Source: Eledone cirrhosa (lineage: Eukaryota). From it: a stretch of 64,000 nucleotides of DNA. The translations under genes and the position numbers were made by a program. The notes below the pieces were generated by a model, which saw only the letters and a program-made list of their open reading frames with translations, was not told the DNA's origin and ran no database searches. Below are positions 1 through 64,000 of the stretch, in pieces; position 1 is the first letter of the stretch; every line of letters starts with the position of its first letter. The stretch covers positions 4,650,001 through 4,714,000 of the forward strand of contig OZ024746.1 of assembly GCA_964016885.1 (NCBI GenBank). Direction: 5' to 3'.

Positions 1-1264
1 CATAGAAAATCCTTTAGCATTAACTAATGAGTTTATTAAAGATTTCGTTAAATATGGATAATTTTTATTTAATGACTTTTAGGATACCATTATAGATTTT
101 GCCCTAAACACATGTGAAAGACGTATGTAAATATGTTAAAATATTTTGTGAAAGACAAATAAACAAATTCGGTTACGAATAATAGTATTCTTTATATGGT
201 AGGCAAAAATGTTGGTTTTGTAAAGCAATTTAAAGAAGTTGCTGTTGAACTGGTGCATTATTTAACGTATTATGTATGCATCAAGGAGTACTGTGCACAA
301 AATGTACCGCACGCAAGTTCTGTGGACAAAAGCAGGTTTTAAAGATTCCATGGCTATAATGAGAGTTTCTACAAAGATAGTCTATTTGATATCTATCAGT
401 GTTTTGTATAAATGGGGACTCTATTTTTAAATAATGTCGAATCAGTTTACCATATTACCAATTGGTGAGTGATTAAATGTACAGTTTGTACATACGAAGA
501 TATGGGACACGATTTCCTCTTTTAAATAAATTCTTCTTCGCCCACTTTTACCTAAATATACTGAACAATTCTTCCTTTTCCCTAGCAGTTTTGGATTCCG
601 ATCCATCCTAGATCTCACACATCCCCTCTTACTATCACGTAAACCACACAAATAAATCCCCTCTCCCTAATACAAATCTCTCGACCCTTATCTATAGTTC
701 ATCTTGGTGTCTACACACGTATAGGTTCCATTTTCTCCCACTTTACCTCGCGTTATATACATTTATCTTTCGTACCTATCTCTTTTTCACCATCCAAACC
801 ATCCTTTCCAGACCATCCCAGCACCTACCCGATCGTCTGGTCACTGCCTCATCGTAATTACCCACCACACATCTACAAACTAAAAATAAACATGCCACCC
901 GCCTCCCCCGGACTCGATGGCACATCTAGGAAATTATTTAGTAACAGCTCCGAAATGTCTGTATTAATATGCCTGGCTGTACATATAGTTTATCCTTGAT
1001 CCATTAGATATAGCTAAATCGTTATGTCCCTTCACATCCCCAGTAGTCAAAACTTGCAGCTTTAAATCCCACAAGGGATCCATCCATTCATAGCTCTACT
1101 GCGATTCCTGGGACATTCTTCAGGCAAAAAATACAGCAGACATTTCTTAGAAACAGTCACTCATCTCTAAAGCAACTGCTTTAGATATATATAAGGATGT
1201 CAAAATTAAATATACTACTGGAGGTGGTATTTTCACTTTATCAATGAAAATAAAAATAAGCAGC

Positions 1265-1336
1265 CTCCCCGGCGGGGAATCGAACCCCGGTCTCCCGCGT
1301 GACAGGCGGGGATACTTACCACTATACTACCGAGGA
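1265..1336 (-). tRNA. trnD-GTC: tRNA-Asp (GTC)
   Basis: The reverse complement reads TCCTCGGTAGTATAGTGGTAAGTATCCCCGCCTGTCACGCGGGAGACCGGGGTTCGATTCCCCGCCGGGGAG. It has an intact cloverleaf, a GTC anticodon and A/B boxes, with a T-run just downstream. Confidence 0.95.
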
Positions 1337-1478
1337 CTGACTTGCTTCTGAACTGAATTTAGTAGTTTTGATTAGGGACTGAAGATTAGCTGCTACAGTG
1401 TGCTATTTACTATGTTATCTTTCTAGTTTACGTCTACACCATCACTGCCTTCTATGATATTTCTAATTATATCTAGGA

Positions 1479-1660
1479 GGCGCGTGGCCTAGTGATAAGG
1501 GTGTTCGACTTACGATCACAATGTTGTGAGTTCAATTCCTGGGTTGGGTTGTGCGTTGTGTTATTGAGCAAAACTCTTCATTTCATGTTGCTCCAGTATA
1601 CTCAGCTGGAAATAAGTACCAACTGCGGGGGTTGACCCTGCGATGGACTAGTGTCCTAAT
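1479..1660 (+). mobile_element. tRNA-derived SINE, family B
   Basis: GGCGCGTGGCCTAGTG A-box and GAGTTCAATTCC B-box, followed by a conserved 'ttgagcaaRacNcttNatttcaNgttgctcc' core. Related copies lie at about 46449 and 49189. Confidence 0.75.
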
Positions 1661-1914
1661 GAGCTTTCTAGCTTGAGACAGACCTTAAACTTAGATATCT
1701 TAGGGCGCTAGTTAGAAAATATTAAACCAAATCCAGGACTTAGCGATCTTTCAGTTTTACCTTTTCATCCAGCTAGCACCATTTCGTTTTGCAGTCTGGA
1801 CCTAAGTAATAGCATTTATTAACTTTTTAAAATCTAATTCGAAGAGAGGCAAAGGCAAAAACTTGTGGTAAAGAGAAAACTAATAGTGAATAGAAATCAT
1901 AATTCTCCAACATA

Positions 1915-2120
1915 TTAGGGGGCTGAAAATTCCTGGCTTGATCACTGCTACAGAGGCCAAGTTGGAGGCACAAACATCCGAGTTCTTTTTACAGGGCTTA
2001 GAAAAACTGATGGACTGCTGCAATAAGTGTGAGAATCTGAGAGGGGAATATGTTGAATAAAATCATAATTAACTGATCCACCTGCATCTTTTGTTACTCA
2101 AACCCAGGAAGCCTCTCGTA
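1915..2120 (+). mobile_element. Mariner-derived non-autonomous element (degenerate)
   Basis: Homologous to 19808-20022. It retains a mariner transposase C-terminus-like CNKCxNLRGEYVE*. Confidence 0.65.
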
Positions 2121-2384
2121 GGTATGTGTATGTTTGTTAATGTGTGAGTACACGCACACATACATACACACACGCGTACATATATTCATACACACACATG
2201 TACATATATTCATACACACTCACATATGTCCCTCATCTTGTGTATAACAAATTTCTTACAACCTCATTACAAACATGTAACAGTGGTACATGCAAAAAGA
2301 GAAATATAAGAACATGAAAATAAAATATTTTATTTGTTATCTTGATTTTACCAATGAAAATAATAAATTTAAAAAAATGGAAGC

Positions 2385-2456
2385 CTCCCCGGCGGGGAAT
2401 CGAACCCCGGTCTCCCGCGCGACAAGCGGGGATACTTACCACTATACTACCGAGGA
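2385..2456 (-). tRNA. trnD-GTC: tRNA-Asp (GTC), anticodon-loop variant
   Basis: Same as 1265-1336 except the anticodon loop is TT-GTC-GC instead of CT-GTC-AC. Flanks are homologous to the first copy. Confidence 0.85.
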
Positions 2457-3565
2457 CTGGCTGATTACCGACTTGATTTTTGCAGTTTTGATTAGGGACA
2501 TAGGATCAGCTGTTTCAGTGTGCTATTTGCCAGATACAGTGAACAACAAACAGTATACATACTTATGTGTGTATATATACATATATATATACATATATAT
2601 ATATATATACATATATACATATATGTATATATATATAATTATGGAACAAAGCTTATTGAATAGAATGGACACAGCTTTGGTCCTCCCTCAATAATTTAAT
2701 TAAGTCCGACCACATTCTTGTACATAAACATAGCATATTAGTCTATCTTTCTATTTAACAACACAAACACTTCCGGCAAACTCCGTGAAAAAAATTGACA
2801 ATATTCAGTAATGTAAATGAAATATGAAAGTAAAAATGATTAAAATCGAGTGGTTTAATATCAAAGAATGCATAAAAATAAAACAGCGCCAGCAAAGTTC
2901 CTATACTGTCTTTGACAGAAGAGTCTGTGATCTTTAAATATTATATATACATGTGTGTGTGTGAGCGTGTGTGTGAGCGTGTGTGTTTGTATGTGTCTGT
3001 ATATGTGAGCATGTGTGTGTGTGTCTGTGTTTGTTTGTGGTGAATTTGAAATGTGGAAATATAGTCGCTACAATGCGGATAACTCTAAAAAAGATAATTA
3101 ATTACCAGTGACACTTTGACGTAATGATTAAACGTGGTCGCCAGTTAAATGAGAGGTTCTTGGTTCGATTCCCTGCAGAGACTTTTTTTCCGTCTTCAAC
3201 TACTATTTATAATTATCAGTCGATAAAATAAAGTACCAGTAATGCACTGGGATAATTGCTGGCCTTGTGCCAAAAGTAGAAACAATTATTATAAATTTCT
3301 GCATTGTGGCAACTACTTTTTCAAACTTCCCGATGCTCTGTAAATCAACTCAGCCTTGTCTGCTCGACACCGTAAAATCTATATACATATTTATTTAGTT
3401 TCTATTCTGTATATTTAAAGATATAACTTTATCGTATACTTCGGCTGCTTAGCGTACAACATAGTATGTGTGTGTTTGTACGTTTATCTCTGCTAACTAC
3501 TATGTGGGTTTCACTTACGCTGGCTAATTATCCATTCTTGACTGTAAATGTTTGTTCCCAACTAC

Positions 3566-3743
<178 letters not shown>

Positions 3744-4631
3744 GAATAAGTAAAAGCGAAGTAGTTTCAGATGTTCAAGTCCTTTAATAATAATGCTGTG
3801 ATATATATTTCAATGACGACACTGGCCACACTGTTCTGTGTGCGAGTGTCGTGACATCATCAGACAGCTTGTTACATAATAAGGTTGTTTCCGAGGCAAT
3901 CCAAATTGAATCGACATGGGAACGGATGAAGTTCGTGCTTTGGGGTTTTTCATCCGTTCCCTTGTGAGTACCAATTCATAATCTCTGATATTTGATTTAG
4001 GATTTTAACTTTTAATTTTAATTTTTATTCCCAACTCTCACTCTTAACTTACTATGTAAAACCATAGTACCTAGAATTAAGTTTATTTTCCCTTATGAGT
4101 TGATGGTCAGTCTTACTGTCAACGCTTAGTGAAAGGTAGTATTATGACCTATAAAAACTAACACCCTCCCATCCCCTCTGGCTTTCGGCTGACTGTCACA
4201 GTAGCGATGGGTAGTAGTAAACTTTGGCAAGGCATAGGTGGGCTACTGACAGCAAATTTCGTTGAAATCTGCGGTGCTAATGGTCAAATTCCTTCGGACA
4301 TGCGCTTGCGCAGACCGGTGGTGGTGAATTGGTACTCACAAGGGAACGGATGAAAAACCCAAAAGCACGAACTTCATCCGTTCCCATGTCGATTCAATTT
4401 GGATTGCCTCGGAAACAACCTTATTATGTAACAAGCTGTCTGATGATGTCACGACACTCGCACACAGAACAGTGTGGCCAGTGTCGTCATTGAAATATAT
4501 ATCACAGCATTATTATTAAAAGACTTGAACATCTGAAACTACTTCGCTTTTACTTATTCGATATTTACTCCGTCACTCCTATGTGGAAAAAGTACGTTGA
4601 GTGCTTGAATTGAATTGCATCAATATTTACC

Positions 4632-4635
<4 letters not shown>
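3744..4635. mobile_element. (TA)n-flanked element with ~235-bp inverted arms (Penelope-like inverted terminus)
   Basis: 3744-3978 is the near-perfect reverse complement of 4325-4559. TA tracts lie on both sides, and each arm contains an HHR motif. Confidence 0.75.
4435..4508 (+). ncRNA. Type I hammerhead ribozyme candidate (mirror copy 3795-3868, minus strand)
   Basis: gctgt-CTGATGA-[long stem II including acgacact/agtgtcgt]-GAAA-TATATA-TC-acagc. Stem I is gctgt/acagc, stem III is palindromic and the cleavage triplet is AUC. The base of stem II is irregular. Confidence 0.65.
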
Positions 4636-4712
<77 letters not shown>

Positions 4713-4833
4713 TACCTTTATATATATAGATATACGTGTGTTACCTTTTCAACATATTGAATTTTAAAGTGCTCAGGATCTCTTCTCCTTTGAGCACATT
4801 ATTTACAGGGAATAGCGAGCGTTAATTTATCGT

Positions 4834-4928
<95 letters not shown>

Positions 4929-5059
4929 TGTTATACTTGGGGAGGGTCATATTTGTGTAATATTGCCAGAATTAATAACACACTCACTGTTTGGTTGGTT
5001 TTCGCTTTTCGCTTAAAAAACCTCGCAAAAAAACCTCGCAAGACTAATTCATCGCCGTT

Positions 5060-5419
<360 letters not shown>

Positions 5420-5541
5420 GGGAAAAAATGGGGAGAAGAATACTGCATGGTTGCACATGGATAACATGTTATAAAATGAGTCCCTCATCAGTGATTTACC
5501 AACGGTCATAGGTATTTCATTCGATTATATATATACACACA

Positions 5542-6510
5542 CAGTGGCGGACTGGCCAAGTTGCCAGCTTGCCCAATGTCTGTGGGCCCCAGGGGGCCCA
5601 CGGTAGCATTGCAAGAAGCTACAGTAGCATTGCAGGGCCCACTCTAGTAATTTAGGGGCCAATACTTTGCTTTCAAAAAATACCTGAAATCTAAGAGAAA
5701 GAATCAAATTTTTTTTTAAATAAATAAGACAATTAAGCAAAGCATTTGGTCAACCTATTCCCCAGGGAATTACTAGAAACCAAAATATACAACAGTGCAA
5801 ATAGCTGGAATCAGTGGTTGTACATTCTACTAAATCTAAAGCTTAGAAGTCGACCTTAAGTAGGAGTAATAACATTAAGAAAGACATGAACGACACCACA
5901 ACACTTTGTTTTGAAAATTTTGAAAGTAGATTTATAAGTATGAATTTTCAAAAGATTTTCGTAGGTTTCTCTATGGCCTAGCGGTAGGTACTAGAGACAG
6001 TGGAGATCCTGGTCTTGGGTTCAATCCTAGTCATGTGGTACATTTTTTATTTTACAACCCATAGAAAAAAACTGAAAATGTTTAGCGGGAACCCTACTCC
6101 CGACCAGGGTCGAACTTCAAACAGTGTCACCATCATCTATGATTCCTCCAACTAAGCCAGCGAGACAACTACGAAAGTACAATGAAAATTGATAATTATA
6201 AACCTACTTTCAAAATCAAAGTTAAAAAGATGTGTTGTCGTTCATGGTTTTCCTAGAGCTATTAGTAATATTTAGGGTCGACTTCTGGTCATTATTGAAA
6301 GTCTCTGGATTTCGCAAAATACAAAATATTTTTTATTGGAGAAGGTAAGATATGTTTCCGCAAAAATTTGATTGCACTGTTTTGTTTCCACTTACGTATT
6401 TTTTGAAAATGTTATTTATTCGTTATAAAAATTAAATGATAGCATTCTATATGTAGGTGGGCCCCCTTCATCTCCTGGCAACCAATATTTTCAGACCCTG
6501 TCCGCCACTG
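5542..6510. mobile_element. Non-autonomous DNA transposon with CAGTGGCGGAC TIRs (hAT-like)
   Basis: TIR cagtggcggac (5542-5552) pairs with gtccgccactg (6500-6510). There are subterminal gggccc motifs and a nested internal inverted repeat at 5845-6286. Confidence 0.7.
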
Positions 6511-6553
6511 TATATATATATATATATATATATACAGTGGCGGACAGGGTCTG

Positions 6554-6618
<65 letters not shown>

Positions 6619-6620
<2 letters not shown>

Positions 6621-6894
6621 TAGTCTTAGTCTTAGATTCTTCCGCGCCGTTCGGCGCATCGAGCAGTAAGAACTCGCCAAGGGTCACGATCAGCGGCAAC
6701 TTTTTCGAGACAGTGCCAGGTGATGTTGGCTGCCATCAGGTCCTTCCGGAACGTTCGTCCCCAGGTGATCCTTGGGCAACCCCGCCTCCGTTTATCGCCA
6801 GGCGGAGTCCAGTTCATCGCTGTTTTCGAATGCCGTTCATTTGGCAGACGCAGAATATGGCCAGCCAGACGGTACCGACGCTCCGTGACCACTC

Positions 6895-6898
<4 letters not shown>
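6619..6898 (-). mobile_element. RTE-clade LINE 3' fragment
   Basis: ORF RRYRLAGHILRL...RRRGCPRITW...AADRDPWR is a typical RTE C-terminus. A (CTAAGA)n tandem tail follows. The fragment sits between TA tracts. Confidence 0.85.
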
Positions 6899-6965
<67 letters not shown>

Positions 6966-7258
6966 TACTGTATATTACAGACAGAGTATATGTTCAATTT
7001 TGTCCCATAGTTAAGATAGTTTGTTTCTTCATATATGATATGCCAAGATATACCAAGTGTATAACAATGAATATAGTTTGCAAAGATATTCACTTCTAAA
7101 ACGATAACTTCATTATTACCTCCGTGAACTTCCATCATCTCATGAATTAAATGATCAGCCAGTCAAATTATGCAAATCAGGCCGATCAGTCACTGTGTAT
7201 TTTTGAAAATAGCATATATTTTCACTAGCTCTGACAGTTTGGCAGGTGAACAGTGAGC

Positions 7259-7300
7259 TGTACTGATGAAGGGTGATACCCAGAAACATTAGTGTCTGCA
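7259..7300 (+). ncRNA. Type I hammerhead ribozyme candidate in TA-flanked island 6962-7410
   Basis: tgta-CTGATGA-A-GGGT gat ACCC-A-GAAAC-ATTAGT-GTC-tgca. Stem I has 4 bp (one G-U), stem II is GGGT/ACCC, stem III is near-palindromic and the triplet is GUC. Confidence 0.7.
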
Positions 7301-7451
7301 AGAATGAACGGTTCATTCTACTGACATGGCTATAAAATTGAGGCTTGTTTGCATAATTGCAAACGAATCGAATGTTATTATTAATATTCGAAAAAGTCAA
7401 ATTACATTTATTATATATATATATATATATATATACTCATACACACACATA

Positions 7452-7516
<65 letters not shown>

Positions 7517-7974
7517 CTTTCTTTCTCACTTGCTTGCTCTATATTATTCCTATTTTCAGTTTCATAATTTTTCAATCTCAATGGTATCTCTAGTTGTCTT
7601 TCTAGCCAATACCTCTCTCTCCCTCTCTCTTTCTCTCTCCCCCCTCTCTCTCTCTCTCCCTCTCTCTTTCTCTCTCCCCTCTCTCTCCCCTCTATCTCTC
7701 TCTCTCTCTGTACCAATTTATATCATTTGCTGAGTCTCTCTTTACTTACCATATTTATTTATATATGTGAAGCAACAATGTACAGGAAGAAGAGACAACA
7801 TGGCCGTCATCTTTGCCAAACATAACATACATCAAAATACAGTCAGCAAATCAATGAAATCTCAACTAAACAAATATATAAAAATATTCTAATAAAAAAC
7901 AATACATATTTTTATCCAAACTGGTCAAGGAATTATCGTGCAGAAGACTGGATAAGTTTCTTGTCGATATCCTG

Positions 7975-8241
7975 GGCTGTTCACGTCGGCTGTTAACGTC
8001 GGCTGTTAACGTCGGCTGTTAACGTCGGCTGTTAACGTCGGCTGTTCACGTCGGCTGTTCACGTCGGCTGTTCACGTCGGCTGTTAACGTCGGCTGTTAA
8101 CGTCGGCTGTTAACGTTGGCTGTTAACGTCGGCTGTTAACGTCGGCTGTTAACGTCGGCTGTTAACGTCGGCTGTTAACGTCGACTGTTAACGTCAGCTG
8201 TTAACGTCGGCTGTTAACGTCGGCTGTTAACGTCGGCTGTT
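7975..8241. repeat. 13-bp minisatellite (GGCTGTTAACGTC) x ~20
   Basis: Direct tandem units with a TTAA/TTCA variant. Confidence 0.95.
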
Positions 8242-8323
8242 CTGTGTTTTGGGGCCAAATTTGTGAAAGATTTTTTAACCAATACACTGATTCGAATTAA
8301 GAAATTATTTTTCCTTTTATTAT

Positions 8324-8517
8324 AGATTGGCAGAATCGTTAGAGCGTCGGACAAAATGTTATGGTCCTTTACGTTCTGAGTTCAAATCCCGTTAGCTTCG
8401 GCTTTCATCTTTACGAGGTCAATAAAATAAAGTACCAGTCATGCACTGGGGTCGATTTAATCTACTTTCCCCTTCTCTTGAAATTGCCTGCCTTGTGCCA
8501 AAAGTAGAAACAATTAT
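8324..8517 (+). mobile_element. tRNA-derived SINE, family A
   Basis: 'ggattggcag..tagag..cggac..ctgagttcaaatccc..ctttcatc..ggtcgataaaataaagtaccagt..ccttgtgcc..agaaacaattatt'. About 20 full or partial copies occur in the window. Confidence 0.8.
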
Positions 8518-9229
8518 TAGGGTGGTGGATTAGAAGTATCAGTAGAGCATCGGACAACATGCTTTGTAGCATATAGTTACGGCCCTTGATGTTCTCAGTT
8601 CATTTGGTGTGACTGAAGCGTCAGGAGTTTCTTTTATCAGTATTTCTTTAGTAGTTTCATGCAAGTATCTTGTTTCACGGGTGCACATCCGTGTACCTGG
8701 TGTGTGTACAGCACTGTGTCCCTAATTTTAGTGGCTGGGAGACTATCATTACATCATTCCTGTTTAGTTAGGGGTTTAGCTGGGAGCTGTTTGTGTTATT
8801 TTACTGGGTTGGAGGTGTTCTACTGTGTATATGGGATGTGTAATGAGGGGTGTGTTATTTTACTCGGTGCTTCTTGTATACGGTGTGTGTTGTGTGTAAA
8901 GATTGTTCTATTTGAGTTGTGCTATTTAAACCAACGGCAGAGGTCTTCATTCACCCAGACAACCCTTGGACAACCCTTGGACAACCCTTGGACAACTCCG
9001 AGTATCGTCATTCTAATATATCAAATATTTACCGTGTACATAGTACCACTTCCTAAAGCCCAATATATATGTATGCGTACGCGCATGTGTGTACATGCGT
9101 GTGTTTAGATGTCGATATGTGTACGTGCGTGTGCATGTATGTTCACGTGTTTGTAGGCGTGGATATGTGTATATACGTACGTGTGGAAGAGTGTGTATGT
9201 ATGTATATATATATATATATATATATATT

Positions 9230-9282
<53 letters not shown>

Positions 9283-9462
9283 CATCTCAACTTTGTCCGT
9301 CCTAAAACACACGGCACCATTATTACAATATGCCGTCGAATTAATTTATATCAAGAGATAACATTTGAATTTTCCAATTATTTTCCAGTTAAAATTTGAA
9401 AAGAAACATCAACAAATTGAAGATATATTGATAACATTAATTCTCTCTCTCTCTCTCTCTCT

Positions 9463-9508
<46 letters not shown>

Positions 9509-9694
9509 AACTCTTTATACGTAGAAACATACATATATATACACATAATCCTATATATATATATATACATTATATATGATTGTGTGTGAGCGCGCGCGTC
9601 TGCGTGCGTGTGCGTGTTAGTTCATATGTATTTATAAACATAATGTGTGTATATGTACATTATATATATATATATAAAGAGAGAGAGGGGGAAG

Positions 9695-9774
<80 letters not shown>

Positions 9775-9878
9775 CAGTGCGTAAGCACAAATAATTAATA
9801 ATCTATATGAATATTTGAGCAATTTAAAAAAAAAAAAAAGACAAACGAAAATCCATTGTTCGACTAAGTATGTGTGTG

Positions 9879-10458
<580 letters not shown>

Positions 10459-10566
10459 ATCATACTCTGCTCTGAAAGAGCATAGAGTGTTCAACCGGCA
10501 TACCGCCTATGGAAGCATCTTAACTACCATCAGGCACACACAAACACACACACTCACACACACACA

Positions 10567-10628
<62 letters not shown>

Positions 10629-10736
10629 AATTAGTATATGTACCAACATATATATACCAATGCATACCTATGCTAGCAAATATATAGGTTTTGTCTTAGT
10701 AACTTTGTGATTCAATGCAAGGGGATGCAGAACAAT

Positions 10737-11076
10737 TATATGAAAGACGTAAAATAAGAAAATTATAAAAATTAACTTACTTACTAAAATTTCACTCCAA
10801 CTAATTAGTTTCTGAAAGGGAATAAACATGGTTTCCGAATGGAACACATGGAGAAGGCCTTTCGTCATCAGGGAAGTCTATTCTCAGCTAAGTTCCCAGG
10901 CAATGCGTGGACACAAGGAACTTATACAACTTAGCTGAGAATAGACTTCCCTGATGACGAAAGGCCTTCTCCATGTGTTCGGAAACCATGTTTATTCCCT
11001 TTCAGAAACTAATTAGTTGGAGTGAAATTTTAGTAAGTTAATTTTTATAATTTTCTTATTTTACGTCTTTCATATA
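10737..11076. repeat. Long inverted repeat (~155-bp arms, 33-nt spacer) ending in (TA)n
   Basis: 10737-10894 vs 10928-11076, differing by two small indels. Confidence 0.9.
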
Positions 11077-11220
11077 TATATATGATATTGCCCAGTGGAC
11101 ATAGCTACGAATTGAGTCACACCTGTGGATATACTTGGACATGACAAGGACTGAGTAGATAGAGAAGTTGTGGTCAGTCACACCTGTGGATATACTTGGA
11201 CATGACAAGGACTGAGCAGA

Positions 11221-11575
11221 TAAAGATTACGGTCTGAGTTCAAATCCCGCCGAGGTTAACTTTGCCTTTCATTATTACGGGGTCGATAAAATAAAGTACC
11301 AGTCACGTACTGGGGTCAATTTAATCGACTCTCCCGCCCCAAATTACTGGCCTTGTGCTTATATAAGAAACCATTATTATACCATATCAGGGCGGTGGAT
11401 TGGCAGTATCAGTAGAGGGTCGGACGCCATGCTTTGATGCATAGAGTTACGGCCCTTGCCATTCTGAGTTCAAATCCCGCCGAGGTTAACTTTGCCTTTC
11501 ATTCTTAAAATAAAGTACCAGTAATGCACTGAGAAATTGTTGGCCTTGTGCCAAAAGTAGAAACCATTATTAATA
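11221..11575 (+). mobile_element. Two tandem SINE family A copies
   Basis: Family A motifs at 11221-11380 and 11390-11575. Confidence 0.8.
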
Positions 11576-11804
11576 CCATTCTTATTACTTCTTCCTTCTA
11601 GATCGACAAAGTACCAGTCAAATACTCGGGCTCACTTTAACCGATTCCTTCCAGAATGTATGAGCAAGAGCTTAATAAAAAGAAATCAATATATTAAATG
11701 TTGCTTCCATTGTCGCACTTGAGGCGGGAAAATGGCGACTTTTCCAACTCACAAAGGAAGACATTACTTAAAACTTTTACATTTACATCAAAAGACGAAG
11801 TCTT

Positions 11805-12422
11805 GTTGTTGTAGTCTTGTTGTTGTAGTTGTCATTGTCGTTCTTATAGCCGTTGTTGTTGTCATTGTTGTTGTAGTTGTCATTGTCGTTCTTATAGCCG
11901 TTGTTGTTGTCATTGTTGTTGTAATTGTCATTGTCGTTCTTATAGTCGTTGTTGTTGTCATTGTTGTTGTAGTTGTCATTGTCGTTCTTATAGCCGTTGT
12001 TGTTGTCATTGTTGTTGTAATTGTCATTGTCGTTCTTATAGCCGTTGTTGTTGTCATTGTTGTTGTAATTGTCATTGTCGTTCTTATAGTCGTTGTTGTT
12101 GTCATTGTTGTTGTAATTGTTCTTATAGCCGTTGTTGTGGTTGTTGTTGTTGTAATTGTTCTTATAGCCGTTGTTGTGGTTGTTGTAGTTGTAATTGTTC
12201 TTATAGCCGTTGTTGTTGTCATTGTTGTTGTCATTGTTCTTATAGCCGTTGTTGTTGTCATTGTTGTTGTAATTGTTGTTCCCGTTATTATAGTTGTTGT
12301 TGTTACTGTTGTCATTGTCAGTGTTGTTGTTATAGTTGTTGTTGTTGTAATTGTTGTTGTCGTTATTATAGTTGTTGTTACTGTTGTCATTGTTAATGTT
12401 GTTGTTACAGTTGTTGTTGTTG
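11805..12422. repeat. GTT-rich compound repeat with a ~48-bp higher-order unit
   Basis: 'gtcattgtcgttcttatag' recurs every 48 bp in the first half. Confidence 0.9.
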
Positions 12423-12615
12423 CATGATGTTTGATGTGTTATGTTTGATCTTTTATGGAGGCCTTTGTCTATTGTTTTACTTATCATTTTGTGCTTTTAT
12501 TTTTATTTTCATTTAGTTTTGTAACATTGCCATTTTATCAACACTTTCGCCTTATACACTGACATTGCAGTATAGCTTTATATATAACTAACATTACCAA
12601 CAGTGACTGAGGTAG

Positions 12616-13520
12616 CTTTATATGTAACTAACACTACCAACAGTGATTGTACTAGCTTTATATATAACTAACACTACCAACACTTTATATATAACTAGCA
12701 CTACCAACACTTTATATATAACTAACACTACCAACACTTTATATATAACTAGCACTACCAACACTGTATATATAACTAGCACTACCAACACTTTATATAT
12801 AACTAACACTACCAACACTTTATATATAACTAGCACTACCAACACTTTATATATAACTAACACTACCAACACTTTATATGTAACTAACACTACCAACACT
12901 TTATATATAACTAGCACTACCAACACCTTATATATAACTAGCACTACCAACACTTTATATATAACTAACACTACCAACACTTTATATATAACTAGCACTA
13001 CCAACACTTTATATATAACTAGCACTACCAACACTTTATATATAACTAGCACTACCAACACTTTATATGTAACTAGCACTACCAACACTTTATATATAAC
13101 TAGCACTACCAACACTTTATATATAACTAGCACTACCAACACTTTATATATAACTAGCACTACCAACACTTTATATATAACTAGCACTACCAACACTTTA
13201 TATATAACTAGCACTACCAACACTTTATATATAACTAGCACTACCAACACTTTATATATAACTAGCACTACCAACACTTTATATATAACTAGCACTACCA
13301 ACACTTTATATATAACTAGCACTACCAACACTTTATATGTAACTAGCACTACCAACACTTTATATATAACTAGCACTACCAACACTTTATATATAACTAG
13401 CACTACCAACACTTTATATATAACTAGCACTACCAACACTTTATATATAACTAGCACTACCAACACTTTATATATAACTAGCACTACCAACACTTTATAT
13501 GTAACTAGCACTACCAACAA
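12616..13520. repeat. 27-bp minisatellite (TTTATATATAACTAGCACTACCAACAC) x ~33
   Basis: Direct tandem units. Confidence 0.95.
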
Positions 13521-13559
13521 CAGCACTTACAGCTATTGTAGTAGCATTATTTACACCGA

Positions 13560-13752
13560 GGGCAGTGGATTGGCATTATCGGTAGAGGGTCGGACGCCAT
13601 ACTTTGACGCATAGAGTTACGACCCTTTATTGTCTGAGTTCAAATCCCGCCGAGGTTAACTTTGCCTTTCATCCTTACGGGGTTGATAAAATAAAGTACC
13701 AGTAATACACTGGGGTAATTACTGGCCTTGTGCCTATAGCAGAAACAATTAT
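13560..13752 (+). mobile_element. SINE family A
   Basis: Near full-length match to the family motifs. Confidence 0.85.
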
Positions 13753-13914
13753 TTACACCAAACACTATCACCAAGAATCATAGTGTAGTTATATATAAAA
13801 CTATTACAAACACTACCAACAACAGCACCAACAGTCATTGTAATGGCATAGATTATACATAACCAACACTATCAACAACAGTAGCATTAGTAACTGTAAT
13901 AAAGCTTCATACAT

Positions 13915-14870
13915 CTAACAGCAACAACAGCAACTGTCATTATAACAGTTATAACAGCAGTAACAGCAACTGTCATTATAACAGTTATAACAGCAGTAAC
14001 AGCAACTATCATTATAACAGTTATAACAGCAGTAACAGCAACTGTCATTATAACAGTTATAACAGCAACTGTCATTATAACAGTTATAACAGCAACTGTC
14101 CTTATAACAGTTATAACAACAACTGTCATTATAACAGTTATAACAGCAACTGTCATTATAACAGTTTATAACAGCAGTAACAGCAACTGTCATTATAACA
14201 GTTATAACAGCAACTGTCATTATAACAGTTATAACAGCAACTGTCATTATAACAGTTATAACAGCAACTGTCATTATAACAGTTTATAACAGCAGTAACA
14301 GCAACTGTCATTATAACAGTTATAACAGCAACTGTCATTATAACAGTTTATAACAGCAGTAACAGCAACTGTCATTATAAGTTATAACAGCAACTGTCAT
14401 TATAACAGTTATAACAGCAACAACAGCAACTGTCATTATAACAGTTATAACAGTAGTAACAGCAACTGTCATTATAACAGTTATAATAGCAACAACAGCA
14501 ACTGTCATTATAACAGTTATAACAGTAGTAACAGCAACTGTCATTATAACAGTTATAACAGCAACAACAATAACTGTCATTATAACAGTTATAACAGCAA
14601 CAACAGCAACTGTCATTATAACAGTTTATAACGGCAGTAACAGCAACTGTCAATATAACAGTTATAACAGCAACTGTCAATATAACAGTTATAACAGCAA
14701 CAACAGCAACTGTCATTATAACAGATATAACAGCAACTGTCAATATAACAGTTATAACACCAACAACAGTAACTGTAACAACGCTACATTTATCTAACAC
14801 CAACAACAGCAACTGTCATTGTAACAGTTATCACAGTTATAACAGTAGTAACAGCAACAACAGTAACAAT
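13915..14870. repeat. Minisatellite with a 27/36-bp unit (AACAGCAACTGTCATTATAACAGTTAT)
   Basis: Direct tandem units with optional 9-bp inserts. Confidence 0.9.
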
Positions 14871-15033
14871 CAGATATTGTCAATGATGTAGTGAAGTTTT
14901 CACTGCGGAAAAATAACTGTTTGGTTAGTCCGCGTTACGGTCCATTGTTGTCATAACGACAACACTGCTTAGGCCAGCAAGTTAAGGCACGTGACATTCT
15001 GTAGATTTGAAAGTTGAAAAAGTTACCAGAGTA

Positions 15034-15222
15034 AATAATTGTTTCTACCTTTGGCACAAGGCCAGCAATTATCCCAGTGTATTACTGGTACTTTATTTTA
15101 TCGACCCCGTAAGGATGAAAGGAAAAGTTAACCTCGACAGGATTTGAACTCAGAATGGCAAGGGCCGTAACTCTATGCGTCAAATCATGGTGTCCGACCC
15201 TCTACCGATACTGCCAATCCAC
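15034..15222 (-). mobile_element. SINE family A
   Basis: Reverse complement of the family motifs. Confidence 0.85.
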
Positions 15223-15237
15223 AGCAGATTTAGCTGT

Positions 15238-15286
<49 letters not shown>

Positions 15287-15949
15287 GGGGGCACTATATC
15301 AGCTTGGTTCTGTTAAAAAAGATTGTGACTGCTGTTATATATTTTTATATAATTGAAATATGTTGTTGATGTTATTGTTATTTAACTGTGATTACCTCGT
15401 CATATTTCTACCAGACATGTTTAGGACTATATAGTCCAAACATGTACTTCCCTTCTTTTTTAAAGATGGTACAGTGTGATGGGAGGAGGAGCTGCTATTT
15501 CTAGTGGCAGGTTGAACGACGACAGAGGTTTTCTCGTAGACTTGAAGACTTAGGTTTACGAGCTTTGTTCTTGAGCTTTACGTTCAAATACCGGCGGGGT
15601 CAACTTTGTTTTCATCCTTCCGAGGTCGATAAAATACAGTACCAGTCATACACTGGAGTCGATATAATTGACCGTGTCCTCTCACAAATTGCTGGCTTTG
15701 TGCTTAAATTAATTTCTCTAAACAATGTTTGTGATGTACGTAATCAATATGCAAAATTTGATCAGTGTAGAAATTTACGATAAAATCTAACGATGCGTGA
15801 CAAACCAAAACAATATATGACCTATGAGAAGCAATAGTTAAGTTTCAGGACGTACTGTTTATGAGAAGGGTAAGTAAATATGTTTGTCAATATATCCAGA
15901 GTTGCAATGACATTCGATTTTACCAGCACTGAAGTCCCTTCAGAGGCAA

Positions 15950-16170
15950 AGAGAAGGAACGATCGACTTTCGTCAGATCGGACCGAGGAAATAATGTTTC
16001 CATTGGTCTTTCCAATTGCTAATACTATCTATCGGTCGCAAATCCAGGTAGAAGGATCAACGTGAAATAAAGTGTCTTGCTCAAGGACATAACGCACCGT
16101 CTGGTCCGGGAATCGAACTCACAACCTCACGTTTGCGAATCCAATTCTCTAACCACTCAGCCACACGCCG
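15950..16170 (-). mobile_element. tRNA-derived SINE (family B-related)
   Basis: Reverse complement of ggcgtgtggctgagtggttagagaattggattc..gagttcgattccc. The tail is shared with 46449-46665. Confidence 0.75.
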
Positions 16171-16374
16171 TCACTTATCAGAGGCAAAAACCATTTAAAA
16201 AAAAAAGCCAAATCTCCCTCAAACCAAACAATACTCTTTTAAATATAAAAAAGAACACATTGGTTACTATAGAAGTTAATATATAAAAACGCAAGAGGGT
16301 CACCTGTGCGATATAATCATAGCCCTGAAAAATCAGGACTCACCTGTGGCTAAATATCAATAACAATGTTTTCT

Positions 16375-16545
16375 AAGGGAGGGTAAGGTTGATTAAATCA
16401 ACCGCAGTACTTGACTGGCACTTTATTTTATCGACCTCGGAAGGGTGAAAAACACAATTGACCTCGTTGGGATTTGAACTCAGAATATAAAGAACCAGAA
16501 CAAATATCATAAATGGTTTTATCTGACGCTCTACCAATTCTGCCA
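16375..16545 (-). mobile_element. SINE family A (diverged)
   Basis: ttttatcgacctcggaaggg..gggatttgaactcag. Confidence 0.7.
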
Positions 16546-16727
16546 ACAACAACAATAATAACAACTATAGTAGTCATACTAGTCAAGATGTATAGGTTAT
16601 CAAAAGGAGTTCTCATGCAGACTTGATCTATTTTTAAACATTGCTAACCCTTACTATTTAACCGTTTGTTAATTTTACTTGCCCACAGTTCAAACCATAA
16701 CATCACTCTCTGTCTTTCCCTCTTCTA

Positions 16728-16806
<79 letters not shown>

Positions 16807-16929
16807 ACCCCTCTTTCTTACTCCCAGACGAAGAGCAAAGATCCAAAACGTTAGATTCTTCATTCCTCACGTCTTATCAAGCCATCCATCTCTTCTGTAG
16901 ACCTTACCTATACACCAATACAACTGCTT

Positions 16930-17026
16930 ACTATATTATTGGCTACCAATACTACTATCACCACTAATACTACTACTACTGCTACTACTACCACTATTAG
17001 TATTAGTACTACTACTACAGTTACTG

Positions 17027-17060
<34 letters not shown>

Positions 17061-17084
17061 AACTACTACTACCACTACTACTAT

Positions 17085-17135
<51 letters not shown>

Positions 17136-17156
17136 CACTATTACTACTACTACTAA
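16930..17156. repeat. (TAC)n microsatellite
   Basis: Direct observation. Confidence 0.9.
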
Positions 17157-17269
17157 CCTTTGGACTCTACTGATTATATTTCATTATCTGATAGAGGTAA
17201 CGGGTCATGTTAGATTTGAGTTAAGAGATGTTTGGAAAAAATGTCAGATAAGATATGTGAGATGTGACT

Positions 17270-17354
<85 letters not shown>

Positions 17355-17366
17355 ATATATAAAGAA

Positions 17367-17416
<50 letters not shown>

Positions 17417-17473
17417 ATAATAATAAATTTGAAGACTAAAATCCAAAGAGGGCTCGATAAGTTATTTTAATAA

Positions 17474-17507
<34 letters not shown>

Positions 17508-17650
17508 GGAGAGATATATATAGAGGGATATAGAGAGAAAGATATATACATATATATATAGAGAGAGAGAGGGGAGATAGAGAGAGAGAGTGATATAGAG
17601 GGATATATATATAGAGAGAGATGTGACTAGAGAGAGATATAGAGAGAGAA

Positions 17651-17749
<99 letters not shown>

Positions 17750-18309
17750 TATAGAGAGAAAGATATAGAGAAAGTAGGAGTAATAAGCTGCTTTTCTCTC
17801 TTTCTATCTTTCTCTATCTCTTTCTATCTCTCTATCTTTTGCTATACCTCTTTCTCTCTTTTTCACTTCCACTCTTTTTCTTTCTTTCTTTTTCACTCTC
17901 TCTAACTCTCTATCTACACCCCTCTCTCTACTCCTCTCTTATGATGTTATATTATACAAAAGGACAATAAATAAAAATAATAATTGATTCTACTCTTGGC
18001 ACAAGGCCAGCAATACTGAGAATTAAGTCAAGGTACACGTGTTTATGGAATGTGCCGTCACTTGCATGTTAATTTTACAGGTACGAACAACACAGTGGGG
18101 TTTACATCTGCTGAGATCAGCTTTTCACAGCATTTGCTTCTCTGGTGAAGTGTTGCAGTATGCTTTTGAAGTAGGCATTAAAGTCCTTCGTCTTCGGTCC
18201 ATCGCTGAGCACTCGGCAAAGTGCTGCTGGAAAATTTGTTTAGGGTCGGATTGGACGCACCCTCTGTGGTCCGTCAGTTACCAAATTGTGGCTTTGTAGC
18301 CACATTACG

Positions 18310-19175
18310 AATGTAAAGATAAAACACAGTAGAAGCATTTGAAGATGGATGAAACTGAAACTAAATGAACAGAAAAAAGAATATATGGACAATTCCATTG
18401 AGATGTTGAAGACAGGATAGACAGAGAAGAAATGTGATTATGGATGGCTAAAAGTGTAATAAAACCGGAAACATAAGCCTTAATATGTACTGCTCAAGAA
18501 AAGGTACTAAGAACTAACTACATCAAGCATAGAGTAGACCACACAATAGAAATTGATTAGTGTAGAATCTGTGGCATGAATGGAGAAACTGTTTGGTATA
18601 TTACCAGTCAATGCCCACCACTATTTAAGAGGTGTCACGGTAACATAGCAAGGATAGTCCATTGGACACTTTGTGGTCAATATGCATTTGACAGAGCAGG
18701 AAAGTGGTACGAACATAACGCTGAGGGTATTATCGAAAATGAAAATGCAGTGTGATACAGTGGGACCATGAGATTGATCATAGGAGACCAGATATTAATT
18801 GCGAAAGAAAGCAAAGTGTTGTATCATAGATATAGCCTGTCCAGTTGATAACAAGATATGCGATAAAGAATGGAAAAATTGATAGATATAACATTTTAGT
18901 TTGGGAGGTGAAGAAGTTGTGGTCACTGGAAAAGGTGGTGGTTATACCAATAATAGTTGGAGTCTTGGGAATAGTAAGTAGAGATCTTGAGAAGTACACC
19001 ATACAAATAGAGATTGCAAAACGGTCACTTACATAAAATGGCATTGATTGGAACAGCTCGAATACTCCGGAGGGTACTGGAAAAATAAGGGGTGTTACTT
19101 CAGTTCACTGGTAGTGAACAGCTAATACTGTAATACATCTACAACATTAGAAGCTGAGCGAAGAAAGAATAATAA
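18310..19175 (+). mobile_element. Degenerate R4/Dong-type non-LTR element 3' region (CCHC finger + restriction-like endonuclease)
   Basis: Translated fragments CRICGMNGETVWYITSQC, H..IARIVHW.LC, KWYEH, DHRRPDI and LWSLEKVVVIPIIVGVLG. It ends at a TAA-type tail and has frameshifts and stops. Confidence 0.8.
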
Positions 19176-19208
19176 TGATGGTGATGGTGGTGGTAAAATA
19201 TTTCAAAG

Positions 19209-19326
<118 letters not shown>

Positions 19327-19652
19327 TTTTTTTTTTAAATTAAGAAAAGCAATAAAACTTTTTTTATGTTTGCAGATTTCAAACCAAAATAATTGAATTG
19401 GGTAGGAAAAAAAAAAAGGAAAAATTCTATCAACAATGTTTTCATATATTTATGTTGTTTAAACTTCAATTGGTGTATTATCTTTATACGTATATGTAAC
19501 ATAAATATATTGTAGGATAAACAACAACAACAGACTAAGTAAAGTATTGTTGATAAAATAGATGCAGTAGATGAAGATTGTGTGGGTGAATTTTAATCTT
19601 CCGGCTAATGTCTCCCACTCTGTTATGTGACGATAAAAGTTTAAAGTTTAAA

Positions 19653-19744
<92 letters not shown>

Positions 19745-19807
19745 TCTGTGTGTGTGTACGCATGTGTGCCTCTTCCTAGGCAGAGGTCACCGCTCTATGA
19801 TTACTAC

Positions 19808-20022
19808 TACGAGGGGTGCTAAAAAACTTCTGGCTGATTGCTGCTACAAAAGCCTGGTTGGGGGTCCAATCTTCCGAGTTCTTTTTTCAAGGCTTAGAAA
19901 ACCTGAAGGACTGCTGCAATAAATGTGTAAATCTGAGAGGGGAATATGTTGAATAAAATCATAACTGATCCTCCTGTATTTTCTTTTACCCCAAGCCAGG
20001 AAGTTTTCAGCACCTCCTCGTA
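19808..20022 (+). mobile_element. Mariner-derived MITE
   Basis: TIRs tacgaggggtgctaaaaaactt / aagttttcagcacctcctcgta with TA ends, and an internal mariner C-terminal remnant (..NLRGEYVE*). Confidence 0.8.
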
Positions 20023-20059
20023 ATCAAGTAAGGATAATTCTAACTAGCGTCTTCTCAGT

Positions 20060-20270
20060 TACAGATAGGTATGAAATGCCATGACAGACCCAGGCACAGC
20101 TCGCCGTAACGCAGAGGAGCGAACATAGTCAAATATCGGGACCTCGTCGACCACTTCGTTATTTTTGTTTTTGTCGGTCACTGCCGTGGCCTCTGGCCTC
20201 TTCGATCCCTGAGCAGCGAGCTGCCGTTATCCTCCACAAAATTGGGAGGAGTACATCTTGCCTTATGAAG
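20060..20270 (+). pseudogene. Possible degenerate RLE-type (CRE-like) retroelement endonuclease fragment
   Basis: Remnant 'KYRDLVDHFVIFVFV' resembles KY..L...Y.F.P motifs. Highly degenerate. Confidence 0.3.
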
Positions 20271-20434
20271 GATCCCTGTGAGGTGGATGGGCTGATTCGA
20301 CGGATGTCGCTGTTCTATGTGGAAAAACCTTCACCATTTCATCCGTGGGGCTCGGTTGAGATATTACAGCCTAGGCTGAGATAAACCTATAGAGTCTGTC
20401 GTACCATTCCAATTTCCCCGTCATTATTGACAGT

Positions 20435-20802
20435 GTGAATTGGCAGTATCGGTAGAGGGTTGGACGCCATGCTTTGACGCATAGAGTTACGGCCCTTGCC
20501 ATTCTGAGTTCAAATCCCGCCGAGGTTAACTTTGCCTTTCATCCTTACGGGGTCGATAAAATAAAGTACCAGTAATGTACTGGGTAATTGCTGGCCTTGT
20601 GCCAAAAGTAGAAACAATTATTGACAGTATCGGTAGAGGGTCGGACGCCATGCTTTGTAGCATAGAGTTACGTCCCTTTATGGTCTGAGTTCAAATCTCG
20701 TCGAGGTTAACTTTGCCTTTCATCCTTAAGGAGTAGATAAAATAAAGTACCAGTAATGCACTGGTTAATTGCTGGCCTTGTGCCAAAAGTAGAAACAATT
20801 AT
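20435..20802 (+). mobile_element. Two tandem SINE family A copies
   Basis: Family motifs at 20435-20622 and 20625-20802. Confidence 0.85.
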
Positions 20803-21280
20803 TTTTATTTTATGTTTAATTTATTGCAAACATATTTAATTGAAAATTGTTGAATAAAATTTCTTAGTGAACTCAACCGTTTTTGTCGCCTCCTTTGTAG
20901 AACACGCTGATATTGGCTTCTTTAAAAGCCTTAGGGAACTCCTTCTGAACACATTATCATGTTTAGCTAGATTACTTGGAGTTCCGAAACATCATTTGTA
21001 ATTAGTTCGGGTAGCATCTTATGACCTGCTACGTGATTGTAGTTGCTGTTGTTGTCTGTGTATGGGTGTGGGTGGGTGGGTGCATATGTGTGAGATGCGA
21101 ATAACCATTACATGAGTGCAACTACACCTATATATATCCACGTAGAAAGAGACGGTAATTCCTTCACAAATATCCTGAACTGTCTTTACCCAAACAGCCC
21201 AGTCGTTTCGTTAATGGCCGGATTGAATTCTACAAAGAACTTAATTACATTTCACAGAAAAGTATACCTACAGAGAGAAG

Positions 21281-21316
<36 letters not shown>

Positions 21317-21934
21317 GAGATACATACATGCATATAAACATACAAAACAAACATACATACCTATACATATACACACACATACACACATACATGCGCGCGC
21401 AAACCCAAACCCATATATATATATATATATATATAGGTACGTACCTATAAGCATACAAACATGTACACACACACAAATACACACACTGATACACACACAC
21501 ATACACACACACACACACACATACACACACACACACACTGATACACACACACACACTCACACACACACTCACACAAACACACACACACACTGATACACAC
21601 ACACACAAACACACAAACACACACACACACACAAACACACACACAAACACAAACACACAAACACAAACACACAAACACACAAACACATACACACACACAA
21701 ACACACACACACACACACACACACTACATGTTATTTGTTAGTTTTATTGTAAGAGAAATATGAAAATATCAGCAATTTATTCCAGTGGGAGGAATATTCC
21801 ATTTCTCTTTCATTATTGAAATGTCATGAAATATGTTAAGAATCTTACATCTTTTATGGCTTCTCTCTTTATTTTGTTTCATTAAACAATTCGGAGGTTC
21901 ACAGTAAATCATTCTTTAGTCTTCCTTGTTACTG

Positions 21935-23347
21935 ATGTTGTTGTTGTTATTGTTGCTAGTGATTGTTGTTATTGTTGTTAGTGCGTTGGTGGTCGTGTTG
22001 TTGTTATTACTGCTGTTGTGATTACCGTTGTTGCTGTTGTTACTGTTGTTGTCTGTTGTTACTGTTGTTGTCTGTTGTTACTGTTGTTGTCTGTTGTTAC
22101 TGTTGTTACTGTTGTTACTGTTGTTGTCTGTTGTTACTGTTGTTACTGTTGTTACTGTTGTTACTGTTCTTGTCTGTTGTTACTGTTGTTACCGTTGTTG
22201 CTGTTGTTACTGTTGTTGTCTGTTGTTACTGTTGTTACTGTTGTTGCTGTTGTTGTCTGTTGTTACTGTTGTTACTGTTGTTGTCTGTTGTTACTGTTGT
22301 TACTGTTGTTGTCTGTTGTTACTGTTGTTACTGTTGTTGTCTGTTGTTACTGTTGTTACTGTTGTTACTGTTGTTGTCTGTTGTTACCTGTTGTTACTGT
22401 TGTTACTGTTGTTACTGTTGTTGTTGTTTGTTGTTGTTGTTGTTGTTTGTTGTTACTGTTGTTGTTGTTGTTGTTTGTTGTTACTGTTGTTGTCTGTTGT
22501 TACTGTTGTTATCTGTTGTTGTTGTTGTTGTTTGTTGTTACTGCTGTTGTCTGTTGTTGTTGTTGTTTGTTGTTACTGTTGTTGTCTGTTGTTACTGTTG
22601 TTATCTGTTGTTGTTGTTGTTGTTTGTTGTTACTGTTGTTGTCTGTTGTTGTTGTTGTTTGTTGTTACTGTTGTTGTCTGTTGTTACTGTTGTTGTCTGT
22701 TGTTGTTGTTGTTGTTTGTTGTTACTGTTGTTGTCTGTTGTTACTGTTGTTGTTGTTGTTGTTGTTTGTTGTTACTGTTGTTACTGTTGTTGTCTGTTGT
22801 TGTCTGTTGTTACTGTTGTTGTCTGTTGTTGTTGTTGTTGTTGTTTGTTGTTACTGTTGTTGTCTGTTGTTACTGTTGTTGTTGTTGTTGTTTGTTGTTA
22901 CTGTTGTTGTCTGTTGTTACTGTTGTTGTCTGTTGTTACTGTTGTTACTGTTGTTGTTGTTGTTTGTTGTTACTGTTGTTGTCTGTTGTTACTGTTGTTA
23001 CTGTTGTTACTGTTGTTGTCTGTTGTTACTGTTGTTGTCTGTTGTTACTGTTGTTGTCTGTTGTTACTGTTGTTGTTGTTGTTTGTTGTTACTGTTGTTG
23101 TCTGTTGTTACTGTTGTTACTGTTGTTGTTGTTGTTGTTGTTGTCTGTTGTTACTGTTGTTGTCTGTTGTTACTGTTGTTACTGTTGTTGTCTGTTGTTA
23201 CTGTTGTTACTGTTGTTGTTGTTGTTTGTTGTTACTGTTGTTGTCTGTTGTTACTGTTGTTGTTGTTGTTGTTGTTTGTTGTTACTGTTGTTGTCTGTTG
23301 TTACTGTTGTTGTTGTTGTTTGTTGTTACTGTTGTTGTCTGTTGTTG
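21935..23347. repeat. GTT/GTTACT compound repeat
   Basis: Direct observation. Confidence 0.9.
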
Positions 23348-23351
23348 GGAA

Positions 23352-23457
23352 ATAGGAAAAAGTATGACCCCGACGGCAGAGCTCAAGCCGCTTCGACGTC
23401 CAGAAATAGCCGTCGAAACGGCTTGAGCTCTGCCGTCGGGGTCATACTTTTCCCTAT
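23352..23457. repeat. Hairpin element (47-bp arms, 12-nt loop) abutting (TA)n
   Basis: 23352-23398 vs 23411-23457. A homologous copy lies at 34891-34996. Confidence 0.9.
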
Positions 23458-23617
23458 ATATATATATATATATATACACTGGGTAAAACATTACTTGACT
23501 TTGCTTCATTTACCATTATTTCTCCTTCGTAGTTCTTCCGCATTGTACTGGCTTTAAACAACCTTATCGCTTATTTAATACATATCTCACAATTCTTCGT
23601 ATTAACTACACCGCACA

Positions 23618-23941
<324 letters not shown>

Positions 23942-25083
23942 GATTTTCTTTAATGTCACGTGTTATAAGAAAAATAGAAAATGAGACATTTTGTTCATCG
24001 TTGTTGTTGTTGTGGTGGTTGTTTAACCCAGCTGACTTCTGATTGAGCAGATCTGTGATGATCAGGTCGTAAGTATCCCACATTTATTCCATACATAGTA
24101 TATCTAGAAATATATTATCCCGTGTGCTTTTCCTTTTTTTAAGACAGCAGAAATTTGGTAGGCTCCCTTATTAACTAAATAAAGTGATCCTGCTTCAGGT
24201 GACACTGAAAACTTAATACTGTCACGTCTTATATCATGCTATATGACACTTATTACCTTCAAACAGACATCACCGGGTTTAATCCACTAATTTAATTCAC
24301 TAATTTTAGTGAAGTCCGTTCCGTTGTATCCGAATGGGATCTTTAGCCACAGAGGTCCTAAAAAGGGCCTTGAACCCTGTCCTTTATCATATGGTGAAGC
24401 CATAAAAATGGAAAAATAAATGCCTTGACTTTCATGCCTTCTCCAAATATACTATCACATAAGAGCAGGGAACTATTTTCAACAAGATATTGAAACTATG
24501 TAGCTAGTTCAACTTGCTTGTAGCTTTACAGTACTTGCTTCAATAACATAATGAAGGTTGCATATCTAAATTTATGAAATCATTAATCTGCTAAAGAAGT
24601 TTGAAATTGTTTTGGCTATTAGCTTCATCTCTCATGTTTCATTGTTCCACATGATGTTTTGATTGATCAATTCTTTTATACAGAGGTTCCGTGTATCACT
24701 TTTCTAACCTCGATTTCAGCTATAAAAACCATGCGTAAGAAATTCGAGCCTAGCCTATGATATGTTTTTAACTATTTTCTTATAGTTAACTTGCTGCATA
24801 ATTTATAAGGTCGATAACAACAAACATGCTATTTTTAAGGCACCGAAATCTATGCTAATGTCCAAAACATTATAGAATTAGCAGAAGCTAATGCAAATAT
24901 AGAAGGAAAGGATAAGAAATTACTGTTGAATTTGCGTTATTCAACTCCGCGAAAATCATAAGCAAAAACGGGAAGTTTACTGTTACCAATAGTTACATTT
25001 GCTCTTTTATTGCGTACCTGATTGACACTAGTTCAATAAATGAATTTAGGTTTCACAGTATTGATCTGATATGATCGAACATT

Positions 25084-25302
25084 TACGAAGAGGTGCTGAA
25101 CAGTTCCTGGCTTTGGGTAAAAGAAAATACAGGAGGATTAGTTAATTATGATTTTATTCAACATATTCCCCTTTCAGATTCACACAGTTATTGCAGCGGT
25201 CCTTCAGTTTTTCTAAGCCCTGTAAAACGGACTCGGAAGGTTGGGTCTCCAGTGGTCCTATGTGATCTCCTTAAAGTCAGAAACTTTCCAGCACTCCCTC
25301 AT
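25084..25302 (-). mobile_element. Mariner-derived MITE
   Basis: Reverse complement of the 19808 family, with TIRs. Confidence 0.75.
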
Positions 25303-25920
25303 ATAGAATATTAAAATTGAATATATGAAAAAGATTGTAGAATGGACCAATCAAAAGTTATTGTGAAATATAGGGCTGCAAAGAAAAGATAAATATTCTG
25401 TAAAATTTAAATTACATTATTTCTAAAGTATTCTTGAGAATAAGCGACTGTTCCTGGAAACATCGGTTCTTCTACTTTAACTTAAAGACGTTTGTTTGTA
25501 TAATTGTCAACGTTCTGGTTGTGTCACACTGGATTACTGGCATTAAAAATAAATTTAGCAGCTAAGGAGTGAAGGAATATACTTCTCGACTATGACTTAG
25601 ACCAAAGAGGAGTCCGAGGTGGAGGAGCCGTGACCATTACAGAACCTCCAGTGGGAAGGAATTATCCGCAGACAGGAGACCTAGTACGAATACTTGCAAT
25701 AGAATGTTAATCCCATAATGGTACCAAAAGGCAAGATTATGGGAATCAATAGGTGACGGATATCTACCACATAAGAACAAGAGCGATCCTTCCAACAGAC
25801 TCTACATCGTTCCATCTACCAAATCTATTCACTGGGTTAGCGTCAATCCGAGACAATTTTCCAAGATGTCAAGCAATGAAATCGCACCAGAAGTCATGTA
25901 GTTGCGATGCGAAAATATTA

Positions 25921-26016
<96 letters not shown>

Positions 26017-27970
26017 AAAAGTTATAATCAACAGTAAGAGTTTGTTTGTGTTTATAAGACAAATAATTAATTCATCTGTATGTAGGATATGAGCTCTCAT
26101 ACAGTCTCAGTGCGAAATTAGTTGCCAAAAATAGTTTTAAAAAGTGTATCTCTCCTTGTTAGAAGCAAGGTGTAATAACTGGCCATAGGTGTTCACATCT
26201 CGCCACTGACGATGCTTTATAACCCTGACAAGTCAATTCATTTCCAATGAACAAAACCACTTGACAATAAAGAGCATTGAGAATACTTACTTTAATTATT
26301 TTTTAATTCATGAAATATAAATACTTATTCTTAATACATGTGTTTCACTCTCAAAGTTGGCTTAAAAACCATTGGTAATTACATAAATATGAAAAAAAAG
26401 GTTTTTTAAAAATTAAGTCATACGGAAAAGGGGGAGGGGTAAAGAAGGGCAGATCTGGCTGTATAGCAAAGTAAAGGAAAGGACTATAAATGCCATAAAT
26501 GAGAGGAAAAGAAGGGAAAAGCGAGGACTTTTGGGTCACAGAAGAGAGGGGGAAGGGGAGAGGTTGATGGGCTCTGGACCTAGGGCGGGGCGGTATTTGG
26601 GCCGCGTCCCACAGATAAAATTGCAAAGGCATTTCCGCGGAGAATGGCCAGTGACAACCACTGCAACAGCCACCCCACAACGCGAGGCTCCTTTGACGGG
26701 CTGCTGACGTTCCCATTTTACGGAGTAGCTCGGCAGTACGATGTCTGAGGTTTCGATGGAAGGGTTAGCTGTGTTATAGGTATCAAAAGGAAAGGTTTCG
26801 ACATACTTAACTTCAGCTAAATACCCTATATGGAAAACAGCGTCTCTACCAATGAGTTACGAGACTTCTTCATCCATATCCACATATAAAACTAGTTGTT
26901 TTGCTGTTTGCAGCAATAAATAACCGTCTCAGTGACCATCACATAACCATAACTAACAGTAATTCCTATCAATTCAATTCCCAAGGTCACAAAAGGCAGA
27001 GGAAATTTGATCAATAAATAGTTAATGAAGCAACTAATGAGATTATGATAGCCTGAATAATTACAAAATTTCATCTTCTGAAATTATTAACAGTGTAGAG
27101 AATAACAAATAGCGAGACCAATCCAATAAATGCCGAGTCTTGAATCCTGAAAATGTGTTTAAAACTAAAGAATGTTAACCGTTCATTTTGATCATAAACT
27201 AGCTATTATTTCTATTGCAAACAAATATACTATTAGCACTGTCGCGGCAGCAGAGAATGGATCTTTCGATTTGCTTGTGCTACATTTATGGTAATAACAT
27301 TTATTAATTCCTATCAGGCCTTCATTTAACTGCAGTTAAGCCCTAGGGGGTTAAAAATAGAAAATTCTCCTCATTCATTGATTGCTGTATTATTTTTATT
27401 GTTTTAGTTCAGCCGAAATATTAAGAAGACATTAGTCCTAATAGTTATCACATGTCTAAAGCAACCAGTCGCTAGGAGAACATAGAAGTGAATATTGTTG
27501 GGTGAGGTAGGGCTGTCTACTTGTTTGTGTGTATGGATGTGTTTGTGTGTATGGATGTGTTTGTGTGTATGGATGTGTGTGTGTGTGTATGTGTATTTGT
27601 GTGTGTTTGAGTACATATGTGTGAAAGTATGTGTGCGTCTGTTTGTGTGTGTGCGTTTGAATACGCATGTGTGTATGTGTGTGCGAGTATATGTGCGAGT
27701 ATGTGTGTGTGTATGCGTGCGTGTATATGTGTGTATGCGTGCGTGTATATTGAGTATGTATGTGTGTGGGTATATGTGTGAATGTGTGTTTGTGTGTGAA
27801 TGTGTGTTTGTGCGTGAATGTGTGTTTGAGTACGTATGTGTGTGGGTATATATATGTGTGAATGTGTGTGTTTGAGAGAGAAATAGAGAGAGATAGATAG
27901 AGAGAGAGAGAGAAAGAAAGAGAGAGAGTATGTGTGTGTGTGTGTGTGTCTGTGTCTGTGTCTGTGTCTG

Positions 27971-28010
<40 letters not shown>

Positions 28011-28349
28011 GCAGAAGGTCATATAATTTATGGCGGGAAGTAACTCCGCTCAATTCCAACAGAATCAAGTTTACATATTTCACTTTATACAATCAATAAA
28101 ATATCTCCCTGTAATATTCTGGCATCAAATGTACAAACCCCTACACCCTCTCACCCTCTCACTCTTCCAAATAATCTAACACTGTAACCATGGATCCTCT
28201 ACGTGTTCGCCCATCTTGTTAGAAATATCACCCAAATCTCTAATCCACGCGCTACTGTATGTGAAAGAGACACCCTGGTTAATGCGGTTCTGGCTTCCTC
28301 GCATATAGGAAAAAGACGGGATGGTTTCAATTGAAATATCTTTGATCAT

Positions 28350-29350
28350 ATGGACCCTCTGTTCTGATCGCCTTCTTCCAGCGCAAAGACATCCATCAAT
28401 TCACATGGAGTAAGGGGAATCGGGGACGTAGATCAATAATTGATTTTGTAATTGTCTAATCTCTTCGATTCTGTGCTGGATGTTAGTGTTAAGAGGGTGG
28501 CTGGGGTGTCAGTTGATCCCTGTTTAGTTATCTGCAACTTGAGGCTGCCTAAATCCAAAGAAGTCCACAAAACTGAGAGGTCCAGCTCTATCTATGGGAT
28601 AAAGTGGGTAGCGCCGGATACTAATGCACCCTAATCAGAGAAATCACTGAGCAAAGTGAGCTGTTAAATGCTGCTTGGTGTAGCACTGTGTAACAGGAAC
28701 ACTCCTTGGTTCAATCAAGAGGTCAAAGATGTCATCCGAGCAAAGGAGGCTTATAAAGCTTGCCTTGGAAATAAGTATTCCTTGTTCTTGCGATACATGC
28801 AGACGCGAAACGTCACTGCAGAGACACTAAAGTCGTCCAAAATTAAGACATGGGAGGACTTTGGGTTGAGCTGTAATCCGACTTCAGATCAGCAAATGAA
28901 TTGTTCTAGTAAACCATCCACCGACATTTTATAAAGAGTTCCCCCACACACACACACACAACACCTGCTATCTGGAATGCATCTGGGGTTCTCCGCCCTT
29001 CAGAGAGGTGCAGAGAATACTTTGCTGATCTCCTAAATCGGGTCACAACAGCATCTTTGGATGTATATGAGATGCATCTGGGTGTGGTGACTAATCTCTC
29101 AGAGGCTGGGGTCACAAGAGCAGTTAAAGAGCTCAAATGTGGCAAGGCCGCTGGTGAGGATGAAATTCGGCCCGAGATGTTAAAAGTCTTAAATTAAGAA
29201 TGTATTCTCTGGCTGACTTGTGTGTGCCGGGTGGCTTGGATCTCTGAAAAGGCACCTAAGCCACTTCAATCGGATGTGATAATCCCAGTTTTCAAAAATC
29301 AAAGAGGGGTACAAGAGGAATCTTCCCTGTTAAGCTTCTCCGGTAAAGTC
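28350..29350 (+). mobile_element. Degenerate RTE-like LINE ORF fragment (endonuclease-RT linker and RT start)
   Basis: TPWFNQEVKDVI and VTRAVKELKCGKAAGEDEIRPEMLK, VIIPVFK, SLLSFSGKV. Multiple frameshifts. Confidence 0.8.
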
Positions 29351-30571
29351 ACCTTAGTGTATAAGATATAATTAAGTCTATAACTGATTTCTAATTTAGC
29401 TACAAAGACAGGACATTTTCGGCAGAGTTAATTAAATCAACCCCAGTATTTGACTAATGTTTTATTTCATCGACCGTCTTGAGATTTGGACTTAGAATGG
29501 AAAGAACCAGAACAAATACTCCTCAATATATCGGACATTTTCAAAATTGAGTATTTGATTAAACATTCAGGAAAAGAAAGGACTGTAAATTCCATAAATG
29601 CGGAGAAAAGTAAGGACTACTAGACAGAGGAAGAAAGGGAGAAGGTGACAGACTCTACACCAGGGTCAGAGCGATATTTCGGCTGTGTCCAGCGGACAAA
29701 ATATCAAAGGTATTTCCGGGGACAATGGCCAGCAACACACGCTGGAATAGCCGCCCCAAAAATCAGATAAACTTCCTTTAGAATCGGGAAATTGTTCTCA
29801 GAGTCGCCTGCAGAAATCGATCCGCGCAGCTGCGGGATATGCCGGGCTTCTGCGACAACGGTTGCACCTTACCTCTACCCTCTATAATGCGACAACGACT
29901 GCACCTGACCTTACCCCCTATAATACTGTGGGATATGCCGGGCTGCTGCGACAACGACTACACCCGACCTCTACTCCCTATAATTAAGTCGATCTCTCAT
30001 AATTAAATCCATAACAACCTGACAGAGATAATACTTTAGGGAGGGCGTTCTAAATGGAATGTGGAAATAACTACTAACATAGTGACCAGACATACTTTGA
30101 TGACTCATAATGAATAAAACTACTAAGCTAGACAGTAGGATGTGGCCTTTAAATGCTCGCTCAACTTGCTGTAAATAGTAGCCAAATACCCGTCAATTTC
30201 CACCATACTTTAGATAATGTAGTTCTAGATAGACTATGTCTGAAAGAAAAAAAATGACGATATTGTCACTGCTGGAACACATTTGATCATAACTCTACTC
30301 GATCTCAGATCTGACTGTAACTAACAAGTCCTTATCCCTTTTTTTTTTTTTTTTTTTTCCAGCCACAAAGTACCTAGGATTTCATCGGCAAAAGTCAACA
30401 GAAAGTGATGTGGTAAAGATTTGACTGCTATTACGAATAAGTTGGGTTTTTTAAAGGGCAGTATGGCTGTTTTCCAGATAATGCTACAGAAGTTTAAGTC
30501 AATATTTATGCACAATGCAGCGTATATTAGAAAATCTAATTATGCCTACATTAAATATATCTTAGATTTTC

Positions 30572-30759
30572 TACAAGGAGGTACTGAAAAGTTCCTGGCT
30601 TTGGGTAAAAGAAAATACAGGAGGATCAGTTAGTTGTGATTTTATTCAACATATTCCCCTCTCAGATTCACACACTTATTGTGCAGTGGTCCGTGAAGGT
30701 AACAGCTCTACCCTTTCGTGGTACCCTTAAAACGAGGTACTTTTCAGCATCCCATCGTA
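30572..30759 (-). mobile_element. Mariner-derived MITE
   Basis: Same family as 25084 and 19808. Confidence 0.7.
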
Positions 30760-31150
30760 ATATACATTGGACATAAATAATTATTTAATTACTCATGCTG
30801 ACAATAAATGCACAATATACAAATTAGACTGATCATTTCAGTGAAATTCTAGTTTGTGTTTGATAAAGTATTTGATGATAGCTCTTGTTCTAGACAGACG
30901 AATAAGAGTCTACTGATGGATGTTCAATTAGTTGTGTAAACTGAAAATAAAACATCTTGTCTTTTTCTGTAAACAGAGAAATGGAATAGCAAAATGGTTT
31001 TCACATTTGTTTATATATTCACACCGAGGATTAAAAACTGTTGTAACTCCTACATTATATTTATCTTGTCACCGTGTTATGACGTGAGAGAGAGAAAAGA
31101 AAGAGGAGACAAATGTACTGTGTGTATATATATATATATATATATATACG

Positions 31151-31229
<79 letters not shown>

Positions 31230-31359
31230 GTGTTGTCTTTTACAAAATGAAAAATAACCGCGGTGTCCTACGCGAGTGAAAGTATAAAAAAAAAAAGATG
31301 AAATCGAAAATACAACTGGAGTCTTATTTTTTAAAAAAATATATATATTTATTTGGTTC

Positions 31360-31395
31360 CTTTACCGGTTTCGCAGTTCTTCTGCTTTTCAAAAG
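31360..31395 (-). ncRNA. Hammerhead ribozyme candidate (U3-A8 variant) in the Penelope 3' UTR
   Basis: Reverse complement: ctt-TTGAAAA-GCAG aagaa CTGC-GAAA-CCGG-TA-aag. Stem III is palindromic (ACCGGT) and the triplet is GUA. Confidence 0.7.
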
Positions 31396-31677
31396 TAGAG
31401 TTGTAGAGTTGAGATGGAGTGTCTGTGGTTTTTCTCACATCTGGTTGGTCTTTGAATGTTACTTGTTTTATATGGAAAAAAGTGGCTCGAAAAGCCAGGT
31501 TTTTAGAGAAGTAATTTGATTGGTTGGTCAATAATTATAATAAATTTCGCGCCAGTTCGCGTCGTTACAAAGTTCTTCAAACAAGGGGGGGGGTCTCAAA
31601 GTAGCAGGTGTTATGTGTGTGTGTATGTATGTGTCTGTTTGGATGGTTAGCATGTTATGGTGTTGACATAATGTATA

Positions 31678-33045
31678 TTAAACCATATTTAATGCTGGTC
31701 TATATTTTTGAATAAACATATTTTCCTTATTTATTCGTATTTGTTCTGTTGTATTGTTAGCGCAAAGGTAAAATGGGAAGACTTGGAATTTGGGTGTCTT
31801 ATTACTTGCGCATATGTCTATATGTCTATATGTGCGCTTAGTGGTATCTGTCTCGTGGTTGGATTTCGTAATTGTTGACGATGAACTGTCATTCTGTTTC
31901 TGAGTGTGAGTTTAGTTTGTCCTATATAATCTTCATTGCATCCTTTACATTTAATGGCATAAATTAGATTTTTTGATGAGCAAGTGAAGTGATTTTTTAC
32001 AGCAAAATTTTGTCCTGATTTAAATGTATACGTGTTGCCTTCAATGAGGTGAGTGCAGGTTCCACAATTAGAGCGACCACATTTTTTGACAGTTGGTTGT
32101 GGGTTTGTGGTAGGTAATTTGGCATTGGTGAGTAATGTTTTCAGTGATTCCGGTTGTCTTTTGCTTTTGATTATTTTGTGTGTTTCAAGGGCTTTTTTTC
32201 ATTCTTGGGTCTTGTTTTAGTAGTGGGATGTTCTTGTGAATAGTGTTGTAAGCGTCCGCATTTCTTGGGTTGTGTGTTGAGATATATGATAGAATATTGG
32301 ACGTACCTTGAATTTGTTTCTGTTTTCGTAATTCATCAATGCCTATTGCTTTAGCTCTTTCTATTCCATTATTTATTAGTAATGGTGGGTACTCTCTTTC
32401 GAGTAGAATTTCCTTTAATTCTTGAAGTCTTTTATTTCGCGTTTCATAATTGGAGACAATTGTGCAAATTCTTCTTGCTATGTTAAAAGGAATGTTCGTC
32501 TTCGTGTGCTTTGGATGGTTGGAGGTGAATAGCAGGTATTGTTTGGAATCTGTTGGTTTGTAGTGTATGTCAGTTTCAATATTTATGTCTTTTTTTAAGA
32601 TTAAGATGTCCAGAAATGGGAGTTGATCTTGGCTGTATTCCATTGTGAATTGGATGTGGTTATTGATGCCGTTTATTAAGTTTTTGAAATCCTTCAGTTG
32701 GTCGAGTGTGTGGGACCAAAGAATGAGACAATCATCCAAGTAGCGTTTCCAATTCTCTGATAAATATTTGTGGAAGTTCAATCCGTATTTTGATTTGAAC
32801 TGTTCATATATCTGGACTTCTAAGTATGCCATGACTAAGTTGGCATAAGTTGAAGCGGCCTTTGTACCCATCGCAGTCCCCGATATATGCTTGTAAGTAC
32901 TGCCATCGAAATAAAAAAAATTGTTCTGTAAGAGGAATTTTAATCCCTTGGTGATGAAGCTTTTTTCTATTCTGCCAGGTATCTCATTGGGATATTTCTC
33001 TAGCCAGAATCCTATTACTTCTAGTCCGTATTGGTGTGGGATCAT
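31678..33045 (-). pseudogene. Penelope RT + GIY-YIG endonuclease ORF (frameshifted)
   Basis: Motifs as above. There is a frameshift in the A-run near 32195 and probably a second from a short tandem duplication near 31815-31830. Confidence 0.88.
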
Positions 33046-33082
33046 TGTGTAGATATATCTAGATATATATATATATATATAT

Positions 33083-33763
33083 GATAATAATGGAGCTGCG
33101 GCGTTGCAAATGGGTTACATATGAAAAAGTAAGTCCTTCATCAGTGGCCTTCCAACCGTCCTAGGCATTTCATCACTTTAAAGGCCATATACCTCAGGTT
33201 GGTGCGAACAACGGCTAAAAAAAGTCGTTGGGACACGTAAATAAAGGGGACGCTGGGGTGAACAAACAAAATGGTTTAAGCAACAGAAAGTGAGAAGAAA
33301 GAGACAAGTCCCAGATTTCTATGAATATAAACTCGGTGAAATCGTGAACGAGAGACTAAAGACCATCAAACCTGGTTGAAATGTGAGCAAGGAAGGAATT
33401 TCGCACAGGTCTAACGGGAGGAAGAAGGGGTCTGGTCTGCGAATTCGGTAAACATAAGTTCTGTGAAGTCGCAGACGAGAGAGAGAGAGAAAAAAAATTC
33501 ATACCGGCTTGGCCAAGAGCGCGCGAGAAAAGAATTCGGACAGGTCAAACGGGAAGAAAGAGGAGGAGGAGAGGTGGTGACAGAGAATGAGTGAGTGAAA
33601 GTTGAGGAAGAGGCTAACAGAGAGAGAGAGACTGCTAGAAAGGGTAAAGATACAAAGAACGAAACAGACGGGTGGCAGCAGAGGAAACAATATATGTGTA
33701 AATATGATAATAATGGAGCTGCGGCGTTGCAAATGGGTTACATATGAAAAAGTAAGTCCTTCA
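33083..33763. mobile_element. ~620-bp unit bounded by ~57-bp direct repeats
   Basis: 'atgataataatggagctgcggcg...gtaagtccttca' occurs at about 33081-33139 and 33703-33763, next to the TA tract at the Penelope 5' end. Confidence 0.55.
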
Positions 33764-34890
33764 ATAATAGAAACCATTATTATTAGGGCGGTGGATTGGC
33801 AGGGGTGAGGGCGGATATGTACAACAAGATTTATTTGCCACTTTATAGTATATATTAAATACTATAATGAAATAAAATGAAAGTAAATATAAAAACAATA
33901 TATTTGTGTGTATTCTTTTATTGTTTTGTTGGCCTGAAAGTGTGTGTTTTAGTGGTTAGAGTATTGGGCTTACAATGTTAGAGATATTGTGATATCTGTG
34001 TCATATGATGTCAGAACAGATATATATATATATAGATATATAGATATATAGATATATATATATATATATATATATAGATAGATAGATATATTTACATATG
34101 TGTGTGTTTAGCATTTGTTTTGTTGTTTGTTTGTTGTTTTTGTTTTGACGTGTGTGTGTGTGCGTGTGTGTTTATGTGTGTGCTTGTGTATGTATGTGCG
34201 CGTGTGTATGTGTGTGTGCGCGTGTGTATGTGTGTGTGTGTGCGTATGTGTGTGTGTGTGTGTGTGCGTGTGTGTGTGTATGTGGGTGTGGGTGTGTATG
34301 TGGGTGTAGGTGTGTGGGTGCGCGTGTGCATGTGTGTGTGTATGTGTGTGTGCGCGTGTGTATGTGTGTGTGTGCGTGTGTGTGTATATGTGGGTGTGTG
34401 TGTGTGCGTGTATCGCCATCGAGTATGAAGTAATATATTGGAAAATAATGAGACCATTAAAATCCAATAAGAGCTATCAATAAACATATGTAAATAATTT
34501 GTTTGTGCTAAACACTAAACAGATGCTGGTAGAGAACAGCAAAATAGTTTTTTTAAAAAGGGTACCAACACGAATCCTGTCATAGAACAACAAAATGTTC
34601 CCTAAAAACAACAGATTGTGCCCTAAACGCCATCAGAGGAAGTGCGTTTAAAAGCAAAAACACAAAACGATAAATCGACTGCACAATTGTTCATTTCCAC
34701 CGGAAAAATAAAACTGAAATGTTTCAACAACTATCACCTCTAGGAACATTGATTTCTAATGAAGAAGTAATACAATATATATACCCCCCACCACCACCAC
34801 CACTCTCAAGAGCGTGAAACTAATAAACCTTTGTTTGACGGCCTCTCTGTTTTGTTCCCGTTCCATTTTTCACTATATATATATATATAT

Positions 34891-35072
34891 ATAGGAACAA
34901 GTATGACCCCGACGGTAGAGCTCAAGCCGTTTCGACGGCTATTACTGGACGTCGAAACGGCTTGAGCTCTGCCGTCGGGGTCATACTTGTTCCTATTACC
35001 CACTCTACTACCCTAAGTATTGAGTACTTTGGTGCGTTATGGTCCATTTGGTTCCTTACCACAATTCCTTCG

Positions 35073-35073
<1 letters not shown>
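34891..35073. mobile_element. TA-flanked hairpin element (47-bp arms plus unique tail)
   Basis: 34891-34937 vs 34950-34996. It has the same fold point as 23352 and lies in the opposite orientation. Confidence 0.85.
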
Positions 35074-35117
<44 letters not shown>

Positions 35118-35229
35118 TAAAAGGAATTCCAGCTTTGTCTGATTTACTCGTTTTATTTACAATCCTTTAAAATGTATAATGGTATTAGAATGAAATAGTA
35201 TGGTAGAATATTAAATGTTAAGTGTTAAT

Positions 35230-35268
35230 TGAGCAAGTACTTTCATGCTTTCGCAATCTTCAGGTTCA
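35230..35268 (-). ncRNA. Type I hammerhead ribozyme candidate
   Basis: Reverse complement: tgaac-CTGAAGA-TTGC GAAA GCAT-GAAA-GTAC-TT-gctca. Stem II is GNRA-capped and stem III is palindromic. The copy at 44528-44570 has a perfect stem I. Confidence 0.65.
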
Positions 35269-35313
35269 TATTGTGTGGTGACAGTCAAGTTTGCAATTTT
35301 CAACTGACAGTTT

Positions 35314-35352
35314 CCCTTGAGAAGCCCATCCGGGCGAAGCGTACGTAGGTGG
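35314..35352 (+). ncRNA. Hammerhead ribozyme candidate (U3-A8 variant, A15.1G)
   Basis: cc-TTGAGAA-GCCC atcc GGGC-GAAG-CGTACG-TA-gg. Stem I is weak and there is one core substitution. Confidence 0.55.
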
Positions 35353-35406
35353 TATCTTAAATAAACATGTCTTAACGGTCTGTTCTCCTCTTTCTTACTT
35401 TTCCAC

Positions 35407-35463
<57 letters not shown>

Positions 35464-35501
35464 AGGAAATTGTAGATTACTTGAAGCATTGCGTAATGAG
35501 G

Positions 35502-35711
<210 letters not shown>

Positions 35712-36064
35712 ATTACAATAGATAAAGATATAGATATACATCAAGATAGCTTCTTGTGTCAGCTTTAACAATGTAATTAGAAAAGATTATATAAACCAGT
35801 GAAAACGTTGTTTTTATTCTTACTGTCTTCAGTGATTAGTCTCTGGCAGACTGGGTCACCGACTTATAGCAAGATAGATATATATACATGGACAGATATA
35901 TAGATATATCTCCCTTCTTCTCTCTCTCTCTCATATATATATATAGAAATCAGGATGGAATCAGTTTGTAACTGGTTAGACCATTACTCAACAGGGTACT
36001 CGATACTTGGCGTATAGGACCCGACTCCCACCCGTCCGCTCAATCTATCTTATTTCTCATTATT

Positions 36065-36100
36065 TCTTCTGACGAAGGACTAGCGCCCGAAACGTTAAGA
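36065..36100 (+). ncRNA. Minimal hammerhead ribozyme candidate in TA-flanked island 35946-36197
   Basis: tctt-CTGACGA-A-GG actagcgc CC-GAAA-CG-TT-aaga, with a palindromic AACGTT stem III. Confidence 0.6.
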
Positions 36101-36196
36101 CTTTCTTCCTGCTATATCTACTATATCAAGCGTTAACCTAATGTATCCCTTCCATATACTATACTGATTGTGTTGTTATTTCTGTTTAGCTTTCAC

Positions 36197-36303
<107 letters not shown>

Positions 36304-37166
36304 GAGAGAGAGAGACCCTGCTTAGATGTTAAATACTACCTTAAACTTTTGTGCTTCTTATTGCTGATATCATCGTTGCTATTTATTGGTTTAGGGACTT
36401 GAATGTCTACCTTAAATCTGCTGGGCTGTAGTTCTTAATCTACGTTTCGTATTCAAGGAATAGGAAACCCTTCCCCTTTGTAGAGTTCTGAAGTCGTGTC
36501 TGTGTGCTGCTTTTGCAACACATTGCTTTTCCTTACAAAACTTTGTCTACTAAAGGTTGCTTCACCACTGCACATATCAATATATATAGTATTTCTATTG
36601 CCTACAATCAGGAAGTGAACTCCATGGTACATATTGTAGTTCGAAATAACGGTTGTTATTACAAAAAAATCTTACTTTTTTTTACGTAAAGTTTCTCGTA
36701 ACAGCCGAAAACAGCCGAAAATAATCTGAAGATGGAGGAGTTGTCATAAAAAAAAACAAAATGGCCCAATGAACGCAATACGCGAGTAATGCCTCGATTA
36801 ACTCCAACAATATTATTATACTACTTCAGATACGATGATAATATTGCTAGTGTGGGAATTATTCTTAGAAAAAGAACAATTGTGTAGGAATAGTTTGTTT
36901 TGTTTTTTTCATCCCATTCTGTTCTAATTTTATTCTTTTTTAGTTTATAAACCAAAGATCATTGTTTTCTATCGTCTGCTTAGTCACAGTCTAGTAAGTT
37001 AACGTCTTTAATGCTACTGGAGCGACACCTAACTTGTATTAACACATTAATATATCTCTTTGTTTTATTTATTTCCGCTTTAAAAAAAAATCACCTTTCC
37101 GTCTATCGCTCTTACAGACATATTAAGATATTAACTATGTGCATGCGTGTGTATGTATGTTTGTGG

Positions 37167-37248
<82 letters not shown>

Positions 37249-37301
37249 ACACACACATACGCACATACATACATACATACATACATACATACATACATAC
37301 A

Positions 37302-37332
<31 letters not shown>

Positions 37333-38541
37333 GTGTGTGTGTGTATGCATATATATATATGCATATATATATGTGTGTGTGTAGTATATACACGCACATG
37401 AACTTGGGTAATATAATCTTAGTTCATCTAAGCAGTATATTTAATCACCGAGAGTGCACAAACGACTCAACAGATAGTCGGTGCTATGCCTATATGTCGA
37501 TGTGAATTAAACAAACAGGAAGAATGGACATCAAATAAAGTATGGAATATTTACCCCCTAAGCTACCTCGTGGGTCATCACTGACTATTCACCAAGTCAG
37601 CAACAGTTGAACTAAAGACAGTTACTCTCTCTCACACTCACACGCCACACACTCATCCCCAGCCAGGTATATCTGAGGGTTCGCTTTTGTTTGTCTCACT
37701 CTTCCCCCTATTCACCAATCATCTATATGCCAGCACTCCAAGTAACGCTTCATCCAACGCAAATCATACCAGGGTGAATCTCAAATGCACTTATTATTTT
37801 TCTCATATTGGTAGGGAAATTAGTAGCGTGCATTACTAGCTGTGGTCTTTTTCTAATCACTACAGTTCAGGTTTGAACTTGAAACATCAATTAAGTTCCC
37901 GTTGTTACAACATTAATAATGGCGGTTTCGCTTTCTATTTGCTCCAAAAGCGAGCAACATTTGGTGGTCCTCTTTATGTTGGATGTATCTACATTTACAC
38001 CCAACACCAAGCCTTCTATTTGGTTTGTTGCCGGCTTGCTAGGTCTGTCGCGGCTTCCCTGTTGCCCTGTTGCCCCAACATGTCCGACGTTACCAGGCTC
38101 CGGCACGAGGCAGTAATGTTGAACTTTAGAGTCTCAAAGATGTATTAGATACCGAAATCTATGGAAGGCTTTCAGAATTCTAGAGGATAGGTAAATAGGT
38201 AGATGGCTAGAAAAGAGACAATGCTGTTAGTGTTCATACCAGTTTGCTGTGTTGCCCACTAACTCGTCTACAGTATTGTTATGTTTTATGTTATTGTTGT
38301 CAACATTTATCATAGTAGTTTTGTTGTTCTTTTAAACAAAGACAGACAAAACTAAGAGAAAAAGAGCTTAATGAGAAATTAAATACAGCAGCAAATCGAT
38401 TTATGTGTGAGCCATAGAAAGGGAGTGAGTTAGAGAGAAACACGTCTCTCTTACTATTATTGCTCATTTCACTCTCTCTGTCACACATAGGGAAAGAGCA
38501 ACGTCCGTTACCAACCAAAACCGCATATCATCTCTTAAAAT

Positions 38542-38572
<31 letters not shown>

Positions 38573-38725
38573 CATATACATGCATACATACAAACATAAT
38601 AGTGTACATGTAACTACCATGATAAGAAGTAAAAGAAGAAAGTCTTAGTTGCCTGTCATACAGACTGTGTACCAAAGTCAATGAAAATAGAGAACGGTAA
38701 ATCAAAGACAGATGGCACAATCACA

Positions 38726-38804
<79 letters not shown>

Positions 38805-39384
38805 AATATGTATGTATGTATGTATACTTATACAAATATATATATATATATTTACTCTTGTTTCAAAGAAATCTCCTTTGTAGAGATAAAGCCTTAATTC
38901 ATTTGTATAGATCACAAAAGCAAAACAAAAACCGTTAGTTCATCACGAGATTTCCCACCATCACTACCACTACTCCGACCACCACCACCATCACTACCAC
39001 TACTCCGACCACCACCACCATTACTACCACTACTCCGACCACCACCACCATTACTACCATAACAGTTAATACAACCAAAATAATAGATTTCTCTTGTTTT
39101 CGTATTATATGAAGAAAGGATTCGCCTTTTGATGGTCATGGCTGGAATGTCTGATCATAAGTCCGTTCGATCTAGAATGATCTTGGTTAAACAACAACAA
39201 CCAGCACCACCCCACCACCACCACCAACAACAACAGCAATACCAAAGCCATCGTGCTAACCAAGAAGTTACTGTGATCGTCGCTCGACATGTTTGAAATA
39301 ACAGGTAACTTCCCCCCAAATGACACACCTTTAAAAAGGATGGTCGCAGTAGATAATGTCGCCTTAGTTATATTATAGTTGAAA

Positions 39385-39566
39385 ATAATTGTTTCTACTT
39401 TTGGCACAAGGCCAGCAAATACCTAGTACATTACTGGTAGTTTATTTTATCGACCCCGTAAGGACGAAAGGCAAAGTTAACCTCAGCGGGATTTGAACTC
39501 AGAATGTCAAGGGCCGTAACTCTATGCGTCAAAGCATGGCGTCCGACCCTCTACCGATACTGCCAA
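39385..39566 (-). mobile_element. SINE family A
   Basis: Reverse complement of the family motifs. Confidence 0.85.
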
Positions 39567-39899
39567 TGCTAACTGTATAGAGAGGGGGGGTGCAATATGA
39601 TGCTAACCTTATAGTGAGAAATATGCTCCATTTATTTAGAAACAATAGACCAGTTGTTCGGTCTTACTCATGAGACATTCATTGTTTTGTGTCAGCGAGG
39701 GGAACACATTCGCTTGACATGATAGAAATGGCAGCCTAATCCCTTTCTAGAATATTCCAAAGGAATGAAAATGGTACACGGGTCAATGTAACTGATCATG
39801 GTTAACCTCTGTGTCAGGAGAGGAAAGTCTATAACACACTGGAAGATTATAGCGTGAGGTGTCACTGTAATGTTATTCATACAACTGGTCTAAAAACAT

Positions 39900-40112
39900 C
39901 TGACTGATAAAATGACAAGTCAGTCAATCATATTGGTGGCCTCCCCACAGCCCCGGCGGACAGAATAGAGAAGGCGTTTCCCCGGAGGTCGGCAAGGGAG
40001 ACGCGCTGGAAAAGCCATTCCATCTCGCGGGGCTCACACCTGTGGCTGGCCAGCTCAGTGCCTATGGTGGTGAGTAGGTAGGTAGCCCTACGTCGGAGGA
40101 CACCAAAATGAT
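39900..40112. mobile_element. GC-rich dispersed repeat of unknown class
   Basis: Copies at 63865-64000 (same strand), 58280-58366 and about 42990-43045 (opposite strand). Confidence 0.75.
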
Positions 40113-40118
40113 TTCTAC

Positions 40119-40190
40119 TTCCCCGGCGGGGAACCGAACTCCGGTCTCCCACGTGACAGGCAAGGATACTTACCACTATACTACCGAAGG
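40119..40190 (-). pseudogene. tRNA-Asp pseudogene
   Basis: tRNA-Asp sequence with several substitutions in the acceptor and anticodon stems, a T-stem mismatch, and T-loop GTTCGGTT (B-box A lost). Confidence 0.8.
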
Positions 40191-40721
40191 TAAGTATCGG
40201 TTTGGTTAGAATGATTCAGGGGTTTGGTTAGAATGATTCAGGAAAGAATCGCTGGACGGATTTTACGGGCAAAACCAACTGACAAGAGATAGATCAGCAA
40301 CATTTAATAAGCGGGGAGGCAGGAGGTGCAAAAAATCTGAAAAATTGATAAGCGGTGGCGGAGACGATTATTCGAAACCCGAAAGTATGCATTTAACGGT
40401 TTTCCAGCTGACAACAGCCACAGTGAACAAGATCATAGAATTTCTTTCCTATGGCTGAAAAAATAGAAACATATCTTTTATATATACTAAATACCGGTAG
40501 TGTTATATTTAAAGCCCAGTTAATAGATTGTAAAGTAAAGTTAATCATTTGTAACTGCTATAAGACTTGATGCAACGTTGCTATTATTTTGCTTCCAAAA
40601 TGAAATCTCATACGAGTCAATTACCTTTTCATTGTTGCGACCTTAAATAGTTTACTGTTACATGAAAAGACTTTGTAATAACATCTCTGCAAATGGTAAA
40701 TAGGTGTTATATTAAAAAGAA

Positions 40722-40782
<61 letters not shown>

Positions 40783-40951
40783 AACATACGGTATATTGCC
40801 AAATATACTATACATACATTCATGTATACATCGCTATTTCAGAGCACCAATCCTAATTCCTAATTTTTGCTGGAACGGCAATCGCTCTGTATAATCAGCT
40901 CCTGATTATTACTGGAATTATATAAGAATCCAGCTTGCTTCTATAATTTTA

Positions 40952-41036
40952 GGCGAAAGCAGGGGAGTACGTGGCTCTGATGAATGTCAACCAGCGTGAA
41001 ACACACACACTGTCAGCTGCTCTCCTTTCTTTCGCC
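40952..41036 (+). ncRNA. Type I hammerhead ribozyme with extended stem I
   Basis: gtggct-CTGATGA-ATG tcaaccag CGT-GAAAC-AcacacacT-GTC-agctgc. Stem I is extended through an internal loop by ggcgaaag/ctttcgcc and aggggag/ctccttt. Confidence 0.8.
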
Positions 41037-41261
41037 GAAAAGAAGTAAGTGACATAGTCACTACTTTAAAACTGATAGCGTATGGTCTTCTAAATGTTTT
41101 TAATTAAACATACGTTATTGCCAAATATACTATACAGACATTCATATATATATATATATATATGTGGATTTTCTAATCTACCAGTCTCTTCTTAGCGCTG
41201 AGGGAGACCATCACCATTCTATTAATGTCGATATAATTCTCATATCGATATTATTTGGGTA

Positions 41262-41384
41262 TCCACTGATGAGTTTATAAGAGCCCGCTTGTGTATAAAA
41301 CTATGGATTATATACAAGTTTCTACATAACCTGGAATTATTTATCCCAAATTGTAGAAATCTTATAACGAAACGGCCGTCTGGA
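41262..41384 (+). ncRNA. Type I hammerhead ribozyme with long branched stem II
   Basis: tcca-CTGATGA-G(T)TTATAAGA...TCTTATAAC-GAAAC-GGCC-GTC-tgga. The core is perfect and stem III is palindromic (ACGGCCGT). Confidence 0.8.
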
Positions 41385-41941
41385 AGGAAAGAGATATTTA
41401 TTTAATAATGTCTCATATAAAATAATACAACCAGCTATCCACGCAATACTGATTAGTTAGCACCCCAAACACTAAATTGGGATAATACTTAGGTATATCC
41501 TAATGTTTGTTGAGTGAGATGGTGTTGGTCGGAGTATCGCTTAAGGCTTTCTCTGTTTATGTATATATATATATATAAAGACATACCCATGAAAATTATA
41601 TATATATATATACACCACCGAATCCCTTTAAACTAAACGAACAAAGATATATCATTTGTTCACAATATTCTGTAACATATTTTTGGAACAACATGTAAAA
41701 CATATATCTTCAACTCTTTAATCTTCAGTAGAAAACCATTGAACTTTATCACTATTGGCGCACAATATGTCACTATTGTAGCTAGAATTGTCAAAACTTT
41801 AGACAGTATAAATTACATTAATATGTATCATGATAAATTATCAAATAGTTTTGAAGATACATTGTCTTCATTTTTTTTTATATATATTTAGTTAATATAC
41901 TTCATTGTGTTACACATTATTTTCACAAACTAATGTTTTAA

Positions 41942-42133
41942 GGTGGGTGGATTGGCAGTATCGGTAGAGGGTCGGACGCCATGCTTTGTAGCATAGAGTT
42001 ACGCCCCTTTATGTTCTGAGTTCAAATCCCTCCGAGGTTAACTTTGCCTTTCACCCTTACGGGGTCGATAAAATAAATACCAGTAATGTACTGGGATAAA
42101 TGCTGACCTTGTGCCAAAAGTAGAAACAATTAT
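41942..42133 (+). mobile_element. SINE family A
   Basis: Near full-length. Confidence 0.85.
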
Positions 42134-42349
42134 TTTCACAAACTATTTTTTCTACATATGAAATACAAGTAGCCTCGAGTCTCGAACCCACCACCCTGCA
42201 CTTATTATTTTTTTTCACCCCTATTACATATTTGTTTCTATATTACACAATTCTAGTCATTGCTCTATCTGACCACTGTCTGAGAAAGGAAATAGCAATA
42301 TGAAACCGTGTTGAGGTCATACCATTTTAAACATGATTAATGCTAAAAT

Positions 42350-42885
42350 AATGGTTTCTGATTTAAGCAGAACGCCGGCAACTTTGGGGGAGAGGAAAGT
42401 CGATTAAATCGACTCCAGTGCGTTACTGGTACTTTATTTTATCGACCCCGTAAGGAGGAAAAGTAAATCTAACCTCGGCAGGATTTGAACTCGGAAAGTA
42501 AAGGGTTGTAACTAAATGTTTGCAAAGTATTTTGTCCGACGCTCTAACGATTCTGCTAATTCATCTCCCTCTAGTACTTGAGAAAATGATTTTTAATTTA
42601 GGCATAAGGCCAGCAAATTGTGGGGCAGGGAAAGTCAGAATTTAGGCATAAGGCCAGCAAATTGTGGGGCAGGGAAAGTCAGAATTTAGGCATAAGGCCA
42701 GCAAATTGTGGGGCAGGGAAAGTCAATTATATTTACCCTGGTATGTGACTGGAACTTTATCTTATCGAGCCTGGAGGAATGAAAGACGGAATTTATTTAG
42801 GCAGGATTTAAACTCAGAAGGTGAAGGGCCGAGACTAAAGTCTTGCAAAGTATTTTGTACGAAGATCCGTCGAAACTGCTAATGT
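42350..42885 (-). mobile_element. Two SINE family A-related copies, the second with a triplicated 44-bp tail
   Basis: Family motifs are present, and 'aatttaggcataaggccagcaaattgtggggcagggaaagtcag' occurs three times. Confidence 0.75.
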
Positions 42886-43639
42886 CTCAGCATTTGAAAT
42901 AGTATTAAGACAAAATTATAAATATGTAATTTCAGTTACAGTCAGTTCACTCTAACCACAAATATAAACATAAGCGCATCCCCCTTACCATCCTCCGGGG
43001 AAACGCCTTCTCCATTCTGTCCACCGGGGCTGTGGGGAGGTCAGCACGTGGGACCCCATTTTCTCACCATATGGAAAGATGGGAAGAGCGAGAGAGATGG
43101 AGGCGATGACGGTGGGAATTCGGCTGTTCATTCATCTTTACTTAGGTTACTATTTTCTATTGTCTGGTTTACGAACAAATGTTATTGTAGCTTAAATATA
43201 TGCGGTGTATTCATCCAGTTTTATGACAACGCTTAACTTTGAAGGGAATTTTGCTGTGAATTCTAGCAGATCTAGCATCCATTTAGTAGAGTGTGATGGC
43301 AACAACAAAAACAACAATAGCAATAGCAGCAACAACTGCAGAAACTAGCAGAAGCTATGCTACCAAATACGGTTCAATTTGCAGTACAACCCAGAACGGA
43401 GATAAAGAAAATAAATATTATCCAAAAGTCTTGGATCATCCAGAGTCACATGAATTATCTCCCTTGCTTACATTCCATGAACTGAACACACCTAACGGAA
43501 ATGTTGGTCTTGAAATTGCGAGGATAGTCTCGGTTGATTGAACTCGCCTCCACCTCCATATTTAGAGAGAAAATCTATGTAGTTTATATTTGATGCATAA
43601 CGCTCCACTCAGGCATTTTCATATAACCTTTTATTGATA

Positions 43640-43753
<114 letters not shown>

Positions 43754-43981
43754 TGTGTGTGTGTGTGTACGTGTGTATGTGCGTACGAGTTTGTATGGGA
43801 GGGGATGTGATTATCCACTAGTTATCGAGTATGTGAAAGTTTTGTGCTTCTGTCTTTAAAGATGGAGGAACTTCCCAGCATGGAAGATATGCACCAAAAT
43901 ACCATCCAAGGCACCAACAGCACATCAACATAAGATACAGCAACATCGGCGACCGAAGGATTACAACTTCTCCTACCTAAG

Positions 43982-44124
<143 letters not shown>

Positions 44125-44364
44125 CAGTCTGTGAGGGAGGGGTATATAAGTTAGACAAACTAAACTAAGTCAGTTTTACTTATATACTATCCCTAACTAC
44201 AGTTTCTGGAATTAAGAAACAATATTAATTATCTCAATAAATTAAAACAATCAATATTGGAAGAATTGTTCTGTCTTCTCAATCTAGAATTTGGCTTAAG
44301 TTTAATATGTTTAATTGTTTCTCTGAGTTGATATTTTGTCTTTGAGATATCTGAATATATTAGA

Positions 44365-44490
44365 AGATCGAACGCCATGCTTTGCAGCAAAGAGTTACGG
44401 CCCTTTATAGTCTGAGTTCAAATCCCGCCGAGGTTAACTTTGCCTTTCATCCTTACGGGGTCGATAAAATAAAGTACCAGTAATGTACTG
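44365..44490 (+). mobile_element. SINE family A (3'-truncated)
   Basis: Family motifs, joined directly to the HHR element at 44492. Confidence 0.8.
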
Positions 44491-44491
44491 T

Positions 44492-44690
44492 GTTGAAAAT
44501 TGCAAACTTGACTGTCACCACACATTATGAACCTGAAGATAGATTGCGAAAGCATGAAAGTACTTGTTCAATTAACACTTAACATTTAATATTCTATCAT
44601 ACTATTTCATTATAATACCATTATAAATTTTAAAGGATTGTAAATAAAACGAGTAAATCAGACAAAGTTGGAATTCCTCTTATTAATATA
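44492..44690 (+). mobile_element. Copy of the 35114-35304 element carrying an HHR at 44528-44570
   Basis: Reverse-complement homology to 35114-35304. The HHR reads tgaac-CTGAAGA..TGC GAAA GCAT-GAAA-GTAC-TT-gttca. Confidence 0.75.
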
Positions 44691-44728
44691 ATCTTCTATA
44701 CACAATCATACACACCAGTGTATATTTA

Positions 44729-44806
<78 letters not shown>

Positions 44807-45109
44807 CATACATATATATATACAGTATATATACATATTTATATATATATACACACACACAAACACACATATATACATACATACATACATACATACATAC
44901 ATACATACATACATACACATACATACACACACATACACACACACACATACACACACACACACAGCTACTTTGCATTAACAATTCTGCATGTAATAACTAC
45001 ATATTGGTACCCCCATGGAAAGAAGTGAAGAAGGCGTCCCAAGATGAACTGGCGGTAGACATTCAATGGAGGCCTGAAACCTGTCAACAAAAGTTGAAAT
45101 GTTGTATTG

Positions 45110-45243
45110 ATAGATGTAACTGACCGTAGTCATTGGAGCACTTTGGCTGCCTCTTGTGTCTCAAGACATGGGAGGTATTTATAGATGTAACTGACCGTAG
45201 TCATTGGAGCACTTTGGCTGTCTCTTGTGTCTCAAGACGTGGG
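45110..45243. repeat. Tandem duplication with ~72-bp period
   Basis: 'tagatgtaactgaccgtagtcattggagcactttggctg..tcaagac' occurs twice. Confidence 0.9.
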
Positions 45244-46448
45244 AACTTCTAAGTCTAAGTTTCTTCAAAGTATAATTAATTCTAGTTAGCTTTCTAACTG
45301 CACTAAATATGTTAACATAAACTTAACTAATATAACTGTTACTCCTGTCTACCTTGCCTAGTATGATATGTATAAATAGACGTATGTATAAATAGACGTA
45401 TGTATATATAGACGTATGTATATGTGTATATATGTATATATAGACGTATGTATATGTCTATATATGTATATATAGACGTATGTATATATGTATATATGTA
45501 TATATAGACGTATGTATATGTCTATATATGTGTGCTGTTCAGAGTGCAGTCAGTAACGCTACCTTGACATATTCAATAGACTTTTGAAAGCTTATTTAAA
45601 TTGAAAATAAAATACCTCAAAATATATTATTTTTATTTTAATCTTCAGAAATATTATTACTTTATAAATGTTACTACCAATAAGAATTTGCCAACATTTT
45701 TCCATTTGCATTTGAGCTGGAGGTCAGGAAACTGTTCAATAAATCTATATTGGCATAGATAGGCTAATCTTTGTCGTTCATGCTATAATTTCTGGTGCGG
45801 AAATGGTAATCTGAGCTGTGTAACATGTTTTAGAACTTTAAAGATCATACGTTATATATGTAAATTTACTATAATCATTATATTGCTGTTTTTGATATTG
45901 AAAAAGTTTATTACATGGCTTTCAAATAAAAATAAACATTTAAAAGTGCTATTTTATGTAAATATATCTTGTTGATTTAGACTAGAAATACGGGAGCCAA
46001 CTCAATCAACCAGAACAAATTGTGCCATCTCGAAATATTTACAAAAAAGAAAGTAAAGAGAAAAATAACACTTCTGTCTCTGAACTAATTTTGACTGTAT
46101 TATAGTTGAGAGAGTGAAACTCTTAGAATTCAAAATTAACACTGAAAACTCTAAATGTATTGCCATAGGCATTTTAACTGGGTCTCTGCTACGCGCTAGC
46201 CTGGGCCATTTGAAGACATGGATTCAAAACTGCAGCTAACGAAATACTCATGAATTATATATTTCTTCGACAGTAGTAAACACTACTTGACCAGAGCATC
46301 TATTCATATGCTGTGTGACCAGGCCAGCGAGAATTAACTATCTTATCTATGGTCACTGCACAAGTCGAGAGAAAGGTTACGTGCCTAAACTTTTCATATA
46401 ATTCGACGCGTGTTACTGTTTATCCCCAGGTTAGTCCTGATCCAGTGA

Positions 46449-46665
46449 AGGCGTGTGGCTGAGTGGTTAGAGAATTGGATTCACAATCTTGAGGTTGTGA
46501 GTTTGATTCCTGGACCGGGTGATGCGTTATGTCCTTGAGCAAGACTCTATATTTCACGCTGCTCCTTCTACCTGGAGTTGCGACCGATAGATAATATTAG
46601 CAACTAGAAAGACTAACGGAAACATTATTTCCTCGGTCCGATTTGACGAAAGTTGATCGATCCTT
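46449..46665 (+). mobile_element. tRNA-derived SINE, family B
   Basis: A/B boxes plus the family B core. Confidence 0.75.
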
Positions 46666-47397
46666 TTTTAGCCCTGATCCAAACCATCTGCACTTCATTA
46701 TCTTTACCTTTCATCCTTACGGGGTCGATAAAATAAAGTACCAGTAATGCACTGGGTAATTGCTGGTCTTGTGCCAAAAAGTAGAAACAATTATATCCCT
46801 TTCCTATTTTAAGATAGTAGGGTGTGATTTGAAGCAGATTTAGCTGCTATTTCTAGTAGGCTAAGTGGCCGTGTAGAGAATCCATCGGTCGACGTTTGAG
46901 TTTCTGCAACTATACCTAAAGACAGTTGATCTTCAGAAATAAATCTTTAGAAGTAAATGACTTAAACTCACCGAAGTATTTGCCTTTTAGACTGATGTGT
47001 TTGTGGGAATTACAAGTTCGATTTTGCATCTACAATGAAAGATTTCTGATATCGATTCCTATCGCGACCGATTTTTCCTTTCCTTCTTCCAAATTCGATA
47101 GAACAAGTATCGGCATTATATTGGGATGTGGCTTCAATCCACTATTCCTCCATTTGGAGGTTTGAAACCTTATCAGAAACTCCGTATCCGTAACAATGGA
47201 CTATAACAAGGAACTACACTATACCTTTCAGAAATATTAAATATCTTGATTAAAAAACCATCTATATCTTAGTATGATACCTTTCTAGGGTTGTATTCCA
47301 TCTCTTAAACTGAGTCTTACTTACCCATAAGGTCAACATTTACAGGTGGAATTAATGATTCGTTGTTATCGGTGTTATTATTAGTGAGGTATTTTTG

Positions 47398-47860
47398 AGG
47401 GCGGTGGATTGGCAGTATCGGTAGAGGGTCGGACGCCATGCTTTGCAGCATAGAGTTACGGCTCTTTATGATCTGAGCTCAAATCCCGCCGAGGTTAACT
47501 TTGCCTTTCATCCTTATGGGGTCGATAAAATAAAGTATCAGTCACGCACTGGGGTCGATTTAATCGACTTTCCCTTCCCCTCAAATTACTGGCCTTGTGC
47601 CTATATAAGAAACCATTATTAGTGAGGTATTTGATGGCGGTGGATTGGCAGTATTGATAGAACGTCGGACACCATGCTTCACGGCATAGAGTTACGGCCT
47701 TTTACGTTCTGAGTTCAAATCCCGCCGAGCTTAGCCTTGTCTTTCAACCTTATGGGGTTGATAAAATAAAGTACCAGTAATACACTGGAGTCGATTTAAT
47801 CGACTTTCCGCTTCCACCAAAACAATTGTTAGCATTGTGCCTAAATCAGAAGCCATTATT
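47398..47860 (+). mobile_element. Two tandem SINE family A copies
   Basis: Both are preceded by the duplicated 'attattagtgaggtattt'. Confidence 0.85.
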
Positions 47861-47928
47861 ATTATTTAGGTTCCTTTACGGTCCTTCCAGGATCAGTAAG
47901 ACTGATGCTGATAACGGTCTGCTTAAAC

Positions 47929-48270
47929 TGTCACAAGACGACGACTCAATGAATGACATACGAAGAGAATTACAGAGAGACGACATTCAGGGGTTAAAGG
48001 ACTAGGTAAAGTAAAGAGGTGGTGAGATAAGTGAGTGAAGAACGCTGGAGTGAGAGTGGCACGAGTCAAGCTAGCTCCTAGGAGCTATGGCTATTACAGT
48101 AACGGTAGATAAGGCAGTGAAAGGAAACAGCAAGTCTGTGGAACACAAGTCTGAGTTTCTTGCGAAACATTGTAATATTTTACCTTTGAACATGTTTAGG
48201 TGCTTATGTGTGTGTCAGCCGCGATGTAATAAATGCATCCAACTGGTGTTTGGAGAAGATTAAAAACTTT
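47929..48270 (+). mobile_element. Possible solo LTR remnant
   Basis: Starts TGTCAC and has an AATAAA near the end. No partner LTR or TSD was confirmed. Confidence 0.3.
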
Positions 48271-48324
48271 AAAGAGCTGAATTTCTTTTGTTTTTTAGGG
48301 TGGGGGGAGACAAGTCATTAGGAT

Positions 48325-48650
48325 GTTCTTCTTCGTCTTCTGCTTCGCCCACTTATTCCTGAGAGGGTCGTGGGGGCAGAATCCTCAAACACTCCTTCCA
48401 GCAGGTCCTATCAGAAGCAATCGTCTCCAACTGATCCGGCTGGATCTCCAAGTGAGACCGGCCAAGCTCATGGATGTTATCCAGCTATCTTACTCGGGGT
48501 GTGCCCCTCGGTCTCCTGCCGTTGGTTTTGCCCGTAAAATCTGTCCAGCGATTCGTTCTTGAGACATTCTAACCACGTGTCCATTATATCGGAGCTGTGA
48601 TCTCTCAATTCGGAGAAGTAGCTGCTCTGTGCGGAGCGACTCGAGGGTGC
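48325..48650 (-). mobile_element. RTE-like LINE 3' end
   Basis: The reverse complement encodes LLLRIERSQLRYNGHVVRMSQERIA..RPRGTPR..DRTCWK, followed by a GAA-rich tail. A related scrap lies at 40200-40285. Confidence 0.8.
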
Positions 48651-49188
48651 ACACTGTCATTGGAATACTAATGTCTCAACTAAAATAGGTTCTTTTCAAC
48701 ATTAAATTGAAACAGAGTTACACCATTCACTTTGTGAATTACGCTTATTGACATACATTTAAAGGTTGACTTTAACAGGTATATTATTTTATCACGTAGC
48801 TAGAGATAAATACAACGAGCCTGTTCGATTAGAGGTGACCTGGGGTTAAACAACAATGCGTAGCGAACTTTCCGGGCATTCGAAATTGGTAAGAAAAAAA
48901 GAAAGAAGTTATCTTTCTTTACCAAACTGAAGACCAGTCTTGAATCCAAGGGCAAAATAGTTGTGGTGATAAAGAGAGTGCAGGATTAAGCCTACCACCC
49001 AGGTACAATAACAGTCCCTCCAACGGGCTAACACACAGTTTCAGTCTACTAAACTTCAGTCTCAAGTCTTTGATCAGTCTGAGACTATAGTGAAGAAACT
49101 TGCCGAAGATATGACGCTGTCAGATCGGGCCCAAAACAAGTGATTTTAAACAGTTTCAAAACACGTAATGCCTTTGAAACCACGTGAA

Positions 49189-49435
49189 GGGCATGGCTTA
49201 GTGGTTAGAGCATTGGGCTTGCAATTGAAAGGTTGTGAGTTCAATTCTCAGATCGGTTGATGTGTTGTTTCCTTGAGCAAGACACTTTATTTCACGTTGC
49301 TCCAGTTTGCTCAGCTGTAGAAATGAGATGACAGGACTGGGGTCCCTATCATTAAATCACCCAAGACACCTTCAACGAGATATACCTTGGAGGAGGCCAG
49401 CTAAACCTGCATAGGTGTGAGCTGTCACACACACA
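49189..49435 (+). mobile_element. SINE family B with tail; inverted partial copy at 51075-51198
   Basis: A/B boxes and core. The tail 'cacccaagacacc..gtgagctgtcacacacaca' is the reverse complement of 51075-51170. Confidence 0.75.
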
Positions 49436-49943
49436 ATGCCTTGCTGCCAAACCTGTGACCATAAAATAGATTAATGGAGAGATTTAATAACTTATTCTTA
49501 TTCCTATTCAAGAACTTTGATTTCATTTACAAACTAGATCTTGAAATTTAACTTTAGTTTCCATTCACTGCAATATTTATTGTTGAAACTACATATGTTT
49601 CCGACACTAAATTTCCCAATATATTTTTCTGTTGATTTCTCCATATTTATTCTGTACCAAACAACTGAACTTTCCGTCATATAACATCGTTCTTGCCATT
49701 ACTCAATTTTCCCATTCCTCAATACAAATGAATACACTGCTGCCTAATCTAATATCGAGGAGTTGAACGTACAGTTCAGAGTTCATTTTCCTATGTAGTC
49801 ACAAAAAATGTACACACACACATATATATATTATATATGTATATACGTGTGTGTATATATATATATATATACACGTATGTGTGTTTGTGTATATATATAT
49901 ATATATATATATACACGTATGTGTATATATATATATATGTGTA

Positions 49944-50018
<75 letters not shown>

Positions 50019-50690
50019 GTGTGGGTGTGTGTATATATATATGTATATATGGTGGCGTAGCATTCAAACTTTTGGCGTGGTAGTATTGGCCATTTTGATT
50101 GATTAAAACTGACCTCGAATTAATACGGTAGACTTGCATTAACAACAGTTATATAGCAAGGAACGAGCAAAGTTATATTTCAAGAGTTGTGAGACCCTTT
50201 TAATCATAGGTTAATGTGTGGAGAAGGGATTGAAGCTAGCGATGGACAGTAGAATGCTGGAGGTGATAAGGAAAGACGAATACAATTTTCCTTAACGGTT
50301 GAATTAATGAGACTAAGGTTAAAGTATACAGTAGAACTTACTTCTAACACTTTGACAAACAGTAGAAATGAGTCAAAACTAAAAGGTAAGTTTATTGTAA
50401 TAGATTCAACGAGAGATTTGTAACAAAAATCTTGTTTGCCAAATGTCAGTTTTCATGTATGCATACTTTCAGCTGTTTTCAGTCTTCCGTAAAAAGCATT
50501 CATTACTTTTAGATTTCTTTTGTTGGAAAAGTGTCAAATTCTTTTGAGAGTGTTATAGAGATGTAGAACTGCGTAAAGAAATGGATATTTTTGTAACAAA
50601 AGCTTTAATAAGATGTCTGTTTACATAGATAAAAGGACAAAACCAACTGTCTCTTTATAAAAACCACAGTGAAACAGGCAAGTAAATCTA

Positions 50691-50729
<39 letters not shown>

Positions 50730-53324
50730 TATCTTTTTAATGTAAATTCAAAGGCGTTTTGCAATAGCTTCAATGAAGCCGTCCCTGTTTCGTTCAATAA
50801 TGTTGTATATAAGTTGTGTAAGAGACGGCAAATGATAGAATTGATGGAATAGTAAGAGACACAGAACGAAAAGTGTCAACAATTCATATCCTGTCCTCTA
50901 GGCAACGATTTGTCAGAGTCGTTAGAAGGTCGCAATTAATACCTTGCGGTATTCATTGCAAGCCTCTGCCATTTAAGTTCGAATCCCGTCGACGTCAATT
51001 TTGTCTTTATTCAACGAATCTCCCCTTTTTTTAAAGATGTTAAGGCAAGAGAGATGTAACTGCTATTTCTAACATGTGTGTGTGACAGCTCACACCTATG
51101 CAGGTTTAGCTGGCCCCCTCCAGGGTATATCTCGTTGGAGGTGTCTTGGGTAATTTAAAGATAAGGACCCCAATGCTCTAACCACTAAGCCATGCGCCTT
51201 AACATGACCAGCGACTAAATAGGTTGGTTTTGATGAAGGAGAATTATGTCATTTTTATTTTACTTTGAAATGTCTGTATGTGTGTGTTTGTATGCATGTA
51301 GATATGTGTGTATAAATGTATGTATATGTGTGTGTGCATGTATGTGTATATGCATGTACATACGTATGTATGTTTGTACGTATCTGTGTGTGTGTTACAA
51401 TTTCTTACTCTCAACGCACAAAAGAGTTTTATTTTTAGTGGGGGGCGGGAAGCACCTTCAAGAAACGGCTCTTGTTGTTGTTGTTGTTGTTAGATCAGCT
51501 CTGATCCAGCAGACTTACCACCAAAGAAACGTCTGACTGTTCCCATGTTTTTCTATATCTAAAATTACATTGTCCAATATGTCCTTCCGATGAAATGTGA
51601 TTTAAGTGGGGTTTGGCTGCTATTTTTAGAGGGTCAAGCAAGCACATAGATGTCTTCGTCTTTACCTCATGATTTTAATGTGTTCGAAACTGGCATAAAA
51701 TACGGAAAAGATGTGTCCTTGGGATATCATTAATGGCGTTTGAACAATTGAATATAATCTACCATCAACTGAAGAGAGATATTGAGACAGAGGTGTCCCA
51801 TTGTATGACTGGTAATTACAATACTACTTTAACAACAACTATCTTTCTCCCTCACCTTGGAAGTGTTGCACATTCCCAAGACAAACCCCCCTCTTCTCTA
51901 CCTATCTACTTATCGCTCTCACTTCCAGCATCTCAAAGGTTGTTAACCCCCCCCCCCCCCCCCCCCTACACACACACACACACCTCTCTCATCTCTCTCT
52001 CCTTAATGACCATTACTATGGCTTTTGTCAAGTCAGATCTACTAGAGACCTGCTCTTATATGTCACTCACCAATGGATTCCCACCTTTGAGAATTTTATG
52101 AAAACCTTGTTGCACTGAACCTGTTTGACATGTAACCCATAGCTAAACCTTTTACTTATGACTTTAATCTGCCTATCGTCCCTTGAACCAAATGTTTTCT
52201 GCTGCCAGATGATACCATCACATCATGTACTAATAGAGGTCTCTCTCACCTACACTATCAACTGTTATGTACCCTAAATGTGTGGGTTAAGGTTAGCGCT
52301 ATGATTAGGGTCGGGATGAGAGTTACGATTAACATAAAGTATCAATGTGATTGATTGGCCAAGACTCTCCGACTTCTGGTTCACAGGTTTACTGCTTTAT
52401 CACATTATCTCTTCTATTTGAACAAGGACCTTCATTTCATGTTGCTCTATTCCACTCAGCTGAAAACAAAAATGTGTCCCAGCAGTATCTGGAGTGTGGA
52501 GGTTAACCCCTGGACTGCCGTCCGGGCCAGGGAGGAGTATTTTTATTATATGACTGGAGCCCTTATCAATAAATTAAAAAACTCCCAATGTATGAAATAC
52601 AACCTGATATGAGGCTAGTTAAACCTGCATCAGTGTGAGCTGTAATGGCGACAACAAACCACATAAACATAGAAACACTCGTTTAAACAGCCACATATAT
52701 ATCCCCGTTCACTGACCAGCTGCTGCTAAAAATATAGCTGAAAACACACTTTAACACGCAAAAAACAATGTAAAACGGTCGTTACAATGACGTGAGATTC
52801 AGTACAGTCACATCTCATTAACTTCCCTAATCAGATAACTAATCGAAATATCTACATTGTTCCGCTCTATTCACTCTCTAATGCCATGTACAATAGTAGC
52901 AGTGACGTCACACCTAGCTGTAGTTTTATTAACAATTCACATATTGAAAGCAATTGTATGTAAACGACTCACCTCTTGGTTTTATTGTTGTTGTTGATGT
53001 GGTTGCTGTTGTTGGTGGTGGTGGTTTTTGATGGTGATTGTTGTTATTGTTGGTGGTGGTAGTTGTTGTTATTGGTGGTGGTGGTGGTGGTGGTGGTGGT
53101 TGTGGTGATGGAGTCGCTCCTGCTGATATTGCTGTAGTTTATTCCCGGGTCAGACCTAACGAAACAAACCGATGATCAAAGGCTTGATCTCGTTTTATTT
53201 CTTTTGTTTTTAAGGGAATTTGGTTATTATTTTGTGCAGATCGAGCGACTAGATAGAGAGATCCCTCATTAGCTCAGGTGTATTATATCATAAATGGATT
53301 CCTGATCACTAAATACTCAAGGTA

Positions 53325-53450
53325 GGAAGAGTCTTTTGAAGCAGTTGGATAGGTTCAAGTATCTCGGAACCGTGTTCACGAGTGGTGGAAGGCAGGAGGC
53401 TGAATTAAGTGCAGGAATTGCAGTAATGCTCCAGCTTTGGTATTCGTTAA
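53325..53450 (+). mobile_element. RTE-like RT fragment
   Basis: LKQLDRFKYLGTVFTSGG..EAEL. Confidence 0.7.
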
Positions 53451-56400
53451 TCAGAAGAATTATCTTAGAGGCCGAAGGTTGCATTTCTCATTGTCATATC
53501 CTAACCCCAGAGGAAAATTATCTCTGCTAGACAGGAATCTGAACTCCTGTATATGACCTCTCAATGAAGTGTATAAAAGGTGCATCCTTGAGGGCGAAGC
53601 ATCCTCGGCGACGGGACATACGGTAATTTAAAGTACACGCTAAATATTGAAACATAAGTCATTATCTAAATAAAACATATTTGCAAGAACCCGGAATTTA
53701 AATTTAGATTAAGCAAATATAGGAAGTGAGATTGATCTTTAGGAGTAGGGTAGCAAGCAATTCCAGGCATGTTCCTGTTTTATTAGACTTTATCAGCCAG
53801 GCAAGATCTAACTGTTACTACAGATCTTAGATCGACTAAGGATATAATTTGGTTGCAATGTAAAATTTGAAACTAACTGTCGGTGCATCAACGTTTCTTA
53901 ATAATTTCATAACTCCTGCGTAAGAAATATCCACCAGGTTCCATTGTTCCTCGTGGATTACAAAAAACAAACATTTTTTTTAATTTTGTTTTTTTAACTA
54001 CTTGAGAATTAACAAAGTAAATGCCATATATTTTCCAAGAAGATGGATCGAAGAGAGCCAAAGTGGCGGATTGTTAGAAAAAAACAACAATAAACTATTT
54101 TTTATCCTTCGCCAACAATGCTTTAATCTTTAGAGCTACTTTTTTCCCTTTCAGCACTTCTTAATTGAACTTCAAGAAAATGTGATTTGTTACACAGAGA
54201 CTACGATGAAAGATTTAGAAAAACAACTAAGAAATGTATTGATGTTCTTTAAGAAAATAACTATTGGGGAATCATGTGATGCATTCAGTAAGATTAGTTT
54301 AGCACTACTAAATAAGATAGCAGATTAAACAGAGTCAGCTCTCAATTTATACTCGGTTGCATATAACAAATTTAATATAGAAGTGGCTTCTACAGGACTA
54401 GAACTGTTTCATTCGAAGGAAATCACTAGGAAATCCGACTTTCATTGTAATGCGGTGGTATTTGTATGTTTTCTACACTCTATAATGTATTAAGTACCTT
54501 ACCCACTGCAGTTACCCCCGATTAAACCCGGGACTAACACACACACGCATATACACATACATACATACATGTATGTATGTGTGTATGTATATGTCGGGTC
54601 ACTCTTGGGTGCTACTGGTAACATGTAACCCAGTACAGCCTGTCGCATGGTCGGGTCGTCGGCGACTAAACTGGCAACCCCACCAAGTTTACTTGGTGAG
54701 GAGGGTGATTTTGGACACCCTGCATGACAAAGAACAAAACCTGACAAAGGGTGGAAGAACTCATAAGAGTCAACGGCCATACAAAAATGTGTAAATATGT
54801 ATATACACATGTACATGTGTATATATATGTACATGTGTATATACATGGGTACTTATGTATGTATATGCGCGGGGACATAGAAATAGTCGGGCTGGACACC
54901 CGATCACGCGGTTAAACCACTGGGAGTGAAGGAACCCTAGCCTTTGTCAGGGCATTCTTCTATGAGAAGGCAACTCTGGAAACTAGGATAACTCCGATAT
55001 AAAACCTGCGGCTCAGTAGTTACCGATGATGTTGATCTTTTCTTCTTTTCGGGTTATAGCTACTGTCGCTCAGAGAGTGGGATTGGCTCAGTGCACAGTC
55101 TTTCCTCACTTTAAATAAAATATTTGCGTACAAGCATTTTACGATGGAATTAATTAATAATTACTAATAATGGTATATCGTGCAATGGTCATACTCGATA
55201 ACGAGGGGACAGCCATCATGTATGTATAAATTAAATTTAGAATAAATATAACCAATGTCTTTGATGAGAAGAATTTGCGAACAGGTTTCTATATTTGTTT
55301 CACTTTATATCCCTAACATTCTTGAGAAATATATTGGTGCCACTTTTATAGATTTAGATACTTCGCTTTCGGTAGAACTCTTACGCTCTGTGTGTAGAGA
55401 ATAGCAGTTTTTCCTCAAAGAAAAACGTGACATTAGCTCTGAACGGGTTGATTGTAGGACATCATTTCAACACCCTGTAGATACAGAGTTACTTCTATTT
55501 TATGACTAACGCCATCAACGTATACTTGAAGGATCCAAGTCCTATTTATTATCCTTTATAAATCTGAGTCCCTATCTCATTGTTTTATAGTTCAGTTAAG
55601 GGAAGAAGGACAACACCAAAGCCCCTTTCAGAACCTACGAGACTAGTTAGAGAAAGAAAAGAACAACAGAGTTTACCCCCATTAAACGCAATTGATAGGT
55701 TGGGATGTCAAACAAGGCCACAAATTAACCCTTTATCATTTACATTACTCTATATATACTATTGTATTTTTGTGGTAAAGGATTTATCTTATATAATTAT
55801 CTCACATGATATCGAATCTACAAGATTTTGATGTTATTTATTTTGATAAAAATACCTTAATGTCAGTATGATCAGCCAGTTACAGCCAGTTTGAACAGAA
55901 AGAGGTGAGAGAATTCTGGCCGAATATGGCCGGTTTAAATGCTAAAGGGTTAATGTTTACCACACAAAATAAGAAACAGTAATTTCAACGGACTTTCATA
56001 CAGTTTTCATCAAGAAAACTTCCCTCAGAAAACATATGTGAAATGAAAGAGATTGAACCCGACTCAGCGTCGTTATAAAGCGAATTTGTTATGTAGAATA
56101 GAGAAGCACTCACTCGCTTTACACATTTAAAAATCTATGGAAAAATAGAATATAACAAATATGGAAACAGAAAAATAGAATATAACAAATAAATAGAGAG
56201 AATCATATTGAGCCATAAATCATAAAGCTAGGGTCAACAATAAAATATGTGAAATTCTTTAAATAATAACTTTGAATAAATGTTAAAATTATACAATAAC
56301 AGGAAATGACAAAATATGAAATGGAACAAAACGAGGAAATCGTAGGCAAAAAAAGGAGAAAAAAAAATATTTTCTGTTTGAACGAAGGATGGGAAAATAA

Positions 56401-56950
56401 AAATATATAAGATGGGAAATAGACGCTATCATTCAAAGTCTGTCTTACGTTATTGCTTCATTGGTGAGGGGGCAGTGTTCCATTTCGTTTGACAAAGACA
56501 AGAGCGAACAGAAATATAGTTTCATCCAATCGAGGAAGCAAGTACACTTCTGAGTACAGCTGACCTCATCAGACATAAAGAGGACAACGGAAAGGGAGAG
56601 GAAGGGGGATAGAAAGAAAACTAGAAGTTTGATAGAAAGATATTTCAACATGAGAGGTGGTGTTTGAGAGCGGGGAAACTTTCAACCAATTCTTTGTTTG
56701 CTTCGATGAGCTTTAATCAAACGTATGCTTATTGTATTTGCTGCTTGACTGTGTCACAACACACCATAACTTTTACAAAAGGCTAGTAAAAACAACGAAG
56801 AATTTCCGAACACAGGTATATTAAACTATTGTACCAATTCGTTTATGACGCCACATTCCTGCTCAGTCTTTCTGCTACTCACACATTTTATCAGCTTCTA
56901 TTTTTCCTGCACCCCAGCCTCTCTCTATCTCTCACTCTCTCCACCCCACC

Positions 56951-56984
<34 letters not shown>

Positions 56985-56989
56985 CACTC

Positions 56990-57046
<57 letters not shown>

Positions 57047-57247
57047 CACTCTCTCTGCCTCTCTCTCTCTCCGCCCCCTCTCTATCTCTCAGCTGTTAAC
57101 TTGCAAGTATCAGCGATAAACCAGAGAAGTTAATCAATGGTACATCGTTAACTGTGAATGTCATAAACTGTAACAAAGACCAACTGAGAAGACAACAGGA
57201 ATAAAAACAGTATTGATGTTTTGGGACAATTATAAAACGAATTGTTT

Positions 57248-57803
57248 GTGGGGGGGGGGTATTGATGGTGGTGGTGGTGGTGGTGGTGGACGGGGGTGGT
57301 ATTGATGGTGGTGGTGGTGGTGGACGGGGGGGATTGATGGTGGTGGTGGTGGTATTAGCGGTGGTGATGGAGGAGGAGGAGATGATATTGGTGGTGGTGG
57401 TGGTGGTGGTGGTGGACGGGGGGGGGGTATTGATGGTGGTGGTGGTGGTGGACGGGGGGCGGTATTGATGGTGGTGGTGGCGGTGGACGGGGGGGATTGA
57501 TGGTGGTGGTATTAGCGGTGGTGGTGGAGGAGGAGGAGGTGATATTAGTGGTGTGGTGGTGGTGGTGGTGGACGGGGGGGGCGATATTGTTGTTGGTGGT
57601 GGTGGTGGTATTAGTGGTGGTGGAGGAGGAGGTGATATTAGTGGTGGTGGTGGTGGTGGTGGTGGACGGGGGGGATATTGATGGTGGTGGTGGTGGAGGA
57701 GGATGGGGGGATATTAGTGGTGGTGGTGGTGGTGGAGGGGATATTAGTGGTGGTGGTGGTGGTGGAGGGGATATTAGTGGTGGTGGCGGTGGTGGTGGTG
57801 GTG
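57248..57803. repeat. GGT/GGA-rich compound repeat
   Basis: Direct observation. Confidence 0.9.
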
Positions 57804-57814
57804 TGTCTCAAGCC

Positions 57815-58060
57815 AAGAGGTTTGTCAGGCCGGTGCTTATTTCGGTTTCGTGGTGGCGTGAAGCGACTGAGAGTACAAGACCCCCCTGGATAGGACACCA
57901 GTCCATGGCAGGGTTAAATCCCCAGCTACTGCTGGTGTTCATTTTCAGCTGAGTATAGTGGAACAACGTGCTCAAGAAGACAACACACAAACCAGCCCAG
58001 GAATCGAACCCACGACATTATGATCGTAAGTCCAACACTCTTACCACTAGGCCACGCGCC
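57815..58060 (-). mobile_element. tRNA-derived SINE (family B-like head)
   Basis: Reverse complement: ggcgcgtggcctagtggtaagagtgttggacttacgatc..gggttcgattcctggg. Confidence 0.75.
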
Positions 58061-58649
58061 ATATAGTACAGTATAATTCTTTCTAATTTGGACACAAGGC
58101 CAGCAATTTGTGGCAATGGGGAAAGCCTGTTATATTTACCCCAGTACTTAACTGTTAGTTTATTTCATAGACCTGAGAAGGATGAAAGGCAAAGTTGACA
58201 TCGACGGGATTTGAGCCCAGAACGTAGAAAGTTGTCATTAAACACCACAAGGCACACTGTCCAAATCTCCACTGATATGCCGTCCCCCGGGAAACGCCTT
58301 CTCCATTCTGTCCGCCGGGGCTGTGGGGAGGCCACCAATATGATTGACTGACTTGTCATTTTATCATGTACTTGTTATATATCTATATCTGTCCAACACC
58401 ATATGATGAAAGCATGTTAACGACCCAAGTGACAACCGTTCTGTTTAGTGACAGGTCAACACTGGGGTTTAACCTATAACAGACCATCATTCCACATGTC
58501 ACTCAAACAGTAAGTACTCAAGATTACATTATCTAATATCCACTTTTTATGGTCGAAGTTATTTTAAGCTATTTCTAGCAGATCGAACGTGGTTAGAGAT
58601 TCCTTTGTTGATATACTATAGTTTTTTGTAAGTTGTGAATAAGTGAATT

Positions 58650-60445
58650 CCATCAGGACTGACCTAGGGTTGAACAACAACAGCTATCTACTGATCATAA
58701 GTGTGTTCCATCAGGACTGACCTAGGGTTAAACAACAACAGCTATCTACTGATCATAAGTGTGTTCCATCAGGACTGACCTAGGGTTAAACAACAACAAC
58801 TATCTACTGATCATAAGTGTGTTCCATCAGGACTGACCTAGGGTTAAACAACAACAGCTATCTACTGATCATAAGTGTGTTCCATCAGGACTGGCCTAGG
58901 GTTAAACAACAACAGCTATCTACTGATCATAAGTGTGTTCCATCAGGACTGACCTAGGGTTAAACAACAACAGCTATCTACTGATCATAAGTGTGTTCCA
59001 ACAGGACTGACCTAGGGTTAAACAACAACAGCTATCTACTGATCATAAGTGTACTCCATCAGGACTGACCTAGGGTTAAAGAACAACAGCTTTCTACTGA
59101 TCATAAGTGTGTTCCAACAGGACTGACCTAGGGTTAAACAACAACAGCTATCTACTGATCATAAGTGTGTTCCAACAGGACTGACCTAGGGTTAAACAAC
59201 AACAGCTATCTACTGATCATAAGTGTGTTCCAACAGGACTGACCTAGGGTTAAACAACAACAGCTATCTACTGATCATAAGTGTGTTCCATCAGGACTGA
59301 CCTAGGGTTAAACAACAACAGCTATCTACTGATCATAAGTGTGTTCCAACAGGACTGACCTAGGGTTAAACAACAACAACTATCTACTGATCATAAGTGT
59401 GTTCCATCAGGACTGACCTAGGGTTAAACAACAACAGCTATCTACTGATCATAAGTATGTTCCAACAGGACTGACCTAGGGTTAAACAACAACAGCTATC
59501 TACTGATCATAAGTGTGTTCCAACAGGACTGACCTAGGGTTAAACAACAACAGCTATCTACTGATCATAAGTGTGTTCCATCAGGACTGACCTAGGGTTA
59601 AACAACAACAGCTATCTACTGATCATAAGTGTGTTCCAACAGGACTGACCTAGGGTTAAACAACAACAGCTATCTACTGATCATAAGTGTGTTCCAACAG
59701 GACTGACCTAGGGTTAAACAACAACAGCTATCTACTGATCATAAGTGTGTTCCAACAGGACTGACCTAGGGTTAAACAACAACAGCTATCTACTGATCAT
59801 AAGTGTGTTCCAACAGGACTGACCTAGGGTTAAACAACAACAGCTATCTACTGATCATAAGTGTGTTCCAACAGGACTGGCCTAGGGTTAAACAACAACA
59901 GCTATCTACTGATCATAAGTGTGTTCCAACAGGACTGACCTAGGGTTAAACAACAACAGCTATCTACTGATCATAAGTGTGTTCCATCAGGACTGACCTA
60001 GGGTTAAACAACAACAGCTATCTACTGATCATAAGTGTGATGCAACAGGACTGACCTAGGGTTAAACAACAACAGCTATCTACTGATCATAAGTGTGTTC
60101 CATCAGGACTGACCTAGGGTTAAACAACAACAGCTATCTACTGATCATAAGTGTGTTCCAACAGGACTGACCTAGGGTTAAACAACAACAGCTATCTACT
60201 GATCATAAGTGTGTTCCAACAGGACTGACCTAGGGTTAAACAACAACAGCTATCTACTGATCATAAGTGTGTTCCAACAGGACTGACCTAGGGTTGAACA
60301 ACAACAGCTATCTACTGATCATAAGTGTGTTCCATCAGGACTGACCTAGGGTTAAACAACAACAGCTATCTACTGATCATAAGTGTGTTCCATCAGGACT
60401 GACCTAGGGTTAAACAACAACAGCTATCTACTGATCATAAGTGTG
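58650..60445. repeat. 58-bp minisatellite x ~31
   Basis: Unit CCAWCAGGACTGACCTAGGGTTAAACAACAACAGCTATCTACTGATCATAAGTGTGTT, head-to-tail with no spacers. Confidence 0.97.
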
Positions 60446-60948
60446 ATGCAACAGAAGCGTTATATGCCTCCAATCTCCTCCTCCATCACAATTCCACCTA
60501 TCTTATCCCCACCCCCTTGTCCAATGCTTTCATCTCTCTCTCTATCTATCTATCTATCTATCTATCTCTCTCTACTCTCTCTCTTCCTCTTCCTCTTCCT
60601 CTTCCTCCACCTCACTCTCTCCTCCTCCCCTACCCCTCCCCCAACTAATTAATTAAACTCTACAATAAAATATTGCTTTTCAACCTTGTAACTATAACTG
60701 GTTCTGTGGATCACAAACACCGTCTCCAAGTGATTGTTCTTTTATATATATATGTGTGTATGTGTGTGTGTCTGTGTGTGTGTGTGTGTGGGTGTGTGTG
60801 GGTGTGTGTGTGTATGTGTGTGTCTGTGTGTGTCTGTGTGTGTGTGTCTGTGTGTGTGTGGGTGTGTGTGGGTATATGTGTGTGTATGTGTGTGTATGTG
60901 TGTGTCTGTGTGTGTGTGTATGTGTGGGTGGGTGTATGTGTGCGTATG

Positions 60949-61004
<56 letters not shown>

Positions 61005-61848
61005 TGTCTGTGTGTGTGTGTATAGGTAAGTGTCATCTAATGAACACATCCCTCCATCCCTCCACACATATACATACACACACACATACATACGCACATA
61101 TACACACACACATATACATACACACACATACACACAGCCATAAATAACTCCCTCCGTTGTAGTGAACATCGGTTGGGATTACTTCGTTAGATTGTTACTT
61201 CTGAAAGACGCCATATTGGACCTTTCTATAATTTTCCAACAAACTTTATTTTGATGGATTGATCCCACATTTAGTTCACTGTTGAAGACAAACAATTCTT
61301 TGACTTGGTCGGGGGAAGATATTTTATTGATTAATGGCAATATATTACCGTCTTTCGGTTCCTTAGACTTTATTTTAGGGTTTTATTCATTTTTATTTTA
61401 TTCTTATTTATTTATTCATTAATTAATAAATAAATAAATAACAACTGAAACATTCACCGTCAAAACTGACGGAGATCCATTCCATATCTTTTGGAGTATT
61501 ATATTTTTATACTAGACAAGTATCCAGCCAAGGAAAACCTAATTCGGATATTATATTATTTTTGGAATTATTTTATTTAGATGATACATGTGACATAACA
61601 AAAGGTTTTTATATCAAGTTACGTTGGGAGATTTTAATTTGAATCGGAGCCCTTTAAAATGTGGGACTTTGTTTCTTAAAACCAGAGACGACTTTGGGCA
61701 GATTGATAACAAAAGGGTTAAATTACAACACCTCAAACTATCTCTAAGTAGATGAGGTGTAAGTCACCTCTGTAAATAACATCAACGTTGTTGGTTATAA
61801 AGTAGCCTCAATGTAGAATTTTTTTCTTTATATATATATATATATATA

Positions 61849-62504
<656 letters not shown>

Positions 62505-63042
62505 ATATATGTATATGTATTACAAATTATAAAGTAAGAAGTAACACACAGATATATACCTATTTTTTCTTCAATGTCCCGACTGTACAGTTTCGCTGGT
62601 CACTATGCAACAGTCCTACATCATAGAGATGCAATATTGTTGTGAGGCAAGATACAATGGGCTTCTGCAATTTCCGCCTACCAAATTCCAATAAGGCGTT
62701 GGTCAACCCAAGTCTATTGTAGAAGACATGTCTATATTCCATGCAGTGGGGAGTGAAATCAGAGCCACATGGTTGTGTAGCAAACACCTTAACCACACGA
62801 TCATACCTGCCGTTAAAATTCATTAAAAGTACTAGCAGAAAAACCGCCTGTCGGCTGGTTTTCTGCTAGCATGTGTAGTGTGTATATTGATATTATACGC
62901 AAGTATATATGCATGTAGATTATACATCAAATAAAATCGTAATTGACAATGTACACAGAAATGGAATGAAGACTGCGTTACCCTGTCTTATGTAATCAGT
63001 AACGTAATCCATGATACATTAAAAAAAGACGCTATTATATAT

Positions 63043-63121
63043 ACCTTACGGGGTCGATAAAATAAATTACCAGTAATACACTGGGTAATTGCTGACCTTG
63101 TGCCAAAAGTAGAAACAATTA
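63043..63121 (+). mobile_element. SINE family A 3' fragment
   Basis: ccttacggggtcgataaaataaa..agaaacaatt. Confidence 0.75.
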
Positions 63122-64000
63122 TATATAAACTTCATTAGGAGAAAATTAGTGACGGAAAATATATGAATGTTTATTTAAGCGATCGCAAACCGGAAGTGTT
63201 CACATTTGAGAATTTTAAAGAAGTGAATAAGCAACAATCTTGTTTATATTTAATCAAGAATAACGAAATTTAGTAGATAAATTATGTAATATTAATTCAT
63301 TATTTATTCAAAGTAATCCAACTTATTTTACAAACGGGATAAAAAAAAATATATTCTGGACGCAGTCCCGCACTCTACTTTTAGATAGTTTAGATTTTTT
63401 ACTTTATTGTATTAATCATATATGTGTATAGAAAATCATAAGCAGCCCATTTTTCAAGGAACTCAAGCGGTCGATGCATCTCGATACCCCTTGCTTCCTC
63501 ATGGACGCACCGTTTGATAACCACTGTTCTATATACACTGTATGGGGACTAATATATATATTTCAAACAATTATAGATCCCAGTTGTTTTTTAGTCCCAG
63601 GTCATCAATCTCTGATCAAACAAACTTTGGGTTAAAAGTATTCCAACTGTGAACATTCTACGTTAACCAATCTTGTTCAACAGTTTGGTGTCATTCGTTT
63701 AAGATGTAACTATTATTTCTAGCAGATGACTCAACCACCATAAGAATCTCATGCTGAATAGGGCGTATTTAGTTACTTAGATCTGATTAGAAACTAGTAA
63801 TCGTGGAAATTAGAAATGAAGAATAAATATTAAACATGACAAGTATCTTCAGAATTTATGTATTTGACTGATAAAATGACAAGTCAGTCAATCATATTGG
63901 TGGCCTCCCCACAGCCCCGGCGGACAGGATGGAGAAGGCGTTTCCCCGGAGGACGGGAAGGGAGATGCGCTGGAAAAGCCATTCTAACTCGCGAGGCTCA

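Follow-up and report, generated by a model that had tools for sequence, protein, structure and literature searches.

An aged retrozyme copy of Eledone cirrhosa and its family: a Penelope-type insertion footprint and a likely circular RNA template

The window analysed here, a stretch of 64,000 nucleotides of the Eledone cirrhosa genome, contains an aged, single-ribozyme retrozyme copy that likely entered a TA microsatellite through the action of a borrowed Penelope-like reverse transcriptase (RT)/GIY-YIG enzyme copying a circular RNA monomer. This copy is an ordinary, aged and decayed member of family A, a new family of the non-LTR retrozyme, a known type. For the family, mobilization of Penelope type is very probable and, judging by the distribution of variants among genomic copies, a circular template is quite probable. 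Features that were absent from an earlier note on this DNA, namely two fixed 3' ends, an inverted second arm and a Penelope-type tail, point to the mobilizing machinery, and the sharpest evidence of a circle was obtained in sister family B rather than in family A.

The window copy (Table 1) is 5'-truncated at position u1 of the family unit, and its 3' end is the tail-less end, u43. The segment 40781-40823 recurs at 41105-41145 with a period of 324 nt, the second copy differing by a 2-nt deletion and 2 substitutions; the direct repeat noticed earlier at 40781 and 41105 is thus real, as is the setting between TA tracts, although the element ends at 41145 and not at 41152, which takes in TA target. 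A monomer of about 324 nt, as initially proposed, holds for this copy but not for the family, in which the majority unit (29 copies) is 316 nt long, non-coding and contains 123 G+C (39% GC); the difference is due to two private 4-nt insertions in the window copy (40933-40936 and 41001-41004), which also carries about 12 substitutions relative to the family unit. The terminal redundancy is not a fixed terminus; the 5' ends of the family are spread over the whole unit, and the 43 nt mark only the point where this 5'-truncated cDNA stopped. Arms exceed one unit in 23 of 99 cases, and 8 of these 23 stop in the same 22-nt bin as the window copy, such that a redundancy like its own is frequent without being fixed.

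Table 1 Features of the window copy and loci of related families (u, position in the family A unit).
Feature	Position	Strand	Remark
Retrozyme family A, single-armed insertion	40781..41145	+	1.14 turns of the 316-nt unit
First u1-u43 copy (redundancy)	40781..40823	+	contains 8-bp hairpin 40790-40809, covarying across families
Internal copy of the u44-u78 segment	40824..40858	+	34-35 nt; optional Penelope-type 3' tail in other copies
Type I hammerhead with extended stem I	40952..41036	+	core 40977-41014, stems II and III altered; C41014 precedes the predicted cleavage site
Conserved structured module, u285 to u43	41073..41145	+	terminates at the inferred reverse-transcription start site
Left target, (AC)21 then (AT)n microsatellite	40724..40780	.	
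Right target, (AT)n tract	41146..41163	.	AT overlap joins element to tract
Family B loci	L231, L262-L314; G000:C1, e.g. 5388000-5393500		near-perfect two-armed arrays
Families C, D, E loci	L291:3215-3718, L153:1812-1894, L087:100-215, L154:622-730, L315-L344		

Five open reading frames (ORFs) of the window had no Pfam match, and no ORF of at least 150 aa overlaps the element. Around it, the window contains a decayed tRNA copy (40119-40190, minus strand) 600 nt upstream of the element and pointing away from it, two tRNA genes with anticodon GUC (1265-1336 and 2385-2456, minus strand), a perfect 22-bp duplication (40199-40242) and homogeneous arrays of 58 bp (31 copies, 58639-60454) and 27 bp (32 copies, 12656-13519). 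A second, unrelated type I hammerhead (7238-7310, plus strand) lies within a TA-bounded repeat (about 6964-7411), the family of which is also present in L056, L165 and L181/L215.

The hammerhead of the window copy was recovered by a motif scan as well as by reading the sequence, and comprises CUGAUGA (40977-40983), stem II (40984-40997), GAAA (40998-41001) and GUC preceding the predicted cleavage site. The type I core and stems I to III are recognizable at the sequence level in both the family majority and the window copy, in keeping with the earlier assignment of a type I hammerhead with an extended stem I, whereas no hammerhead match was found in Rfam, whether judged by gathering score or by E ≤ 10. 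Upon folding, the 101-nt hammerhead region had a z score of −3.4 and the 324-nt unit one of −6.7. Compared to the family, the hammerhead of the window copy is decayed: stem II is AUGU/GCGU instead of ACGC/GCGU, the palindromic stem III, which in family A pairs between two copies at −8.3 kcal/mol (−2.8 for the window copy), is gone because of AC slippage, and the active fold is computed to be 9 kcal/mol less stable, with an equal gap to the minimum fold. A palindromic stem III is suited to dimeric cleavage, according to the accessible text of PMC4209133; in a partly available account of frog retrozymes, 8 of 9 dimers failed to cleave. Because the window element has one hammerhead only, a monomer cannot be excised from it. 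In one subfamily of family A, the basal pair of stem II is U-U (u200) and the site reads GUU (u226); it was amplified nonetheless (27/147 loci). Inside family A alone, base-pair counts are shaped mainly by neutral decay and the loss of CpG, and they are not counted as evidence of covariation. As a separate observation, the flanks of L001-L220 (711 kb scanned) contain about 60 other hammerhead matches from ten or more families, with several head-to-head pairs.

A search of the 3.0-Gb genome yielded 3,022 candidates, of which 40 were scored and showed 91-93% identity over the full length. Exact patterns of the hammerhead core and of the end motif matched 208 and at least 1,372 times, respectively, the latter dispersed, compared to none for the reversed controls; given that the end motif is kept exactly in 31/98 passes through the unit, this corresponds to roughly 4,000 passes genome-wide. 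For closer analysis, we used 170 loci from three sets, namely the 30 best matches, 70 of the first 100 listed core matches and 70 regions of the first 100 listed end matches, with 8 duplicates dropped. Family A is dispersed, mostly as copies of 0.2-1.5 units, about 3.5% diverged and short. Longer-than-unit and permuted copies, for which the earlier note had proposed to search, are abundant, and 20/244 arms cross two or three hammerhead sites; no third unit was listed after any of the exact dimers, and long arrays were searched for and none found. With regard to the collapse of arrays as a possible cause of the short copies, arm length shows no relation to divergence (rho 0.06, p = 0.49, 116 loci). 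The two A/B dimers, L021 and L031, are either later duplications or very young. There was no RNA-editing bias among the shared changes of family A (23 A>G vs. 23 T>C, p = 0.62). The element, with TA-joined ends, was present in contigs of five sequencing runs of unspecified kind, and one 340-nt contig (run X4) consists of the unit plus an overlap, which fits a circle and a tandem alike.

The ends of these copies differ sharply in kind. While the 5' ends are spread randomly over the unit, the 3' ends of 244 arms fall mainly into u36-52 (125 arms) and u70-90 (85 arms); the exact ends are u43 and u77/78, 34-35 nt apart, and each meets (AT)n through 2-4 shared letters. A (TA)4+ setting was found for 167/210 family A ends vs. 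166/2,285 of 28-mers from the window (7%). An inverted, head-to-head second arm is present in 33/66 end-selected loci. Among the 62 head-to-head pairs, both ends could be classified in 43, of which 39 combine a tail with a tail-less end, 4 have two tail-less ends and none has two tails (p = 1 × 10−8). A shared 5' extension was looked for and is absent. Target duplication, which in metazoan non-LTR retrozymes exceeds 4 bp where it exists, was also looked for and none was found, with the proviso that TA is present at the 5' junction, too, in 45/91 single-arm loci, obscuring any such duplication.

Thus, family A shows variable 5' truncation, partial tandem copies, an inverted arm, a tail at one end and location in (TA)n. 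Penelope-like insertions are described, in the accessible part of PMC8557442, by the same combination of 5' truncation, partial tandem, inverted arm, a 30-40-bp tail often at one end and a (TA)n bias. According to the available portion of PMC11167929, no elements other than the Penelope-like ones have such a tail, and its length equals the distance between two internal sites at which the RT starts in vitro; the enzyme, a dimer by prediction, nicked each of the two strands of AT-rich DNA and started at these sites. Candidate enzymes are at hand in this genome, which contains many elements combining an RT with a C-terminal GIY-YIG and a CxxxxCxxC linker of the Neptune/Nematis type. Of the six inspected two-armed coding RT+GIY-YIG insertions, five show the one-sided extension (the ends of the sixth lay outside the view), with TA ends; in L172, a family A insertion lies inside the TA tract that ends a coding Penelope-like element. 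One such element (L201:3809-6622, minus strand) has an open 938-aa RT + GIY-YIG frame and a pseudo-LTR of 1.07 kb; the tail of its family is about 58 nt, and the hammerhead scan gave no canonical match. Another coding family (L204, L205, L207 and L210) has a minimal hammerhead with a palindromic loop 3 in its 3' end. In 50 Penelope-like loci from among the top 150 of 10,595 GIY-YIG candidates, in which clades with an N-terminal endonuclease would be included by chance only, there was no retrozyme homology or module match beyond nested insertions. No RT/GIY-YIG ORF was found within the retrozyme or fused to it, and the retrozyme as an autonomous Penelope-like element is thereby ruled out. Non-autonomous multicopy elements have been noted in an alga (PMC8557442, accessible part).

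The region around the start sites recurs in the related families C, D and E, which have differing hammerheads and lengths of about 330 nt in the cases estimated by eye, and the start-site module occurs in at least four families with different hammerheads. In 12 sequences, which are related and from which the structure itself was derived, 89% of the cells of the module pair and both sides have changed in 8/26 pairs (5/8 in the main hairpin), with 0/500 shuffles as high. The main hairpin sits 14 nt upstream of the tail-less end. On this comparative modelling, the module is a candidate enzyme-binding element. We venture, with somewhat more doubt than belief, that an animal retrozyme superfamily may share a structured RNA 'loading site', by which a dimeric Penelope-like RT would be positioned on a single circle with its two active sites 34-35 nt from each other, both nicked strands copying that circle at once. 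If so, the young 310-nt family would be an active example and a minimal substrate for rolling-circle target-primed reverse transcription, and the pseudo-LTRs and tails of Penelope would be explained as well. Family E contains the octamer ATGCAAAT, a promoter element in newt satellite 2; there was no ORF beside 30 family E loci. A Pol III box or octamer is absent from families A and B.

A route that would account for the footprint starts with transcription of a source locus that carries at least two hammerheads. The transcript would self-cleave, and a host ligase of RtcB type would close the resulting monomer; such closure of other retrozyme monomers was shown in vitro, according to the accessible part of PMC7229834. 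The enzyme would bind the module (u285-u110), nick both (TA)n strands and prime at two internal sites, u43 for one strand and u77/78 for the other, aided by the AT overlap of 2-4 nt. Each cDNA would then circle through the ligated site until a random stop, and the two cDNAs would be joined head-to-head, or a single arm would survive. The window copy could be a one-arm product of 1.14 turns, or else a longer array that collapsed later. For the proposal that it derives from slightly more than one unit of a circular RNA, a circular template remains the best explanation, except that the circle would be of 316 nt, not 324.

In family A, of the 60 arms at risk at the ribozyme site (u227), 2 stop within 5 nt of it and 58 pass, and indels are not raised there. 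Subfamily assignment agrees between passes of one arm in 15/18 comparisons and between arms of one insertion in 25/28, compared to 3,057/15,431 (20%) between loci; the remaining comparisons, 3/18 and 3/28, are apparent two-template cases, and a time-structured RNA pool could be an alternative source of the concordance. Far more resolution is offered by family B, which a flank revealed: it is 310 nt long, about 69% identical to A, has a different hammerhead and the same two ends, and matches exact patterns, by which it was counted, 8,920 times in dispersed two-armed arrays. Its arms (54 regions) have a mean of 4.6 units and reach at least 26. The tail is at one end only in 41/44 cases, the other 3 being cut off or unclassified, and 40/54 regions were chosen by the tail-less end, such that insertions with two tails could not appear among them. 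Of the two-armed insertions, 34 were informative (L273 and L282 excluded). They comprise 17 haplotypes and carry 9 variants, each of which is private to one insertion and fixed throughout the units of its two arms (up to 24/24), and no fixed difference specific to one arm was detected. Minority bases make up 0.09% of the B arrays (120/132,422). Of the 442 crossings of the ribozyme site, 422 are identical, 16 carry a one-base insertion that is fixed in all passes of two insertions and 4 carry a substitution; none has a pass-specific indel. Comparison of these sequences points to a bottleneck of one monomer, that is, repeated copying of the same monomer. The circle is favoured because repeated copying of one closed monomer predicts both the pattern of fixation in B and the clean crossings of the site. 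Family B is young and was probably active recently. At positions 188 and 242 in stem I of family B, A>G recurs on several haplotype backgrounds, a weak hint, given the small numbers, of editing of the template RNA.

The same Penelope-like enzyme might have copied, instead of a circle, an uncleaved linear head-to-tail transcript of a genomic multimer, with the hammerhead as a passenger, which we regard as unlikely. This model was proposed for the anole element, for which priming in vitro was as efficient with ribozyme mutants and did not require hammerhead cleavage, while reads ending at the site were absent (PMC11167929, accessible part); it likewise predicts no stop at the ribozyme site, and is compatible with the many long source arrays of family B and the spread of the GUU subfamily. 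However, linear multimers predict mosaic arrays, in contrast to the scarcity of minority bases in family B and the fixation of private variants in every unit of both arms. Furthermore, family A has only 10 exact dimers and no arrays, unless old ones have decayed, and yet includes arms of 818 and 1,106 nt with independently diverged units.

A monomer bottleneck would equally arise if the template were a ribozyme-cut linear monomer on which the RT, each time it reached the 5' end, jumped back to the 3' end of the same molecule, and the few discordant passes in family A suggest that template switches occur. RT jumping is expected to leave failed or sloppy jumps, as inferred from other RTs. 5' ends do not accumulate at the cut site in either A or B (in B, 0/99 lie within 6 nt of the site vs. 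4.2 expected), and the B crossings, as noted, have no pass-specific indels, which makes this alternative decidedly improbable. Linear multimers or end-to-end jumping therefore fit less well than repeated copying of a closed monomer.

As a third alternative, the unit could be a truncated pseudo-LTR of a coding Penelope-like element, with multimers formed by tandem duplication of DNA after insertion. Such satellite birth was proposed for frog retrozymes in a source available in part, coding elements of this genome do bear hammerheads in their 3' ends, L021 is a later duplication, and exchange within B arrays took place after insertion (L276 and L290, the latter a local exchange). Nevertheless, long arms wrap around the unit and do not enter an ORF; the changes in the tandem passes of A are mostly private; of the 91 single-arm loci, a single pair has an identical 5' junction flank, and its 3' flank matches, too; and duplication cannot readily equalize two inverted arms in 34/34 B insertions. 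As a general route, it is largely refuted by the wrap-around arms, private changes and equalized inverted arms, and we consider it very improbable. Finally, the possibility that the direct repeat is a host target-site duplication around a solitary hammerhead, which the earlier note had named as a potential refutation, can be practically dismissed, given that the same sequence, with its 1,372 exact matches, belongs to the element and ends copies with unrelated flanks, and no point in its favour was found.

The copying of RNA circles by Penelope-like enzymes has been proposed for animal retrozymes since 2014-2020 on the basis of co-occurrence and shared ribozymes. In the present case, there is a Penelope-specific footprint at the ends of retrozyme insertions, together with the one-monomer bottleneck in a young sister family. 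The start sites are now defined exactly, a candidate binding module with covariation is at hand and the 310-nt unit offers a substrate, such that the circle step and the origin of the tandem and tail structures of Penelope become testable in the existing in vitro system.

Among known systems, the metazoan non-LTR retrozymes, as presented in the accessible part of PMC7229834, resemble family A in having a non-coding unit of 150-450 bp, one type I hammerhead, a GC content under 50% and no LTR features. The unit and hammerhead of the window copy support its earlier identification as a non-LTR retrozyme, whereas a plant LTR retrozyme, with type III hammerheads in two LTRs, is ruled out by the type I topology and the lack of fixed LTRs. 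Head-to-tail copies with at least two hammerheads occur in family A as the exact dimers and are a much stronger feature of family B. The retrozymes of PMC7229834 form arrays, in contrast to the mostly dispersed copies of family A; their Penelope-like mobilization from a circle was proposed in the same source, the accessible part of which contains no description of fixed start sites, a tail, inverted arms, TA targeting or a cephalopod family. Neither a cephalopod retrozyme nor retrozyme footprints with a tail or two arms were found in the literature covered, namely the main texts of freely accessible papers. Vertebrate non-LTR retrozymes (bioRxiv 10.64898/2026.07.22.740005, accessible part) similarly co-occur with endonuclease-bearing Penelope-like elements and include many solo monomers; there, the link to Penelope consists of co-occurrence and pLTR homology, whereas here it is the insertion footprint, a pLTR homologue not having been found. 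That source attributes vertebrate arrays to local amplification and calls elements 'active' when they have two hammerhead-bearing units, a definition that does not cover the window copy.

Endonuclease-bearing Penelope-like elements (accessible parts of PMC8557442 and PMC11167929) share with family A the 5' truncation, partial tandem, inverted arm, tail at one end, (TA)n bias and two internal start sites. Unlike these elements, retrozyme A has no ORF, a closed 316-nt unit and a short AT overlap with the target; moreover, the use of one start site per arm is near-exclusive here, whereas both strands used the same sites in vitro in the available text of PMC11167929. A further likeness is to the circular-template proposal for Penelope-like elements (PMC4209133, accessible part), in which ribozyme-cut, ligated circles give rise to cDNA of more than unit length; that proposal is tentative, and the genomic tests reported here bear directly on it.
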